Positions 1 through 64,000 of a stretch of 64,000 nucleotides of DNA are shown in pieces. A model generated the notes under the pieces. It was not told the DNA's origin. It did not search any database and worked only from the letters and a program-made list of their open reading frames with translations. Positions within the stretch are counted from its first letter, which is position 1. The number at the start of each line of letters is the position of its first letter. Made by a program: the position numbers and the translations under genes. The stretch is from Burkholderiales bacterium (GTDB lineage Bacteria; Pseudomonadota; Gammaproteobacteria; Burkholderiales; SG8-41): positions 19,238 through 83,237 of the forward strand of contig DATLZE010000109.1 in the NCBI GenBank assembly GCA_035574195.1, in the 5' to 3' direction.

Positions 1-321
1 CTGGGGATCGTAGGGCAGATCGCGCCGCAGCCCGGGGTTCACCGTGATCGGCCCGGCGTTGCCGATGAGCAGCGTGTAGCCGTCGGGAGCGCTCCTCGCC
101 ACGACCTCGGCGCCGAGGCTGCCGCCCGCCCCGCCGCGGTTCTCCACCACCAGCGCCTGGCCCCACATCTCGGTCAGGCGCTGACCGAAGATGCGCGCGA
201 CCTCGTCGAGCGGCCCGCCGGCGGGATACGGCACCACCAAGCGCACAGGCCGCGCCGGGAAGGATTGGGCGGCCGCAAAGCACGATGCGCTGACGAGCGC
301 AAGCGCCAGTACCGAGCGCAT
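1..321 (-). CDS. Bug/TctC-family periplasmic solute-binding protein, N-terminal 107 codons only (gene continues past left edge)
   Basis: Own minus-strand translation from ATG 321: MRSVLALALVSASCFAAAQSFPARPVRLVVPYPAGGPLDEVARIFGQRL...NRGGAGGSLGAEVVARSAPDGYTLL. Signal peptide plus PxxPVRxxVPxxxGG, GAGG and PDGYT blocks are shared with five paralogs in the window. Not in the ORF track because it is open at the edge. Alternative in-frame ATG at 375. Confidence 0.8.
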   Translation of the reverse strand, partial: MRSVLALALVSASCFAAAQSFPARPVRLVVPYPAGGPLDEVARIFGQRLTEMWGQALVVENRGGAGGSLGAEVVARSAPDGYTLLIGNAGPITVNPGLRRDLPYDPQ

Positions 322-440
322 CGCGCGCGCGGCCAGCAACGAGAGAGGGCGAAAGATCGAGCGGTCAACCGTCATTCGAGGTGGGCCAACGGCCCGTTCT
401 TGCGCTCGTTATTTCGACATTTTTCCCGATCCCCTCGCGA

Positions 441-1445
441 TCACTTGATCGCGAGAGGATTGACCGGCGAGCCGACCGCGCCGGTGATCGGCAGCGCGGG
501 CGCGACGAACAGGAACTCGTAGCGCCCATCCTCGGCGCAGTCCCGGGCGAGGTCCGCGAGGTGGAAGATCTCCCCGACGGTCAGCCCCATGATCGGGATC
601 GCGATCCAGTGCCAGGGCTGGTTGGTGTCCTCGGTCTCGTTCGGCCGCACCTCCACGCCCCAGGTGTCGGTGGCGATGGCGGCGATCTCGCGGCGGTGGA
701 TCCACTCCAGGGTCTCGAACGCGAGACCCGGCGCATCCCCTCCGGAATAGCCGTCCCAGCTCCTGCGCGCGAGGCAGCGCTCGATGTGGCCGGTGCGAAC
801 GAGCAAATAGTCGCCGCGCCGCACCCGCACGCCCTGCTTCTCCTCGGTGTAGTCGAGGATCTCGTTGGTGATCGCGCAGCCGTCGGGCAGCCACTTCCTG
901 CCCAGCGCGCGCGCAACATCGAGCAGCACGCCGCGCCCCACCATCTTCTCGCGCGTCTTCTCGATGCCCGCCTTCTGCGCGCCGCCGGAGGTGACGTTGC
1001 GGCAGTCGTAGCCGTTCCACATGTGGTCGTAATACAGGATGTGGCCGAGCCCGTCCCACTGCGTGCCGCACTGCAGCGGCATGATGACGAGGTCGTCGGT
1101 GCCGCGGATCTTGCGGTGGTCGAGCACCCCCGAATAGGCGTCGGTGCCGGTGCGCAGCATCAGGTGCACCGGGTTGAAGCGGCCGAGCGCGGGATACTTG
1201 GTCTTGCCGCCCTGCGGCCCGTGCTGGTCGTAGTTGAGCGCGAGCGAGATGACTTTTCCCTTCCTTACCAGCCGCGCGGCAGCGACGATGTCCTGGGGAC
1301 CGGTGAAATTGAGCGTGCCGATCTCGTCCTCGGCCCCCCAGCGCCCCCAGTTCTTGTAGCGGCGCGCGGCGCGGTGGATGTCCTTGCGGGTGAGTCTCCG
1401 ATACTTCTTGTCGCGGGTATCCCTGAGCTTGGGCTTGACTGCCAT
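441..1445 (-). CDS. cyclase-family protein (kynurenine formamidase / isatin hydrolase superfamily)
   Basis: ORF 441..1502 trimmed to ATG 1445 (MAVKPKL...). CGTQWDGLGH is the variant of the HxGTHxDxPxH cyclase motif. About 334 aa, typical of this family. Confidence 0.7.
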   Translation of the reverse strand: MAVKPKLRDTRDKKYRRLTRKDIHRAARRYKNWGRWGAEDEIGTLNFTGPQDIVAAARLVRKGKVISLALNYDQHGPQGGKTKYPALGRFNPVHLMLRTGTDAYSGVLDHRKIRGTDDLVIMPLQCGTQWDGLGHILYYDHMWNGYDCRNVTSGGAQKAGIEKTREKMVGRGVLLDVARALGRKWLPDGCAITNEILDYTEEKQGVRVRRGDYLLVRTGHIERCLARRSWDGYSGGDAPGLAFETLEWIHRREIAAIATDTWGVEVRPNETEDTNQPWHWIAIPIMGLTVGEIFHLADLARDCAEDGRYEFLFVAPALPITGAVGSPVNPLAIK

Positions 1446-1494
1446 GCGATGCTTCCTCTTTTTGCGGTGTGAAAAAGTCCGAAATCCGGGGAAT

Positions 1495-2463
1495 TCAATC
1501 AACGCGCGCGCCCGAGTCCCTCACCACCTGGCCCCACTTCGCGATCTCGCGCTTGAGGTACTCGCCGAACTGCTCGGGCGTATTGGGAGTGAATTCGAAG
1601 CCCAGGGTCGCGAGGCGCTCCTTGACCGCCGGCACCTGGAGCGCCGCCGCGATCTCGGCATTGAGCTTCGCCACCACCGCGCGCGGCGTGCCGCGCGGCG
1701 CGAAGAACGCGATCCAGGTGTAGTCCTCGTAGCCGGGGAAGCCCGATTCCGCAACGGTCGCCACCTCGGGCAGCGCGGGCGTGCGGGCGAGGCTCGTCAC
1801 CGCGATGCCCTTGAGCCGGCCGGCGCGGATCAGCGGCGCCGGGGCGGTCACGGCGGCCGAGCCGAGCGCGACCTCGTTCGCCACCACCGCGTTGGCCGCG
1901 AGTCCCGCGCCGTTGTACGGGATGTGCGTGACATCGAGCTTCGCCATCGTCTTGAGCAGCCGCTCGACCGTGAGGTGCGGCGTCGTGCCCATTCCCGCCG
2001 AGGCGTATGAGAGCTTCTTCGTCCTGCCGAGCTTGATCAGCTCCTGGAGCGTGCCCGCGGGCAACGACGGGTGCGCGAAGATGAGATTCGGGATCACGCC
2101 GCCGTTGATGATCGGCGCGAAGTCCTTCGGGTCGTAGCCCGGGTTGCGGAACAGCGTCACGTTCACCGCAAACGCGCTGCTGTTCACCAGGATCGTGTAG
2201 CCGTCGGCACTGGCGCGCGCGACCAGCGCCGTGCCGATGTTGCCCCCCGCCCCGGGGCGATTGTCCACCACCACCGTCCAGCCGAGGGACTCGGTGAGCC
2301 GCTGCCCCACCACGCGCGCCATCACGTCGGTCGGCCCCCCCGGCGCGTGCGGCACCAGAAAGCGCAGCGGCCGGCTCGGATAGGATTGCGCTGTGGCGAG
2401 GCCCGAGGCGAGCGCGAGCCACGCCGCCGCAGCGAGGGCCCGGGTCCAGGTTTGCTGTCTCAT
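1495..2463 (-). CDS. Bug/TctC-family periplasmic solute-binding protein
   Basis: ORF 1495..2913 trimmed to ATG 2463: MRQQTWTRALAAAAWLALASGLATAQSYPSRPLRFLVPHAPGGPTDV..., 322 aa. The upstream part of the long ORF is Arg/Pro-rich GC-frame noise. Confidence 0.9.
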   Translation of the reverse strand: MRQQTWTRALAAAAWLALASGLATAQSYPSRPLRFLVPHAPGGPTDVMARVVGQRLTESLGWTVVVDNRPGAGGNIGTALVARASADGYTILVNSSAFAVNVTLFRNPGYDPKDFAPIINGGVIPNLIFAHPSLPAGTLQELIKLGRTKKLSYASAGMGTTPHLTVERLLKTMAKLDVTHIPYNGAGLAANAVVANEVALGSAAVTAPAPLIRAGRLKGIAVTSLARTPALPEVATVAESGFPGYEDYTWIAFFAPRGTPRAVVAKLNAEIAAALQVPAVKERLATLGFEFTPNTPEQFGEYLKREIAKWGQVVRDSGARVD

Positions 2464-2483
2464 GCGTTGCTCCTTTGCGTCCG

Positions 2484-3581
2484 TCATTCGGCGAGCGGCA
2501 GGATGACCGGTCTGCCGCTTGCTGCAGAGTGTTCGATCGCGAGCGTCGCCTCCAGCGTCGCGCGCGCCTCCCGCGGGGTGGCGAGCGCGCACGGCTTGCC
2601 GAGCGCGAGATGGTCGAGCCAGGCGCGCGTCTCGTTGGCGATCGGCCCCCAGAATTCGCCGAGCGCCCAGTCGCCCGGAGTCCCGCTCTGCAGGAACACC
2701 ATGTTCACCTCGTGGCCCGGGAGATACACGTGCGGGACGCCGCGCTCGGTGTACATCAGCTGGTCGGTATGGTCGTCGTCGAGGATCATCACGCCCTCGG
2801 TGCCGAGCACCTCGACCCGCGCGGCGTGGCCGAGCGCGGGATACTTTTCCGGAAGGGCGTAGGACACCCCGAGGCTCGCCACCGTGCCGTCGGCGTAGGT
2901 GAGGACCGCCCAACTGACGTCGTCCACGTCGAAGCCTTGCTCCTTCAGCACGCCCTTCTGGCCGCGCGCGTAGACTTCCGCGAGCGGCACCCCGTCGAGC
3001 AGCCAGCCGACGAGGTCCACGTAATAGGTGAGCGCGTCCACCACCGGGGTGGCGTGCGGGTGGCGCCGCAGCACCGCGAGGCCCTGCGAGCGCGAATTGT
3101 AGAGGCGCGCCGCCGCGCCGACGAGCCTGCCGAGCCGGCCCTGCGCGATCTGCTCCTTGGCGATCAAGTAGCGCTCCTTGTAGCGGCGGCTATAGCCCAC
3201 GCGCACGTCCGCCCCCTTGCGCTCGATCGCGCGCAGCACGCGGTCGGCGTCGGCGAGCGTCAGCGCGAGGGGCTTCTCCACCAGCACCGGCTTGCCGAGC
3301 TCGAGCGCCGCGAGCAGCGGCGCGACGTGCTCGGACTCGCTGGTGGAGACGATCACGGCGTTCACCTCGGGGCGCGCGATGACCGCCTCGTTGTCGTCGG
3401 AATGGAACTGCGCGCCGACCTCGTCGGCGAGCGCGCGGGCGCGCGCGGCCTCGCGATCGGAGACCGCGAGAAAGCGCACCGCCGGGTGCCCGGCAGCGAG
3501 CCGCGCGCGCAGCCGCCCGATGCGGCCCGAACCAACGACCGCGAGCCCGATATCCCTGCGTTCGATGGCGCCCCCCGTCAC
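2484..3581 (-). CDS. Gfo/Idh/MocA-family NAD(P)-dependent oxidoreductase
   Basis: Rossmann N-terminus IGLAVVGSGRIGRLRA and VLVEKPLA motif. No ATG; GTG at 3581 overlaps the stop of the upstream Bug gene (GTGA). 365 aa. Confidence 0.8.
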   Translation of the reverse strand: MTGGAIERRDIGLAVVGSGRIGRLRARLAAGHPAVRFLAVSDREAARARALADEVGAQFHSDDNEAVIARPEVNAVIVSTSESEHVAPLLAALELGKPVLVEKPLALTLADADRVLRAIERKGADVRVGYSRRYKERYLIAKEQIAQGRLGRLVGAAARLYNSRSQGLAVLRRHPHATPVVDALTYYVDLVGWLLDGVPLAEVYARGQKGVLKEQGFDVDDVSWAVLTYADGTVASLGVSYALPEKYPALGHAARVEVLGTEGVMILDDDHTDQLMYTERGVPHVYLPGHEVNMVFLQSGTPGDWALGEFWGPIANETRAWLDHLALGKPCALATPREARATLEATLAIEHSAASGRPVILPLAE

Positions 3582-4567
3582 TCGACGCGGATGCCCGCCT
3601 CTTGGATGAGCTTGGCGTACTTCTTGATTTCGGAACGGATCAGCGCGTCGAGCTCCTCGGGCGGAGCGCCGATCGGCTCGATCCCGTTCTTGATCAAGAA
3701 GCCGCGGTAATCCGGCTGATTGAGCACGCGCACGACCTCGCCGTTGAGCCGCGTGACGATGTCGCGCGGCGTGCCTGCCGGCGCGAGCAGCGCGTACCAC
3801 ACGCCCGAGTCGTACCCCGGCACGCCGGACTCCGCGATCGTGGGCAGCTCGGGCAGCGAGGCGGGCCGCTTTGCGGTGCTGACGGCGAGCGCCCGGATGC
3901 GCCCGCTCTGGATGTGCGGCCAAGAGGCGAGCTGGGTGGCGAACAGCACCTGCACGTTGCCCGCGAGAAGGTCCATCAGCGCCGGCCCGCCGCCCTTGTA
4001 CGGCACGTGCAGCATGCGGATTGCGGCCATGCGGGTGAAAAGCTCGGCCGCGAGGTGCCCCCCGCTGCCGCTGCCGGAGGATGAATAGGCGATTTCGCCC
4101 GGCCGCGCCTTGGCGAGCGCGATGAGCTCCTTCACCGATTTGACCGGCAGCGAAGGATGCACCACCAGGATGTAGATGCCCGAGCCGAACAGGGTGATCG
4201 GCGCGAAATCGCGCACGGGATCGTAGGGAATCTTCCGGTAGAGGCCCGGATTGATCGCGAGCTGGGCCGAAAGCGCGAACACGAGGGTGTAGCCATCCGG
4301 GGCCGAGCGCGCCACCAGCTCCATGCCGATGTTGCCGTTCGCGCCGCCGCGGTTGTCCACGAACACCTGCTGGCCCAGGCCTTCCGACATCTTCTGCGCG
4401 AGCGGCCGGGCGATCGTGTCCGAGCCGCCGCCCGGCGGATACGGCACGACCAGCCGCACGGGCTTGGCGGGATAGGCTTGCGCCTGGAGCGCAGGTGCCG
4501 CAGCGCCTGCGGCGAGCGGCACGAGCACCGCCGCCGCGAATCGCAAGACGTTATCGTGAACCCGCAC
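3578..4567 (-). CDS. Bug/TctC-family periplasmic solute-binding protein
   Basis: 329-aa ORF: MRVHDNVLRFAAAVLVPLAAGAAAPALQAQAYPAKPVRLVVPYPPGGGSD..., full-length family match by motif. Confidence 0.9.
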   Translation of the reverse strand: MRVHDNVLRFAAAVLVPLAAGAAAPALQAQAYPAKPVRLVVPYPPGGGSDTIARPLAQKMSEGLGQQVFVDNRGGANGNIGMELVARSAPDGYTLVFALSAQLAINPGLYRKIPYDPVRDFAPITLFGSGIYILVVHPSLPVKSVKELIALAKARPGEIAYSSSGSGSGGHLAAELFTRMAAIRMLHVPYKGGGPALMDLLAGNVQVLFATQLASWPHIQSGRIRALAVSTAKRPASLPELPTIAESGVPGYDSGVWYALLAPAGTPRDIVTRLNGEVVRVLNQPDYRGFLIKNGIEPIGAPPEELDALIRSEIKKYAKLIQEAGIRVE

Positions 4568-4593
4568 GGAAGCCTCCTCCGGATGATCCGGCG

Positions 4594-4622
4594 TTGGATG
4601 CGCCGCCCTCTCTGTGTATCAT
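4594..4622 (+). promoter_or_regulatory. candidate sigma70-type promoter for the PQQ-dehydrogenase/cytochrome c pair
   Basis: TTGGAT (4594-4599), 17 nt, TATCAT (4617-4622). The 12-mer TGTATCATAGGG (4615-4626) recurs at the putative rpsT promoter (42242-42253). By-eye call only. Confidence 0.3.
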
Positions 4623-4681
4623 AGGGTCACGGGTTCTCGCAACCGGTTATCCCGCGACCAACTCGCATGCAGGGAGGTCCC

Positions 4682-5953
4682 ATGAAACAGCCTCTTTCCC
4701 GTTTGCTGCGCACCCCCGTCCTCCGCAAGCTCGCACCCGGCGCCCTCGCGCTGGCGGCCGGTTATGCGCTCGCCCAGCAGATGATCGGGCCGCCCACCAC
4801 CCCGCCGAGCCCCGAAGCGGTCAAGGGGCAGAAGGCCAAAGGCGGCTACGTTCCCGAGCGCATGAAGAACCCGCACGTGATGCCGCATCCGCCGCGGATG
4901 ACGGTGACGCCACCCTCGGAGATCCCGCTCGACCGGATCAAGGTCCCCCCGGGCTTCAAGGTCGAGCTGTGGGCGCACGGCATGCCCGGAGTGCGCATGA
5001 TGACGCGCGGAACCAAGGGCACGATCTGGGCAGGCACGCGCATCATCGGGCGCGTCTACGAGATCAAGGACCGCGGCACCCACCGCGAGCACCGCATTCT
5101 CGCCGAGAAGCTCACGCAGCCGAACGGAGTGGCGTTCCTCGGGGGCAACCTCTACGTGATCGCGATCAACCGCGTGTTCCGCTACGACGGCATCGAGGAC
5201 AACCCCGACGTGAAGCCGGTGGAGCTGACCGCGCAATTCAAGCTCCCGCCCGAGGCGCACCACAACTGGAAGTTCATCGCGTTCGGTCCCGACAACCGGC
5301 TCTACGTCCAGGTCGGCGCGCCGTGCAACGTCTGCGAGGTGAGCGAGGAGTACGCGCAGATCCGCAGCTATAGCGCCGACGGCTCGAACATGGAGGTCGT
5401 GGCGCGCGGGGTGCGCAATACGGTGGGCTTCGACTTCCACCCCCGGACCGGCGAGCTGTGGTTCACCGACAACGGGCGCGACTGGATGGGCGAGAACGCG
5501 CCGGAGGACGAACTGAACCGCGTCTCGAAGAGCGGACAGTTCTTCGGCTTTCCATGGTGTCACGCCCAAGGCATTCCCGACCCGGACGTGAAGAAGAAGG
5601 ACCCCTGCAAGGGCGTGACTCGCCCGGTCGCGCTGCTCGGCCCGCACGCCGCAGCGCTCGGCATGCGCTTCTACACCGGCAAGATGTTCCCCAAAGAATA
5701 CCAGGACTCGATCTTCATCGCGCGCCGCGGCTCGTGGAACCGAGCCGCGCTCTTCGGCTTCGACGTCGTCAACGTGCGGGTAACCCCCGACGGCAGGAAC
5801 GCGAAGGTGATCCCGTTCATGACCGGCTTCATGGACGCCAGGGAGAACAAGTTCTGGGGCCGTCCGGTGGACGTGCTGCAGTTGCCCGACGGCTCGTTGC
5901 TCGTCTCCGACGAGCAGGTGGGAGCCATCTACCGGGTCACGTATTCGAAATAG
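4682..5953 (+). CDS. PQQ-dependent sugar dehydrogenase (sorbosone / soluble aldose dehydrogenase family), secreted
   Basis: ORF 4667..5953. The second ATG (4682) has a GGGAGG Shine-Dalgarno 5 nt upstream. Signal peptide MKQPLSRLLRTPVLRKLAPGALALAAGYALA. Beta-propeller blocks such as NGVAF..GNLYV, WFTDNGRD and GFPWCH. Confidence 0.75.
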   Translation: MKQPLSRLLRTPVLRKLAPGALALAAGYALAQQMIGPPTTPPSPEAVKGQKAKGGYVPERMKNPHVMPHPPRMTVTPPSEIPLDRIKVPPGFKVELWAHGMPGVRMMTRGTKGTIWAGTRIIGRVYEIKDRGTHREHRILAEKLTQPNGVAFLGGNLYVIAINRVFRYDGIEDNPDVKPVELTAQFKLPPEAHHNWKFIAFGPDNRLYVQVGAPCNVCEVSEEYAQIRSYSADGSNMEVVARGVRNTVGFDFHPRTGELWFTDNGRDWMGENAPEDELNRVSKSGQFFGFPWCHAQGIPDPDVKKKDPCKGVTRPVALLGPHAAALGMRFYTGKMFPKEYQDSIFIARRGSWNRAALFGFDVVNVRVTPDGRNAKVIPFMTGFMDARENKFWGRPVDVLQLPDGSLLVSDEQVGAIYRVTYSK

Positions 5954-6571
5954 ATGGCAGGTCCCGACGCGACTGGGCGAGCGGGATGCGCCCGGCGCGC
6001 TGCCGCTGTTCTGCTCTGCGCCGCCTCCCTCTGCGGTGTTGCGGCCGCGCGCGCCGAGCGCGATACGCCGCGCACCGCCGCGCGGCTCGCCGCCTGCGAA
6101 GCCTGTCACGGCACCGCCGGGCGCCCGCCGCTCGCCGGCACCCCTTCGCTCTCCGGCCAGCAGCGCGAGTTCCTCGCGCTGCAGATGTTCCTGTTTCGCG
6201 AGGGGTTGCGTGAAGCCGCGCAGATGGCGAAAACGATGGACGGACTCACCGACAACGATCTGCTCGAAATCGCCTCGTATTTCGCGAGGCAGCCCCCTCC
6301 GCGGGCGGACGGGAAAAAGGACCCCGGGCTCTACGCGCGCGGCGCGGCGCTGTCCAGAGCGATGGGCTGCGGCGGCTGCCACGGGGAGGATTTCCGCGGC
6401 CAGCAGCACGTGCCGCGGCTCGCGAATCAGCGCGAGGACTATCTCGCGGCCGCGATGAAAGCGTACCGGGACAATCGGCGCACCGGCATCGACACCACCA
6501 TGAACGGCATCCTGTACCGGGTGCCGGACGCCGACCTCGAGGCGCTGGCGCATTTTCTCGCCCATCGGTGA
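5954..6571 (+). CDS. dihaem class I cytochrome c (c4-like)
   Basis: Two CxxCH motifs (CEACHG, CGGCHG) in 205 aa. The start ATG abuts the upstream stop (TAGATG), which suggests translational coupling to the dehydrogenase. Confidence 0.8.
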   Translation: MAGPDATGRAGCARRAAAVLLCAASLCGVAAARAERDTPRTAARLAACEACHGTAGRPPLAGTPSLSGQQREFLALQMFLFREGLREAAQMAKTMDGLTDNDLLEIASYFARQPPPRADGKKDPGLYARGAALSRAMGCGGCHGEDFRGQQHVPRLANQREDYLAAAMKAYRDNRRTGIDTTMNGILYRVPDADLEALAHFLAHR

Positions 6572-6603
6572 CAGCGCGGCAAGGCCAGCCGGACGCGCGG
6601 AAC

Positions 6604-8202
6604 CTACTTCGCTGCCTGCAAATCGGCCGCCCTCGCCCTGAGCGAGGGATCGGCCCTGAGCACATGCTTGGCGACCTTGTGCGTCGGCGTGTGCGGCAGC
6701 TCGTCCACGAGGAGCACATAGCGCGGCACCTTGGCCGGCGCGAGCCGCTCGCGGCACCACCGGGCGATCTCCTCCGCCGCTAGGGGGCAACCCGGCTTGG
6801 GCACCACGACGGCCAGGATCTCGTCCTCGCCGAGCTCGGAGGGCACGGGGATCGCCGCCGCTTCGTGCACCGCGGGGTGCGCGCCGATCACGCGGTCGAG
6901 CTCGGCCCCCGAGATGTTCTCGCCCCGGCGGCGGATGATGTCTTTCTTGCGCGCGACGAAATAGTAGTAACCGTCGGCATCGCGCCGGACGAGGTCGCCG
7001 GTCAGGAACCACCCGTCGCGAAACGCGGCCCGCGTCTGCTCCGGGTCGCGCCAGTAGCCCTGCATCACGATCGGATGCTTGACCCAGAGCTCCCCTACTT
7101 CGCCGGTGCCGACCTCATCGCCGTTCTCGTCCACGACCTTGCACTCGGCCCACGGGCGCGCGGGATCGGGGTGGCGGCCGACCGGCCCCATGCTGCCCGG
7201 CTTCTGCGGTCCTTCGAACGGATTGCAGGTGACGCCCGGGATCTCGGTCATGCCGAAGCCGCCGATGAGATGCGGGATGCCGAATTCCTCGCGGAAGACC
7301 TGCGCGGCGCTCTCGCGGACCCCGTACACCTTCCGGATGCGGTGATCGGGCCGGAACTCGCTGCGCGGCCGGTTCTTCAGGATCGTGCCGATCGCCTCGA
7401 TGATGTTGACCTCGGTCGCTCCGGTCTGCACCGCGGTCGCCCAGAAGGTCGAGGCGGAGAATCTCGGCACGACCGCCATCGAGCAGCCGGCGGCGAGCGT
7501 GCCCGCGACCGAGTAGAACAGGGCATTCACGTGAAACAGCGGCAGCACGATCAGCAGCCGCTCGTCGGGCTGCAGGTACATGCGCTGCACGAACGCCTCG
7601 CCGCAGGTGACGAAATTCGCCTGGCTGTGCATCACCCCTTTGGGGAAGCCGGTGGTGCCCGAGGTATAGACGATGAGGCAGGTGTCGCCGGGGCGGCCCG
7701 CGCGCGGGGGCGCGCACGGCGGCGCCCGCTCGATCCACTCGCGCAGAAGCGGCGCTTCGCCGCCGTTGCCGTCGAGCAGCACGAACCAGGGCGGCCGCGC
7801 GAGCCCCTCGCACGCGCTGCGCGCCGTGCCGAGCGCCGCCTGCGAGGCGGCGACGCCGCACACCTCGGCATGATGCAGCACGTAGCGCGCCTCTTCCACT
7901 CCGAATTCGGGATTGACCGGCACCAGGATGGCGCCCAGGCGCGCGGCGGCGAAGAGCAGCAGCAGGTGCCCCTCGTGGTTGCGCGCCATCACCGCGACGC
8001 GGTCGCCGCGCCCGAGGCCGCGCTCGGCGAGCGCGCACGCGGTTCTCGCCGCCGCCTCGTCGAACTCGCGCCACGACCAGGTTCTGCCTTCGAACAGCAG
8101 GAACGGGCGCTCGGGGTCGCGCGCCATGCGGCTCGCGAACGCGCCCGCGAGCGTGCCGTCGTGCTGCGGATAGAGCCGCAGGACCTCGAGCGGCTTCTTC
8201 AT
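6604..8202 (-). CDS. AMP-dependent synthetase/ligase (acyl-CoA synthetase family)
   Basis: 532-aa ORF with the YTSGTTGFPKGV AMP-binding motif, GYW..P and a C-terminal PHTPTHKV block. Confidence 0.9.
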   Translation of the reverse strand: MKKPLEVLRLYPQHDGTLAGAFASRMARDPERPFLLFEGRTWSWREFDEAAARTACALAERGLGRGDRVAVMARNHEGHLLLLFAAARLGAILVPVNPEFGVEEARYVLHHAEVCGVAASQAALGTARSACEGLARPPWFVLLDGNGGEAPLLREWIERAPPCAPPRAGRPGDTCLIVYTSGTTGFPKGVMHSQANFVTCGEAFVQRMYLQPDERLLIVLPLFHVNALFYSVAGTLAAGCSMAVVPRFSASTFWATAVQTGATEVNIIEAIGTILKNRPRSEFRPDHRIRKVYGVRESAAQVFREEFGIPHLIGGFGMTEIPGVTCNPFEGPQKPGSMGPVGRHPDPARPWAECKVVDENGDEVGTGEVGELWVKHPIVMQGYWRDPEQTRAAFRDGWFLTGDLVRRDADGYYYFVARKKDIIRRRGENISGAELDRVIGAHPAVHEAAAIPVPSELGEDEILAVVVPKPGCPLAAEEIARWCRERLAPAKVPRYVLLVDELPHTPTHKVAKHVLRADPSLRARAADLQAAK

Positions 8203-8231
8203 CGGGTCAAGAACTTTCGGCCACGGACGCC

Positions 8232-8393
8232 CCGGAGAACACGGAGCCCCGGAACGACATGCGAGACGCGGGATACGAGATAAAACCGCGATCTTCTATC
8301 GCGTCCCGGCTACCTCGCATTTCGATCCGTGCGTCCCGTATCGCGTATCCCGGATCACGGATTCGGTTTCTCTGCGAACTCCGTGTTCTCCGA
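8232..8393. repeat. structured intergenic palindrome built from 7-nt units (CGTATCN type)
   Basis: Outer arms CCGGAGAACACGGAG (8232-8246) and CTCCGTGTTCTCCG (8379-8392) are 14/15 complementary. Inner arms share CATGCGAG..CGGGATACG with their reverse complement. The right arm reads as phased heptamers TCGCATT TCGATCC GTGCGTC CCGTATC GCGTATC CCGGATC ACGGATT CGGTTTC (8315-8370). Confidence 0.6.
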
Positions 8394-8406
8394 GGCTGAA
8401 GATTCT

Positions 8407-8820
8407 TCAGCGGCGCCTGTGGCGCGCCTCGGCGTCCAGTTCCTGGTAGACCTCGCGCATCAGGCGCAGCGCGTCCACCGCCTTGGGGTAGCCGCAGTAA
8501 ATCGCGCAGTGCAGCAGCGCCTCCGCGATCTCCTTGCGGGTGAGACCGTTCCTCAACGCGGCGCGAATGTGGAGCTTCAGCTCGTGGCGCAAATTCATCG
8601 CGGTGAGCGCGGCGAGGTTGAGGAAGCTCCTCACCTTGCGCGGCAGCCCGGGGCGCGACCATACCAGTCCCCACGCGCTCTTGGTGGCGAGCTCTTCGAA
8701 CGGCCAGGTGTACTGGTCGGCGGCCGCGAGCCGGCTCTCGACATAGTCGGCGCCGAGCAGTTCCTTGCGGATTTTCAGTCCCTTGCGAAACAGCGGATCC
8801 TTGGTGAAGGCGGGGCGCAT
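8407..8820 (-). CDS. carboxymuconolactone decarboxylase (CMD/PcaC-like) family protein
   Basis: 137-aa ORF. WSRPGL..R.R.L..LA.L and the HCAIYCGYP block are typical of gamma-CMD family proteins. Confidence 0.75.
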   Translation of the reverse strand: MRPAFTKDPLFRKGLKIRKELLGADYVESRLAAADQYTWPFEELATKSAWGLVWSRPGLPRKVRSFLNLAALTAMNLRHELKLHIRAALRNGLTRKEIAEALLHCAIYCGYPKAVDALRLMREVYQELDAEARHRRR

Positions 8821-8952
8821 CGAATTTCCTTTTCAATCGGACTGCAAGCCTCTCAATGGTACTACACGGCTCCGCGACCTCATGCCCGTATCGCATTGTG
8901 AACGGAAATCCGAAAATAAAGCTCCGGACCGCGGCTCTTGCCGCGCCCCGCG

Positions 8953-9001
8953 CCTCTCGTTCATCATTCGCCATTCGCCGCTCATCATTCCGTTCATCGC
9001 C
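8953..9001. repeat. phased heptamer tract (TTCNNCN) abutting the lactonase start codon
   Basis: CCTCTCG TTCATCA TTCGCCA TTCGCCG CTCATCA TTCCGTT CATCGCC ends 3 nt before ATG 9005. TCATCATTC occurs twice and CATTCGCC occurs in tandem. Confidence 0.45.
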
Positions 9002-9004
9002 GAG

Positions 9005-9913
9005 ATGTTCGCGCCGCCCCAGACGATCACCGCGGAAGTCTTCGCGGAGCTCCCTGAAAAATTCCGCAAGCGCGGAGTGCCTCTCGAGCGCATGGCGCGC
9101 AGCATTCCGCGCGCCGGCTGCTTTCTCGAGGGGCCGGCCTTCGACCGCGAAGGCTACCTCTACTGCGTGGACATTCCCTTCGGGCGGATCTTCCGGATCT
9201 CGCCCGGCGGACAATGGGAGCTCGTGGTGGAGTACGACGGCGAGCCGAACGGGCTCAAGATCCACCGCGACGGGCGCATCTTCGTCGCCGATTTCAAGAA
9301 CGGGCTGATGCTGCTCGATGCGCGGCGCGGGCGGATCGAGCCGCTGATCTCCCGCTACAACGCCGAGCGCTTCAGGGGATTGAACGACCTCTTCTTCGCC
9401 TCCAACGGCGACCTCTATTTCACCGACCAGGGCCAGACCGGGCTGCAGGACCCTAGCGGGCGGGTCTACCGCCTGCGCGCGAGCGGCGAGCTCGCCGTGC
9501 TCGCCGCCAATCTCCCGAGCCCGAACGGCCTCGCGCTCAACCGCGCCGAGAACGCGCTCTACGTCGCGGTTACCCGGGCGAACGCCGTGTGGCGGCTGCC
9601 GCTCGCCGCCGACGGCACCGTCTCGCGCATGGGCGTCTTCATCCAGCTCTCGGGCGGGCGCGGGCCGGACGGGATCGCGCCCGACGAGGCCGACGGGCTC
9701 GCAGTCGCGCACCCGGACATGGGCGCGGTGTGGATCTTCAACCACCGCGGCGAGCCGCTGCTGCGCATCCAGTCGCCGAAGAGCGAGGTCGTGACCAACG
9801 TCGCCTACGGCGGTCCCGACCGCAGGACCCTCTACATCGTGGATTCGGAAGCGGGCTCGATCCTCACCGCGCGCGTGCCGGTCCCGGGAAGGCCCCTCTA
9901 CTCCCACCTGTAG
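9005..9913 (+). CDS. SMP-30/gluconolactonase/LRE-family lactonase
   Basis: ORF 8765..9913 trimmed to ATG 9005 (MFAPPQTITAEVFAELPE...). Blocks EGPAFDREGYLYCVD, PNGLKI, NDLFFASNGDLYFTD, PNGLAL and DGIAPD are typical six-bladed propeller lactonase motifs. Confidence 0.8.
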   Translation: MFAPPQTITAEVFAELPEKFRKRGVPLERMARSIPRAGCFLEGPAFDREGYLYCVDIPFGRIFRISPGGQWELVVEYDGEPNGLKIHRDGRIFVADFKNGLMLLDARRGRIEPLISRYNAERFRGLNDLFFASNGDLYFTDQGQTGLQDPSGRVYRLRASGELAVLAANLPSPNGLALNRAENALYVAVTRANAVWRLPLAADGTVSRMGVFIQLSGGRGPDGIAPDEADGLAVAHPDMGAVWIFNHRGEPLLRIQSPKSEVVTNVAYGGPDRRTLYIVDSEAGSILTARVPVPGRPLYSHL

Positions 9914-9925
9914 CGGCGGCTGCCG

Positions 9926-10531
9926 TCACTTCCTGCGCCAGATCAGCAGGCAGTCGCGGTTGCGCCACGAGCCCAGGCAGAAGCGGCGCCGGTTGCTCGC
10001 GGTGTCGAGCCAGGCGCGCTCGATCGCGAGGTTGGCGCCGTCCTCGCGCGGGGCTTCGAGCCGGCGCACGCTCCGGCCGACGCGGCGGATGTCGCGCCGC
10101 CAGTAGGGATCGAAGAAGTAGAGCCGCTTCGCGTCGGCGCGCAGCGCCAGCACGTAGTGCCAGTCGCCGTGATCGTAAGTGATGTTGAGCAGCGCCACGC
10201 CTCCGTCGTTCAGGCACTCGACGATGCGGTTGCCGCGCCCGAGGTGCACTTCGCGCCCCGCCAGGAACTCGGTGCGCACCCCGAACCGGTCGGTGGAGAA
10301 CTGCTCCAGCCAGTGCGCGAGCAGCCGCACGCTCTCGTCGGAGCTGCCGCGAGCGAAGGTGCCACGGCGCCCTGCCGCGTCGAGCGTATAGAGGTAGATC
10401 CGCTGCACCACTTCGGGCGGGATCTCTTCGCGCTCGAAAAGATAGGCGATCGCGTTGCCGATGGTGGTCGGCACGCAGTCGTACTCCGAGAACTGATAGC
10501 GCAGCGGCGCGCGCCTCTTGACCGGAGCCAT
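9926..10531 (-). CDS. hypothetical protein with C39/papain-like cysteine-peptidase signature
   Basis: C-terminal 201 codons of ORF 9926..12067, from ATG 10531 (MAPVKRRAPLRYQFSEYDCVPTT...). Q13-x5-C19 and H125-x15-D141 reproduce the Gln/Cys/His/Asp spacing of C39 peptidase domains. No signal peptide or ABC domain. Starts 26 nt after the PrpD-family stop. Confidence 0.45.
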   Translation of the reverse strand: MAPVKRRAPLRYQFSEYDCVPTTIGNAIAYLFEREEIPPEVVQRIYLYTLDAAGRRGTFARGSSDESVRLLAHWLEQFSTDRFGVRTEFLAGREVHLGRGNRIVECLNDGGVALLNITYDHGDWHYVLALRADAKRLYFFDPYWRRDIRRVGRSVRRLEAPREDGANLAIERAWLDTASNRRRFCLGSWRNRDCLLIWRRK

Positions 10532-10557
10532 TTCGAATCCGCGGTTCCCGGCCGCCG

Positions 10558-12000
10558 CTATAGCGCCACCAGGTCCATGAACTCGTTGACCGGCATCGCC
10601 TCCAGGCGCGCGCGCTCGAGGCACGCCTCGAGGATCGCTGCGCGGCGCTTGCCCGCGAACACGCGGCAGAGAGCGCGCTCGAACTTCTCCATCAGCGCCG
10701 GAGCCGCCTCCTTGCGCCGCCGGCGGTGGCCGAGGGGATAGAGCACCTCGCACCACGGCAGGCTCGTGCCGTTGCGGAACGTGACCCGGATCCCGTTCGC
10801 ATTGGCGCGCCGCGCCGGATCGTGATAGGCCCGTTCGTAGGGCGCGTATTCGACGAGCTTCATCTTCGCGCGCAGGGCGTCGATGCGCGGGTCCGCCGCG
10901 ATGCGATCCTCGTAGTGCTCCGCGGTGAGCGTCCCGTAGATCATGCCGACCGCGATCATGTACTGCATGCAGTGGTCGCGGTCCGCGGGGTTGTGAAGCG
11001 GCCCCGTCTTGTCGAGGATCACCATGGTCGAATGATGGCAGCGCACGTCCACGCGGGCGATGTCCTGCAGCCGGTCCTTCACCAGTGGGTGCAGCCGGAT
11101 CGCCGCCTCCACCGCGCTCTGGCCATGGAACGCCGTGGGGTACGGGATCTTGAACAGCACGTTCTCCATGACGTAGGTGCCGAATGGGCGCTGAAAGCGC
11201 AGCGGCCGCCCCCCGAACAGCACGTCGTAGAAGCCCCAGGTCGGGGCGGTGAGCGCCGAGGGGCAGCCGATCTCGCCTTTCACCGCCAGCAGCGCGAGCC
11301 GCACCCCGCGGCTCGCCGCATCGCCCGCCGCCCAGGACTTGCGCGGACCGGTGTTGGGCTTCCTGCGGAAGGTCGCGAGGGCATGGCCGTCCACCCATGC
11401 CTGGGAGAGCGCGTTCACGATTTCCTCGTGCGTGCCGCCGAGCAGTTTGGTCACGACCGGAGCGGTCGCGATCTTCACCAGCAGCGTGTGGTCGAGCCCG
11501 CGCGCGGTGAAGCCGTTCTCGAGCGCGAGCCCGCCCATGATCTCGTAGGCCTTGACCGCGGCCTCCAGCACCTCGCGCACGAGCAGCGGCCGTTTTCTGG
11601 CTGCCGCGCGGGTGCGCGAGAGCCAGTCGGCCACCGCGAGGATGGCGGAGAAGGTGTCCGAGGGATGGATCACCGTCTCGCCGTAGAACGCGTCGTTGAA
11701 GTCGAGCCAGCGCACCAGCACGCCGATGTTGAACGCGGCGCGCTCGGGGTCGAGCACGTACGGCGTGCCCGGAACGCGCGCGCCTTGCGGCACGATCGTG
11801 CCCGGCACCACCGGCCCGAGCAGCTTGGTGCACGCCGGATACGAGAGCGCCTCGAAGCCGCAGGCGAGGCTGTCGAGCAGCGCGAGCCGCGCGGTCTCGA
11901 GCGCGGTCTCGCTGCGCACCGCGTAGCGCTCCACGTAGTCGGCGATGCGGACGAGGACCCCGTCGGGCGCGGGGCGGACGTTGGTTGCGCGGGCTGACAT
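10558..12000 (-). CDS. MmgE/PrpD-family dehydratase (2-methylcitrate dehydratase-like)
   Basis: ORF 10558..12114 trimmed to ATG 12000 (MSARATNVRPAPDGVLVRIADYV...), 480 aa. Family blocks include LDS..C, WLDFND, HPSD and KSWAAGDA. Confidence 0.8.
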   Translation of the reverse strand: MSARATNVRPAPDGVLVRIADYVERYAVRSETALETARLALLDSLACGFEALSYPACTKLLGPVVPGTIVPQGARVPGTPYVLDPERAAFNIGVLVRWLDFNDAFYGETVIHPSDTFSAILAVADWLSRTRAAARKRPLLVREVLEAAVKAYEIMGGLALENGFTARGLDHTLLVKIATAPVVTKLLGGTHEEIVNALSQAWVDGHALATFRRKPNTGPRKSWAAGDAASRGVRLALLAVKGEIGCPSALTAPTWGFYDVLFGGRPLRFQRPFGTYVMENVLFKIPYPTAFHGQSAVEAAIRLHPLVKDRLQDIARVDVRCHHSTMVILDKTGPLHNPADRDHCMQYMIAVGMIYGTLTAEHYEDRIAADPRIDALRAKMKLVEYAPYERAYHDPARRANANGIRVTFRNGTSLPWCEVLYPLGHRRRRKEAAPALMEKFERALCRVFAGKRRAAILEACLERARLEAMPVNEFMDLVAL

Positions 12001-12068
12001 GGGCGGGGAGTTTCCGGTGCTCGTGCCGGCCCGGATTATAGCCGCGGGCAGGGCAGGCCGCCCGCACG

Positions 12069-12094
12069 ACAAAAGCGCCTCCCGAAGGAGGCGC
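12069..12094 (-). terminator. rho-independent terminator after Bug gene 12118..13107
   Basis: Minus strand reads GCGCCTCC-TTCG-GGAGGCGC (8-bp GC stem, tetraloop) followed by TTTTGT. Confidence 0.7.
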
Positions 12095-12117
12095 TGCGCG
12101 AGTCCCGCGCGCAAGGC

Positions 12118-13107
12118 CTACTGCACCTTGATGTTCGCCTTCCTGATGACCTCGGCGTATTTTCTGACCTCGCGCTCGAACAGCTCAGCGAGCTCGGCCG
12201 GGGAGCTGCCGATCGCGTCAAGGGCCTCCCGCTGGTAGAACGTGGCCACCTTGTCGTTCTGCAGCGCAGTCCTGATGAGCTGGTTCATCCTGCCGACAAT
12301 CTCTTGGGGCGTGCCTCTCGGGAAGAACATCGCATACCAGTTGTCGGCCTCGAAGCCCGGCACGAAGCTCGCCATGGTCGGCAAGTCGGGGAAGGCGGAG
12401 GACTTCTTCGGCGAAGTGACCGCGAGGCAGCGGATCCTGCCCACTTTCAGGTTGGTCGCTGCCACCGGCCCGGTGGCGAACAAGAAGTCGATCTCGCCGG
12501 TCATGAGCGCCTGCATCGAGGGCCCGCCGCCCTTGAAGGCGATGATCACGGTGTCGAGCCCCACCATCTGCTTGAGCATCTCCCCCGCGAGATGGCTGGT
12601 CGTGCCGGTGGCGTTGACGCCGTTGTTGAGCCTGCCCGGATTTTTCCTGGCGAGCGAGATGAGATCGTTCACGGACCTCGCCGGCACGCTCGGGTGCACG
12701 CACAGCACGAGCGGCGTCGAGGACACCCAGCTCACCGGCGCGAGATCGGCGCGCGGGTCGAACTTCAGGGTCTTGGCGAACAGCGTGGTATTGACTGCGA
12801 GCGAGGCCGTCGTGAACAGGATCGTGTAGCCGTCGGGAGGGGACTGGGCGGCGAGTTCCGCGCCGATGATTCCGCCCGCCCCGGCGCGGTTGTCGGTGAT
12901 GAAGGTCTGCCCGGTGCTCTGCCTGAAACTCTCTGCGAGCAGCCGCGCCTGGATGTCGGTGCCGCCGCCGGTGCCGAACGGCACGATCATGCGCACCGGC
13001 CGCGCCGGCCAGCTCTGCGCGTGCAGGGCCGCGGAAACCGCCGCCAATACGCACGCCGCGGCGAAGCCGAGCAGGCACAATGCCGCTTCTCGCATCTTCA
13101 TGGTCAT
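12118..13107 (-). CDS. Bug/TctC-family periplasmic solute-binding protein
   Basis: 329-aa ORF: ...AALHAQSWPARPVRMIVPFGTGGGTDIQAR... The start may be one of three ATGs at the N-terminus (MTMKM). Confidence 0.9.
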   Translation of the reverse strand: MTMKMREAALCLLGFAAACVLAAVSAALHAQSWPARPVRMIVPFGTGGGTDIQARLLAESFRQSTGQTFITDNRAGAGGIIGAELAAQSPPDGYTILFTTASLAVNTTLFAKTLKFDPRADLAPVSWVSSTPLVLCVHPSVPARSVNDLISLARKNPGRLNNGVNATGTTSHLAGEMLKQMVGLDTVIIAFKGGGPSMQALMTGEIDFLFATGPVAATNLKVGRIRCLAVTSPKKSSAFPDLPTMASFVPGFEADNWYAMFFPRGTPQEIVGRMNQLIRTALQNDKVATFYQREALDAIGSSPAELAELFEREVRKYAEVIRKANIKVQ

Positions 13108-13230
13108 GGGTTCCTCCTCGTCGGATTATGGGTGCTGCACGCTTATGGTTCCACAACATGAACTTGGAGGCAACCCGATGCTTTTCCATACGCTTTGTGC
13201 ACTCGGCTGCCCGCGCCCGGTGCGAGCGCG

Positions 13231-13258
13231 CAAAAAAACAGGGGCCGGCGGCCCCTGT
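13231..13258 (-). terminator. rho-independent terminator after Bug gene 13281..14246
   Basis: Minus strand reads ACAGGGGCC-GCC-GGCCCCTGT (9-bp stem) followed by TTTTTTTG. Confidence 0.8.
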
Positions 13259-13280
13259 TACTGGAATATCGCAGCGCCCC

Positions 13281-14246
13281 CTACTGCTGCGGGATGTTGC
13301 GCGCCTTGATGAGCTTGGCGTACTTCTCGATCTCCTTTCGGAAGTAGGCAGCGAGCTCCTCTGGCGTGCTGCCCACCGGATCGGCGCCCTCGCTCACCAT
13401 GAAATTGCGGATTTCCTCGGATTTCAACGCCTTCACGATCTCGGCGTTGAGCTTTGCCACGATCTCCTTCGGGGTGCCGGTCGGGAAGAACATGGCGTAC
13501 CAGTTGTCGGACTCGAAGCCCGGGTAGATCGAGTTCATGGTTGGCAGATTCGGGAACACGCCGGCGGGCTTGGGAGTGGTCACGGCGAGCGCCCTCACCT
13601 TGCCGGACTTGATATGGGGCTGCGCCGCGAGCGCGGTGGCGAACACGAAATCCACCTCCCCGGTGATGAGCCCGGTCATCGCCGGCCCGCCGCCCTTGTA
13701 GGCGATGTTGGGCAGGCTCAGCCCGGTGAAGTAGTTGAACATCTCGACCGAGAGGAAGCTGGTGGTGCCGGCGCCGTTGTTGCCGGGCGTGAGCCGCCCC
13801 TTCTTCGCGAGCGCGATCAACTCCTTCACCGACTTCGCCGGCACGCTGGGATGCACCACCAGCACCAGCGGCACCGAGGACACCCAGCTCACCGGGGCGA
13901 GGTCCTTCAGGGGGTCGAACGCGATCTTCTTGTAGAGGCTGACGTTCACGGAAAGCGAGGCAGTGGTGAAGAGGATGGTGTAGCCGTCGGGTGGCGACTT
14001 GGCGGCGAGCTCGGCACCGATCAGGCCGGCCGCCCCGGCGCGGTTGTCCACGACGAAAGTCTGGCCCATGCTCTCCAGGAACTTCTTGGCGAGCAGCCGG
14101 CCCTGGATGTCGGTGCCGCCGCCGGGCCCGAACGGCACGATGATGCGCACCGGCTTCGCTGGCCACGCCTGGGCGAACGCCGGGCCGCCCAGCGCGAACG
14201 CGAGCCCTGCCACCACGAACCCTCGCAACAATCCACGCATGCTCAT
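13281..14246 (-). CDS. Bug/TctC-family periplasmic solute-binding protein
   Basis: ORF 13281..14351 trimmed to ATG 14246 (MSMRGLLRGFVVAGLAFALGGPAFAQAWPAKPVRIIVPFGPGGGTD), with GAGGAGA Shine-Dalgarno upstream. Confidence 0.9.
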   Translation of the reverse strand: MSMRGLLRGFVVAGLAFALGGPAFAQAWPAKPVRIIVPFGPGGGTDIQGRLLAKKFLESMGQTFVVDNRAGAAGLIGAELAAKSPPDGYTILFTTASLSVNVSLYKKIAFDPLKDLAPVSWVSSVPLVLVVHPSVPAKSVKELIALAKKGRLTPGNNGAGTTSFLSVEMFNYFTGLSLPNIAYKGGGPAMTGLITGEVDFVFATALAAQPHIKSGKVRALAVTTPKPAGVFPNLPTMNSIYPGFESDNWYAMFFPTGTPKEIVAKLNAEIVKALKSEEIRNFMVSEGADPVGSTPEELAAYFRKEIEKYAKLIKARNIPQQ

Positions 14247-14301
14247 CGCTTTCTCTCCTCTGTCGTTTATGGTCAGCGGGCGATTCCCGACCCGCCTCCG
14301 C

Positions 14302-15225
14302 TCAGCCGCGATAGATCGGATCGGGCCGGCTGAAGAACGAGTGCAGGACATGGTAAACCATCAGGTAATTGATCTGCTGGAAGCTCGCGTGCGAGATGCC
14401 GGGCATCACGGTGAATTGCTTGTCCGGGTTGGGCAGGCGCCGGAAGAATTCGAGCAGATCCTCGAGCGAGGCGATGCCGTCGTACTGGCCGCGCATGATG
14501 AGCGTCGGCGCCACGATCTTCTCCGGGTCCACGACCGGCAGCCTGGCGCACATGTCCACGTAGGTGCCGGTCGGCACCGAATCGTCGAGCGCGAGGACCG
14601 CGTCGGCGAAGGCCTCGATCACCCGCTCCTCGGCACAGCCGGGATGGTCGCGGTTGAAAATGCTGTGCACGAAGGCGCGGTCAATCGGGCGGCGGTTCCT
14701 CGCGCTGAACTCCGGCAGCCTCTTGCGCCGCTCGGCGAGCGTCGGGCTGCCCTCGCCGGTCCAGACAAAGGCGTCGAGCGCGAGCCGTTTCACCCGCTCA
14801 GGATGGCGGCTCGCGAAGAGCGCGGCGCGCAGCGCCCCGGAGGAAATGCCGTAGAGCAGGAACTCGCGCGTGCCGCGCGCCTTCGTGATGTAGTCGGTGG
14901 CGGCGGCGAGATCATCGGCTCCGTTCGCGATGTCGCAGTTGATGTCGCGCTTCTTGTCCGAGCGCCCGTAACCTTCCATGTCCACGCACCAGGTGTCGAA
15001 GCCCTGCTCGCAGAAATAGTCCATCACCGAGGAGTACGGCCGCCCCGGCACCTGGAGGTCGAAGGTGGGCTGGGAGGCCATCGAGGAGCCGTGCACGAAG
15101 AGGATCGTCCCCGCCGGCCCTCGCGGTGCGATCGCGCGCTTCTCCCACAGGAAGAGGCGCACCTCGCCCTTGTTCGTCCAGTGTTCCTGCCCGGTGATGC
15201 GCGCGCCGGATAGCCGTTGCTCCAC
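14302..15225 (-). CDS. alpha/beta-fold hydrolase
   Basis: C-terminal part of ORF 14302..16380. Nucleophile elbow GISSGA; HGSS oxyanion region (ILFVHGSS). No ATG; GTG at 15225 (VEQRLSGARITGQEHW...) has AGAGG upstream. The start is uncertain. Confidence 0.7.
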   Translation of the reverse strand: MEQRLSGARITGQEHWTNKGEVRLFLWEKRAIAPRGPAGTILFVHGSSMASQPTFDLQVPGRPYSSVMDYFCEQGFDTWCVDMEGYGRSDKKRDINCDIANGADDLAAATDYITKARGTREFLLYGISSGALRAALFASRHPERVKRLALDAFVWTGEGSPTLAERRKRLPEFSARNRRPIDRAFVHSIFNRDHPGCAEERVIEAFADAVLALDDSVPTGTYVDMCARLPVVDPEKIVAPTLIMRGQYDGIASLEDLLEFFRRLPNPDKQFTVMPGISHASFQQINYLMVYHVLHSFFSRPDPIYRG

Positions 15226-15381
15226 GGTAACCTCTGCGGGGAAGCGTTCGAATCGGGGGAGGCCGAAGTGTAGGGCACCGGCTCGCGCAGCGTCAAATGC
15301 GCAGCACGGTTTGCGGCTGCGGCGCCGCGCCCTATACTGGCGGCCGGCAGGCCGAACGATTCGCGACCCGGGTTTACGAGG

Positions 15382-16548
15382 ATGGATTTCAGGATCAGCG
15401 AGGAACAGCGCGCCTTCGTGGACGCCGTGCGCCGCGTCTGCCAGAAGGAGTTCAAGCCGCGCGCGATCCGCTATCTCGACGGTACCTGGCCTGCGGAGAA
15501 CATGCGGCGGCTCGCCGAGATCGGTGTGCTCGGCATGGCGGTGCCGCGGGAATACGGCGGCTCCGGGCTCGGCATCCTCGACACCGTGCTGGTGCTCGAG
15601 GAAATCGCCAAGGTGTGCTATGTCACGGCGATGGCGGCGCTCGGAGAGGTGGGCGTGCAGACCCGCATCATCGCCACCTACGCCCCGGAGGCGATACGCG
15701 GCCGCATCCTGCCGCGGGTCGCGAGCGGGGATGCGATACTCGCGATCTGCATGACCGAGCCCGACGCCGGCACCGACGTTCCGAACTACACCACCAACTG
15801 CGACATCCGCGGCGAGCACGTGGTGCTGAACGGGGTCAAGACGCTGATCTCGCGCGCCGACATCGCCGAAATGCTGGTCGTGTTCACGCGCGTCAACCGC
15901 GTGCCCGGCGCGAGGGGCATCGGCTGCGTGCTGGTGCCCGGTAAAGCCAAAGGCGTGACCGCCCGGGCGAGTTTTCACACGATGGGCGGGGAGTACCTGT
16001 GCGAGGTCGTGTTCGACAACGTGGAGCTGCCCCTCGAGAACCTGGTCATCCGCGAGGACGGCATGAAGCGGCTGCTCTCGGCGTTCAACACCCAGCGCTG
16101 TCTCAACCCCGCGATCTGCCTCGGACTCGCCGAGGGCGCGCTCGAGGAGGCGGTCGGCTACATGCGCAGCCGCTCGGCCTTCGGGCACAAGATCGGCGAG
16201 TTCCAGGGGCTGCGCTGGAAAGTCGCCGACATGTACATCCAGATCGAGGCGGCGCGCGGGCTGCTCTACCGTGCCGCGGTGAGCGGGGGCGAGTTCCCGG
16301 ACCCCGTGCTCGCTGCGATGGCCAAGATCTACTGCAACGAGATGAGCATCCGCGTCACCTCGGAGGCGATCCAGATCCACGGCGGCTACGGCTTCACCGA
16401 CGAATTCGCGGTCTCGCGCTATTTCCGCGGCACGCGCTACGGCAGCCTCGGCGGCGGTACCACCGAGACGTTGAGGAATCTCGTGGGCAGGAAGCTCGTC
16501 GAGGAGATGGATCTCGTGACCGGCTGCCTCGGGATGGGAATGTTCTAG
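15382..16548 (+). CDS. acyl-CoA dehydrogenase family protein
   Basis: 388-aa ORF with typical ACAD blocks (AICMTEPDAGTD, GVKTLIS, IHGGYGF). Divergent from the hydrolase. Confidence 0.85.
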   Translation: MDFRISEEQRAFVDAVRRVCQKEFKPRAIRYLDGTWPAENMRRLAEIGVLGMAVPREYGGSGLGILDTVLVLEEIAKVCYVTAMAALGEVGVQTRIIATYAPEAIRGRILPRVASGDAILAICMTEPDAGTDVPNYTTNCDIRGEHVVLNGVKTLISRADIAEMLVVFTRVNRVPGARGIGCVLVPGKAKGVTARASFHTMGGEYLCEVVFDNVELPLENLVIREDGMKRLLSAFNTQRCLNPAICLGLAEGALEEAVGYMRSRSAFGHKIGEFQGLRWKVADMYIQIEAARGLLYRAAVSGGEFPDPVLAAMAKIYCNEMSIRVTSEAIQIHGGYGFTDEFAVSRYFRGTRYGSLGGGTTETLRNLVGRKLVEEMDLVTGCLGMGMF

Positions 16549-16583
16549 CCCCTGCGGTCACGAGCCGCGGGTCACCCCTTGCT

Positions 16584-17639
16584 CTAATAGATCGGCTTCG
16601 GCCGCAGGTAGCGGTCGCGGTCCATGGACTTGACCGTCACTTTCTCCACGCGGTTGCCGCGCAGGACCTCGAGCTGAACCTCCACGCCCGCCTCGCCCTG
16701 GCGCCACAGCCTCTGGTAGAAATCGGCCTGGCCCTTGATCGGCTGGCCGCCGATGCCGACGATCACGTCGCCCACGCGGATCGCGGCCTCGTCGGCCGGC
16801 CCCTCGGGCGAGACCCGCGTCACGATCAGGTTGCCCTGTACTTCCTGGGTGTTGACGCCGAGCCAAGGACGCGGGCGCGGGGAGGAGCGGCCGGTCGCGA
16901 GCAGATCGCCGAGCACGGGCTTGAGCAAGTCGATCGGCACGAACATGTTGCCGGGGATCTGCGCGCGCGTGCCGGTGGCATCCCCCACCACCAGAGAGCC
17001 GATGCCGAGGAGCTTGCCCCCGCGGTCGAGCAGCGCGGCGCCGCTCCAGTTGACGGTGGCCGGCGCCGTATAGATCGCCTCCTCGAGCAGGTACTCCCAG
17101 TAGCCGACGAAGGGACGGCGCGAAACCACGTAGGCGGGCGCCACCCCGTCGAATCCCACGATCAGCACCAGCTCGCGCTCGGCCACAGCCGAGGACCGGC
17201 CGAACTGGATCGGTTTCACCGGCAGCGGGCGCAGTGCGCGCAGCAGTCCGAAGCCAGTGGCGTTGTCGTGAGCGATCACGGTGGCGGGGAAAACCCGTCC
17301 GTCGGCGGTGGACAGCTCGACGGTCTCCGCCTCCAGGATCAGGTAGCCGATGGTGAGCACCAGCCCCTCGGAGTCGATCACCACGCCGCTGCCCTCGCGC
17401 TGGTTGCCGAGAGTGATGGAGGTGCGCGCGTTCGCCACCGCCTTGCTGCGGACCTTCACCACCGAGAGCGCGTCGACAGTGAGCTCCTGGCGCATGCGCG
17501 CCGCCGGAGGAGAAGGTTGCTGCGCCTGCTGCGCCCCGGCAGCCGTGCACAGCACGAGCCCCAGCGCCGCCGCGAGCCCCGCCGCAGCGCCGCGCCCGCC
17601 GACCAGGCGGCGCCCCTGCGCCTGCAAACACTGCGTCAT
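16584..17639 (-). CDS. HtrA/S1C-like trypsin-fold protein with C-terminal PDZ domain (non-canonical triad)
   Basis: ORF 16584..18431 trimmed to ATG 17639 (MTQCLQAQGRR..., signal-like). GSGVVIDSEGLVLTIGYLI aligns by eye with GSGxIIxxxGYILTNxHVV, and NWSGAALLD with GNSGGALVN. PDZ-like GVNTQEVQGNLIVTRVSPEGPADEAAIRVGDVIVGIGG. Confidence 0.7.
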   Translation of the reverse strand: MTQCLQAQGRRLVGGRGAAAGLAAALGLVLCTAAGAQQAQQPSPPAARMRQELTVDALSVVKVRSKAVANARTSITLGNQREGSGVVIDSEGLVLTIGYLILEAETVELSTADGRVFPATVIAHDNATGFGLLRALRPLPVKPIQFGRSSAVAERELVLIVGFDGVAPAYVVSRRPFVGYWEYLLEEAIYTAPATVNWSGAALLDRGGKLLGIGSLVVGDATGTRAQIPGNMFVPIDLLKPVLGDLLATGRSSPRPRPWLGVNTQEVQGNLIVTRVSPEGPADEAAIRVGDVIVGIGGQPIKGQADFYQRLWRQGEAGVEVQLEVLRGNRVEKVTVKSMDRDRYLRPKPIY

Positions 17640-17756
17640 GCCGTCATTCCTCGCTGGCAATGCCTTCGCCGTATCGTATTCCCAATCCCGGGATTTGATA
17701 ATAGCCGGCCGCGCACGCGTTAAAATCGCCACCATCAAAGGGGAGATCGAGCATCC

Positions 17757-18530
17757 ATGGACCTGGGATTGAAGGGCAAGGTCGCCGCGATCACCGGCGG
17801 CACGGAAGGCATCGGGCGCGCAACGGCGCTCGCGTTCGCGGCCGAGGGGGCGCGGGTCGCGATCTGCGCCCGGCGCGAAGGGCCGCTCGGGCACACCGCC
17901 GCGCAGATCGAAGCGCTCGGCGCCGAGGCGCTCGCCGTTGCTGCGGACGTGGCGAAGGCCGCCGACGCCGAGCGCTTCATCCAGTCCGTGATCCGGCGTT
18001 TCGGCCGGATCGACATCCTCGTCAACAACGCAGGCACCTCGATGGCGAAGCCCTTCGACGCGGTGGACGACGCGAGCTGGCAGGACGACCTCGACCTCAA
18101 GCTCTTCGGGGCGATCCGCTGCGCGCGTTTCGCCATCCCGCACATGAAGCAGCAAGGAGGCGGGCGCATCATCAACATCACCACCGTCGGCGGCAAGCAA
18201 CCCGGGGCGGGCTCGCTGCCGACCACGGTCACGCGCGCGGCGGGGCTCGCGCTCACCAAGGCGCTGTCGAAGGAGCTCGCGCCGCACGGGATCCTGGTCA
18301 ACACCGTGTGCATCGGCAAGATCAAGTCGGGGCAGCACGAGCGGCGCTACCGGCGCGAGGGAATTTCCGCCGAGCAGTACTACGCGCGCGTCGCGCGGGA
18401 CATCCCGCTCGGGCGCGTGGGCGAGGCGCAAGAGGTCGCCAGCGTGATCGTGTTCCTCGCCTCCGGGGCGGCGAGCTATGTCACCGGCACGAGCCTCAAT
18501 CTCGACGGCGGAATTTCGGGGGTCTTATGA
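17757..18530 (+). CDS. SDR-family protein (BKR-like, lacks canonical YxxxK)
   Basis: 257 aa. Cofactor motif ITGGTEGIG and NNAG are present. The active-site region reads PTTVTRAAGLALTK where AYxASKAA is expected. Confidence 0.75.
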   Translation: MDLGLKGKVAAITGGTEGIGRATALAFAAEGARVAICARREGPLGHTAAQIEALGAEALAVAADVAKAADAERFIQSVIRRFGRIDILVNNAGTSMAKPFDAVDDASWQDDLDLKLFGAIRCARFAIPHMKQQGGGRIINITTVGGKQPGAGSLPTTVTRAAGLALTKALSKELAPHGILVNTVCIGKIKSGQHERRYRREGISAEQYYARVARDIPLGRVGEAQEVASVIVFLASGAASYVTGTSLNLDGGISGVL

Positions 18531-19498
18531 AACGGATCCGATCGTTCGTGGCCGCGGCCGCGCTCGCCGCGCCAGTCCTTCTTCCCGCGCAGGCCCAGGA
18601 TTATCCGGTCAAGCCGGTGCGCATCATCGTTCCCTTCCCGCCGGGCGGCGGCAACGACACCATCGCGCGCCTGGTCGGGCAGAAGCTCTCCCCGGCGCTC
18701 GGACAGCAGGTGATCGTGGACAACCGCCCGGGCGCGGGCGGCACGATCGGGGCGGAGCTCGCCGCGAAGAGCGCACCCGACGGCTACACGCTCTTTCTCG
18801 CGGGCGTGGCGAGCCATGGCATCAACCCCAATCTGCGCAGGAAGCTGCCCTACGACCCGGTGCGCGACTTCCACGGCGTGAGCCTGATCGCCTCCGCCCC
18901 CCTGCTGGTGGTGGTGCATCCCTCGCTGCCGGTCGCCTCGGTCAAGCAACTGGTCGCGCTCGCCAAGGCGAGGCCCGGCGCGATCAACTTCGCCTCCAAC
19001 GGCACCGGCGGCTCCTCCCACCTCGCGGTCGAGCTCTTCAAGATGATGACCGGAACCGACATGGTCCACATCCCGTACAAGGGCCTGTCGCTGGCGCTGA
19101 CCGATCTCCTCTCCGGGCAGGTGCAGCTCATGTTCTCGAGCGCCGTGGCGATGCTGCCCCAGGTGAAGGCCGGGAAATTGCGCGCCATCGCGATGACCGG
19201 CGCGAAGCGCTCCCCGGCCATTCCTGAAATTCCGACCGTCGCCGAGGCGGGCGTGCCGGGCTACGAGACCGGTTCCTGGTACGGCATCGTCGCGCCCGCG
19301 AAAACGCCGCGTCCCGTCATCGAGCGCCTCGGGCGTGAGATTGCCGCGATCACCCGCTCGCCGGAGATTTCGGGACGGCTGACGGAGGAGGCGGTGATCC
19401 CGATCGGCAGCGCTCCCGAGGAATTCGACGCCCACATCAAGCGCGAGCTCGCGCGCTGGGCGCAGGTCATTGCCCGCGCGAAGATCGCCGAGGAATGA
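18527..19498 (+). CDS. Bug/TctC-family periplasmic solute-binding protein
   Basis: ORF 18308..19498 trimmed to ATG 18527, which overlaps the SDR stop (ATGA): MKRIRSFVAAAALAAPVLLPAQAQDYPVKPVRIIVPFPPGGGNDT. Confidence 0.9.
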   Translation: MKRIRSFVAAAALAAPVLLPAQAQDYPVKPVRIIVPFPPGGGNDTIARLVGQKLSPALGQQVIVDNRPGAGGTIGAELAAKSAPDGYTLFLAGVASHGINPNLRRKLPYDPVRDFHGVSLIASAPLLVVVHPSLPVASVKQLVALAKARPGAINFASNGTGGSSHLAVELFKMMTGTDMVHIPYKGLSLALTDLLSGQVQLMFSSAVAMLPQVKAGKLRAIAMTGAKRSPAIPEIPTVAEAGVPGYETGSWYGIVAPAKTPRPVIERLGREIAAITRSPEISGRLTEEAVIPIGSAPEEFDAHIKRELARWAQVIARAKIAEE

Positions 19499-19549
19499 GG
19501 CTTGCGCGGGACCCTGATTCGACGAATGCCCCGATCCGTCCGGCCAACC

Positions 19550-19569
19550 CGGCTGCCGCACGGCAGCCG
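19550..19569. terminator. GC hairpin between Bug gene end and tRNA-Thr 3' end (possible bidirectional terminator)
   Basis: CGGCTGCC-GCAC-GGCAGCCG, 8-bp stem. No clear U-tract on either strand. Confidence 0.3.
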
Positions 19570-19574
19570 TGCTC

Positions 19575-19650
<76 letters not shown>

Positions 19651-19653
19651 CCG

Positions 19654-19681
19654 GGAATTTGCGCGATCTCCCGCAAATTCC
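19654..19681. repeat. perfect 10-bp inverted repeat just upstream of tRNA-Thr
   Basis: GGAATTTGCG-cgatctcc-CGCAAATTCC sits 3 nt from the tRNA 5' end and about 90 nt downstream of the fur-like stop. Could be a terminator, processing site or protein-binding site. Confidence 0.4.
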
Positions 19682-19772
19682 TCAAAGGAGAGAAAACGGA
19701 CAGGCCGAATTCTAGCCCGCACGCCCGGCGGCCGCCACAGGCGCATCGCTGCGGTCGCTTATCGGACCTTGC

Positions 19773-20204
19773 TCAGCCGCGATGCGCGCGGGCCTGGCGG
19801 ATACGGATGATGATGTCCACGCCTTCGGTTTCCATGCCTGCGGGCAGCGGCGGCAGGCTCGACACCCGCACCGCGTCGGCCTCGATGTCGGTCAGCTCGC
19901 CGGTATCCACGTTGTAAAAATGATGGTGCGGTTCGGTATTGGGATCGTAGAACACCCGGTTGGGATCCACGATCACCTCGCGGATCAGCTTCTTCTCGAG
20001 GAACAGGTTGAGCGTGTTGTAGACCGTGGCCTTGGACGTTTCCGGGTGCCGCCCGTTGACGAGCGCGAGGATCTGGTCGGCCGAGAGGTGCTCGCCGCGC
20101 GTGAAGAGCGCATGCGCGATCTCGATGCGCTGGTGCGTCGGGTTGATGTGGTGGCGGCGCAGCAGCTCCACCACGGCTTCGCGGCTATATTGGCGAGACC
20201 TCAT
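19773..20204 (-). CDS. Fur-family transcriptional regulator (cysteine-free variant)
   Basis: 143-aa ORF with a winged-helix N-terminus (SADQILALV...SKATVYNTLNLF) and an HHH motif (EPHHHFY). No Cys anywhere, so the usual CxxC structural Zn sites are absent. Confidence 0.75.
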   Translation of the reverse strand: MRSRQYSREAVVELLRRHHINPTHQRIEIAHALFTRGEHLSADQILALVNGRHPETSKATVYNTLNLFLEKKLIREVIVDPNRVFYDPNTEPHHHFYNVDTGELTDIEADAVRVSSLPPLPAGMETEGVDIIIRIRQARAHRG

Positions 20205-20427
20205 TGCAACATGATGTTAGACCAAAATCTGGACTCTGTCTAATCCCCCTCTCCGGCGCGCGCATCATCTGCCGGAGGACACCCGCCGCGCGTGAACGAT
20301 GTCACGAGCATGCCACAATAGCGGCGGGAGGCGAGCCGCTCGTTCTCCCAGGATCGCCTCCTGTCGGCTGGCGTTAGCCTGCGGCCGGAAAATTCACTAG
20401 TCTTGCAACTGCTCAAAGGAGCGGAGA

Positions 20428-20865
20428 ATGAACTCAACCCGCGGATTCAGCCTGATCGAGCTGATGGTCGTAGTCGCGATCGTCGCCATCCTCGCCGCCG
20501 TCGCGCTTCCCGCCTACAACGACTACGTGCTGCGAGGCAAGCTCACCGAAGCCTTCACCGGGCTCGCGGACTTCCGGGTACGGATGGAGCAGTTCTACCA
20601 GGACAACCGCCGCTACGACGGCGGGGGTCTCGGGGGCTGCGGCGTGGCGGCTCCGGCTTCGCGCTACTTCACCTTCACCTGCGTGCCGGGCGCCGCCCCG
20701 GCTCAGACCTACACCGCGACCGCCACCGGCAACGCCGCCGAAGGCATGAGCGGCTTCGTCTACACGATAGATCAGGACAACAACCGCCGCACGACGACGG
20801 TGGGAAGCGGTTGGAGCGGCGCCGGCAGCAACTGCTGGGTGCGCCGCAAGGAAGGAACGTGCTGA
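20428..20865 (+). CDS. pilE: type IV pilin, PilE-like
   Basis: Prepilin leader and cleavage site MNSTRG|FSLIELMVVVAIVAILAAVALPAY, C-terminal Cys pair, 145 aa. GGAG Shine-Dalgarno upstream. Confidence 0.85.
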   Translation: MNSTRGFSLIELMVVVAIVAILAAVALPAYNDYVLRGKLTEAFTGLADFRVRMEQFYQDNRRYDGGGLGGCGVAAPASRYFTFTCVPGAAPAQTYTATATGNAAEGMSGFVYTIDQDNNRRTTTVGSGWSGAGSNCWVRRKEGTC

Positions 20866-21407
20866 ACGCCACGCACCGCCAGGCGGGGGTCAACCTGATC
20901 GAGCTGATGATCGGGCTCGCGGTGCTCGCGATCCTGATCTTGGTGGGACTCCCGAGCTACACGGTGTGGATCCAGAACACCCAGATCCGCACCGCGGCCG
21001 AGGGCATACTCGCGGGGCTCGATCTCGCGCGCGCCGAGGCGATCCGCCGCAACACCAACGTCGAGCTCCAGATGAACAGCGGGTCGAGCTGGACGGTGCG
21101 GGTGGCGGGCGGCGGGCAAGTGATCCAGAGGCGGGAGGAGGAAGGGTCGGGCAGCGCGGTGGTGACCGTGACGCCCGCAGGATCCACCAAGGTCACCTTC
21201 AACGGTTTCGGGCGCGTCACCATCAACGACGACGGGTCTCCGCCCATCACCGAGGTCAAGGTCGACTCGGACAAGATCGCGGCTGCCGACAGCCGCGAGC
21301 TGTGCGTGATGATCGGCAGCGGAGGCGCGGTGCGGATGTGCGATCCCCAGGTGGCCGCGCCCGACCCGCGCGCCTGCACGCCGGCGGTGCCCGCGGGCTG
21401 CCTGTAG
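20859..21407 (+). CDS. fimT: GspH/FimT-family minor pilin
   Basis: Tail of ORF 20403..21407. GTG 20859 (AAGGAAGG upstream) overlaps the pilE stop. QAG|VNLIELMIGLAVLAILILVGLPSY N-terminus. Confidence 0.75.
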   Translation: MLNATHRQAGVNLIELMIGLAVLAILILVGLPSYTVWIQNTQIRTAAEGILAGLDLARAEAIRRNTNVELQMNSGSSWTVRVAGGGQVIQRREEEGSGSAVVTVTPAGSTKVTFNGFGRVTINDDGSPPITEVKVDSDKIAAADSRELCVMIGSGGAVRMCDPQVAAPDPRACTPAVPAGCL

Positions 21408-21419
21408 GAAGTCGCGCCG

Positions 21420-21854
21420 ATGGAGACCACGATGACACGATCGGCCGGAGCGAAGTGGCAACGCGGGGCGACGCTGCTCGAGGCGCTGATCGGCATCCTC
21501 ATTTTTTCGACCGGGATCCTGGCGCTCGTCGGCATGCAGGCGCTCGCGATCAAGGCCGTCTCCGACGCCAAGTACCGGGCGGATGCGAGCTTCTACGCGA
21601 ACCAGCTGATCGGCGAGATGTGGGTGAACCGCGCGAGCCTCGGCTCCTACGCCTACTCGGGAAGCGGCGCGCCGCCCGCCGCGATCTCGAAATGGGTCGC
21701 CAGCATCGAGAGCGGCCTGCCGGGAGTGAGCGCCGCCGCGAACCGGCCGATCGTGACGGTGGCCGGCACCACGGTCACGATCACGGTGCGCTGGCAGCCG
21801 CCGGGCAGCTCGACCCCGCACAGCCACGTGACGATCGCCTACATCAACGGATGA
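21420..21854 (+). CDS. pilV: type IV pilus modification protein PilV
   Basis: 144 aa. RG|ATLLEALIGILIFSTGILAL prepilin-like N-terminus, typical PilV size. Confidence 0.8.
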   Translation: METTMTRSAGAKWQRGATLLEALIGILIFSTGILALVGMQALAIKAVSDAKYRADASFYANQLIGEMWVNRASLGSYAYSGSGAPPAAISKWVASIESGLPGVSAAANRPIVTVAGTTVTITVRWQPPGSSTPHSHVTIAYING

Positions 21855-21857
21855 GCC

Positions 21858-22979
21858 ATGCTTCACGCCCGTTTCAACCGCAGCACCCCGCGCAGCCGCG
21901 TGCTCGGCGTGAGCCTGGTCGAGCTCATGGTCGCAGCCGCGATCGGACTGATCGCCAGCATCGCGATCTTCCAGGTATTCGCCGCGTTCGAGGGCCAGAA
22001 GCGCACCACGGCGGCGGGAGGCGAGGCGCAGACCAACGGGGCGCTCGCGCTGTTCACGATCGAGCGCGATATCCGGATGGCGGGCTACGGCATCAACAAC
22101 CTCGATTTTCTCGGCTGCACCATCCTCGGCTGGGACGAGCAGGTCGGCGGCGGCACCGCCTTCACGGTGCAGTTCGTTCCGGTGCGCATCACGCAAGGAG
22201 CGGGCAGCACGTCCGGCGTGGCGGGCGCGCCGGACACCATCTCCGTGATGTACGGCAACGGCGAGCTCCTGCCCAACCCGGCGAACCTCACCGCGAACAT
22301 GCCGAGCCCGGCCGCGGTCTTCAAGGTCAACAACCGCTACGGCTTCCGGGAAGGCGATCTCGTGGTCGCGGCCGAGCCGGGCAAGGACTGCACGCTCGCC
22401 CAGGTGAGCGGACTGCCCGGCACGCCCGGCCAGACCGACAACGTCATCCACAACAGCGGCACCTATACCGACCCCAACACCGGCGTTCAGATCCCCACGC
22501 GCTACAACAAGCCGGGTGGGCTCGGTGTGGCCTACACCACCAACGGCAAGCTCTTCAACATCGGCTCGCTGCCGCAGAACAACATCTACGCGATCTCGAA
22601 CGCCCAGCTCACGCTGCAACAGATGCTCTCGGCGCCGAGCACCGCGCCGGTTGCGATCTACGACGGCATCGTGCAATTGCAGGCCCAGTACGGCAAGGAC
22701 ACCAACGGCGATGGCGTGGTGGACGTGTTCGACGAGGTCACGCCGACCACCCCCGCCGGCTGGGCGCAGGTGCTGGCGATCAAGCTCGCGCTCGTCGCCC
22801 GCTCCGGGCTCTACGAAAGGACCGAGGTGAGTCCCGCGGCCATCAAGCTGTGGGAGGACTCGACGACACCGCCCACCACGACCGGCCCGGTGTGGACGCT
22901 CACCGCGGACGAGCGGCGCTACCGCTACAAGGTGTTCCACACGGTGGTGCCGATCCGCAACATGATCTGGAGGCCGTAG
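21858..22979 (+). CDS. pilW: type IV pilus assembly protein PilW
   Basis: 373 aa. LG|VSLVELMVAAAIGLIASIAIF N-terminus. Sits between pilV and pilX. Confidence 0.8.
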   Translation: MLHARFNRSTPRSRVLGVSLVELMVAAAIGLIASIAIFQVFAAFEGQKRTTAAGGEAQTNGALALFTIERDIRMAGYGINNLDFLGCTILGWDEQVGGGTAFTVQFVPVRITQGAGSTSGVAGAPDTISVMYGNGELLPNPANLTANMPSPAAVFKVNNRYGFREGDLVVAAEPGKDCTLAQVSGLPGTPGQTDNVIHNSGTYTDPNTGVQIPTRYNKPGGLGVAYTTNGKLFNIGSLPQNNIYAISNAQLTLQQMLSAPSTAPVAIYDGIVQLQAQYGKDTNGDGVVDVFDEVTPTTPAGWAQVLAIKLALVARSGLYERTEVSPAAIKLWEDSTTPPTTTGPVWTLTADERRYRYKVFHTVVPIRNMIWRP

Positions 22980-23578
22980 TGATCCGCAAATCGAAACCCG
23001 CGAACCGGGGCCGCCAGCGCGGCGCGGTGCTGTTCATCGCGCTGATCGTGCTGGTCGCGATGACGCTGGCCGGAATCGCGATCATGCGCTCGGTGGACAC
23101 GGCCACGCTCATCGCCGGCAATCTCGCGTTCAAGCAGGGAACGATCCAGTCCTCCGACAACGGCATCGAGCAGGCCTACCAGTGGCTGCTCGCCAACCGT
23201 GCAACCCTGGTGAACGACAATCCCGCCCAGGGCTACTTCTCCTCGCAGTCCCTGCCCAACTGGAACGATCCCGCGCAGTGGACGAACGCGGTCACGGTCG
23301 GCACCGACGCCGGCGGCAACACCGTCTCCTACGTCATCCACCGCATGTGCACCTGTCCCAACACACCGTACAACGGGAGCTGCGGCGGGGTCGCCAATCA
23401 GTGCGCGCTCACCACGCCGCCCACCACTCCGCCGCCGCCCGCGCAAGGCGACAGCTTCGCCGTCGGCGCCCCGGGCTACCTGCAGGATCCCCAGGTCTAT
23501 TACCGGATCACGGTGCGCACCGTCGGCCCGCGCAACACCACGAGCTACGTGCAGGCGATGGTCGCGGTCGCGCTCTGA
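22979..23578 (+). CDS. pilX: type IV pilus minor pilin PilX
   Basis: Tail of ORF 20966..23578. GTG 22979 overlaps the pilW stop by 1 nt. N-terminus RGAVLFIALIVLVAMTLAGIAIMRS, 199 aa. Confidence 0.7.
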   Translation: MIRKSKPANRGRQRGAVLFIALIVLVAMTLAGIAIMRSVDTATLIAGNLAFKQGTIQSSDNGIEQAYQWLLANRATLVNDNPAQGYFSSQSLPNWNDPAQWTNAVTVGTDAGGNTVSYVIHRMCTCPNTPYNGSCGGVANQCALTTPPTTPPPPAQGDSFAVGAPGYLQDPQVYYRITVRTVGPRNTTSYVQAMVAVAL

Positions 23579-23609
23579 TCCCTGCCGCAGCCATGATGGA
23601 GATACGGCG

Positions 23610-26600
23610 ATGAGAAACCCCTCCTCCCTGCGTCGTCACGCTCTGGCGGCCGCCTTCGCTGCCTGCGCCCTTGCCGCAATCGCGCCCGCGCGCGCGGCGC
23701 AAACCGACATCGCGCAGGCGCCGCTCGGCACCGCGCCCACCGTCACCGTGTTGCCCAATCTCATGTTCGTGCTGGACGACTCCGGCAGCATGGCGCGCGA
23801 CTTCATGCCGGACGAAGTGGACAATCCCACGACCTGCAAGTCGTGCCCCTCCGGTTCCTGCAACGTCGCCAACACCAGCTGCACGGCCGGCCACCCGCCG
23901 TTCTACGCGGCGGCCTTCAACACGATCTACTACAACCCGCAGATCACCTACACCCCGGGGGTCAACTCGGTCGGCGCGAGCCTCGGCAATGCCAACCCCA
24001 CCGCGGCGAACAACGATCCCTACATCAGCGGCAGCGGCACCAAGGACCTGGTGACCACCTGGCGCGAAATTTACTGGTGCAACACCAACTCTCCGAGCGC
24101 GGCGCAATTGAGCGATCCCAACGTCTGCAAGCGCAACGGCATCCACACGCCCGCGACCTTCGCCTACACCGCCACCGCGGCGTCCAATTCCTCGCCTTTC
24201 GCAGGGGGGTTCCCGACGACCGGATTCCCCTTCGGAATCGCGGTCAACAGCAATCCGCACTACTACGAGATCACCCCGCGCGAGCATTGCACCGACGAGA
24301 CTCTCACCGTGTGCGTCGCCTCCACGACGCCGACCGCGACCCATCCGGTCCCGGCGCTCGTGCGCTGGTGCCGCGCGTCCAATTCCAACGCCACCGGCAC
24401 CCTGGGCGCGGGCTCGCCCGCTCCGGTCTCCGGCGGCAACCCGCCGTTCTGCCAGGCCAAATCCAGCAGCACCTACGCCTTCCCGCGCTTCGGCAACTTC
24501 ACGCGCGTGGACATCGTGCCCACGGTCACGACCTACGGCAACCGTCCCAACCGCACCGATTGCGCGGCGCGGCCGGTGTGCACCTACGCCGAGGAGCTGC
24601 AGAACTTCGCCAACTGGTACTCGTACTACCGCACCCGCATGCTGCTCATGAAGACCGGCGTCGGGCGCGCGTTCGCGAGCCTGGACGACCGCTACCGCAT
24701 CGGCTTCCTCACGATCAACGCCTCGAGCAGCGCGCGCTATCTCAAGATCGACAAGTTCACCCAGACCCACAAGGACGCCTGGTACGCCAAGTTCTACGCG
24801 ATGACGCCGAGCGGCTCCACGCCGCTGCGGCTCGCGCTCTCGCGCGTGGGGCGCCACTACGCCGGGCGCACCGACGGCATCAATTCCTTCATGCCGGACG
24901 ATCCGGTGCAGTACTCCTGCCAGCAGAACTTCACGCTGCTCACCACCGACGGCTACTGGAACAGCTCGCGCGGCAAGCAGATCGACGGGGTGACCGACAT
25001 CGGCAACCAGGACAACGTGGATTCCGGCTTCTCCACCCGCACGGTCGGCGCCTTCGACGGCATCACCTCGGGCGCCACCGACGCCGATCCGGGCAGCACC
25101 GGCTCGCGCAACACGCTGGCCGACGTCGCGATGTACTACTACAAGACCGATCTGCGGCCCACCATGAAGGACAACGTGCCGACCTCGAGCAAGGACACCG
25201 CGGCGCACCAGCACATGGTCACCTTCACGCTGGGGCTGGGGCTCGACGGCCTCATGAACTACCGCCCCGATTACGAGACCGCGACCGCCGGCGACTTCTT
25301 CAAGATCAAGACCTCCGCGACCGGCTGCTCGTTCTCGCCGACCTCGACCTGCAACTGGCCGCTGGTGACGGCGGACAGCCCCTCGGCGCTCGACGACCTG
25401 TGGCACGCGGCGGTGAACGGGCGCGGCATCTACTTCAGCGCCAGGGACCCGAATCAGCTCCAGAGCGGGATCACCGGCACGCTCGCCTCGATCCAGACCG
25501 TCACCGGCGCGGCGGCTTCTTCGGCCACCAGCACGCCGAACATCACGCCGACCGACAACTTCATCTACTCCTCGACCTACCGCACGGTGAAGTGGGACGG
25601 CGAGGTGGTGGCGGAGCGCATTGACGTCACGACCGGCAACGTGATCCCGGGAATCGTGTGGTCGGCGCAGACCCAGCTCGACGGGCGGGTCTCGGCCTCG
25701 AGCGACACCCGCACCATCTACACGCTCGGCACCACGTCGGGCAGCCCGCTCGTTGCGGCCACTGCGAACAAGCTCAAGCCCTTCAGATACACCGATCTCA
25801 CGAGCGCCGAGAAGGCGTTCTTCGACAACAAGTGCATCCCCGCGGAGCTGCCCCAGTGCGGGCCGCTGCCTCCGGGACAGCTCTCGCAGGCGAACAACGG
25901 CGCCAACTTGGTGAACTACCTGCGCGGCCAGACCGGAAACGAGGGCACGCTCTACCGCGACCGCGAGCACGTGCTCGGCGACACCGTGAACGCGAAACCC
26001 GCCTTCGTCGGCAAGCCCAATCTCCTCTACGGCGACGCGGTCAGCCCCGACTACGCCTCGTTCAAGGCCGGTCCCGCAGGCAGCCGCCAGTCGGTGCTCT
26101 ACATCGCGGCCAACGACGGCATGCTGCACGCGTTCAACGCCGACACCGGGGTCGAGATGTGGGCCTACGTGCCGCGCCAGGTCATGCCGAATATGTACAA
26201 GCTCGCCGCGAGCAACTACGACATCAACCACCGCTACTACGTGGACGGCTCGCCCTCGACGATGGACGTCTTCATCGGCGGGGCGTGGAAGACGATCCTG
26301 GTCGGCGGGCTCAATGCCGGCGGGCGCGGCTACTACGCGCTCGACATCACCGACCCGCTCAACCCCAAGGGCATGTGGGAGATCTGCTCGGATTCGACGC
26401 TGTGCGCGATCTCCGACCCGGACATGGGGCTGTCCTACGGCAACCCGATCATCACCAAGCGGCCGAGCGACGGCAAGTGGGTGGTGCTCGTCACCTCGGG
26501 CTACAACAACGTCTCCCCGGGCGACGGCCGCGGCTACCTCTACGTGCTCGACGCCGAGACCGGGGCGATCCTCAGCAAGGTCACGACGGGCGTGGGCGAC

Positions 26601-27449
26601 ACGACCACTCCGAGCGGCCTCGCCAAGATCTCCGGCTTCGCCCTCAATTTCGCGGTGGACAACACCACCACCATCGTCTATGGGGGCGATCTCCTCGGCA
26701 ACATGTGGCGCTTCGACATGACCACCGTGCCTCCCACCGTGCAGCGTATCGCCCAGCTGCGCGACGGCACCGGGCGCATCCAATCGGTCACCACCAAGCC
26801 CGAGGTGACGCGCTTCACCACGCCCGGCACCTTCAACGTGATCTACGTGGGCACCGGAAGGCTTCTCGGCAGCACCGATCTTCCGGACCCGGCGACGCTC
26901 ACCCCGCCCGAGCCTACCCGCGCCTACCAGCAGACGGTGTACGCGTTCAAGGACCCCGTCAACACCGATCTCGGCGACCTGCGCGGCGCCAACCTGGTGC
27001 AGCAGACGCTGACCGTGGTGGACTCCTCGACCCGCACGATCTCGAACAACACGGTCAACTGGGGAAGCAACAACGGCTGGTACGTGGACCTGAATCCCGC
27101 CAACGACTCCCCGGGCGAGCGCGTCAACATCGACCCGCAGCTCGTGCGCGGGGTTCTGCTCGTCGCGACCAACGAGCCGAACTCCGAGCCCTGCTCGGCG
27201 GGCGGCGACAGCTTCGTCTACCAGTTCGACTACCAGTCGGGCTCGTACGTCGCCTCCTCGCCCGGCGGCGTCGTCGGCACCCGGTTCGGCTCGGCGCTGC
27301 TCGCCGGCTTCGTGGTCTATCGCCTGCCGAGCGGGCAGCTCAAGTACACCGGCATTGATGTCGCCGGCAAAAAGAAGACCGAGGGCGTCAACCCTGGCAG
27401 CGGCAGCGCGCTCGGCAAGCGCGTGTCCTGGCGCGAGCTGATCCTGTAG
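23610..27449 (+). CDS. pilY1: type IV pilus tip adhesin / biogenesis factor PilY1 (vWA-containing)
   Basis: 1279 aa. Signal peptide, N-terminal vWA/MIDAS-like MFVLDDSGSM, C-terminal PilY1 propeller blocks (MLHAFNADTGVEMWAYVP, GGRGYYALDITDP, GYLYVLDAETG). Confidence 0.85.
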   Translation: MRNPSSLRRHALAAAFAACALAAIAPARAAQTDIAQAPLGTAPTVTVLPNLMFVLDDSGSMARDFMPDEVDNPTTCKSCPSGSCNVANTSCTAGHPPFYAAAFNTIYYNPQITYTPGVNSVGASLGNANPTAANNDPYISGSGTKDLVTTWREIYWCNTNSPSAAQLSDPNVCKRNGIHTPATFAYTATAASNSSPFAGGFPTTGFPFGIAVNSNPHYYEITPREHCTDETLTVCVASTTPTATHPVPALVRWCRASNSNATGTLGAGSPAPVSGGNPPFCQAKSSSTYAFPRFGNFTRVDIVPTVTTYGNRPNRTDCAARPVCTYAEELQNFANWYSYYRTRMLLMKTGVGRAFASLDDRYRIGFLTINASSSARYLKIDKFTQTHKDAWYAKFYAMTPSGSTPLRLALSRVGRHYAGRTDGINSFMPDDPVQYSCQQNFTLLTTDGYWNSSRGKQIDGVTDIGNQDNVDSGFSTRTVGAFDGITSGATDADPGSTGSRNTLADVAMYYYKTDLRPTMKDNVPTSSKDTAAHQHMVTFTLGLGLDGLMNYRPDYETATAGDFFKIKTSATGCSFSPTSTCNWPLVTADSPSALDDLWHAAVNGRGIYFSARDPNQLQSGITGTLASIQTVTGAAASSATSTPNITPTDNFIYSSTYRTVKWDGEVVAERIDVTTGNVIPGIVWSAQTQLDGRVSASSDTRTIYTLGTTSGSPLVAATANKLKPFRYTDLTSAEKAFFDNKCIPAELPQCGPLPPGQLSQANNGANLVNYLRGQTGNEGTLYRDREHVLGDTVNAKPAFVGKPNLLYGDAVSPDYASFKAGPAGSRQSVLYIAANDGMLHAFNADTGVEMWAYVPRQVMPNMYKLAASNYDINHRYYVDGSPSTMDVFIGGAWKTILVGGLNAGGRGYYALDITDPLNPKGMWEICSDSTLCAISDPDMGLSYGNPIITKRPSDGKWVVLVTSGYNNVSPGDGRGYLYVLDAETGAILSKVTTGVGDTTTPSGLAKISGFALNFAVDNTTTIVYGGDLLGNMWRFDMTTVPPTVQRIAQLRDGTGRIQSVTTKPEVTRFTTPGTFNVIYVGTGRLLGSTDLPDPATLTPPEPTRAYQQTVYAFKDPVNTDLGDLRGANLVQQTLTVVDSSTRTISNNTVNWGSNNGWYVDLNPANDSPGERVNIDPQLVRGVLLVATNEPNSEPCSAGGDSFVYQFDYQSGSYVASSPGGVVGTRFGSALLAGFVVYRLPSGQLKYTGIDVAGKKKTEGVNPGSGSALGKRVSWRELIL

Positions 27450-27475
27450 CCCTCGTGTCCGGATCCGTTCCGGCA

Positions 27476-27982
27476 ATGCCGCAGCGCCGGCTCCTGCAGC
27501 CGGCTGCGGTCGCGGCACTGGCGATCGCGGCGGCTGTCGCGGGCGGGGCGGCCGCACAGGACAAGAAAAAGGCGCCGGCGCGCGCCGAGACCGTCACCGT
27601 GCAGGTGCTCATGCTCACCGACCGGCACGCGCGCCATCCCGAGGAGTACATCGAGGTCGCCGGCAAGCGCTACATCTATTTCGATTCTCCCCGGCTCGCG
27701 GTGCCGGCGCGCCCGCTCAACGAGCCGAAGCCGCGCTATCCGAAAGGCAAGTTCGAGCAGCGCGACGGGGCGGTGATCCTCCAGCTCCTGATCGACGAGC
27801 AGGGAACGGTCGAGCGCTCCGACGTGGTGTGCTCCGCGCCCCCCTTCGAGAAAAGCGCGCTCGAGGCCGTGAAGGGGTTGAAATTCAGGCCGGCCCAGGA
27901 CAAGAGCGGCCCGGTCAGAAGCTATCTGCTGGTCGAATTCGGCTACGGCCGCGGTTATCCCTGCGCCCGACTGCCCGACTGA
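27476..27982 (+). CDS. secreted TonB C-terminal-domain protein
   Basis: ORF 27455..27982 (GTG). ATG 27476 gives signal peptide MPQRRLLQPAAVAALAIAAAVAGGAAAQD. C-terminus PRYPKGKFEQRDGAVILQLLIDEQGTVERSDVVCSAPPFEKSALEAVKGLKFRPA matches the TonB_C pattern. No Pro-rich spacer or N-terminal TM anchor typical of TonB. Confidence 0.6.
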   Translation: MPQRRLLQPAAVAALAIAAAVAGGAAAQDKKKAPARAETVTVQVLMLTDRHARHPEEYIEVAGKRYIYFDSPRLAVPARPLNEPKPRYPKGKFEQRDGAVILQLLIDEQGTVERSDVVCSAPPFEKSALEAVKGLKFRPAQDKSGPVRSYLLVEFGYGRGYPCARLPD

Positions 27983-27986
27983 GGCC

Positions 27987-28952
27987 CTAGCAGCCGGCCG
28001 CGAGCGGATCCGAGAGGCCTCTCGGCAGGGGAAAAGTCACTTTTTCGGAAATCCCGGGAAGCTCTTCGATGCGCTCCGCACCGAGGCGCTTCAGTTTCTC
28101 CACCACCTGCGCAACCAGCACCTCGGGCGCGGAGGCGCCGGCGGTGACGCCGACGACACGTGCGCCCGCGACCCATGCGGGCTCCAGTTCCGCGGCACTG
28201 TCCACCCTGTAGGCGAGGACACCCTGGTTGCGGGCGACTTCCCGCAGGCGGTTCGAGTTGGAGCTGTTGGGCGAGCCCACCACGATCAGCACGTCGCAGC
28301 GACGGGCGAGCGCCTTCACCGCGTCCTGCCGGTTCTGGGTCGCGTAGCAGATATCGTCTTTCTTCGGGCCGACGATGCCGGGAAAGCGCCTGCGCAAGGC
28401 CTCGATCGTCTCGCGCGCGTCGTCCACCGAGAGCGTGGTCTGAGTGACGAAGGCGAGATGGTCCGGATCCCTCACCTGCAGCCGGGCGACGTCCCGCGGG
28501 TTTTCCACCAGATACATGCCGCCCTCGCTCTGCCCCATCGTGCCCTCGACCTCGGGATGGCCGCGGTGCCCGATCATGACGATCTCGCGGCCCTCTGCGC
28601 GCATCCTGGCGACCTCGACGTGCACCTTGGTCACCAGCGGACAGGTCGCGTCGAACACGCGCAGCCCCCGCGCCTGAGCCTGGCGGCGCACCGCCTGGGA
28701 GACGCCGTGCGCGCTGAATACCACAGTCGCGCCCTCGGGCACCTCCTCGAGGTCCTCGACGAACACCGCGCCCTTCGCCTTGAGGTCCCTCACCACATAT
28801 TGGTTGTGCACGACCTCGTGGCGCACGTAGATCGGCGCGCCGTGGGCCGCGAGCGCGCGCTCGACGATCTCGATCGCGCGGTCCACGCCGGCGCAGAAGC
28901 CGCGGGGATTGGCGAGCAGGACTTGCACGATCGAATTATATCGGACCGCCAC
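27987..28952 (-). CDS. ispH: 4-hydroxy-3-methylbut-2-enyl diphosphate reductase
   Basis: [22 protein letters not shown] and other IspH blocks. GTG start at 28952, or GTG 28928 giving [10 protein letters not shown]. Confidence 0.92.
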
Positions 28953-28997
28953 GCCGCCGGGGCGCTGCCCGAGCGCTCCCGGAGGCCCCCTCCGCCT

Positions 28998-29465
28998 TCA
29001 TCCCTGCGCCTTCCGCCCCGGCCTGAACGCATCCCACACCAGCAGCGCCGCGCCGCAGGTAATGGCCGCGTCCGCGACGTTGAACGCCGGCCAGTGCCAG
29101 CCGAAAGCGTGGAAGTCGAGAAAATCGATCACCGAGCCGACTCGCACCCGGTCTATGACGTTGCCCACCGCGCCGGCGAGCACCAGCGAGAGCGCGGCCG
29201 CAAACAGGCGCTGGCGCGGGTGCCTCCACAGCAGGTAGAGGATCCACGCCGAGGCCACTGCCGCGATCGCGATGAACAGCCCCCGTTGCCAGCCACCGGC
29301 CTCGGCGAGGAAACTGAAGGCCGCGCCCGGGTTGTAGACCAGCACCAGATTGAAGAAGGGGGTCACAGCCACCGCCTCCCCGGGGGCGAGCGCGTGCACG
29401 ATCGCGAGCTTGGCCGCCTGGTCGAGGGCCACGATCAGCGCGGCGAGCGCGAGCCATTGCTTCAT
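28998..29465 (-). CDS. lspA: lipoprotein signal peptidase II
   Basis: 155 aa, four TM segments, NPGAAFSF and GAVGNVIDR / FNVAD motifs. Confidence 0.92.
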   Translation of the reverse strand: MKQWLALAALIVALDQAAKLAIVHALAPGEAVAVTPFFNLVLVYNPGAAFSFLAEAGGWQRGLFIAIAAVASAWILYLLWRHPRQRLFAAALSLVLAGAVGNVIDRVRVGSVIDFLDFHAFGWHWPAFNVADAAITCGAALLVWDAFRPGRKAQG

Positions 29466-29643
29466 GCAGTCATCCCGAAAGCCGATGGTCGCCGGTCGTA
29501 CCGAATGATTGTCTCCAGCCCCAGATCACGGAACTCGCACAGAGCTTCCAGAGCAGAGTGCGAGATTTTTCTCTGCGGTCTTTCTGCGGCCTGATTTCCG
29601 GTTTCATCCGCGCCTACCGCCGGTTACCCCCCGTCGAGCAGGG

Positions 29644-32517
29644 TCACGCGTGCTCGCGCGGCTCGCCTGGGCCGAACAGGTTCGCGACGCAGCGGCCGCA
29701 GAGCGTCGGGTGCGCGGGATGGCGGCCCACGTCGGCGCGATAATGCCAGCAGCGCTCGCACTTGGGATGCGGGCTTGCGCTGACGCGTATTTTCACGCCA
29801 GGCAGCGCTGTCTCCACCGCCCGCGGATCGGCTCCGTCCACCACGCGCGCCTGCGAGGTGATGAACACGAAGCGCAGGTCATCGCCGAAGGAGGCGAGGA
29901 ACTCGCGGCTCTCGCCGTTCGCGTAGAGCTCGACCTCGCCCGCGAGCGAGGAGCCGATCAGCCCCGCGGCGCGCAGCGCCTCGAGCTGCTTCAGCACATC
30001 GGATCGCAACGCCCTCAGCTTTCTCCAACGCTCGCGCAGCGCGTCCGCGTCGCGCGGCAGCCGGAACTCGTACCAGGTCTGCTCGAACACGCTCGCCTCG
30101 CCCCCCACCAGCACCTCCCATGCCTCCTGCGCGGTGAACGAGAGGATCGGCGCGAGCAGCCGCGTGAGCGAATGCGCGATGTGGTAGAGCGCGTTCTGCG
30201 CCGAGCGCCGGGCGCGCGAGCCCTTCGGTGCGGTGTAGAGGCGGTCCTTGAGGATATCGAGGTAGAAGCCGCCGAGGTCCTCGGAACAGAAGGTCTGCAG
30301 CTTCTGCGCGACCAGGTGGAACTCGTAATTGCCGTAGTGACCCGGAGAGGCGGGATCCGCCACGCCCAGCTCGGAGGGCACGAGCGCGCTCTGCAGGTCG
30401 CGGGTCATCACCCACGCGTAGCGGTCGATCTCGAGCCATTCGTCCACCGGCAGCACGTCGCGCGCGAGGTCGAAATCGGCGAGGTTCGCGAGCAGGAAGC
30501 GCAGCGTGTTGCGGATGCGGCGGTAGGACTCCACCACGCGCTTGAGGATCTCGCGCGAGATCGAGAGCTCGCTCGAATAGTCGGTCATCGCGACCCACAG
30601 CCGCAAGATATCGGCTCCCAGCTCGTCCATCACTTGCTGCGGGGCGATGACGTTGCCGAGCGACTTGCTCATCTTGCGGCCTTCGCCATCTACCACGAAG
30701 CCGTGCGTGAGCAGCGCCCGGTAGGGCGGCGCACCGTCCAGCATGCAGGCGGTGAGCAGCGAGGAATGGAACCAGCCGCGATGCTGGTCCGAGCCCTCGA
30801 GGTAGAGGTCGGCCGGGAAGCCCGACTGCGCGCGGTGCGATCCCCGCAGCACCGTGAAATGCGTGCAGCCGGAATCGAACCACACGTCGAGCGTGTCGCG
30901 CACTTTCTCGTAATGCTCGGCATCGGAGCCGAGCAGCTCCTCGGCCTCGAGCGACTGCCAGGCCTCGATGCCGCCCGCCTCCACGCGCTTCGCCACCTGC
31001 TCGAGCAGCTCGAGAGTGCGCGGATGCAACTCTCCGGTTTCGCGATGGATGAAGAAGGGCATCGGCACGCCCCACTGGCGCTGGCGCGACAGCGTCCAGT
31101 CGGGGCGGTTCGCGATCATGCTGGAGAGCCGTGCTCGCCCCCAGGAAGGATAGAACCGCGTCGCCTCGACTCCGCGCAGCGCGGTCGCCCGCAGCGGCTC
31201 CGCCGGCCTCGCGCCCCGGAAGCCGGGCACCTCGTCCATGCCGGCGAACCACTGCACGGTGGCGCGCAGGATCACCCTCGTCTTGTGGCGCCAGCAGTGC
31301 ATATAGCTGTGGCGGTGGGCTGCGGCATGGAGCAGCGCCCCCGTCTGCCGCAGGCGCTCCACGATCACGGGGTTCGCCTCCCAGATCGTCATCCCGCCGA
31401 AGAGCGGAAGCGAGGCAGCGTAGCGGCCGTCGGCCATCACGGGCGCGAGGATTTCCTCGTCCTTCATGCCGTAGCGGCGGCAGGATTCGAAGTCCTCGAC
31501 GCCGTAGGCGGGCGCCGAGTGCACGATGCCGGTACCGGTGTCGAGCGTCACGTATTCGGCGAGGTGCACCGGGGAGAGCCGGTCGTAGAACGGGTGGCGG
31601 AAGCGCACGCCCTCGAGCGCCGCGCCGCGGCACGTGCCGAGGACCCGGTGGCGCCCGATTCCGTAGCGCGCGAGGCAGCTCTCGCGCAGCTCGGCGGCGA
31701 GCACGAGCGGGCCGCGTTCCGTGGCGAGCAGCTCGTAGACGAACCCGGGATGCAGGTTGAGCGCCTGGTTGGCCGGCAGGGTCCAGGGCGTCGTCGTCCA
31801 GATGACGGTGCGCACAGGCTCCCGCGGCAGCTCGCCGAGGGCGAAGGCGTGCCGCAGCTTCTCGCGATCCTCGCCGTGGAGCTCGAACGCGACGTCAATC
31901 GCGACGTCCTCGACTTCCTCGTACTCGACCTCGGCCTCGGCGAGCGCCGAGCCGCAGTCGAAGCACCAGTTGACGGGCTTCAACCCCCGGTAGAGGTAGC
32001 CCTTTCTGAGCAGCAGCCCGAGCGCGCGGATTTCGTCGGCCTCGTTGCGGTAGGCCATGGTGAGGTAGGGATTGTCCCAGTCGCCGAGCACACCCAGGCG
32101 CTGGAAGTCCCGTTTCTGGCGCTCGACCTGCTCGGCCGCGTAGGCGCGGCACAGCCGCTGCGTCTCGGCCGCGGGCAGCCCCTTGCCGTGCATCCGCTCG
32201 ATCTGCACCTCGATCGGCATGCCGTGGCAGTCCCAGCCCGGGACGTAGGGCGCGTCGAATCCGGAGAGGGTCTTCGACTTGACGATGATGTCCTTCAGGA
32301 TCTTGTTCACCGCGTGCCCGATGTGGATGTCGCCGTTGGCGTACGGCGGCCCGTCGTGCAGGATGAAACGCGGCGCGCCGCGGCGCGCGGCGCGGATGCG
32401 CTCGTAGAAGCGCCGTTGCTGCCAGGTTTTCAGCATCAGCGGCTCGCGCTTGGCGAGATCGCCGCGCATCGGGAATTTCGTATCCGGCAGGTTGAGCGTT
32501 TTCTTGTAGTCAGCCAT
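29644..32517 (-). CDS. ileS: isoleucine--tRNA ligase
   Basis: ORF 29644..32535 trimmed to ATG 32517 ([21 protein letters not shown]). [16 protein letters not shown], and C-terminal Zn cysteines CERCWHY..CGRC. Confidence 0.95.
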
Positions 32518-32531
32518 CAGCCAACAGCACG

Positions 32532-33485
32532 TCACATGCCGGATTTTCTCGGCACCTGGACAGCCCGGTTAAAAAACGCCTTGGCATTTTCCACGTCGCG
32601 CTCGATCTGGCGCACGAGCGCGGCGAGATCGGCGAACTTCTCCTCGTCGCGCAGCTTGTGCAGGAACTCGACGCGCACGTGCCGGCGGTAAAGATCGGCC
32701 TCGAACCCGGGAACGTGTACTTCCAGCACCGGCGCGCCCTGCCGCGCCACCGTCGGCCTCACCCCCAGGCTCGCCACGGCCTCGAGCGGCTCGCGCGCGG
32801 CGCCATGGAGCCGCACCGCGAAGATGCCAGTGAGCGGCGGGCGGTTGTGCTTCATCTGGACGTTGGCGGTCGGAAAACCGAGCTTGCGGCCCAGGCCGTT
32901 GCCGCGCACCACGCGTCCGCTGATCGAATAGGCGCGCCCGAGCAGCCGCTCCGCGCGCTCGAGATCTCCGGCGGCGAGCGCCCGGCGCACCGCGGTGCTC
33001 GATACCCGTTCCCCGTCGAGCGTGACGCTCGCGAGCGCCGCGACCTCCAGCCCGAGCCGGGGCGCAAGGCGCCTGAGCAGCGCGAGGTCTCCGGCGCGCC
33101 GCGCACCGAAGCGGAAGTCATCGCCCACCAGCACCCAACGGGCGCCCAGCCCCTTCACCAGGATGCGCTCGACGAAGTCCTCCGCCGCGATCTGCGCGAA
33201 TGCATAGTTGAAGCGGCAGACGTGCAGACGCGCGACCCCGAATCCGGCGAGCAGCTCCACCTTCTCGCGCAGCGAGGTGAGGCGCGTGGGCGCCTGGTCG
33301 GGCGCGAAGAATTCGCGCGGGTGCGGCTCGAAGGTGAGCACGCAGGCGGGAAGCGCGAGGCGAGCCGCCGCGCGCGCGAGCTCGGCGAGCATCGCCTGAT
33401 GCCCCAGGTGCACGCCGTCGAAATTGCCGATGGTGAACGCGGCGGGAGCGGCCGCGGCGGCGGGAACGCCGCGCGTGATGCGCAT
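32532..33485 (-). CDS. ribF: bifunctional riboflavin kinase / FAD synthetase
   Basis: [11 protein letters not shown] nucleotidyltransferase motif and C-terminal riboflavin-kinase block (GFPTAN...). ATG 33485; the ORF track start at 33494 is TTG. Confidence 0.92.
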
Positions 33486-33577
33486 ACAACTCAAGCCCGG
33501 ACGCGACTAAAAGCTTGAATTGTAGCGTGTTTTGACAGGCCGAGCCAGCTTGCCCGGAAGAAAAACGCGCTCCCCGC

Positions 33578-34291
33578 TCAGGCGGCCGCGGTTTCGCGGG
33601 TGCAGGCCGAATGCAGCCCGCACTCCTTCGATTCCGGTGCCTCCCACCACCAGCGCCCGGCGCGCACATCCTCGCCGGGGGCGACGGCACGGGTGCAGGG
33701 AGCGCAGCCGATGCTCGGATAGCCGCGATCGTGCAGCGGGTTGTACGGCACGCGGTGCACGCGGATGTAGGCCCACACCTCCTCCTCGCTCCAGTGGGCG
33801 AGCGGATTGAACTTCATCATCCCGTGCACGGCGTCGAACGATTCGACTGCGAGATCGCTGCGCGTCGCCGACTGCGCCCGCCGCAGGCCGGTCACCCACG
33901 CCCGCTTGCCGGCGAGCGCGCGCTCGAGCGGCTCCACTTTGCGGATGCGGCAGCACGCCTTGCGCAGCTCGACGCTGCGATAGAAGCCGTTCACGCCGTG
34001 CGCGAACACGTACTCTTCGACCGCATCCGATCTCGGGAAATACACGCGCAGACGCTTGCCGTAGCGCGCAGCGACCGCATCGAGCAGCGCGTAGGTCTCG
34101 TCGGGCAGGCGCCCGGTGTCGAGCGTGAAGACCTCGATGCCAAGGCCGTCGCCGAAAATCATGTCCGTGAGCACCATGTCTTCGGCCCCCAGGCTGCTGG
34201 CGAACGCGGCGGGCTCGTATTGCTCCGCGATTCGGCGGAGCAGTTCTCGCGCGGCGTCAATCTTTTGGTGCAAAACGACAGGCATGTCCAT
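33578..34291 (-). CDS. cysH: assimilatory adenylyl-sulfate (APS)/PAPS reductase, Fe-S type
   Basis: PAPS-reductase fold with CC (KACCRIRK), CxxC (GCAPCT) and C-terminal ECGLH, the cysteine set of APS-type CysH. Starts possible at 34321 (GTG), 34291 or 34285 (ATG). Confidence 0.88.
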   Translation of the reverse strand: MDMPVVLHQKIDAARELLRRIAEQYEPAAFASSLGAEDMVLTDMIFGDGLGIEVFTLDTGRLPDETYALLDAVAARYGKRLRVYFPRSDAVEEYVFAHGVNGFYRSVELRKACCRIRKVEPLERALAGKRAWVTGLRRAQSATRSDLAVESFDAVHGMMKFNPLAHWSEEEVWAYIRVHRVPYNPLHDRGYPSIGCAPCTRAVAPGEDVRAGRWWWEAPESKECGLHSACTRETAAA

Positions 34292-34360
34292 GATCGTCCT
34301 TGGATTCAAGAACTGGAACACGACCGAGGCGTACGGGCTCGACCGCCTCGGCGGCGGCCG

Positions 34361-35128
34361 TCACGCCGTCTGACACGCCGCGCGGGAAGCGGTCCGCTCG
34401 GCCGCCGCAACTGCCGCTTCGAACACGCGGCCGAGCATGATCGTCGTCGGCCCGGTGAGGCCCAGGTTCGCGATGCGCGGCAGCTCCTCGAGCCTCAGCG
34501 CGACGTGACGCGACTGCGGGAGCGAAGCGTTCTCGACCACCAGCACGGGCAGCTCGGGTGGCGCGCCCGCCGCGAGCAGCGCGGCGGTCATGGCCGGCGC
34601 TTCGCCCGCGCCCATGTAGATCACGGCGGTATCGGCCGCGGCGGCGTTGCGCGCCCAGTCGCTGGGGGCGCTGCCGCCCGCAACGCGCGGCGTGACAAAC
34701 ACGACGCTGCGGGCGGATCCCCGCTGCGTCAAGGAAACGCCCGCCTCGGCCGCCGCAGCGAGCGCCGCCGTCACCCCGGGAACCACCTCGTAGGGCACGC
34801 CCGCGGCGCAAAGGGCTGCGATCTCCTCCTGCGCGCGCCCGAAGAGCATCGGGTCACCGCCCTTGAGCCGCACCACCACGGCATGGCGGCGCGCCGCATC
34901 CACCAGCCGCTTGTTGATGAACTGCTGGGCGGTCGCGAATTTCCCGCAGCGCTTGCCGACCGCGATTTTCACGGCGCGCGCGGCGAGCGCGAGCACCTCG
35001 GGATGCACCAGCGCGTCGTGGAACACGATGTCGGCGCGCCGCAGCACCTGCGCTCCGCGCAGCGTGACGAGATCGGCTGCGCCGGGGCCCGCACCCACCA
35101 GATAGACCTTGCCGACGGCTTTCGACAT
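34361..35128 (-). CDS. cobA: uroporphyrinogen-III C-methyltransferase (SUMT; sirohaem branch)
   Basis: 255 aa. VYLVGAGPGAADLVTLRG, GGDPMLFGR and VPGVTAA motifs. SUMT domain only, no CysG N-terminal dehydrogenase/chelatase domain. Confidence 0.88.
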   Translation of the reverse strand: MSKAVGKVYLVGAGPGAADLVTLRGAQVLRRADIVFHDALVHPEVLALAARAVKIAVGKRCGKFATAQQFINKRLVDAARRHAVVVRLKGGDPMLFGRAQEEIAALCAAGVPYEVVPGVTAALAAAAEAGVSLTQRGSARSVVFVTPRVAGGSAPSDWARNAAAADTAVIYMGAGEAPAMTAALLAAGAPPELPVLVVENASLPQSRHVALRLEELPRIANLGLTGPTTIMLGRVFEAAVAAAERTASRAACQTA

Positions 35129-35134
35129 TTCCGC

Positions 35135-35464
35135 TCACAACTCGAGATACTGCCGCTTGTCGGCCGCAGCGACCTTTGCCCATCGCTCGGCCTCGGGCAG
35201 GGGATCCTTCCGGTTCGTGATCGCCCGCCACTTTCTCGCGAGCTCTGCGTTGAGCGCGATGTATTCGACCTGATCGGGCGGCACCTCGGCTTCCGGGTAG
35301 ATCGCGTTCACCGGGCATTCGGCCACGCACAGCGTGCAATCTATGCAGGTCTCGGGATCGATCGCGAGAAAATTCGGCCCCTCCACGAAGCAGTCCACCG
35401 GGCACACTTCAACGCAATCGGTGTACTTGCAGCCAATGCAGGCGCCGGTCACGACGTAGGCCAT
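35135..35464 (-). CDS. fdxA: 7Fe (3Fe-4S + 4Fe-4S) ferredoxin, FdxA-type
   Basis: [14 protein letters not shown] ... [12 protein letters not shown] cluster motifs, 109 aa. Confidence 0.88.
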
Positions 35465-35474
35465 CGCGCTCCTC

Positions 35475-37580
35475 CTACGCAGCGAGCGCCGGCTGCTGCG
35501 GCTTGCGGTGCAGGTGGACGGGCTTCACCTCGTAGCCACTGGGCAGCGCCTCGGTGAGATCGAGCTGGCGGTCGAAGCTCTGCGCGAAGCGCGCGACCTC
35601 CACCGTCCAGCGGTCGAGGTCGTGGAACAATTCGACGAGCGCGGGCTCGGTCCACTCCTCCGCCGGCCGTGCAAGCGCCTGCGCGAGCCGCCCGAGCTCG
35701 CGCCCGAGCGCCTCTGCCGGCAGCAGGCCGTCGAGCGCCTGCGCGAGCGCCTCGAGCCCCGGCTCGGCCTTGCCTCCGAGAAGCTGCACGAGCCCCTGCC
35801 CGACCAGGCGTCCCATGGTCTCCGCGCAGGCGAGCGCCTCGGCGTACTTGCGCTGGAACCGGAAGGCGTCGCGGTAGGCGCGTTCGTGCGCAGCCTCGAA
35901 GAAGGCGGAGCCGATTTTCACCTGGCTCGCACCCGCGCACTCCCCGCCGCCCAATTGCAGCACCCTGAAGTCGCCCTCGTCGCCGTGATCGCGGGCGAGC
36001 TGTGCCGCCTGCTCCGGCTTCACTTCCGTGAGATCGGCGAGAAGCGCGTTCAGGTGCTCGATGCCCTTGCGCCGCACCCAGGCGTAGAAGGTCTCGCCGC
36101 CCTCGCGCGTCTGGGCGTAGTCCTGCTTCACGCGTGCGATCGCCGTCTCGATGCGCGCCGAGGGAATGGAGGGCCCCTTGATCGCGAGCCCGCCGCCGCC
36201 CATGCCATTGCCGCCGAAATAAGTCTGGTAATGCGGGATGAGCTTGCCGTGCAGGCGCTTGCCTTCGCCGTAGATGCCGATATCGCCGGTCTCGGGCTGG
36301 GCGCAGCCGTTGTGGCAGCCGCTCACCCGGATGCGCAGATCCGCGCCGCCCCCGTCGAGCTTGGGCGCGACGATCGTGCTGGAGGTGATGCCGAGCCGGC
36401 ATGTCGAGGTGCCGGGGCAGGCGACCACGTTGTCGCCCGGCTGCGGAGCGCCGAGCCCGAGCGGCGCGAGCCAGGCATAGATCGCCGCCACGTCCTGCAC
36501 ACGCACGTTGGGCAGCATCAGGTTCTGATCCTGGGTGGTGCGCACCTCGCTGAGCCCGAAGTGAGTGAGCACTTGCGCCACGCCGCGCAATTGCGCTGCG
36601 TTGAGATTGCCGATCGGCACCGCGATCGGCACCACCGCCAGCCCCGGCTGCCTCTGGGTGAAGACCTGCCGCGGCGCACCTGCGCCGGGCACGGTGCCGC
36701 TGCCGCCCGCGGACCATTCCGCGCGCGGATAGTCCGCGCGGCCCGCGTGCGCGGCCCGGGTGCGCACGAGCTCCTCGCGATACTTCTCGATGAAGCCCTG
36801 CGGCCCGAAGCGGTCCACCAAGAACTTGATGCGCGATTTGGCGCGCTTGGTGCGGTCGGAATAGCGGTTGTGCAGCGCGACGACCGCCTCCATCACCGGG
36901 ATGAGATCCTGCTCCTCGATGAAGGGCTCGATCACGATCGCGTGGTGCGGCTTGTGGCCGAGCCCACCGCCCGCCATCACCCGGAAGCCGAAGCGCCCGC
37001 CCTCGTGCACGGCGACGAGGGCGAGGTCGTGCATCAGGCCCTGCGCGCAGTCGGCCTCGCACGCCGAAAAACTGATCTTGAACTTGCGCGGCAACTGCTG
37101 GTTCAGAGGATTGCGCAGGAAATGGCGCACCGCGCCGTCGAGATGGCGCGTCACGTCCACGTGCTGGCGTGGGCAGAGACCCGCGAGCGGGCAGGCGGTC
37201 ATGTTGCGGATGGTATTGCCGCACGCCTCGCGCGTGGTGAGCCCCGCGCGCGCGAGATCGCGCAGCACGGCTGGCGTGGATTCGAGCGGCACGTAGTGCA
37301 TCTGGATGTCCTGGCGCGTGGTGATGTGCACCACATCGTGGCGCGCGTAGGTCTCCAGCGCCTGCGCGATCGCCTCGAGCTGCGTGGCCGTCAGCCGCCC
37401 ACCGGGGATCTTGATGCGCACCATGTTGACCCCTTCCTGGCGCTGCCCGTAGATGCCCTGCTGCAGCCGGATCGCGGTGAAACGGTCGGCCTCGATTTCA
37501 CCCCGCAGATAGGCCTGGAGCGCCTCGTCATAGCGCTCGATCTCGGCGTGATCCACCAAGTTCTGAACCTGCGCGGTCAT
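35475..37580 (-). CDS. cysI: sirohaem-dependent sulfite (nitrite/sulfite) reductase haemoprotein with a C-terminal extension of about 150 aa
   Basis: 701 aa. Two NiR/SiR repeats, with sirohaem/Fe-S cysteines CPGTSTC and CHNGC. From about residue 555 ([18 protein letters not shown]...) there is an Ala/Leu-rich extension I cannot assign. Confidence 0.85.
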
Positions 37581-37677
37581 GTCATCCCCCCAAATGGGTA
37601 GGCAGGCATGTTAACCACCTGTTCTTATATCTCAAACGAATATTATGCTATGATGTTATAACTAAATATAATTTGCC
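37581..37677. promoter_or_regulatory. AT-rich divergent cysI / cysB control region
   Basis: 97 bp, the most AT-rich stretch in the window (..TTCTTATATCTCAAACGAATATTATGCTATGATGTTATAACTAAATATAATTTGCC). Contains several TATAAT-like hexamers on both strands and is the expected location of CysB sites. Confidence 0.5.
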
Positions 37678-38619
37678 ATGAAGCTCCAGCAACTCCGTTA
37701 CTTGCACGAGGTTGCCCGGCGGGGGCTCAACCTTTCCGAGGCGGCGCAGGCGCTGCACACCTCCCAGCCCGGCATCAGCAAGCAGATCCGCCAGCTCGAG
37801 GACGAGCTCGGGGTGCAGATCCTGGTGCGCAACGGCAAGCGGGTGGTGGATGTCACCGAACCGGGACGGATCATCCTCGCCATCGCCGAGCGCATCCTGA
37901 AGGACGCCGAAAACCTCAAACAGGTCGCGCGCGAATACGGGAGCGAGGACGAGGGGGCGCTGGTGATCGCCACCACCCACACCCAGGCGCGCTACGCGCT
38001 GCCTCCGGTGGTTGCCCGCTTCACGCAGCGCCACCCGCGGGTGCGGCTCGCGCTGCGCCAGGGCAGCCCCCAGCACATCGCCGAGCTGGTGAAATCGGGC
38101 GAGGCCGACATCGCGATCGTCACCGAGGCGGTCGAGTTCTACCAGGGCCTGGTGCTGCTGCCCTGCTCCCAGTGGAACCGCTGCGTGATCACGCCCCTGA
38201 AGCACCCCCTGCTCAAGGAAAAGCAGCTCACGCTGGAGGCGATCGCGCGCTATCCGATCATCACCTACGACTTCGCCTTCACCGGAGATTCCCCCATCAA
38301 GCGCGCCTTCGACACGAAGGGGCTCGCGCCGAACGTGGTGCTCACCGCCATTGACGCCGATGTCATCAAGACCTATGTCGAGCTAGGGCTCGGCATCGGC
38401 ATCCTCGCCAAAATGGCGTTCGACCCCGCGCGCGACTTGGGCCTGAGACTGATCGACGCGAGCCATCTCTTCGAGCCCAGCCTGACGCGCATCGCCGTGC
38501 GCCCCCGCGTCTACCTGCGCGGCTACGTCTACGATTTCATCGAGTTGTTCGCGCCGCACCTCAAGCGCGCGGTGGTCGAGGCGACCTTGAAGGGCGAGGG
38601 CTCGTACTACGAATTGTGA
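37678..38619 (+). CDS. cysB: LysR-family regulator, CysB/Cbl-like
   Basis: 313 aa. MKLQQLRYL..LNLSEAAQALHTSQPGISKQIRQLE helix-turn-helix, TTHTQARYALP block. Divergent from the sulfite reductase operon. Confidence 0.85.
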   Translation: MKLQQLRYLHEVARRGLNLSEAAQALHTSQPGISKQIRQLEDELGVQILVRNGKRVVDVTEPGRIILAIAERILKDAENLKQVAREYGSEDEGALVIATTHTQARYALPPVVARFTQRHPRVRLALRQGSPQHIAELVKSGEADIAIVTEAVEFYQGLVLLPCSQWNRCVITPLKHPLLKEKQLTLEAIARYPIITYDFAFTGDSPIKRAFDTKGLAPNVVLTAIDADVIKTYVELGLGIGILAKMAFDPARDLGLRLIDASHLFEPSLTRIAVRPRVYLRGYVYDFIELFAPHLKRAVVEATLKGEGSYYEL

Positions 38620-38661
38620 GCGGGCAGGAACCCGCGCGGGAGAAACGGCCCGGCTCTGCGG

Positions 38662-39168
38662 TCACCGGCCGGCCGGCAGGAGCTCGGCGATGCGGTTCAC
38701 CACCAGCTCGTGGCCCCAATCGAGGTCGCCGACGAGCGTGTAGCGGATCTTTCCGTCGGCGCCGATCACGAAGCTCGCCGGCAGGATGCGCACCTGCCAG
38801 GCGCGCGCCGCCCGTTTTTCCTGATCGAGCAGGATGGTGAAATCGAGCTTCGTCTGGGCGAGGAATCTGCGCACCCGCTCCTCGGGCTCGTCGAGGTTCA
38901 CCGCGAGCACGGCGAAAGGCCTGCCCGCGAGCCTGTCCTTGAGCCGCTGGATCGAGGGCATCTCCTCGCGGCAGGGAGCGCACCACGTCGCCCAGAAGTT
39001 CACCAGCACCACCTTGCCGCGGTAATCCGCGAGGCGGTGGCGGCGCCCCTCCAGGTCGGCGAGCTCGAGGGCCGGAGCAGCCCCCCCGCTCCAGAGCTTG
39101 AGATCGGCCGCGCCTGCGGCGGCGAAGCCGTGCAGGCAGAACGCCGCCACTCCCAGTAAGCGAATCAT
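38662..39168 (-). CDS. TlpA/ResA-like periplasmic thiol:disulfide oxidoreductase
   Basis: 168 aa. Signal peptide and thioredoxin motif FWATWCAPCREE. Confidence 0.85.
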   Translation of the reverse strand: MIRLLGVAAFCLHGFAAAGAADLKLWSGGAAPALELADLEGRRHRLADYRGKVVLVNFWATWCAPCREEMPSIQRLKDRLAGRPFAVLAVNLDEPEERVRRFLAQTKLDFTILLDQEKRAARAWQVRILPASFVIGADGKIRYTLVGDLDWGHELVVNRIAELLPAGR

Positions 39169-39213
39169 CCAGGCATTCCTGCGGCGCGCCGCGAGGCGCG
39201 TCAGGGCGAAATG

Positions 39214-40305
39214 CTACGCGATTTTCAGCTCGCGCGCCTGGATCGTATAGCGAAAGGCATCGGGTTCGAGCGAATCGAGCCGCCCCTGTGCGGTCTCGCC
39301 GTTGGGATACATGAAGTACGGGATCTTCGGGCCACCCCGGGAGCCGGGGAGGCTCACGTCGTGCGCGTAATTGTACGCGAGCCAGTTCATCTCCCACGCG
39401 CCGAACAGCATCCGGCGCGCGCGCAGCACCCGCTCGTCGGTCAGCGCGAGATTGCCCGGGGGCTCCTCCAGCACCACCTTGCGCACGTCGGCCGGGTCCA
39501 CCGGGATCCAGCCGTGGCCGCGGGCGTAGAACTCGGCGCGGCAGTGCTGCGCCCTGCTCACGTCTTCGGTATTCGCGCCGAGGCTGCGGTAGCCGAGGCC
39601 CGAGGGTGCGACCCGGAGCCCGTAGACATCGCGCGCCGGAACGCCCGCCGCGCGCGCGAGCCCCACGAACAGGGTGTTGAGATCCCCGCACTTGCCACCG
39701 AAGTTGCGCGTCTCGAGCATCGCCTTGATGTCGCCCCAGCCGCAGCCGCGCACCTTGGGATCGCGGAAAGTGTTGTCCACCACCCACTCGTAGATCGCGC
39801 GCGCGCGCTCGATGTCGGTGCGCGCGCCCCGCGTGATCTCGCGCGCGGTATCGCGCACGATGCCGTCGGTCGGGATGAGCTCGGTCGGCTCGAGGTTGAG
39901 CCGCAGCACTTCCCGGTCCTCCGCAGGCGCGTTCCCGGGCTTCGACCAGTTAACTGCGCGGTCGCGCGTGGCGAAGCGGCTCACCAGGGTGAGCGTGGGA
40001 TTGGATACGGAATGCGGCCATTGCGCGTGCACGATACCCGCCCGGTACTTGGGTTCGGTGACGAGCTGCACGGTCGCGCCCGGAGCGCTCCAGCGGCTGC
40101 CGAGATCCTTCTGGTAGTCGGTGTCCTGGAGCAGCGGCACCGGGAGCCACACCTGGGTGAGGCCCGCGGGCCTGAGCACTTCCACCTTCGTCGTCACCTC
40201 GAACACGCGCCAGGGACGCGGCTCGGCCCCGGCCCGGTTCGGCTGCGCGAGCTGCGGGAGCGCACCGAGCGCAACGCCCGCCTTCAGGAAAGCCCTGCGA
40301 TCCAT
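39214..40305 (-). CDS. transglutaminase-like (Cys-His-Asp) protein with Tat signal
   Basis: ORF 39214..40326 trimmed to ATG 40305 (MDRRAFLKAGVALGA twin-arginine signal). GKCGDLNTLFVGLARAAGVPAR ... HCRAEFY ... GWIPVDPAD core. Confidence 0.8.
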   Translation of the reverse strand: MDRRAFLKAGVALGALPQLAQPNRAGAEPRPWRVFEVTTKVEVLRPAGLTQVWLPVPLLQDTDYQKDLGSRWSAPGATVQLVTEPKYRAGIVHAQWPHSVSNPTLTLVSRFATRDRAVNWSKPGNAPAEDREVLRLNLEPTELIPTDGIVRDTAREITRGARTDIERARAIYEWVVDNTFRDPKVRGCGWGDIKAMLETRNFGGKCGDLNTLFVGLARAAGVPARDVYGLRVAPSGLGYRSLGANTEDVSRAQHCRAEFYARGHGWIPVDPADVRKVVLEEPPGNLALTDERVLRARRMLFGAWEMNWLAYNYAHDVSLPGSRGGPKIPYFMYPNGETAQGRLDSLEPDAFRYTIQARELKIA

Positions 40306-40524
40306 CGCGCGTCCTCCTCGGAGCATTCGATCTTAGCCTAATCAAAGCGCGCCCTGGTGCCAAGCGTCCGCATAATCAATTGACTGCTTGATCACGCGAT
40401 ATGGCCCTAACCGAGCCACGGGCCATTGGCTGACGAGCTATTTATCGCGACCATCGACCCTCTCCACCCGGCAGAGGCACGAGGGTAAGGGATCGAGCGC
40501 CTTCAGGCATTATCACGACTCTCG

Positions 40525-42060
40525 TCAGGCGCTGCGCTGCGCGAAGTCGTGCAGCCGGAAGCCGAGCAGCCGCAACGCGAGAAAATAGACCGCGGCACCC
40601 AGCACGACCAAGCCGGCGAGGCGCGCCGCGCGCTCGCCCGCTCCCATCGCGAGCCAGCTCGCATCGCTTCCCGAGGCGAACCAGAGCACCGCGCCCATGA
40701 CGCAGAGCGCGGCGAACAATTTCGCGAGGAACGCCGGCCAGCCCGGCTGGGGCGCATAGATGCCGCGGCGGCGCAGCGCGCGCAGCAGCAGCGCCGCGTT
40801 CGCGCAGGCGCCGAGCCCGATCGCGAGCGCAAGCCCCGCGTGCCTGAGCGGCCAGACGAAGGCGAGGTTCATGAGCTGGGTCAGAGCGAGCGTCACGAGC
40901 GCGATCCTGACCGGCGTGCGGATGTCCTGGCGCGCGTAGAAGCCGGGCGCGAGCACCTTGACCATGATCAGCCCGATCAGCCCCGCGCTGTAGGCGATGA
41001 CCGCGCTGCGCGTAGCATGGACATCGGCGGCGGAAAATGCCCCGTAGTGGAAGAGCGTCGCGACGAGCGGAACGGCGAGCAGCGCCAGGGCCGCGGCGGC
41101 GGGGGCGGCAAGAAGCAGCGTCATCCGCAGCCCCCAGTCGAGCAGCTCCGAGTAGCGCTGCGCGGCCTCCTGCGCGTGGTGCCGGGCGAGGCTCGGCAAC
41201 AGGATGGTGCCGAGCGCCGCTCCCAGCATGCCGGCCGGAAATTCCATGAGGCGGTCGGCGTAATAGAGCCAGGAGACGCTGCCCGTCACGAGGAAGGAGG
41301 CGAAGATCACGTTGACGAGAAGGCTCACCTGGCTGATCGAGACTCCGAATACGGCCGGCCCCATCTGCCGCAAAACGCGCCATACGCCCTCGTTCCCGAG
41401 ATCGAGCCGCGGCCGCGGCAGCAGCCCGATGCGCGCGAGATGCGGGAGCTGGAAAGCGAGCTGCAGGACGCCGCCCGCGAACACCGCCCAGGCGAGCGCC
41501 GTGACCGGAGGGTCGAAGTAGGGCGCTCCCCACAGCGCGAAGCCGATGAACGAGAGGTTGAGCAGCGCGGGGGTCGCCGCCGGCACCGAGAAGCGGCCGT
41601 AGGTGTTGAGGATGCCCCCGGCGAGCGCGGTGAGCGAGATGAACAGGATGTAGGGAAAGGTGATCCTCAGCAGCTCGACCGTCAGCTCGAACTTGCCCGG
41701 CGCCGCGGTGAAGCCCGGGGCGCTCACGGCGACGATGACGGGCGCCGCGGCGATCCCGATCGCTGTCACCAGGGCCAGAGCGAGCGCGAGCGCGGCGGCG
41801 ACATGATCCACCAGCAGCCGCGTTTCGCGCTCGCCGCGGCGGCTCTTGTATTCGGCGAGGATCGGCACGAACGCCTGCGAGAAGGCGCCCTCGGCGAAGA
41901 GCCTGCGCAGCAGGTTCGGGATCTTGAAGGCGACGAAAAAAGCGTCGGTCGCGAGCCCCGCGCCGAAGACGCGGGCGATGACGAGATCCCGGATGAAGCC
42001 GAGCACGCGCGAGACGAGCGTCATCGCGCTCACCGTCGCGAGCGCTTTCAGCAGATTCAT
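40525..42060 (-). CDS. murJ: lipid II flippase MurJ
   Basis: 511 aa. [35 protein letters not shown]...[27 protein letters not shown], polytopic membrane protein. Confidence 0.93.
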
Positions 42061-42099
42061 CGCGCGCGGCCCCCGTGGCTCGGTGCCCGTGGGCCGGGC

Positions 42100-42243
42100 T
42101 CAGGGTTGCGCGTTCCGCGCTCCAAGTTTCGCGCTCGAGTTCGAGATCCAGGGCTCGAGGTTCGAGGCGATCCGCTGTCCGAGCCTTCGACCTTGAACGC
42201 CGAACACTCGACCCGCAACCTTGAACCTCGAACTTCGAACCTG
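42100..42243. repeat. heptamer-built imperfect palindrome (GAACCTN family), copy 1
   Basis: Right half is nine phased heptamers GAGCCTT CGACCTT GAACGCC GAACACT CGACCCG CAACCTT GAACCTC GAACTTC GAACCTG (42181-42243). The left half carries the reverse-complement units (GAGTTCG, AGGTTCG). CAGGGTTGCG (42101-42110) pairs with CGCAACCTTG (42214-42223). Homologous to 53899-54004. Confidence 0.7.
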
Positions 42244-42249
42244 TATCAT
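42221..42249 (+). promoter_or_regulatory. candidate sigma70 promoter of rpsT embedded in the heptamer array
   Basis: TTGAAC (42221-42226), 17 nt, TATCAT (42244-42249), 40 nt upstream of ATG 42289. Confidence 0.35.
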
Positions 42250-42288
42250 AGGGCCCTTTTCCGATTCAATTCCCAGAGTTCAGCGCAC

Positions 42289-42552
42289 ATGGCCAACATC
42301 GCATCAGCGAGAAAGCGTGCGCGCCAGGCGGAGAAGCGGCGCCGACACAACGCCGCGCTGCGTTCCAAGTTGCGCAGCGCCGTGAGAAGCGTGAGAAGGG
42401 CGATCGCGGCCGGAGACAAGGGTGCCGCGCGCGCCGTGTTCCAGCGCGCCAGCGCCGTGATCGACTCGATCGCCGACAAGAACATCATCCACAAAAATAC
42501 CGCGGCGCGCTACAAGAGCCGGCTCGCCGCGCAACTGAAGGCCATGCCCTGA
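42289..42552 (+). CDS. rpsT: 30S ribosomal protein S20
   Basis: Tail of ORF 40549..42552 from ATG 42289: [33 protein letters not shown]...[19 protein letters not shown], 87 aa. Confidence 0.93.
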
Positions 42553-42739
42553 GGAGCCTCGCGACACCCTTGAGCGAACCCGCAGCGCCCTCGCTCCGGC
42601 TGACCCGATCCACGAAACCATCAGCAATCGCAAGCCAGCAACACCACCGCAGAATACCGGCAGGCCGACTGTCCCGTGCCTCACCGGCTCTCGACAGCGG
42701 CTGCCGTTCTCCAGTCGCGGCGCAGCGGGCCGCGGATTC

Positions 42740-43084
42740 CTAGGCGCTCGCCGGCACCCCGGCCGCGCCGGGCAGGGCTGGCGGCCACACGTCGTCCGGG
42801 CGCTTCTGCTTGCGGCCCGGCCTGAGCCTGAGCGCGTTGTCGCGCGCGAACCCCAGCAGGAACGCATAGGCCGCAGGATCGAGCTCCTCGAGCCGCCGGT
42901 CCACCACCACGCAGCGGATGCCGCCCGCGATGATCGGCTTCAGATACGGCGAATAGGAAAGATGCCGGTCCTCCCCGAACACCGACATCATGCCACACAG
43001 CCGCTCGGCCCAGTCGCTGGGGCGAAACGACTGGCCACTCTCGGTGACGCCCTGGATGACGATTTCCGGGGAGCCTTCGAACAT
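42740..43084 (-). CDS. DUF3579-family protein
   Basis: ORF 42740..43201 trimmed to ATG 43084 (MFEGSPEIVIQGVTESGQSFRPSDWAERLCG...). The FRPSDWAERL block is what I recall for DUF3579. 114 aa. Confidence 0.6.
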   Translation of the reverse strand: MFEGSPEIVIQGVTESGQSFRPSDWAERLCGMMSVFGEDRHLSYSPYLKPIIAGGIRCVVVDRRLEELDPAAYAFLLGFARDNALRLRPGRKQKRPDDVWPPALPGAAGVPASA

Positions 43085-43230
43085 GGTCCGGATGCGGCAA
43101 GAGGCAGGCGATGCGAATATTACTACAGTGCGCCCGGCGCTCCCATGAGGGCGCGGCGGGCTGCAGGCTGGCAGCGCGGAATTGGCTTGCGCGGCCGCCA
43201 CTTATCGGACAGAATTAGTACGATGTGAAA

Positions 43231-43264
43231 CACACGGCGGCGCTTGCCGCCGTGTGTGCTTTTT
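43231..43264 (+). terminator. intrinsic-terminator-like hairpin 15 nt upstream of argD
   Basis: CACACGGCGGC-GCTT-GCCGCCGTGTG (perfect 11-bp stem, tetraloop) followed by TGCTTTTTGG. There is no annotated plus-strand gene upstream. Confidence 0.55.
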
Positions 43265-43278
43265 GGAAGCCGGCCCGC

Positions 43279-44484
43279 ATGCCGCATGTGATGAACACCT
43301 ACGCGAGACTACCTGTCGCCTTCGAGCGCGGCGACGGTGTCTGGCTGTGGGACGCTCAGGGCAAGCGCTACCTCGATGCGCTCGCGGGAATCGCGGTGTG
43401 CGGGCTCGGCCACAGCCACCCCAGATTCGTCGCGGCTCTGCGCGAGCAAGCGGGCAGGCTGGTGCACACCTCCAACCTCTACGAAATCCCGCTGCAGGAG
43501 CGGCTCGCCGAGCGGCTCGCGGCGATCTCCGGCCTGGATGCCGTCTTCTTCTGCAATTCGGGGGCCGAGGCGAACGAAGCGGCGATCAAGCTCGCGCGGC
43601 TCCACGGCCGCGCGCGGAACATCGAGTCCCCAGCCGTCGTGGTGCTGGAAAGAGCCTTCCACGGGCGCACCATCGCGACCCTCACCGCGACCGGCAGCCG
43701 CAAAGTGCAGGCCGGTTTCGAGCCGCTGGTGGCGGGCTTCGTGCGGGTGCCCTTCGACGACCTCGCGGCAATAAGACGCGTCGCGGAGGCCAACCGCAGC
43801 GTGGTGGCGGTGCTGGTGGAACCGATCCAGGGCGAGGGCGGAATCAACATCTGCCACGAGGGCTATCTTGCGGGGCTACGCGAGATCTGCGACGCGCACG
43901 GCTGGCTGCTGATGCTCGACGAAGTGCAGAGCGGGATGGGGCGCACCGGCAAGTGGTTCGCCTACCAGCACTGGGGCGTGAGGCCCGACGTGGTCACGCT
44001 CGCCAAGGGACTCGGCAACGGCGTGCCGATCGGGGCGTGCCTCGCGGCGGGCGCGGCAGCGCAGCTGTTCAAGCCCGGCAGCCACGGCTCGACCTTCGGC
44101 GGCAACCCCCTCGCGTGCGCCGCGGCGCTGGCGACGCTCGCCGTCATCGAGGAGGAGCGGCTGATGGAGAACGCGCTGCGCCGGGGCGAGTTCATCCGCT
44201 CCGAACTCACCCGGCGGCTCGCCGGCGCGAAGGGCGTGAGGGAAATCCGCGGCATGGGGTTGATGATCGGCATCGAGCTCGAGCAGCCCTGCGGCGAGCT
44301 CGTGCAACAGGCGCTCGAACGAGGATTGCTGATCAACGTCACCGCGGACAACGTGATCCGGCTGCTGCCGCCGCTCACGCTGAGCGTGGAGGAGGCCGGG
44401 CTGCTGCTCGATACGCTCGTGCCGCTCGTTCTGGAATTCCTCGCCCGCGCGGGCGCGCCCCAGGCCGCCGCCCAGACGGCCTGA
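43279..44484 (+). CDS. argD: acetylornithine (succinyl-ornithine) aminotransferase
   Basis: ORF 43225..44484 (GTG) trimmed to ATG 43279 (MPHVMNTYARLPVAFERG). DEVQSGMGRTG and TLAKGLGNG (PLP Lys) blocks. Confidence 0.9.
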   Translation: MPHVMNTYARLPVAFERGDGVWLWDAQGKRYLDALAGIAVCGLGHSHPRFVAALREQAGRLVHTSNLYEIPLQERLAERLAAISGLDAVFFCNSGAEANEAAIKLARLHGRARNIESPAVVVLERAFHGRTIATLTATGSRKVQAGFEPLVAGFVRVPFDDLAAIRRVAEANRSVVAVLVEPIQGEGGINICHEGYLAGLREICDAHGWLLMLDEVQSGMGRTGKWFAYQHWGVRPDVVTLAKGLGNGVPIGACLAAGAAAQLFKPGSHGSTFGGNPLACAAALATLAVIEEERLMENALRRGEFIRSELTRRLAGAKGVREIRGMGLMIGIELEQPCGELVQQALERGLLINVTADNVIRLLPPLTLSVEEAGLLLDTLVPLVLEFLARAGAPQAAAQTA

Positions 44485-44509
44485 CGCCGCCGCGCGGCAG
44501 CGATCCGCC

Positions 44510-45451
44510 ATGCAGGTCAGGCACTATCTGCAGTTCAGGGATTTCTCCCGCGAGGAGTACGAGTACCTGTTCGAGCGCACGCGCTGGATCAAGGACATGT
44601 TCAAGCGCTACGTGCCGTACCAGCCGCTGCGCGACCGCACGCTCGCCATGGTGTTCGAAAAGCACTCCACCCGCACCCGCGTCTCTTTCGAGGCCGGCAT
44701 GCACCAGATGGGCGGCACCGTGATCACGCTCATGACACGCGACACCCAGATGGGGCGCGGCGAGCCGATCGAGGATGTCGCGCGCGTCATCACCCGCATG
44801 GTGGACATCGTCATGATCCGCACCTTCGAGCAGGCGATCATCGAGCGCTTCGCCGAGCACTCGCGGGTGCCGGTGGTGAACGGCCTCACCAACGAATACC
44901 ATCCGTGCCAGATCCTGGGCGACATCTACACCTACCTCGAGCACCGCGGCTCGATCCGCGGCAAGACCGTCGCCTGGATCGGGGACTCGAACAACGTCTG
45001 CAACACCTGGCTGCAGGCGGCCGAGGTGTTCGACTTCAACGTGCATGTCTCCACGCCCCCCGGCTACGAGGTCGAGCCCGAGCGCGCCGGTCTCTACGGC
45101 ACCGGCCACTACGAGGAGTTCGCCGATCCGATGGAGGCGGCGAAGGGCGCCGATCTCATCGTGACCGATGTCTGGACCAGCATGGGCGACGAGGCCGAGG
45201 ACGCCGAGCGCAAGCGCGACTTCGAGGACTGGCAGGTGGACGCGGAAATGATGCGCGTGGCGCGCCCCGACGCGCTGTTCATGCACTGCCTGCCGGCACA
45301 CCGCGGCGAGGAGGTCACCGCCGAGGTAATTGACGGCCCGCAGAGCGTGGTGTGGGACGAGGCCGAGAACCGGCTGCATACGCAGAAGGCGCTGCTCGAA
45401 TACCTGTTGCTCGGCCGCATCAAGACCCAGGGCGACCTGTGGTCTACCTGA
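44510..45451 (+). CDS. argF: ornithine carbamoyltransferase
   Basis: 313 aa. HSTRTR, HPCQ and [10 protein letters not shown] motifs. Confidence 0.93.
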
Positions 45452-45460
45452 AACCCTCGA

Positions 45461-45536
45461 CGCAAGGGCGCAAGGCCGCCAAGAATTCGGAGACACGGCC
45501 CCGTGCTTTCCATGCTTTGCGCCTGCGCGCCTTTGC
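45461..45536. repeat. REP-like imperfect palindrome (GCGCCTTTGC family), argF-argG spacer
   Basis: GGCGCAAGGC (45467-45476) versus GCTTTGCGCC (45514-45523) is 9/10 complementary. Shares GCGCCTTTGC (45527-45536) with the element at 46788-46858. Confidence 0.5.
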
Positions 45537-45557
45537 ACCCGATATCGAGCTGAAAAC

Positions 45558-46778
<1,221 letters not shown>

Positions 46779-46787
46779 AGGCAACGC

Positions 46788-46858
46788 CGCCAAGCCGCAA
46801 AGAGCGACTGGATGGGTCAAAAATATCGTGGCTCTCTTCGCGCCTTTGCGACTTGGCG
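46788..46858. repeat. REP-like palindrome (GCGCCTTTGC family), argG-downstream spacer
   Basis: CGCCAAGCCGCAAAG (46788-46802) versus CTTTGCGACTTGGCG (46844-46858), 14/15 complementary with a 41-nt loop. Confidence 0.55.
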
Positions 46859-46880
46859 TCGTGGATTCGAGAGCGTGTGA

Positions 46881-47462
46881 ATGACAACCATCGCAGTCGT
46901 CAGGAAGGGCGGCTACGCGGCGATCGCCGCCGACACCCTGACCAAATGGGGCAGCGGGAAGGAGTCGGCCGCCTATGTCGCCAACAACGTCAAGATCGTG
47001 AAGGTCGGCGAGGCCTACCTCGCCGGTACCGGGTCGGCCACCTTCAAGCTGATCCTGCGCGACTATTTCGCGCAGCCCGGCGTGCCCGCGCGCTTCGACG
47101 GGACGCTCCAGATTTTCAAGACCTGGCAGGCGTTCCACGCCGCGCTCAAGGAACGCTATTTTCTCGCCACCGTCACCGACAAGGACGACGAGCTCGAGTC
47201 GAGCAAGTTCGACGTGCTGATCGCGAGCCCACACGGCATCTTCGGCGTCGGCGCGCACCGCACGGTGCAGGAATACCGCAAGTTCTACGCGATCGGCAGC
47301 GGCACCGATCTTGCGCTCGGCGCGATGTACGCGGCCTACGGCGATCCGCGGCTCTCGGCAGTGGAGGTGGCGCGGCTCGCGATCCGGGCGGCTGCGGAGT
47401 TCGACGATGCGACGGGACTTCCCGTGATCTCGCGCTCGGTCAGGCTGAAAACGCGAAAATGA
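46881..47462 (+). CDS. proteasome-type Ntn hydrolase, HslV/BPH-like (no adjacent ATPase)
   Basis: 193 aa. MTTIAVVRKGGYAAIAADT N-terminus (Thr directly after Met, as in HslV TTIVSVRR), a Lys in ANNVKIVKV, and an AIGSG block. The middle region diverges from HslV. Confidence 0.65.
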   Translation: MTTIAVVRKGGYAAIAADTLTKWGSGKESAAYVANNVKIVKVGEAYLAGTGSATFKLILRDYFAQPGVPARFDGTLQIFKTWQAFHAALKERYFLATVTDKDDELESSKFDVLIASPHGIFGVGAHRTVQEYRKFYAIGSGTDLALGAMYAAYGDPRLSAVEVARLAIRAAAEFDDATGLPVISRSVRLKTRK

Positions 47463-47624
47463 CCGGGCGGCAGGAGCGCCGGCGCGCGACGCAGGCGCGC
47501 GGCCGCGGTCGCTCGCGCGCCAGCCGGCCACGCTGGAGCGCTGGACGCACGGCGAGGCCTCCCGCCCGGCCGCAGCCGCGCGTTGCGGTTACAATGGCGG
47601 CGGCATCATGCAGCGGAGGGATTC

Positions 47625-48116
47625 GTGCCGTCGTTCGACATCTTGTCCGAAGTCAATCACGTCGAGATCCGCAACGCGGTCGAGCAGTGCAACAAGGAAA
47701 TCGCGAACCGTTTCGATTTCAAGGGGTCGGACGCGCGGGTGGAGATCGACGAGAAGGAGAAAACGCTCACCGCCTATGCCGACGACGAGTTCAAGCTCAG
47801 GCAGCTGCGCGAGGTGCTGACCGTCAGGCTCGCGAAGCGCGGGGTGGACGTGCGCGCGCTCGAGCCCGGCAGGATCGAGCCGGCGAGCGGCAACAAAGTC
47901 AAGCAACAGATCAAGGTCCGCGAGGGCATCGAGCAGGAGCGCGCGAAGGCGATCGTCAAGCTCGTCAAGGACTCCAAGCTCAAGGTCCAGGTGAGCGTCC
48001 AGGGCGAAGCTCTGCGCGTGACCGGCGCGAAGAAGGACACCCTGCAGGAGGCGATCGCGCTGGTGCGCAAATCGGTCAGCGACTTTCCGCTGCAGTTCAA
48101 GAATTTCCGCGACTAG
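47625..48116 (+). CDS. yajQ: YajQ-family nucleotide / cyclic-di-GMP-binding protein
   Basis: ORF 47583..48116 (TTG) trimmed to GTG 47625 with GGAGGG upstream: (V)[33 protein letters not shown]..., 163 aa. Confidence 0.88.
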
Positions 48117-49047
48117 GCCGGTTCCCGACCGCGGTCAGGGGGCGCACGCCGTCCAGCGTGCGGAAACACTCTTCCTTCGCGGTCTCGACGAAGTCGGCGA
48201 GGTAGGGACGGGCGGCGGACTGCGCCGTGCACGTCGCATAAAGCTCGCTCCACAGGCCTTTCTTGCCGAGGCGGCGCGCGATCACGTACTCGTAGTCCAC
48301 GTAGTTCTTCACGCCCCAGTTCGGTAGCGCGGCGATCCCGCGGCGGCTCGCCACGAGCTGCAGGATCGCCACCGTCAATTCCGCGGTGCGCATCGCCGCG
48401 GGGCGCACGCGCGCGGGCCTCAGAAAGCGGCGAACGACGTCAATGCGCTGCTCGGGCACCGGGTAAGTGATCAGCGTCTCGCTCCGGAAGTCCTCCGGCC
48501 TCAAGTAGCGCCGCGCGGCGAGCGGGTGCGAGACCGGCAGGATGCCCAGAATCTCGAAGCGAAACAGCGGCCAGTGGACCAAGCCTCGGTGTGCCCGGCG
48601 CTCGGAGCCGATCACGAGGTCGGCGCGCTCCTCGAGCAACAAGGCGGCCGGTTCCGGGTGAAATCCCGATACGAGGTCGAGCTCCACCTGGGGCCAGTGC
48701 CGCCGGAAGCGATCCATCACCGGCATGAGCCAGTCGAAGCAGGTATGGCACTCGAGCGCGATGCGCAGGCTGCCGCCCTCGCCCCGGCTGAGCTTGGCCA
48801 CGTCGCGCTCGGCGCTGCGGATTTCGTCCGCCACCGCGCGCGCGGCCGCGGCGAGCCGCTCGCCCGCCGCGGTGAGCACCACACCCCGCCCCCTGCGGCG
48901 CACGACGGGGGCGCCGAAATGGCGTTCGATCGCGCGCAGCTGGTGCGAGAGCGCGGACTGGGTGAGATGCACGCGCCGCGCCGCCGCCGAAACCGACCCG
49001 GTCTCGGCGAGCGCGATCAGCGAGCGCAGGTGGCGGAGGTCTACCAC
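48097..49047 (-). CDS. metR: LysR-family regulator, MetR-like
   Basis: 316 aa, GTG start. [38 protein letters not shown]. Divergent from metE. The 3' end overlaps the yajQ 3' end by 20 nt. Confidence 0.8.
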
Positions 49048-49132
49048 GTTCGGTCTATCTATGAATAATGTGCATATTTTGCGTCAAAACATGTCATTTG
49101 ATTCATGATCGAGAACGCGCCATCATGCTCCC
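49048..49132. promoter_or_regulatory. metR / metE divergent control region with MetR-box-like sites
   Basis: AT-rich 85 bp. TGAATAATGTGCA (49062-49074) resembles TGAA-N5-TTCA. A second TGAATCAAATGA-type site lies on the opposite strand near 49092-49107. Confidence 0.35.
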
Positions 49133-51403
49133 GTGACCAAGGCCCACGTCCTCGGATTCCCGCGCATCGGCGCGCGGCGGGAGCTCAAGTTCGCGCTGGA
49201 ACAATTCTGGCGGGGCGCGCTCGACGAGGCCGCGCTCGCCGCGCTCGGGCGCGAGCTGCGTCGGCGGCACTGGAATCTTCAGCGCACCGCCGACCTCGAC
49301 TATGCGACGGTGGGCGATTTCGCATGGTACGACCACGTGCTCTGGGCGCTGGCCTGCCTCGGACTGATCCCCCGGCGTTTCGGCTTCGCGCCCGACAGGC
49401 TCACGCTCGCGCAGTATTTCTCGCTCGCGCGCGGCGACGGCGGCGTGCCTGCGATGGAACTCACCAAATGGTTCGACACCAACTATCACTATCTCGTCCC
49501 GGAATGGGACGACGCGATCCGCGCGGCCCCGGGCGTCGAGTGGCTGTTCGAGGAAGTGCGCGAGGCGCAGGCCGACGGCCACGCGGTGAAAGCCGCGATC
49601 GTGGGCCCGCTCACCCTGCTCCACCTCGGAAAATACCGCTCGGGCTCGGACCGCAGGCTCGATTTGCTCCCCGAGATCGTCGCAGCCTATGCGCGGCTGC
49701 TCGCCCGTCTCAAGGCGCTCGGCGTGGCCTGGGTCCAGATGGACGAGCCCGCGTTGTGCACGGATCTTGCGCGGGCGTGGTTGGACGCGCTTCCATCGGT
49801 CTACGATGCGCTCGCGCCGACGGCGCCGCCGATCCTGCTCGCCACCTATTTCGGGCCGGTGGCGGAGCATGCCCCGCTGCTCAAGTCGCTGCCGGTCGCA
49901 GGCCTTCATCTCGATCTCGTCCGGGGCCGCGGCCAGCTCGATGCGTTCCTCCCGGACTACCCGCAGTCCAAGGTGCTGTCGCTGGGAATGATCGACGGCC
50001 GAAATGTCTGGCGCGCGGATCTTGCCGCTGCGCTCGACGTGCTGGAACGTGCCCGCGATCGCCTGGGCGCGCGGCTGTGGGTCGGCTCGAGCTGCTCGCT
50101 GCTGCACGTGCCGATGGACAGCGCGCAGGAGCCCTCCCTCGAGGGTGGGCTCGCGGATTGTCTCGCGTTCGCAGTGCAGAAGCTCGACGAGATCGCGGCA
50201 CTCAAGCGCGGGCTGCTCCAGGGCCGCGGCGCCATCGCGCAGGCGCTTGCCGCATCGCGCAAGGCACAAGAAACCTTGCGCTCTCTGGCGCGTAGAGGCT
50301 CCGCGCAGGCGCGACAGCGGCTCGCCGCCGTCACGGACGCTGACTGCTCGCGCGGCTCCCCGTTCGGCGTCCGGATCGGGCGCCAGCGCGAACGGCTGCG
50401 CCTGCCGCCGCTGCCCACCACCACGATCGGCTCGTTTCCGCAGACCGCGGAGATACGCCGCAGCCGCGCCGCCTGGCGGCGGGGAGCGCTCGACGATGCG
50501 CGATACGCCGCCACGATGCGCGGCGAAATCGCGCTCGCCGTGAAGCGCCAGCTCGAGCTGGGGCTCGACGTGCTGGTCCACGGCGAGCCCGAGCGCAACG
50601 ACATGGTCGAGTACTTCGCCGAGCAGCTCGAGGGCTTCGCGGTGACCGAGAACGGCTGGGTCCAGAGCTACGGGTCGCGCTGCGTCAAGCCGCCCATCAT
50701 CTATGGTGACATTCGCCGCCGCAAAGCGATGACGGTGCAGTGGATCGGCTACGCCCAGGAGCTCTCCCCCAAGCCGGTGAAAGGCATGCTGACCGGACCG
50801 CTGACCATGCTCCAGTGGTCGTTCGTGCGGGAGGACGCGCCGCGGGAGGCGATCGCTTTCGAGATCGCGCTCGCGTTGCGCGAGGAGGTGCTCGATCTCG
50901 AGCGCGCCGGCATTGCGGTCATCCAGATTGACGAGCCCGCATTCCGCGAGGGGCTTCCGCTCAGGAAATCCGGATGGCCGCACTACTTCGAGTGGGCAGT
51001 GCGCGCGTTCCGGCTGGCGGCGTCGGGCGTGGCGGACGAGACGCAGATCCACACCCATATGTGCTATTCGGAGTTCAACGACATCCTGCCGGCGATCGCC
51101 GCGCTCGACGCCGACGTGATCACGATCGAGGCCTCGCGCTCCGGCATGGAGCTGCTCGAGGCCTTCGCCGCCTTTCGCTACGCGAACGACATCGGCCCGG
51201 GCATCTACGACGTCCACTCCCCGCGAGTGCCCGGCGTGGAGGAGATGGTACGCCTGCTCGAGCGGGCCGCGCGGGTGGTGCCGGTCGAGCGGCTGTGGGT
51301 GAATCCCGACTGCGGGCTCAAGACGCGCGACTGGTCAGAAGTCGAGGCTGCGCTCGCCAACATGGTGAGCGCGGCCCGCTCGATGCGGTCCCGCACAGGC
51401 TAA
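49133..51403 (+). CDS. metE: cobalamin-independent methionine synthase
   Basis: 756 aa, GTG start ([23 protein letters not shown]). C-terminal Zn-site blocks HMCYSEF and NPDCGLKTR. Confidence 0.95.
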
Positions 51404-52116
51404 CGGCGGAGGAGCCCCCCGATCCAGCGCTCGTAGATACGGTCGGCGACACGGTGCAGCGCGGAGAGCCGTGCCTGCAGATCGCGCATGATTTCCTCCA
51501 CCGGCTGCACCGCCGGGCTTTTGCCGAGATTGCGCGCGATCTCGCGCGCGCCGGAGGCGCACCACGCCTCGACGAGTTCGGGAGTCATCTCGACGTGGCA
51601 CTGCATGCCGAGGTGAGGTCCGAGCGCGAACGCCTGGTTCCCGCAGTAGGGCCCGGCGAGAACGCGCGCGGCTCCGGGCGGAATCGAGAACGTCTCGCCG
51701 TGCCAGTGGAACGCCTCGAAGCCGTCGAGTCCGGCCCCGAACCATCGTGCAGCGGCCTCCCCGGGCACCACCTCCACCCTTCCCCATCCGATCTCCTTCA
51801 CCGGGTTGCGCGTGACCTGGCCGCCGAGCGCCTTGGCCATCAGCTGCCCGCCGAGACAGTGGCCGAGCAGGGGCACGCCGCGCTCTGCTGCGGCACGGAT
51901 CAGCGCGAGCGCAGGGGCGATCCAGGGCAGGTCGTCGTTCACGCTCATGGGACCGCCCATGAAGACGAGGCCGCTGAATTGAGGCGGGTTTTCCGGAACG
52001 GCATCGCCCTCGTCAATCCTGAAAAGCCGCCACGGGATGCCGCGACGCTCGAGGCATGTGGCAAAATAGCCCGGGCCTTCAGTCGCCGCGTGGCGGAATA
52101 TGGCGACCGGCTTCAC
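51400..52116 (-). CDS. class I glutamine amidotransferase-like protein
   Basis: C-terminal part of ORF 51400..52527 from GTG 52116 ([18 protein letters not shown]...). GHCLGGQ nucleophile and HWH/HVE blocks. 238 aa. Confidence 0.75.
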
Positions 52117-52147
52117 CGTTTCTCTTCGTGCTGGCAGGGAGGCGGAG

Positions 52148-52798
52148 ATGCGCAATCTTAGTCCGATCGCGGCGGGTTTCCTACTGACGATCCTCGCGCC
52201 CGCGCAGGCGGCCGACATCGTCGTGGTGGGCCTGTTTCCGAACAAGGCGGTCGTCTCCATCAACGGAGGCAAGCCCCGCACCCTGTCCGTGGGCGAGACC
52301 TCGCCCGAGGGGGTGAAGCTCGTCGCCGCCACCAGCGAAGCGGCGACCTTCGAGGTCGGCGGCAAGCGCCGCACGCTCGCCGCGGGCGAGGGCGCGGCGA
52401 TCGCCGCGGCGTCGGCCAGGGGAGGCGGCGGCACCGCGACGCTCACCGCCGACTCGCGCGGCCACTTCATCACCACCGGCGTCGTGAACGGCGTGAGCCT
52501 GCGCTTCATGGTGGACACCGGAGCCACCTCCGTGGTGCTCTCGAGCGCCGATGCGCGGCGCGTCGGCGTGAATTATCTCGGGGGGGCGCGCTCCTTCACC
52601 CAGACCGCGAACGGTGTCGTCCCGGTCTACAGCGTCAAGCTGGACACCGTGCGGGTGGGCGACATCACGCTGCACGACGTGGATGCGGTGGTGATCGAGG
52701 GCGAGCGGCTGCCGATCGCGCTCCTCGGGATGAGCTTTCTCAACCGCACCGAGATGAAGCGCGACGGGGTGACGATGACGCTCACGCGCCGTTACTGA
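52148..52798 (+). CDS. retropepsin-like clan AA aspartic protease (TIGR02281-like), membrane/periplasmic
   Basis: ORF 52100..52798 trimmed to ATG 52148 (GGGAGG Shine-Dalgarno). Signal/TM MRNLSPIAAGFLLTILAPAQA. FMVDTGAT active-site motif and GMSFL. Confidence 0.75.
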   Translation: MRNLSPIAAGFLLTILAPAQAADIVVVGLFPNKAVVSINGGKPRTLSVGETSPEGVKLVAATSEAATFEVGGKRRTLAAGEGAAIAAASARGGGGTATLTADSRGHFITTGVVNGVSLRFMVDTGATSVVLSSADARRVGVNYLGGARSFTQTANGVVPVYSVKLDTVRVGDITLHDVDAVVIEGERLPIALLGMSFLNRTEMKRDGVTMTLTRRY

Positions 52799-52921
52799 AC
52801 AGGTTTCGGAACCGCGAGGAGGGACGATAAACGGGATCGAGACTGCTCGTGCCCTCGGGCGCCCGAAGGCCGAATCCCGAATATATTCGCGGGCGCTTTC
52901 AGACAACCGCTGGCCGACAGG

Positions 52922-53206
52922 TCAGCGGTTCTTGTCGGAATGGCCCAGGTCCTTTCCGGGCGCCACGCGATCGCGCACCAGCTGCTTCAGCTCCGCCAGC
53001 TCGGGAAAGCGCCCGCGCTCCTTGCGCGACCAGAGCGTGGCACCGTCCAGCCGCACCTCGAACACGCCGCCCGCTCCCGGAACCAGGGTCACCGCGCCCA
53101 GCTCCGCCTCGAAGGTGGCGAGCAGCTCCTGCGCCATCCATCCCGCCCGCAGCAGCCACCGGCACTGGGTGCAGTACTCGATCTCGATGCGCGGCTTACC
53201 GCTCAT
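52922..53206 (-). CDS. SelW/SelT/Rdx-family thioredoxin-like protein (Cys form)
   Basis: 94 aa. IEIEYCTQCRWLLRAGWMAQELL with the CxxC at the position that is CxxU in selenoprotein W homologs. Confidence 0.8.
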   Translation of the reverse strand: MSGKPRIEIEYCTQCRWLLRAGWMAQELLATFEAELGAVTLVPGAGGVFEVRLDGATLWSRKERGRFPELAELKQLVRDRVAPGKDLGHSDKNR

Positions 53207-53259
53207 GCGCGAAGCGCCCGAATGGGACTAGAATTCTACACGCCTCTTTCCTGCAATGA

Positions 53260-53889
53260 GTGGCTGCCATGACATCCCGTGACGACCTTCGCGAGCGGAT
53301 CGTGGACGCCGCGCTCGAGCTCGGAGAGCGGACCTCGTGGGAAGCGGTGCGGCTGCACGACGTGGCGGACACGCTCGGCATCACCCTGGATGACGTGCGC
53401 CACTGCTTCCGCGAAAAAGAAGACCTGGTGGACGCCTGGTTCGACCGGGCGGACGCCGCGATGCTCCGGATGGCTGAAGCGCCCGGATTCGCGCAGCTCG
53501 CGCCGCGCGAGCGCCTGCAGCGGCTGATGATGACCTGGCTCGAAACGCTCGCGCCGCACCGCAAGGTGACGCGCCAGATGATCCTCGGCAAGCTCGAGCC
53601 CGGGCACATTCACATCCTCTTTCCCGGCATCCTGCGCGTCTCCCGCACCGTGCAATGGATGCGGGAGGCCGCTCACCGCGACGCCACCTACTTGCGACGG
53701 GCGCTCGAGGAGACCGGGCTCACTACGATCTACCTGATGACCTTCTTCTACTGGATGAACGACGACACGCCTGGCGCCTCGGCCACGAGCCGCTTTCTCG
53801 AGGGCTGGCTCGCGGCCGCCGAGCGGCTCGATCGCGCGGTCTACGGCGCGCCGCGCGGCGAGCAAACGGCGGCAAGAGGCCGGGCCTGA
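53260..53889 (+). CDS. TetR/AcrR-family transcriptional regulator
   Basis: 209 aa (GTG 53260, or ATG 53269). N-terminal HTH RERIVDAALELGERTSWEAVRLHDVADTLGITLDDVRHCF. Confidence 0.75.
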   Translation: MAAMTSRDDLRERIVDAALELGERTSWEAVRLHDVADTLGITLDDVRHCFREKEDLVDAWFDRADAAMLRMAEAPGFAQLAPRERLQRLMMTWLETLAPHRKVTRQMILGKLEPGHIHILFPGILRVSRTVQWMREAAHRDATYLRRALEETGLTTIYLMTFFYWMNDDTPGASATSRFLEGWLAAAERLDRAVYGAPRGEQTAARGRA

Positions 53890-53898
53890 GCCGCTGCC

Positions 53899-54004
53899 CC
53901 AGGTTCGATTTCCAGGCTCGATGCGCGGAACCTCGTAACGCCGTCCTCGGACCTCGAGCTCTGAACCCGGAGCTTTGAACGCCGAGCCTCGAACCCGGAA
54001 ATTT
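53899..54004. repeat. heptamer-built imperfect palindrome (GAACCTN family), copy 2
   Basis: GTTCGATTTCCAGGCTCGATG (53903-) matches GTTCGAGATCCAGGGCTCGAGG (42139-) at about 18/23. It is followed by eleven phased heptamers GAACCTC GTAACGC CGTCCTC GGACCTC GAGCTCT GAACCCG GAGCTTT GAACGCC GAGCCTC GAACCCG GAAATTT (53928-54004) that run into TTG start 54003. Confidence 0.7.
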
Positions 54005-55048
54005 GGACACGATCACCCACGCCCTGAGCGGAGCGCTCGCCGCGCGGGCGGCCGCCCCGGCGCGCGCGGCGCAGGAGGCGCTGAGCCCCCGTGCCCGGAT
54101 CGCGGCGGGATTCGCCGCGGCCGCCTTCCCCGACGCCGATTTCGCGCTGCGCCTCGCCGACACCCTCACCTATCTCAACTGGCATCAAGGGCCCACGCAT
54201 TCCCTCGTGCTGCTGCCGCTCTGGGCCTGGCTGCTCGCGCATCTCTTCGCCCGGATCGGGCGCCGCCGCCACGCCTGGCGCGCCTTCTATCCCCCGGCCC
54301 TGCTCGGGATCGCGGCCCACATCGCGGGCGACCTGCTCACCGCTTACGGCACGATGCTCTTCGCGCCGCTCTCGGAGCGGCGCTACTCGCTGCCGATCGC
54401 GTTCGCGCTGGACCCCTACTTCACCGCCATCCTCGCGGCCGGCTTCGCACTCGCGCTCGCCCGCCCGCAGAGCCGCGCGCCCGCGCTCGTCGCGCTCGCG
54501 GTTCTGGGAAGCTACCTCGGGTTGCAGGCAGCGCTTCATCAGCGCGCGCTGCGGGTCGCAGCCGAATACGCCGCGACCCTCGGCCCGGACCGCGCCGAGA
54601 CATACGCGCTCGCCCAGCCGCTCACGCCCTTCAACTGGAAGCTCATCGTCGCGCGCGGCGAGGATTATCACGAGGCGCACGTCAATTTGTGGCGCACCCG
54701 CTCCCTCCCCGCCCCCGGGCCCGGGGACGGGATGCTGCGCCGGATCGCAGCGGGTTACCAGCCGGTGACGGCGGCGCACTGGAGGCGCCACCGCCGCTTC
54801 GGAGACGAGCCTTCCGCGGCCGCCCTCGCGCGCGCGGCGTGGAACGACGACGCTTTTGCGGATTTCCGCCGCTTCGCGGCGTTCCCGGTGCTCCACCGCG
54901 TGGAGACCGCGGAAGGGCGCGTGTGCGTGCGGTTCGTGGACCTGCGTTTCACGCTGCCGGGGCTCGCGCCCTCGTTCCAGTTCGGGCTGTGCCGCGGCGC
55001 GGCCGAGGGCTGGCGCCTGGAGCGCGTGCGCGGCTCGTTCTGGATAGA

Positions 55049-55052
<4 letters not shown>
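54003..55052 (+). CDS. membrane-bound metal-dependent hydrolase (YdjM/DUF457-like)
   Basis: 349 aa. TTG is the only in-frame start after an upstream stop. MDTITHALSGALAA N-terminus, HQGPTHS and IAGDLLT blocks, several TM segments. Confidence 0.7.
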
Positions 55053-56305
<1,253 letters not shown>

Positions 56306-56347
56306 CGAACACCCGGTCACACCCGCTCGCTCACCGGCGGCTGCCGA

Positions 56348-56998
56348 TCACCCGACGGGGTTGCCGCGGCCGATGAGCCGCATGAACTCGGCGCGGGTCT
56401 TCTCGGTGTTGAACTCCCCGGTGAAGGCGGAGGTGGTGGCGACCGAATGCTGTTTCTGGATGCCGCGCATGACCATACACAGGTGCTGCGCCTCGATCAC
56501 CACCGCCACTCCCACGGGCTTCAGCGTCGCCTCGAGGCAGTCGCGGATCTCGACCGTCAGGCGCTCCTGCACCTGGAGCCGCCGCGCGAACGCGTCCACC
56601 ACGCGCGGAATCTTGGACAGACCCACGATGTAGCCGTCGGGGATGTAGGCCACGTGGCACTTGCCGAAAAAAGGCAGCAGGTGGTGCTCGCACAGCGAAT
56701 AGAGCTCGATGTCCTTCACGATCACCATCTGCTGGTAATCCTGGCGGAACATCGCCGAGCGCAGGATCCCGGCCGGATCGAGGTCGTAGCCGTGGGTGAG
56801 GAACTGCAGCGCCTTCGCCACGCGCTCCGGGGTTTTCTTGAGCCCCTCGCGGTCGGGATCCTCGCCGAGCTCCTTGAGGATGGCGCGGTACTTCTCCGCG
56901 ATGCGCCGCACCGCCGCGGGGTTGTACTCGTCCACGCGCGCGTAGCCGGCGTAGCCGTTCATCTCGTTTTCTTCGAGCATTTTCCTGTCGAGCGCCAT
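56348..56998 (-). CDS. folE: GTP cyclohydrolase I
   Basis: 216 aa. [29 protein letters not shown] and HLCMVMRG blocks. Confidence 0.93.
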
Positions 56999-57080
56999 CG
57001 AAACGCCAGCCTCGTCGCGACTTCAATCGCCCGGGCTTCCCTCATCTTGCCCGCAGCAGCGGATAAAAGGATTGTATCAA

Positions 57081-59015
57081 CTAGGGATTGCCTCGGCCCG
57101 GATCCGACGCAATCCTTTCCCGAATGGCCTTCGCAATTCCTTCCTTGTTGAGACCGACGGAGGCGAGCTGAATTCCCGGATCGCCCTGGTCAATGAAGCG
57201 GTCGGGCAGCCCCAGCTGCAGCACGGGCACGGTGCGCCCCGCCTTCTGCAGCGCCTCCAGCACCGCGCTGCCCGCGCCCCCCATGACGACATTCTCCTCC
57301 ACCGTCACCAGCAGGTCGTGGTCCGCGGCAAGCTCCATCACCAGCTCCTCGTCGAGCGGCTTCACGAAGCGCATGTTGGCGACCGTCGCGTCGAGCTCCT
57401 CGGCCGCCTCCAGCGCGGGCTTGAGCATGGAGCCGAAGGCGAGGATCGCGACGCGCCGCGCAGCGCCGGCACCGGCCCTGCGGCGGCGGATCTCGCCGCG
57501 CCCCACGGGCAGCGCCGTCATCTCCTTCCTCACCTCCACTCCCGGCCCGGTGCCGCGGGGATAGCGCACCGCCGCGGGCGTATTCATCAGGAAACCGGTG
57601 TAGAGCATCTGCCGGCACTCGTTCTCGTCGGCGGGTGTCATCACCGTCATGTTCGGCAGACAGCGCAGGTACGTCAGATCGAAACTGCCGTTGTGGGTGG
57701 CCCCGTCGCCGCCGACCAGTCCGGCGCGGTCAATGGCGAAGAGAATCGGCAGGTTCTGGATCTGCACGTCGTGGATCAGCTGGTCGTAGGCGCGCTGGAG
57801 AAAGGTCGAGTAGATCGCCACCACCGGCTTGTAGCCCTCGCACGCGAGCCCGGCAGCGAAGGTGACCGCGTGCTGCTCGGCGATCCCGACGTCGAAGTAG
57901 CGGTCGGGATAGAGCTCGGCGAAGCGCACGAGACCCGATCCCTCGCGCATCGCCGGCGTGATGCCGATCAACCGCGGGTCGCGTTCCGCCATGTCACACA
58001 GCCAGTCGCCGAATACCTGGGTATAGGTGAGCTTGCCGCCGCCCTTGCCGCCGACGATGCCGTTTGCGGCGTCGAACTTGGCGACGCCGTGATAGAGCAC
58101 CGGATCGGCCTCGGCGAGCTTGTAGCCCGCGCCCTTGCGCGTCACGACGTGCAAGAACTGCGGCCCCTTCAACTGCTTCATGTTGCGCAGCGTGGGAATG
58201 AGCGCGTCGAGGTCGTGCCCGTCAATCGGCCCGATGTAGTTGAAGCCGAGCTCCTCGAACAGCGTCCCGGGCGTCACCATGCCCTTCATGTGCTCCTCGG
58301 CGCGGCGCGCGAGCTCCCCCAGCACCTTCTCGCCGGCACGCTTGGCGGCGGCGTAGAAGCGCCCCGACATGAGCTTGGCGAGATACTTGTTGAGCGCCCC
58401 GACCGGGGGCGAGATGGACATGTCGTTGTCGTTGAGGATTACCAGCAGGTCCACGTCTGCCGCCCCGGCGTTGTTGAGCGCCTCGAACGCCATGCCGGCG
58501 GTCATCGCGCCGTCCCCGATCACCGCCACGACGTGCCGCTTCACACCCGCGAGCTTGGAGGCGACCGCCATGCCGAGCGCGGCGCTGATCGAGGTGCTCG
58601 AGTGCGCGGTGCCGAAGGTGTCGTACTCGCTCTCTTCGCGGCGCGGGAAGCCCGAGAGCCCGCCCCACATGCGCAGCCGCTTCATGCCTTCGCGCCGCCC
58701 GGTGAGCACCTTGTGGCCATAGGTCTGGTGCCCGACGTCCCACACGATGCGGTCGTGCGGGGTATCGAAGACGTAGTGCAGCGCGATGGTGAGCTCGACC
58801 GTGCCCAGGTTGGAGGAAAGGTGCCCTCCGGTCTGGCTCACCGATTCGAGCAGGAATGCGCGTAACTCGCCGGCGAGCTGCCTGAGCTGCTTCATGTCGA
58901 GCCGCCGCAGCTCGTGCGGGTAGTTGACGCTTTTCAGGAGCTCGTACTTCGCCCCCCCGGCCGCCGCCGGCTGGGACCCGATCACGGAATTCAACACGTT
59001 CTCCGACATCCGCAT
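57081..59015 (-). CDS. dxs: 1-deoxy-D-xylulose-5-phosphate synthase
   Basis: ORF 57081..59153 trimmed to ATG 59015/59009 ([10 protein letters not shown]...). [16 protein letters not shown] and [16 protein letters not shown] thiamine-diphosphate motifs. Confidence 0.93.
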
Positions 59016-59084
59016 TGCCTCGTCAGGTGCCCGCGTGTCACGACCGCCTTCCCTATTCCCGCGCGGCGTGCGGCGGGCCCGACC

Positions 59085-59160
59085 GCCAGCCCGATCGGAC
59101 GCGGCCTCGGGCGCGCTCGCTGCCCGTATCCGATCGCATTGCGTCGGACGCATGCGCGCC
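59085..59160. repeat. structured repeat tract in the 229-nt ispA-dxs spacer (CGTATCN/TCGGACGC type)
   Basis: TCGGACGC occurs twice (59095-59102, 59144-59151) and CCGATCG twice (59091-59097, 59130-59136). Hairpin CGCATTGCGT-CGG-ACGCATGCG at 59135-59156. The phased units CCCGTAT CCGATCG CATTGCG TCGGACG CATGCGC resemble the 8315-8370 tract. Confidence 0.5.
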
Positions 59161-59244
59161 TCTGCGGTCGCATCCCCATGAATGGCGCTGCTCTTCGCTG
59201 CGGCGCGCGCCGAACCGGCGCTGCGCGTCCGGCCTCGACATCCC

Positions 59245-60156
59245 TTAGAACCTCCTCAGCACGATAAAATCCGCGATCTGCCGCAGCCGCAGCGCCTGCT
59301 CCCCGAAGGCGGCGAGCGCCGCGAGCGCCTGCTCGCGCAGCTCCTGGGCGAACTGCCGGGCGCGGGACACCCCCATCGCGCTGACGTAGGTGGGCTTGCC
59401 GTCCTTGGCGTCCTTGCCCGCGGTCTTGCCGAGCGTCGCAGTGCTCGCCTCGGCGTCGAGCACGTCGTCCACCACCTGGAAGGCGAGCCCGACGAGCTTG
59501 GCGTAGAGGTCGAGCTGCGCGAGCCCGCGCTCGTCGAGCCCGTTGCCGCACCGCGCCCCGAGCAGCACCGAGGCGCGGATCAATGCCCCCGTCTTGTGGA
59601 TGTGCATGAACTCGAGCTCGGGCACGGTCAGGTGCTTGCCCACCGACTCGAGGTCGATCGCTTGGCCACCCGCCATGCCGCGCGAGCCGGCGGCCGCGGC
59701 GAGCAGCTTCACCATCTCGAGCTGGGTCTGCAGCTCGTCGGCGAGCCGGTATTCGCCGAGCAGCTGGAACGCGAGACTCTGCAGCGCGTCGCCCGCGAGC
59801 AGCGCGGTCGCCTCGTCGTATTCCACGTGGCAGGTCGGCCGACCGCGCCGCAGGACGTCGTCGTCCATGCACGGCAGATCGTCGTGCACCAGCGAATAGG
59901 CGTGGATCAGCTCGACGGCCGCAGCCGCGATCTCCACCCGCTGCGGCTGCGCGCGCGCGAGCTCCCCGGCGGCGAAGGCGAGCAGCGGGCGCACGCGCTT
60001 GCCCCCGCCGAGCACCGCGTAGCGCATCGCCTGGTGCAGCCGCTGCGGCGCGATTTCCGGAGCCGGCAGCACGCGCGCGAGCACCGCCTCCACCCGCTGC
60101 AGGTGCTGGTGCGACCAGGTGGAAAAATCAGCTGCCGTCGTTATCGTCGCCGTCAC
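59245..60156 (-). CDS. ispA: (2E,6E)-farnesyl diphosphate synthase
   Basis: ORF 59245..60210. [10 protein letters not shown] and VVDDVLD Asp-rich motifs. Best start is GTG 60156 ([14 protein letters not shown]..., aligns with E. coli MDFPQQ), which lies 29 nt inside the xseB 3' end. The start is uncertain. Confidence 0.88.
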
Positions 60157-60379
60157 TCTTGAAGTCCCGCAGGATGCCGTCCTCCAGCAACTTGACCTGC
60201 TGCTGCGCATCCTGCAGGGCCGCCTGGCAGTACTTGAGCAGCTCGGCGCCGCGCTTGTAGGCGGCGAGCGCGCGCTCGAGCGGCATCTGGCCGGCTTCCA
60301 TGCTGGACACGATTTTTTCCAGTTCCGCCAGCGCCGCTTCCAGGCTCTGGGGTGGCTGGGATTTCGACACCCTGGGCAC
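60128..60379 (-). CDS. xseB: exodeoxyribonuclease VII small subunit
   Basis: 83 aa, GTG start. SLEAALAELEKIVSSMEAGQMPLERALAAYKRGAELLKYCQ. Confidence 0.9.
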   Translation of the reverse strand: MPRVSKSQPPQSLEAALAELEKIVSSMEAGQMPLERALAAYKRGAELLKYCQAALQDAQQQVKLLEDGILRDFKSDGDDNDGS

Positions 60380-60498
60380 GGGGATAGCCGCCCTCCGGAT
60401 GAAACTGAAAGGGTAGCCTAGTCAGAAGCTTGCGGTCAACGCGCGCGCGCCGAGCCCCCGCGCGCCACGGCCTCCAGCACAACGGCCTCCGGCATCGC

Positions 60499-61092
60499 TC
60501 AACCGGCGTGCTTGCCGGGAGTCCAGCCGTGCTTCGCGATGTGCTTTTGCGCGACCTCGAGCGGCTCCTCCTCGAGGGGAGTGGCCATCGTGTCGTTGAA
60601 CCGGTTCATGAAGCCGAAGTAGGCGACGAGCGCCGCGATCTCCACGATCTGCCCTTCGGTCCAGTGCCGCTTCATGCGCTCGAAGAGTTCGTCCGTCACC
60701 CCGTTCGGCTGCGCCGCCGCCGCGATCGCGAATTCGATTGCCGCGCGCTCCGCCTCGGTGAAGAGCGGGCTGGTGCGATACTCCCACACTTTATCGAGCT
60801 TCTCGTCCTGGATGCCTGCCTGGAGCGACGCCCCGGCGTTGTGCGCCATTCAGTAATGGCAGCCGTGGGTTCGCGACGCGACATAGGCGAGCAGCCGCTT
60901 GAAGCCGACACCGACCTCCCCCTGGGGGTCGAACACCGCAGCGCTGAGCGCTCTCAGTGCCCGCACGATCCTGGGTCTGCGCTGCAAGATCAGCAGGCTG
61001 TTGGGAATGTAGTGGCCGGACGCCTCGATCTGTTCGAAGACGTCGGCGAGCTCGGGAACCGAGCCAAGGGGCAGCGGAGCGAGTCGAGTCAT
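60499..61092 (-). CDS. AhpD/CMD-family peroxidase-related protein with in-frame TGA at the CxxC site (candidate selenoprotein; alternatively a nonsense pseudogene)
   Basis: Track ORFs 60850..61278 and 60499..60849 are contiguous in one frame and separated only by TGA 60850-60852. The joined product from ATG 61092 is MTRLAPLPLGSVPELADVFEQ...YVASRTHGCHY[TGA]MAHNAGASLQ...FGFMNRFNDTMAT...GWTPGKHAG. That is 197 codons, colinear with the family whose motif I recall as GCxYCxAH. Confidence 0.7.
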
Positions 61093-61511
61093 GGCGGGGG
61101 CTCTGGGCGGTGCGATTTTTCGAACCATATAGTCCGCTACCAGATCCGTCAAACTTTTCCCGCAAGGTCCTCTCCGGGGCAGCGATCGCGAGCCGGCAGC
61201 CGCGCCTGTCGGCAAGACGCATTCGGCGAGCAGCGTGGCAGGGGACCGGTTATTTTCCCTGGGAAGAGGCCCGGGCAACGCAAAAAAAATGACACGGGGC
61301 GCGCCAGCGGCCGGTCAAAGACGGGCGAGCGCAGCTCGTCGATCGGAAAATCACTGCAGTCAATGAGTTACCGCTGGCAAGCACTACCGCTCGAATCCAC
61401 GTCCCCCTCGGGCGCCCGCATCCACGGCCCACCCGTGCCCGTATTAGCGTGCGACGAGACCCCCGTGCAGGCTTTCCGCTATCATCGCCTTGATCACCCG
61501 GAGCACCGTTC

Positions 61512-62477
<966 letters not shown>

Positions 62478-62499
62478 TTTCGCTTACCGGAGCGACGAC

Positions 62500-63477
62500 A
62501 TGAGCACTTCTTCCTATCTCGACACCACCCGCGATCTCTACCGCGAAGCCGCGCTCAACCCGCAGGAGGGCCTGTGTTGCACCACGAGCCCGGTCTGGCA
62601 GCTTCCCGAGCTGGCGATTCCCAAACGGATGCTCGCCATGAATTACGGCTGCGGCAGCACGGTGCACCCGCGCGATCTGGCGGGCGCCCCGAACGTGCTC
62701 TACGTGGGCGTCGGCGGCGGCATGGAGCTGCTGCAGTTCGCGTACTTCACGCGGCGCGAGGGCGGCGTGATCGGCGTGGACGCGGTGGACGAGATGCTCG
62801 CCGCCTGCCGCAGGAACCTCGAAGAGGCGCAGCGCCTCAACCCCTGGTTCCGCGCCTCGTTCGTGGACCTGCGCAAGGGCGACGCGCTCGAGCTCCCGCT
62901 CGCCGACGAGAGCGTTGAGGTCGCCGCTCAGAACTGTCTCTTCAACATCTTCCGCGACCGCGACCTCGAGCGCGCGCTCGCCGAAATGTACCGGGTGCTC
63001 AGGCCGCGCGGCAGGCTCATTCTCTCCGATCCGGTGTGCGACGCACCGATGCCCGAACACCTGAAAAATGACGAACGGCTGCGGGCACTGTGCCTGACCG
63101 GCGCGATCCCGCTCGAGGACTACATCGGGCGCCTCACCGCGACCGGCTTCGGCACGATCGAGGTGCGCGCGCGCCGGCCGTACCGCGTGCTCTCGCCGCG
63201 CCACTACGCGATCGAGCGGCTGATCGTCGTCGAGGCCGTGGAAATCTGCGCCGTCAAGGACCCGATGCCGGCCGACGGCCCCTGCGTCTTCACCGGCAGG
63301 ACCGCGATCTACCACGGGGAAGCCGATTTTTTCGACGACCACAAGGGGCATTTCCTCACGCGCAATCAGCCGCTCGCCGTGTGCGACAAGACCGCGCGCG
63401 CGCTGGAGGCGCTCGGGCGCGACGATCTCTACGTGTCCGGACCGACCTGGTTCTACGACGGCGGAGGGTGTTGCTGA
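62500..63477 (+). CDS. SAM-dependent methyltransferase, ArsM-like
   Basis: ORF 62425..63477 trimmed to ATG 62500 (MSTSSYLDTTRDLYREAALNPQEGLCCTT...). SAM motif VLYVGVGGGMEL, paired and scattered Cys (LCC, CGS, CDAP, C-terminal GGGCC). Starts 22 nt after arsS. Confidence 0.65.
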   Translation: MSTSSYLDTTRDLYREAALNPQEGLCCTTSPVWQLPELAIPKRMLAMNYGCGSTVHPRDLAGAPNVLYVGVGGGMELLQFAYFTRREGGVIGVDAVDEMLAACRRNLEEAQRLNPWFRASFVDLRKGDALELPLADESVEVAAQNCLFNIFRDRDLERALAEMYRVLRPRGRLILSDPVCDAPMPEHLKNDERLRALCLTGAIPLEDYIGRLTATGFGTIEVRARRPYRVLSPRHYAIERLIVVEAVEICAVKDPMPADGPCVFTGRTAIYHGEADFFDDHKGHFLTRNQPLAVCDKTARALEALGRDDLYVSGPTWFYDGGGCC

Positions 63478-63570
63478 CCCGCACGTGGTCCGGCCGTTGC
63501 GCTCCGCTTTCGAAGGCCGCCGGTCCACGCCAGACCTGCCGCCCGGCGACACCCTGGAAGAAAAAGCGTC

Positions 63571-64000
63571 ATGACACGGGGCAGGATCGCCCTCGCGGGC
63601 CTGATCGCGGCGCTCGCCGTGGCGTTTTTCGCGCTCGGCGGACATCGCTATCTCACCTTCGACGCCATCAAGTCGCAGCAGGCGGCGATCGAGGCCTATT
63701 ACCAGGCCCACCCGTGGCGCACCGCGCTCGGCTACTTCGTGCTCTACGTGGCGGTGACCGGCCTGTCGCTGCCGGGGGCCGCGGTGATGACGCTCGCCGG
63801 CGGTGCCGTATTCGGGCTGCTGTGGGGCACGGTGATCGTCTCGTTTGCGTCCACGATCGGCGCAACCCTCGCTTTCCTCGCCGCGCGCTACCTCCTGCGC
63901 GACTGGGTGCAGGCGCGTTTCGGCGAGCGGCTCGAACCTGTCAACGAAGGCGTCGCGCGAGAGGGCGCCTTTTATCTGTTCGCGCTGCGGCTGGTGCCTC
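63571..64000 (+). CDS. TVP38/TMEM64 (DedA-related) family membrane protein, 5' part (runs off right edge)
   Basis: Own translation from ATG 63571: MTRGRIALAGLIAALAVAFFALGGHRYLTFDAIKSQQAAIEAYYQAHPWRTALGYFVLYVAVTGLSLPGAAVMTLAGGAVFG... This is the typical N-terminus of the family. Confidence 0.7.
   Translation, partial: MTRGRIALAGLIAALAVAFFALGGHRYLTFDAIKSQQAAIEAYYQAHPWRTALGYFVLYVAVTGLSLPGAAVMTLAGGAVFGLLWGTVIVSFASTIGATLAFLAARYLLRDWVQARFGERLEPVNEGVAREGAFYLFALRLVP

Follow-up and report, generated by a model that had tools for sequence, protein, structure and literature searches.

What kind of sequence element fills the spacer between the divergent genes murJ and rpsT in an uncultured lineage of the Burkholderiales, and what, if anything, does it do there? 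The window analysed (the whole stretch of 64,000 nt; GC content of 68%) contains murJ, the lipid II flippase gene, as a 511-aa ORF on the minus strand (40525..42060) and rpsT, which codes for the 87-aa ribosomal protein S20 (PF01649), on the plus strand (42289..42552); the orthologues of the former were called PF03023 MurJ, and the window protein shared 80-92% identity with those of its relatives (designated by L numbers in the following). The intervening spacer comprises 228 nt, most of which is occupied by the repeat feature. Beside the murJ start lies a GC-rich, weakly 7-periodic stretch (42061..42138; lag-7 autocorrelation of 29/49) that includes the outer left stem (42097-42113), the partner of 42211-42227 in inverted repeat I4 (82% complementary). 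It is followed by the best-kept units of the left arm, GTTCGAG ATCCAGG GCTCGAG GTTCGAG (42139..42166, plus strand; GTTCNNN type, as read in the sequence), which the inverted repeats I1, I2, I5, I7 and I10 pair with the right arm. The centre or loop, GCGATCCGCTG (42167..42177), was identical at 11/11 positions in the spacer of L082 in a gapped alignment, and GCGATCCGC is also present in the spacer of L086. The right arm consists of nine phased NNNGAAC-type heptamers (42181..42243, plus strand; detected by period-7 tandem repeat search, shuffles and a phased-GAAC scan), the last of which form part of a promoter-like site of rpsT, TTGAAC-17-TATCAT (42221..42249, plus strand; consensus scan).

The nine consecutive 7-nt units that the first-pass annotation had listed at 42181-42243 were read in the sequence exactly as described; Tandem Repeats Finder (TRF) placed 7.6 copies of a 7-nt period at 42190-42242 (64% matches). 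A comparison of the 7-nt autocorrelation with shuffled controls, proposed as a check at that stage, gave a lag-7 score of 32/49 for the feature versus 18.6±2.3 in dinucleotide shuffles of the murJ–rpsT spacer (n=5000). This score is the maximum of the 64-kb window, the 99.9th percentile of which is 28; in the spacer, lags 14 and 21 were elevated too, the remaining lags not. Phased GAAC-N3-GAAC-N3-GAAC triplets (one mismatch at most) occurred four times in the 64-kb window compared with 0.22 expected. High-GC intergenic DNA does yield many weak periodic signals, and several lag-7 windows of 19-22 of 35 fall within genes, as would suit a chance low-complexity patch in which the individual loci have no common origin. 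The probability of this explanation is nevertheless close to nil: it is already refuted by the shuffles, none of which (0/5000) reached a score of 32, and by the orthologous arrays in L082, L212 and L216 (see below); in addition, all four phased GAAC triplets are confined to two loci, 42216-42240 and 53963-53994.

The latter belongs to a second array (53903..54004, plus strand; TRF period 14) in the spacer between a COQ9/TetR_C-like gene (53260-53889) and ydjM (54003-55052). It has a short left arm of GTTC type, GTTCGAT TTCCAGG CTCGATG (53903-53923), and a right part of about 11 phased GAACCTC-type units (53928-54004), for which the autocorrelation reached 32/49 at lag 14 (0/5000 shuffles) and was elevated at lag 7 with P=0.0012; an eroded counterpart is present in the COQ9/TetR_C-like–ydjM spacer of L086. 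The region 53899-54004 had been annotated as a homologous copy of the first locus. It is indeed a real second phased array of the same layout, but colinear homology to the first is absent: BLAST of one locus against the other yielded just unit matches of 11-15 nt (E>1), and with the two loci as queries against the window plus 1.4 Mb of related loci, nothing past words of 11-17 nt was returned. Likewise, the core sequence proposed as a repeated motif does not hold up as such; its 20 nt do not recur in the window, where the only other match contains three mismatches, and the second-locus version fails an ungapped match. Because both colinear similarity and a recurring core are missing, the two loci have the unit type in common, not demonstrable descent from one element; the BLAST result led to the rejection of the idea that both are copies of a single element. 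Together with two weak arrays, the 64-kb window thus contains two clear and two weak heptamer arrays. The weak ones are situated in neighbouring spacers (8315-8376 and 8950-9000) and, with lag-7 values of 22 and 24 of 35, rank near the top of the window; one is composed of CGTATCG CGTATCC CGGATCA CGGATTC, the other of TTCATCA TTCGCCA TTCGCCG CTCATCA units, and the TTCATCA-type array stops just short of an ATG at ~9005.

The left half of the murJ–rpsT feature carries GTTC-type units that are the reverse complement of those in the right half, as is evident from the sequence and from the inverted repeats: CAGGGTTGCG at 42101-42110 pairs with CGCAACCTTG at 42214-42223 as had been claimed (nine Watson-Crick pairs and one G·T), and several inverted-repeat pairs with 71-92% complementarity join the two halves. 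The description as a long imperfect palindrome is weaker than claimed with regard to the whole fold, which hardly beats that of shuffled sequences (z −0.9 when folded as DNA, with 31/200 shuffles as good; z −2.0 as RNA, with 7/200 shuffles as good). When the Rfam 15 covariance models were applied at gathering score, the feature was unmatched and the 64-kb window yielded a tRNA gene (19578-19650, minus strand) as the sole match; no family was found among 12 clean array examples either. The resemblance of GTTCGAN to the tRNA T-loop was considered and rejected: GTTCCAR units are unlike a T-loop, and a tRNA-like fold is absent.

Conservation of the element in the murJ–rpsT spacer of related genomes had been named beforehand among the points that could speak for or against it. 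The relatives comprised the murJ loci of species-representative genomes as well as contigs with an S20 protein 84-95% identical to that of the window; according to their MurJ identities they form three clades, {window, L082, L086}, {L212-L217} and {L090, L002, L005}, with ~76-81% identity between clades. The same kind of element was found in their murJ–rpsT spacers in varied states of preservation. In L212, 12 GTTCNNN units, a 33-nt centre and 5 NNNGAAC units ending exactly at TATCAT are present (DNA fold z −4.1); L002 contains a near-perfect hairpin, (GTTCCAR)5 – short loop – (YTGGAAC)4, with an RNA fold z of −6.5; L216 and L217 are of intermediate preservation (z −1.5). The spacer of L082, whose MurJ is 92% identical to that of the window, holds a colinear copy eroded to the same degree (z −0.3), and in L086 the array is nearly erased. 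In L090, L003, L004, L005, L008, L018 and others the array is absent, the genes being separated by just a short promoter-bearing spacer. Since the same spacer holds the element in such varied states and has lost or lacks it in other genomes, the element is a long-standing yet dispensable occupant of the murJ–rpsT spacer. In L002 the array precedes a −35 box, TTGCAA, that is intact, while the sister genome L090 is without array; this points to at least one independent gain. The L002 contig is labelled 'uncultured Streptomycetaceae bacterium', and its MurJ is 80% identical to the betaproteobacterial MurJ of the window; this label is probably a binning or labelling error.

When the window spacer was aligned with that of L082 with gaps allowed, exactly two gaps of 7 nt each were needed, one per arm: L082 possesses one additional unit in the left arm (region of 42139..42166), the window one additional unit in the right arm. 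The identity of the two spacers was 0.79 over the aligned positions (arms 0.73-0.75 ungapped), compared with 0.78 at the fourfold-degenerate sites of murJ (n=322) and 0.73 at those of rpsT. In this one close pairwise comparison, the arms thus appear to diverge at the rate of silent sites, and because they do so, the hairpin would seem not to be maintained. Direct evidence for a change of single units comes from L212-L215, four population variants that are 99.7% identical over ~20 kb: the sole internal indel among them is one extra CGTGAAA unit in L214 (argF–argG spacer, L212:12588), i.e. unit-wise slippage in a relative. Slippage presumably generated the murJ–rpsT array itself as well.

These data bear upon the proposal that the feature acts as a nucleic-acid structure, either as a DNA cruciform or as an RNA hairpin (in the murJ 5' UTR, or as a bidirectional terminator or stabiliser). 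The strong folds of the fresh members in L002 and L212 are in line with such a role, as are at least 53 metagenome contigs (see below) that fold with the array paired, often into near-perfect long hairpins; furthermore, a palindrome transcribed from either strand gives the same hairpin, and many arrays in the relatives begin a few nt past a stop codon. At the murJ–rpsT locus, however, the structure is not maintained, because the window fold is not clearly above shuffles and that of its closest relative, L082, is not above them at all (z −0.3 to −2 for both). The arms are too imperfect and too widely separated for cruciform extrusion, a terminator would have no role where the array lies, ahead of the predicted start of rpsT and between genes that diverge, and neither the window nor the 12 clean examples matched an Rfam family. 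A functional cruciform or RNA structure, as considered in the first-pass annotation, is accordingly a very doubtful explanation.

Hardly more probable is a mobile hairpin of REP/REPIN or MITE type, copied by a transposase such as RAYT, according to which the 42.1-kb and 53.9-kb loci would represent two insertions. REPs are near-identical palindromes of 20-40 nt that occur as families and are moved by RAYT transposases. Elements of the REP/REPIN/BIME kind resemble the feature in being intergenic and hairpin-forming with their halves in fixed relative orientation, REPs often being found at the 3' ends of genes; the fixed polarity of the arrays indeed recalls REPIN doublets. The presence of two loci within 64 kb that have the GTTC-left/GAAC-right layout and a similar stretch of ~20 nt in common would be understandable on this basis, and the clean hairpin of L002 beside its absence from the related L090 constitutes a presence/absence pattern. 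Against this, the loci are similar only at unit-sized words, the core is unique in the window, and near-identical full-length copies were not found in the window or in 1.4 Mb of related loci; instead, the heptamer loci differ from one another in unit, in unit number and in length, with no full-length sequence conserved among them, and neighbouring spacers of the relatives carry unrelated units. The orthologues vary by unit-sized indels and unit number, not by fixed-length presence/absence, and terminal inverted repeats with target duplications were not seen between L002 and L090, a pair too diverged for insertion boundaries to be drawn with certainty.

The −35-like TTGAAC (42221-42226) at a distance of 17 nt from TATCAT (42244-42249), which the first-pass annotation had pointed out, proved to be the sole sigma-70-like match in the region (one site in the consensus scan versus 0.0 in shuffles). 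The suggestion that the last units double as promoter material was supported, since these units overlap the −35 box and the promoter spacer of rpsT, and twelve related genomes have this promoter at an equivalent position. When the 12 related spacers were anchored on the −10 hexamer (TATCAT or TAAGAT), a −35 box was situated exactly 17 nt upstream of it in 12/12. The box reads TTGAAC in the window, L082, L212 and L216, all four of which bear the array, and TTGAGC in L086; it reads TTGCAA, TTGCTA, TTGCCA or TTGCGG where the array stops short, i.e. in the array-less genomes and L002. Because the −35 and −10 elements keep their fixed 17-nt spacing in array-bearing and array-less genomes alike, the predicted rpsT promoter appears to be ancestral, and the right arm would have grown into or out of it; the unit CCTTGAA is one base off the ancestral CCTTGCA. 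The segment CGCAACCTTGAAC, which holds the −35 box, is identical at 13/13 positions between the window and L082; this identity would fit selection that acts on nothing but the promoter. The promoter is presumably used by rpsT, and the left half may have a role in the murJ promoter or 5' UTR. The array-less L003, L004 and L018 contain GGAAC in the rpsT promoter spacer and CCTTGC at −35; it is a speculative thought that these represent the seed or the relic of the NNNGAAC/CCTTGAA units.

The position of the feature within a divergent promoter region, its overlap with the rpsT −35 box and spacer, the repetition of the GAAC core at exact 7-nt phase and the persistence of the element in the murJ–rpsT spacer of at least two MurJ clades might also be taken for the marks of a phased heptad operator acting on the two divergent promoters, those of murJ and rpsT. 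The comparison drawn earlier was with the ToxR-bound TTTTGAT heptads upstream of ctxAB, which are direct heptamer repeats beside a promoter. Such an operator is very unlikely in the present case: the arms diverge at the synonymous rate, neither unit sequence nor unit number is conserved at the orthologous promoters, and the array is missing altogether from several relatives in which gene pair and promoter are the same. In contrast to the ToxR heptads, the window array gives no hint of sequence constraint and has no known cognate regulator, it has an inverted arm, and arrays of its kind occur at non-promoter spacers, filling spacers of all gene orientations including convergent 3' ends; moreover, a 7-nt period places consecutive sites on different faces of the helix. 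The alphaproteobacterial LexA box, GTTC-N7-GTTC, was also considered and rejected, the spacing here being N3.

The relatives provide a view of the repeats beyond this one spacer. Based on the gene calls supplied with their loci, the intergenic lag-7 autocorrelation of L212 and L216 amounted to 12.1 and 11.3 matches per 35, respectively, versus 9.0 in coding sequence, other lags being mostly ~8-9 (up to 10.4 in L216); 22% (L212) and 13% (L216) of the intergenic windows exceeded the 99.9th percentile of the coding windows. Arrays were present in 8/13 spacers of L212 (cut-off lag-7 of at least 22 of 35), all of them between called genes and with units that vary by spacer (GTAAGTC, CGTGAAN, GGTCACG, CACTCAC and others). 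In the relatives, arrays sit between tandem, convergent and divergent genes alike; those of L212 and L216 are often palindromic too, e.g. (CGTGAAN)n…(NTTCACG)n. In L086 and L090, which have the 68% GC of the window, the lag-7 excess is weaker or absent. The feature had been characterised as a dispersed intergenic element; this is correct in that it belongs to a repeat class dispersed among the spacers between genes, as represented by the arrays in the window and in the spacers of L212 and L216. With 64 kb of its own genome examined, the genome-wide abundance of arrays in the source organism is extrapolated from these relatives. A second family was observed in L212 and L216, (CGTGAAN)n…(NTTCACG)n or (GGTGAMN)n…(GGNTCAC)n, with a fixed polarity of its own (4/4; loci include L212:12584-12672, 14510-14595 and 17602-17740 as well as L216:12569-12720); it has 'TTC' in the right arm, the reverse of the GTTC family.

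The polarity 5' GTTC / 3' GAAC holds for every member at the window locus and its orthologues, and the GTTC-left/GAAC-right layout is common to the two window loci and to L002, L082, L212 and L216. When JGI metagenome contigs were scanned for (GTTCSAR)3, at least 127 arrays on at least 120 contigs were retrieved; among the matches listed, contig GC ranged from 0.32 to 0.70 and perfect runs extended up to 13 units. For the 101 listed arrays with 200-nt flanks (L092-L211), a reverse-complement partner was located within 200 nt downstream in 26 cases and upstream in one, the corresponding counts of the control motifs being 0-5. As for a more general polarity ('G-rich arm 5' of loop'), only three non-GTTC pairs passed the filter, one of them with opposite orientation. 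Several further arrays were encountered in the course of these searches. GTTCSAR arrays are often nested in arrays of unrelated heptamers (e.g. L117, L129, L132, L166, L171), and L187, a metagenome contig of 6.9 kb, contains two GTTCCAA-type hairpin arrays ~4 kb apart that flank a block of short genes. A Sulfuricella MAG (L010:2259-2404) harbours the palindrome (GGTGAGS)n – loop – (SCTCACC)n (RNA fold z −4.4), followed by GGGCGCTTTTTT in a context terminator-like in appearance, and Orbus sasakiae (L078:17820-17954; GC 0.38) a perfect (AGCAGGC) array of ~19 units with a lag-7 value of 49/49.

With respect to known repeat kinds, heptamers are reported to be the most over-represented class of long simple-sequence repeats (LSSRs) in the genomes of many bacteria, the LSSR-richest of which include Burkholderia, Xanthomonas and cyanobacteria, and a contact of ~7 nt with the polymerase, favouring slippage, was proposed as the cause of the heptamer excess (Mrázek 2007, as related in PMC4679880 and PMC4692102). 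The likeness to the heptameric LSSRs as outlined in these accounts is close: the feature consists of tandem 7-nt units, the unit number changes between close relatives, the repeats would, to judge by the relatives, occupy many sites per genome, and the location is intergenic (both window arrays fill spacers, and the excess in L212 and L216 is confined to spacers). The window array differs from clean LSSRs by its strong degeneracy (64% TRF matches), and neither the GTTCNNN unit nor this uncultured Burkholderiales lineage is known to have been described among the LSSRs; a literature search for the literal arrays did not find them. In Xanthomonas, ~185 GGGAATC arrays per genome were reported, 89-93% of them intergenic and including 70-75 convergent inverted pairs with stem-loop potential; in related species, the arrays occur between the same genes with differing lengths (Rehm et al. 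2015, PMC4692102). The Xanthomonas GGGAATC and Nostoc GGGGA(C/T)T repeats of that study are, like the present ones, dispersed and intergenic with a conserved core of 4-5 nt and a variable remainder, and the Xanthomonas-type pairs share with the feature the convergent inverted arrays and the occupation of the same spacers at different lengths. Their units carry G-tracts, however, and were studied as G-quadruplex formers, whereas GTTCNNN/NNNGAAC units are without G3 tracts; no promoter overlap was reported in that study (PMC4692102), in contrast to the window array with its overlap with the predicted rpsT promoter. Further heptanucleotide examples are the STRRs of Calothrix PCC 7601 and the TAACTGA repeats of Beggiatoaceae, which are tandem and mostly intergenic like the feature and were found at hundreds of sites per genome; the TAACTGA repeats are nearly all direct (one inverted set of 170) and lie just upstream of start codons (PMC4679880), whereas the window arrays are inverted pairs built from another unit. 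Hence the initial statement that this is not a named element applies to the unit, but not to the kind, which both sources describe as heptameric LSSRs/STRRs, inverted pairs in Xanthomonas included (PMC4692102, PMC4679880).

Taken as a whole, the feature is quite probably an eroded intergenic palindrome of heptanucleotide simple-sequence repeats, 5'-(GTTCNNN)n–loop–(NNNGAAC)n-3', that was resized by slippage and is neutral except for its promoter units. Strand slippage in replication would let such arrays grow and shrink by one 7-nt unit at a time, and, 7 not being divisible by 3, they would be tolerated only between genes; in this way, heptamer arrays may have colonised many spacers of the uncultured Burkholderiales lineage. 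The murJ–rpsT array would be old and vertically inherited. It would no longer be homogenised and would accrue substitutions at the neutral rate, on account of which its hairpin would be almost gone. The promoter-proximal units would overlie the ancestral rpsT promoter, whose −35 box and spacer they would now form; they are likely the only part under selection, and the array would seem to be without any function besides them. Two observations are left unexplained by plain slippage: the palindromic arrays with their fixed polarity (26/101 downstream versus one upstream among the matches listed), and the recurrence of the GTTC/GAAC core over the entire GC range of the listed contigs. It is rather unlikely, but deserves mention, that the GTTCNNN/NNNGAAC hairpins constitute a distinct, very widespread family whose polarity is imposed by a sequence-specific process. 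Candidate causes would be selection for a bidirectional RNA hairpin, TTGAAC boxes of −35 type that face outward and give rise to promoters in either direction (rpsT being one instance), or an enzyme by which the inverted arm is produced or copied.

Heptamer simple-sequence repeats have been known since 1990 and 2007; new here are the GTTCNNN unit and its occurrence in an uncultured Burkholderiales lineage, the kind itself being known. For the window analysed, the consequence is little: promoter units aside, the feature is most plausibly regarded as the neutral debris of an intergenic repeat. It nevertheless offers a small concrete case of a simple-sequence repeat merging with the predicted promoter of an essential gene. 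In the uncultured Burkholderiales lineage, according to the data of the relatives, most short spacers are filled by heptamer arrays, and the fresh polymorphic arrays beside eroded ones in one lineage represent a natural series for array birth and decay. Heptamer hairpins with a GTTC core and fixed polarity are common in environmental contigs; both this polarity and the reappearance of the core in genomes that are otherwise so dissimilar merit a proper census.

Follow-up and report, generated by a model that had tools for sequence, protein, structure and literature searches.

A single intact gene on the minus strand, 61092..60499, very probably encodes a selenocysteine (Sec)-containing AhpD-like thiol/selenol oxidoreductase of the CMD fold. 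It lies in the stretch of 64,000 nucleotides analysed here, which is referred to as the window. An in-frame UGA occupies the place of the second Cys in the CxxC redox motif, and it is almost certainly read as Sec, given that approximately 140 related genes keep the TGA together with a matching RNA hairpin just after it.

The interrupted gene and its predicted product

The features of the gene, with the codons of its redox motif, are as follows.

60499..61092, minus strand: predicted selenoprotein gene, complete, 197 sense codons including Sec81 (translation and Pfam CMD match)
60859..60861, minus strand: TGC codon, Cys78, first residue of C-x-x-U and presumed resolving thiol; the column is invariant in all homologues
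60850..60852, minus strand: in-frame UGA, predicted to be read as Sec81, at the position of the second CxxC Cys; TGC/TGT in Cys forms
60841..60843, minus strand: CAC codon, His84, the invariant His of U-M-A-H (52-sequence protein alignment and DNA alignments)
61124..61152, minus strand: tentative, weak sigma-70-like promoter match TTGACG-17-TATGGT (consensus scan only)

An earlier reading made from the sequence alone (the sequence-only reading) had joined two open reading frames, 60850..61278 and 60499..60849, into one product of the CMD/AhpD-like family and proposed that the intervening UGA is recoded as Sec. Both parts of this proposal are upheld. The two frames lie on the minus strand in one reading frame with TGA 60852..60850 as their sole separator, and the read-through product is collinear with the family, aligning end to end to the profiles TIGR01926 and NF053654 and matching Pfam CMD. 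Recoding is indicated by the TGA conserved across lineages, a hairpin found only in TGA forms, equal selection on both sides of the codon, and the published CxxU motif. Translation starts at ATG 61092 and runs to the true stop, TGA 60501..60499, without any further stop or frameshift, giving a predicted product of 197 residues with a computed mass of approximately 21.9 kDa. Orthologues and Cys forms, of 196-204 aa, begin at the same M-[TAPS]-R-[LI] as the window protein. The promoter match is located 32 nt 5' of the start codon and agrees with the consensus at 9 of 12 hexamer positions, with 1 site found against 0.2 expected.

Around the recoded codon the local sequence reads ...SRTHG-C78-H-Y-[TGA81]-M-A-H84-N.... 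The placement of the TGA exactly on the second Cys, proposed at the outset from the family motif, holds against all 120 of the full-length homologues listed, each of which shows G-C-x-Y-C-[MQIT]-A-H at that site; such a placement is far beyond chance.

Conservation of the TGA codon and selection on the flanking halves

Of 22 related genome loci, 20 keep TGA at the corresponding codon, with amino-acid identities of 70-81%. Three tandem paralogues also carry it, for a total of 23 related genes on 20 genome contigs of uncultured Betaproteobacteria/Burkholderiales. At least 97 further distinct metagenome sequences have TGA at this codon, so that, counting all TGA forms, there are at least approximately 140 sequences, of which approximately 120 are distinct. 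When orthologues are aligned at the motif column, TGA recurs with a conserved stem-loop downstream of it, and Cys is found in other orthologues.

Purifying selection acts equally on the two halves of the gene and in the same frame after the UGA, with pN/pS of 0.219 upstream and 0.228 downstream of the codon. From this equality it follows that the region 3' of the TGA is translated in frame. In the same comparison pS was approximately 0.56-0.60, meaning that synonymous sites are near saturation and that the TGA has outlasted near-saturating divergence.

A SECIS-type hairpin directly follows the UGA

The element found downstream of the UGA is described by one feature, defined from the RNAalifold consensus, pair counts and folding energies.

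60818..60837, minus strand: predicted bacterial SECIS hairpin, 5'-GCC GGGG C GUC G CUCC A GGC-3'

In the window the hairpin consists of 8 pairs with A60821 bulged, while in the register of the relatives it has 6 pairs and one C.A mismatch. Its apical loop is G-U-C (60829..60827). The element spans UGA +16..+35; its stem lies 12-13 nt and its loop 19-20 nt past the UGA, and its folding energy is -11.7 kcal/mol. The published bSECIS model calls for a loop of 3-9 nt on a stem of 4-16 bp, a G at loop position 1 or 2 with G or U after it, a UGA-to-loop distance of 16-37 nt and an MFE no higher than -7.5 kcal/mol (PMC13188914). With 8 bp and one bulge, a C-GUC-G loop, and the spacing and energy given above, the window hairpin fits this model in full. 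Rfam searches over 60700..60950, with E up to 10, returned no model matching the hairpin.

Pairing of the consensus hairpin (alignment columns 28-34/40-46) is maintained in 95.9% of cells across 21 sequences and in 97.8% across 112 distinct sequences. None of 500 shuffles reached this level, and slid windows gave 30-62%. Compensatory changes are present within the stem, C-G to U-A in 20 sequences and G-C to A-U in 3, and the base of the stem exchanges G-C, G-U and U-G among the 112 distinct sequences. Third-codon positions at G88, L90 and R91, which contribute to stem and loop, never vary, against a gene-wide mean entropy of 1.21 bits. The hairpin folds at -11 to -15 kcal/mol in 24 TGA forms (the window and the genome loci) and at a median of -12.7 kcal/mol in 98 distinct metagenome TGA sequences, a few of which are weaker (-7.1, -8.8). 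One of these 98, L105, is an unrelated chance match and has no such fold. The window version departs from the clade consensus in its C.A mismatch or bulged A and in a loop starting with C rather than G; among the sequences compared, its CCAGGCA form is common to the window and L032 only.

The sequence-only reading had offered, as a weak candidate, a different hairpin at +25..+50. That structure is not conserved, having 63.9% of its cells paired in the 21-sequence alignment, which does not exceed the shuffled and slid controls. A single-sequence fold of the 91 nt 3' of the UGA has a z-score of -0.55. The hairpin at 60837..60818 emerged from comparative analysis only and not from single-sequence folding.

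As in the E. coli fdhF-type SECIS and the bSECISearch consensus, the window element is a stem-loop within the coding region just 3' of the UGA, and its small apical loop bears G-U as in the fdhF type (GGUCK in most relatives, C-GUC-G in the window). The stem, however, is specific to the clade and at the same time encodes A-G-G/A-S-L-R/Q.

The Cys and Ser forms examined (L021, L022 and L025-L030) all lack the consensus hairpin, and the Cys orthologues that share the gene order CMD-xseB-ispA-dxs have a TGC codon and no consensus hairpin. In L025-L030, the closest Cys orthologues, CUGAAG takes the place of the CUCCGG 3' arm of TGA forms, and folding of the corresponding 24-nt frame yields -3 to -5 kcal/mol. 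L021 and L022, which are more distant, contain only unrelated local structures (-8.7 and -10.0 kcal/mol). The 3' arm in the window is of the Sec type (CUCC), not of the Cys type (GAAG). On these comparisons the SECIS-type hairpin is specific to the TGA forms.

Family, fold and relation to known systems

The protein matches Pfam CMD (PF02627) over residues 40-122 at 39.5 bits (gathering score 23). An AlphaFold model of the Cys orthologue P0001, which is 80% identical to the window protein and not the window protein itself, has a pLDDT of 94.9, with a helix at 79-91 that begins right after Cys78. The model predicts an all-helical AhpD-type fold with the CxxC...H site at a helix start.

With C placed at position 81, the window protein scores 70.3 bits against TIGR01926, and the scores of eight relatives lie at 57.7-81.2 bits, every one of these values under the cut-off of 81.8, although the alignment spans profile positions 13-174 of 178. 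Because of these sub-cut-off scores the clade is best regarded as a sister group and not as a formal member of TIGR01926. The best-scoring curated family is NF053654 (GroundWater_YciW), with 84.8 bits, E 6e-24, and profile positions 32-172 of 179. This 'YciW-related (seleno)protein' family has the same fold and is likewise mixed Sec/Cys, but the window clade is a different subfamily, both the window protein and its relatives (68-93 bits) scoring far under the cut-off of 310 bits. NF041238, the AhpD_rel_CFYUT (seleno)protein, scores 25 bits against a cut-off of 175, and the motif of the window protein is C-H-Y-U-M, not C-F-Y-U-T. For this clade every curated NCBIfam '(seleno)protein' model stays below its cut-off.

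That AhpD-like proteins are a known Sec/Cys selenoprotein family, as the sequence-only reading had said, is borne out by the literature. The Sec motif published for AhpD-like selenoproteins is CxxU, and the family (COG2128/TIGR01926, 'AhpD-like 1') was described from Sargasso Sea and GOS metagenome data and is included in a 2026 review (PMC1088965, PMC2398784, PMC13188914). Like the window gene, members of the AhpD-like CxxU family have the CMD/AhpD fold, Sec at the second CxxC position and a bSECIS directly 3' of the UGA. Cys-form homologues are common, as they are for the window clade, and selenoprotein genes are sometimes adjacent, for example a Prx-like/AhpD-like pair (PMC2398784). The window clade differs in lineage, being found in uncultured Betaproteobacteria/Burkholderiales of soil, groundwater and sediment. 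In a 2006 survey FdhA was the sole selenoprotein of Betaproteobacteria (PMC1794560).

The closest solved structure is Bmp8, a tetrabromopyrrole debrominase of marine Pseudoalteromonas (PDB 6OHI, 6OHJ), which matches the window protein in sequence over residues 2-178 (E 9e-26) and the P0001 model in Foldseek with a TM of 0.84 and 29% identity. Bmp8 shares the placement of the G-C-x-Y-C-x-x-H motif. However, it has Cys at both motif positions and belongs to a bromopyrrole biosynthesis cluster, whereas the window gene is surrounded by xseB-ispA-dxs and arsS-arsM and no bmp genes adjoin it. As the identity is only 29%, the substrate is not transferable to the window protein. Mycobacterium tuberculosis AhpD and AhpD-type alkylhydroperoxidases (PDB 6E8L, 7XW1, 6K40) also have the all-helical CMD fold and the CxxC...H site; AhpD-type PDB matches to the P0001 model have a TM of ~0.62-0.80 (~0.78 for those among the model's best PDB matches) and identities of 18-25%. 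Unlike AhpD, the window gene has Sec in place of the second Cys, and no adjacent ahpC partner is present within the window.

Gene neighbourhood

The genes flanking the CMD gene are listed below; the first three were assigned by Pfam label.

60379..60128, minus strand: xseB, directly downstream of the CMD gene
60210..59245, minus strand: ispA, downstream of xseB
59255..57081, minus strand: dxs, downstream of ispA
61512..62477, plus strand: arsS, Cys form, arsenosugar pair with arsM and divergent from the CMD gene
62425..63477, plus strand: arsM, arsenosugar pair with arsS

The order CMD-xseB-ispA-dxs (57081..60379 in the window) is conserved by tblastn in L002, L005, L009, L010, L026, L027 and L030, and the same xseB-ispA-dxs synteny is found in at least 28 metagenome loci. 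The arsenosugar pair at 61512..63477 reaches 461.5 bits with TIGR04167 (cut-off 300) and 542 bits with NF038099 (cut-off 400), and arsS adjoins the CMD gene in at least 18 loci. Two further products with known Sec/Cys variants, the SelW-like protein at 52922..53206 (CxxC) and ArsS, are Cys forms, as the sequence-only reading had stated.

Among the relatives, additional TGA-containing genes occur beside the CMD gene. In-frame TGA codons occur at 34 of 34 intact junctions of a GRDB/PrdB-like gene and in 9 of 9 cases of a Prx-like gene with the motif W-U-P-Y-C, each gene with a hairpin of its own; as many as three different TGA-containing genes follow one another beside the dxs operon. These neighbouring genes with TGA and hairpin support the view that the clade decodes Sec. 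None of the TetR, GRDB-like and Prx-like partners of the relatives is present in the window.

Proposed mechanism and substrate

From its anatomy, the hairpin at 60837..60818, 12 nt past UGA81, would be bound by SelB.GTP.Sec-tRNA(Sec), with the G+C-rich stem of 7-8 bp and the G-U-C apical loop as the element recognised by SelB. Sec would then be inserted at UGA81 and translation would continue to the stop at 60501..60499, yielding the 197-residue protein of ~21.9 kDa.

In the working model for AhpD the second Cys attacks, the first Cys resolves and a thiol donor re-reduces the enzyme. By analogy with the family, the active site C78-H-Y-U81-M-A-H84 would lie at a helix start, Sec81 in place of the second CxxC Cys would act as the attacking nucleophile, and Cys78 would resolve the intermediate to an intramolecular selenenylsulfide that is re-reduced by an external thiol donor. 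The most likely substrate, again by analogy, would be a hydroperoxide or a protein sulfenate/disulfide.

Bmp8, the nearest characterised relative of the clade, is a thiol-dependent debrominase whose chemistry has been compared with that of iodothyronine deiodinase, a selenoenzyme. It is conceivable, if improbable, that the clade is not a peroxidase partner but a Sec-dependent reductive dehalogenase or a reductase of organo-arsenic/heteroatom-carbon bonds, acting in an undescribed multi-selenoprotein module (TetR, CMD-U, GRDB-like-U, CMD-U, Prx-like-U) located by dxs/ispA and in some lineages by arsS/arsM. If this were true, the near-exclusive pairing of His79 with Sec81 would represent a selenium-specific catalytic requirement. 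The peroxide- or disulfide-directed oxidoreductase is the function favoured here.

Alternative explanations for the in-frame UGA

An AUG directly follows the UGA, and termination followed by restart at this adjacent AUG (UGA-AUG) could produce polypeptides of 80 and 116 aa that together form one enzyme; purifying selection on both halves would fit two coupled cistrons as well as one gene. The Met, however, belongs to the family motif and is conserved equally in the Cys forms (C-M-A-H), which argues against its origin as a restart codon. A split would also deprive an otherwise invariant active site of its second redox residue, and would leave unexplained a hairpin of SECIS geometry that is confined to TGA forms and co-varies to keep its pairing. 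We therefore consider a split gene very unlikely.

A second question is which residue is inserted, since the sequence evidence points to recoding and a SelB-type hairpin but does not give the identity of the residue. The machinery for Sec was searched for at two scales. In the 64-kb window, NCBIfam scans of approximately 35 coding-like ORFs found no selA, selB or selD, housekeeping genes only, and ARAGORN found no tRNA-Sec, giving tRNA-Thr only. In 886 kb of related loci, tblastn with E. coli SelA, SelB and SelD probes, together with ARAGORN, detected none of the three genes and no tRNA-Sec. Recoding of Sec codons to Cys through SelB-dependent tRNAs has been reported for some bacteria. The UGA might in this way be read as Cys by a Cys-charged tRNA-Sec-like tRNA, or as Trp or Cys by hairpin-stimulated near-cognate read-through, and the lack of selA and selD in the window and in the 886 kb would be compatible with either. 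Against this, close orthologues use ordinary Cys codons, so that recoding to Cys would be costly and without benefit; the neighbouring genes of the relatives belong to classic Sec families with TGA at known Sec positions; and the hairpin fits the standard bSECIS model. A residue other than Sec is thus slightly less probable still than a split gene.

Elsewhere in the window TGA behaves as an ordinary stop. A reassignment of TGA was rejected on the grounds that 29 of 52 coding-like ORFs terminate in it. A search of the window for further in-frame TGA Sec candidates yielded none beyond 61092..60499; the other same-frame ORF pairs (pilV/pilW, lspA/ispH, fdxA/cobA and folE/ribBA) are adjacent separate genes.

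The sequence-only reading had itself named a nonsense pseudogene or a sequencing error as the alternative to recoding, and TGA conservation, equal selection and the co-adapted hairpin speak against both. A TGC-to-TGA change does require only a single transversion, and the window shows no sel genes, yet the codon has been retained in the full set of TGA forms despite the high pS, and the downstream pN/pS of 0.23 matches the upstream value, without extra stops or frameshifts. The pseudogene is effectively refuted. An error of sequencing or assembly at 60850, a general possibility alone, is the least credible of all, as independent assemblies from many projects have the same TGA with its co-adapted hairpin and the window carries the Sec-type CUCC arm. 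Decoding of UGA81 as Sec is accordingly the reading retained.

Significance for annotation and for the clade

Standard gene callers split the gene into 60850..61278 and 60499..60849. Because of this split, and because no NCBIfam '(seleno)protein' model applies at its cut-off, annotation probably either records the gene, along with more than 100 relatives from soil, groundwater and sediment metagenomes, as truncated proteins of the CMD family or overlooks them. Knowledge of AhpD-like CxxU selenoproteins dates from 2005, and the general picture of selenoproteins is unchanged by the finding. What it adds is a well-supported selenoprotein clade in uncultured Burkholderiales-like Betaproteobacteria, together with a definition of the SECIS element of that clade.

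Evidence for selenocysteine at an in-frame TGA

Judged from sequence, the minus-strand CMD/AhpD-like gene at 61092..60499 is a genuine selenoprotein gene. Recoding of its UGA as Sec, as proposed in the sequence-only reading of this DNA, is supported, although the hairpin proposed with it at +25..+50 after the UGA is not. Nothing but the TGA at 60852..60850 divides ORF 60850..61278 from ORF 60499..60849, which continues in the same frame. From the ATG at 61092 the gene runs to 197 codons, with the TGA lying within ...SRTHG-C78-H79-Y80-[TGA81]-M82-A83-H84-N.... When Cys stands in for residue 81, the translated protein scores 39.5 bits with Pfam CMD (PF02627; gathering score 23). Two NCBIfam models align with nearly its whole length: TIGR01926, named 'peroxidase-related enzyme', at 70.3 bits, and NF053654, a 'YciW-related (seleno)protein', at 84.8 bits. 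All 120 full-length database homologues listed carry G-C-x-Y-C-[MQIT]-A-H at the motif site, so TGA81 coincides precisely with the second redox-motif Cys. Translation and homologue motif thus agree with the earlier description of two ORFs split at the second Cys of an AhpD/CMD motif. Elsewhere in the genome TGA is an ordinary stop, terminating 29 of 52 coding-like ORFs. An AUG follows the Sec-UGA without a gap (UGAAUG, window 60847-60852), which offers gene callers a start codon at which to open a spurious downstream ORF of 116 aa; this Met is a family-motif residue that Cys forms have too.

One genome per species was scanned for relatives, and the 22 close relatives found all come from genome contigs of uncultured Betaproteobacteria/Burkholderiales. 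Codon 81 is TGA in 20 of the 22 (amino-acid identity 70-81%); one of the others has TGC and one, a paralogue, has Ser. Metagenome contigs were scanned by exact pattern, giving at least 120 stretches and at least 98 distinct 75-nt segments, and 97 of the 98 segments among the matches listed are members of the CMD gene family, the other one, L105, being unrelated. Across the 20 TGA-containing genes, synonymous sites are almost saturated with differences: median pS is 0.60 on the 5' side of the TGA and 0.56 on the 3' side, with pN/pS of 0.219 and 0.228, respectively. The alternatives raised with the original proposal, a TGC-to-TGA pseudogene or a sequencing error, fail on these data. A base-calling error is ruled out by retention of the stop codon across relatives with an equally constrained frame downstream, and a pseudogene because the TGA is kept despite near-saturated divergence while the frame after it is equally constrained.

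The SECIS hairpin

Folded by itself, the window sequence was uninformative (z = -0.55). RNAalifold with 21 sequences gave a single conserved hairpin, CCGGAG-GGUCK-CUCCGG plus a basal G-U/G-C/U-G pair, which begins 12-13 nt 3' of the UGA. Its cells are paired at 95.9% in the 21 sequences and at 97.8% in 112 distinct sequences (metagenome ones among the matches listed), while 0 of 500 shuffles were as high and slid registers reached 30-62%. Compensatory exchanges in the stem comprise C-G to U-A in 20 sequences and G-C to A-U in 3, and the stem-base pair exchanges among G-C, G-U and U-G. Third-codon positions of Gly88, Leu90 and Arg91, in the loop and 3' arm, are invariant, against a mean entropy of 1.21 bits for such sites over the whole gene. 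The hairpin at +25..+50 is 63.9% paired across relatives, controls do as well, and it is not the signal. In the window the conserved element is:

60837..60818, minus strand, SECIS hairpin, 5'-GCC GGGG C GUC G CUCC A GGC-3'

Eight pairs form in it if A60821 bulges out; in the alternative register, that of the relatives, one position is a C.A mismatch. The folding energy is -11.7 kcal/mol. The bSECIS model specifies a loop of 3-9 nt with one G among its first two positions, then G/U, a stem of 4-16 bp, an MFE <= -7.5 kcal/mol and a UGA-to-loop distance of 16-37 nt (PMC13188914); the window hairpin, with its C-GUC-G loop and UGA-to-loop distance of 19-20 nt, agrees with the model on every count. 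The CCAGGCA version found in the window is also present in one metagenome sequence, L032 (among the matches listed), and the variant is therefore inherited and not a private lesion.

Cys-form orthologues

The Cys forms compared at DNA level were the nearest ones, encoding the proteins P0001, P0002, P0005 and P0006. These show the gene order CMD-xseB-ispA-dxs, as around Sec forms, and are thus orthologues; their codon 81 is TGC or TGT. The hairpin's 5' arm and loop survive in them (GCCGGAGGGUCGCU), while the 3' arm is GAAG (Leu-Lys) versus CCGG (Leu-Arg) in TGA forms. Over the same 24-nt frame they fold at -3 to -5 kcal/mol, compared with -11 to -15 kcal/mol for 24 TGA forms (window and genome loci); the metagenome median is -12.7 kcal/mol, with a few weaker at -7.1 and -8.8 and the unrelated L105 not folding (98 distinct sequences among the matches listed). 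Related loci with the SECIS 5' arm and loop (GCCGGAGGGTCGCT) and the 3' arm lost are:

L025 763-830, Cys-form orthologue
L026 517-585, Cys-form orthologue
L027 398-465, Cys-form orthologue

An NJ tree (no bootstrap support) places these Cys forms inside a 197-residue clade otherwise made up of Sec forms. On sequence grounds this suggests Sec-to-Cys reversions leaving a decaying 'fossil' SECIS, with the caveat that gene callers truncate Sec genes, leaving too few Sec forms in the protein database.

Codon 79 (window 60856-60858), which fills the first x position in C-x-Y-U, is His almost exclusively in Sec forms. Of 24 TGA forms (window plus genomes), 23 have His and the other Arg; among the 120 Cys forms listed His occurs once, the rest having Q, R, V, F, L etc. 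The residue is F, Q or Y in P0001-P0006, the Cys forms nested in the Sec clade. Metagenome sequences were excluded from this association, as their search pattern fixed CAY at this codon.

Neighbouring genes and Sec machinery

Other TGA-interrupted genes lie near the CMD gene in the contigs of relatives:

L002 1801-2995, L005 1732-2970, L010 1655-2863, L015 1731-2969, L016 1769-2995, L029 57-1298: GRDB/PrdB-like gene (PF07355), immediately upstream of the CMD gene
L003 3612-4085, L004 3612-4085, L007 4208-4681, L009 3402-3875: Prx-like (AhpC-TSA) gene, immediately downstream of the Sec-type CMD gene
L002 1179-1751, L005 1101-1679, L010 1051-1629: second CMD paralogue, tandem, ~1.7 kb upstream

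The GRDB/PrdB-like gene, absent from the window, is also found in 32-35 metagenome loci among the matches listed (L031-L150). Its in-frame TGA lies in ...LLTPV-U-PNC... in 34/34 intact junctions among loci listed, with its own hairpin, GUGCGCC-GUG-GGCGCAC, 14 nt 3' of the TGA. In L029 it adjoins the CMD gene although the latter is a Cys form. The Prx-like gene has its TGA in the UxxC motif of ...FYRGHW-U-PYC..., with a hairpin after it; the TGA is present in 9 of 9 matches above 50% identity (among loci listed), and no NCBIfam model matched at E < 1e-8. The GRDB/PrdB-like and Prx-like genes belong to well-known selenoprotein families of the UxxC type (PMC2398784) and give indirect support to Sec decoding. 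The second CMD paralogue likewise carries TGA at the same codon, with a hairpin of the same type, so that these three contigs hold three consecutive TGA-containing genes.

Neither selA, selB, selD nor tRNA-Sec was found in the 64-kb window, where tRNA-Thr is the only tRNA, nor were sel genes or tRNA-Sec found in the 886 kb of related loci probed. The window holds the housekeeping genes prpD, lspA-ispH, ribF, cysB, murJ, argD/F/G, metE, ribBA, folE, dxs-ispA-xseB and arsS-arsM. Two features bear on other Sec families or on arsenic:

52922-53227, SelW/Rdx-family gene (PF10262, TIGR02174), CxxC (EYCTQCRW), Cys form
61512-63477, arsS (TIGR04167) and arsM (NF038099) arsenosugar pair, divergent from the selenoprotein gene

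CxxU is common among SelW/Rdx members. The SelW-like gene and ArsS are both Cys forms here, as first noted.

Downstream of the CMD gene, the xseB-ispA-dxs operon is found in 36 loci, and arsS, of the divergent arsS-arsM pair, adjoins the CMD gene in 18 (the window and 17 others), both among loci listed. Window ArsM weakly matches NF041537, an NCBIfam ArsM/AhpD-domain fusion selenoprotein family (83.8 bits versus a cut-off of 510), and AhpD-like proteins are possibly linked functionally with arsenic methylation. At least 10 genome loci have a TetR-family regulator gene on the upstream side of the CMD cluster; the window's 419-nt intergenic region (61093-61511) has none. A hairpin with a run of eight T (T8), resembling a terminator, lies in this region at 61306..61282 on the minus strand; which gene it would terminate is not obvious. 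In one subclade a tRNA-Cys(GCA) gene is directly upstream of the CMD gene:

L028 9895-9967, beside a Cys form
L038 702-774, beside a Sec form
L060 1654-1726, beside a Sec form

The tRNA gene is genuine (Rfam tRNA, 53 bits in L028), and downstream of CMD in L028 a defence island (AbiE, BrxR, Wadjet JetABCD) replaces xseB-ispA-dxs.

Fold, chemistry and known relatives

The AlphaFold model of P0001 (an 80% identical Cys form, not the window protein) is confident (pLDDT 94.9) and all-helical, Cys78 standing immediately before helix 79-91 and residue 81 in its first turn. Its best PDB match is the debrominase Bmp8 (TM 0.84, 29% identity), which sequence comparison also finds, at an E-value of 9e-26; AhpD-type and 'peroxidase-related' proteins come next. 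From established AhpD knowledge, Sec81 would make the nucleophilic attack and the thiol of Cys78 would resolve it, the two forming a selenenylsulfide re-reduced by a thiol donor.

The Sargasso Sea data of 2005 yielded 27 sequences of AhpD-like CxxU selenoproteins (PMC1088965). GOS added 299 in 2008 as 'AhpD-like 1', COG2128 (PMC2398784), and a 2026 review places them under TIGR01926 (PMC13188914). A 2006 survey had FdhA as the sole selenoprotein in Betaproteobacteria (PMC1794560). The window gene works like these known proteins. Formally, the window protein and eight tested relatives score below the cut-offs of TIGR01926 (57.7-81.2 bits versus 81.8) and NF053654 (68-93 bits versus 310) and the curated cut-off of NF041238, and the clade is thus an unmodelled sister clade. 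The AhpD-like CxxU kind is already known and the window gene adds a member to it; the main value lies in annotation, and in definition of the SECIS element and selenoprotein gene cluster of this clade.
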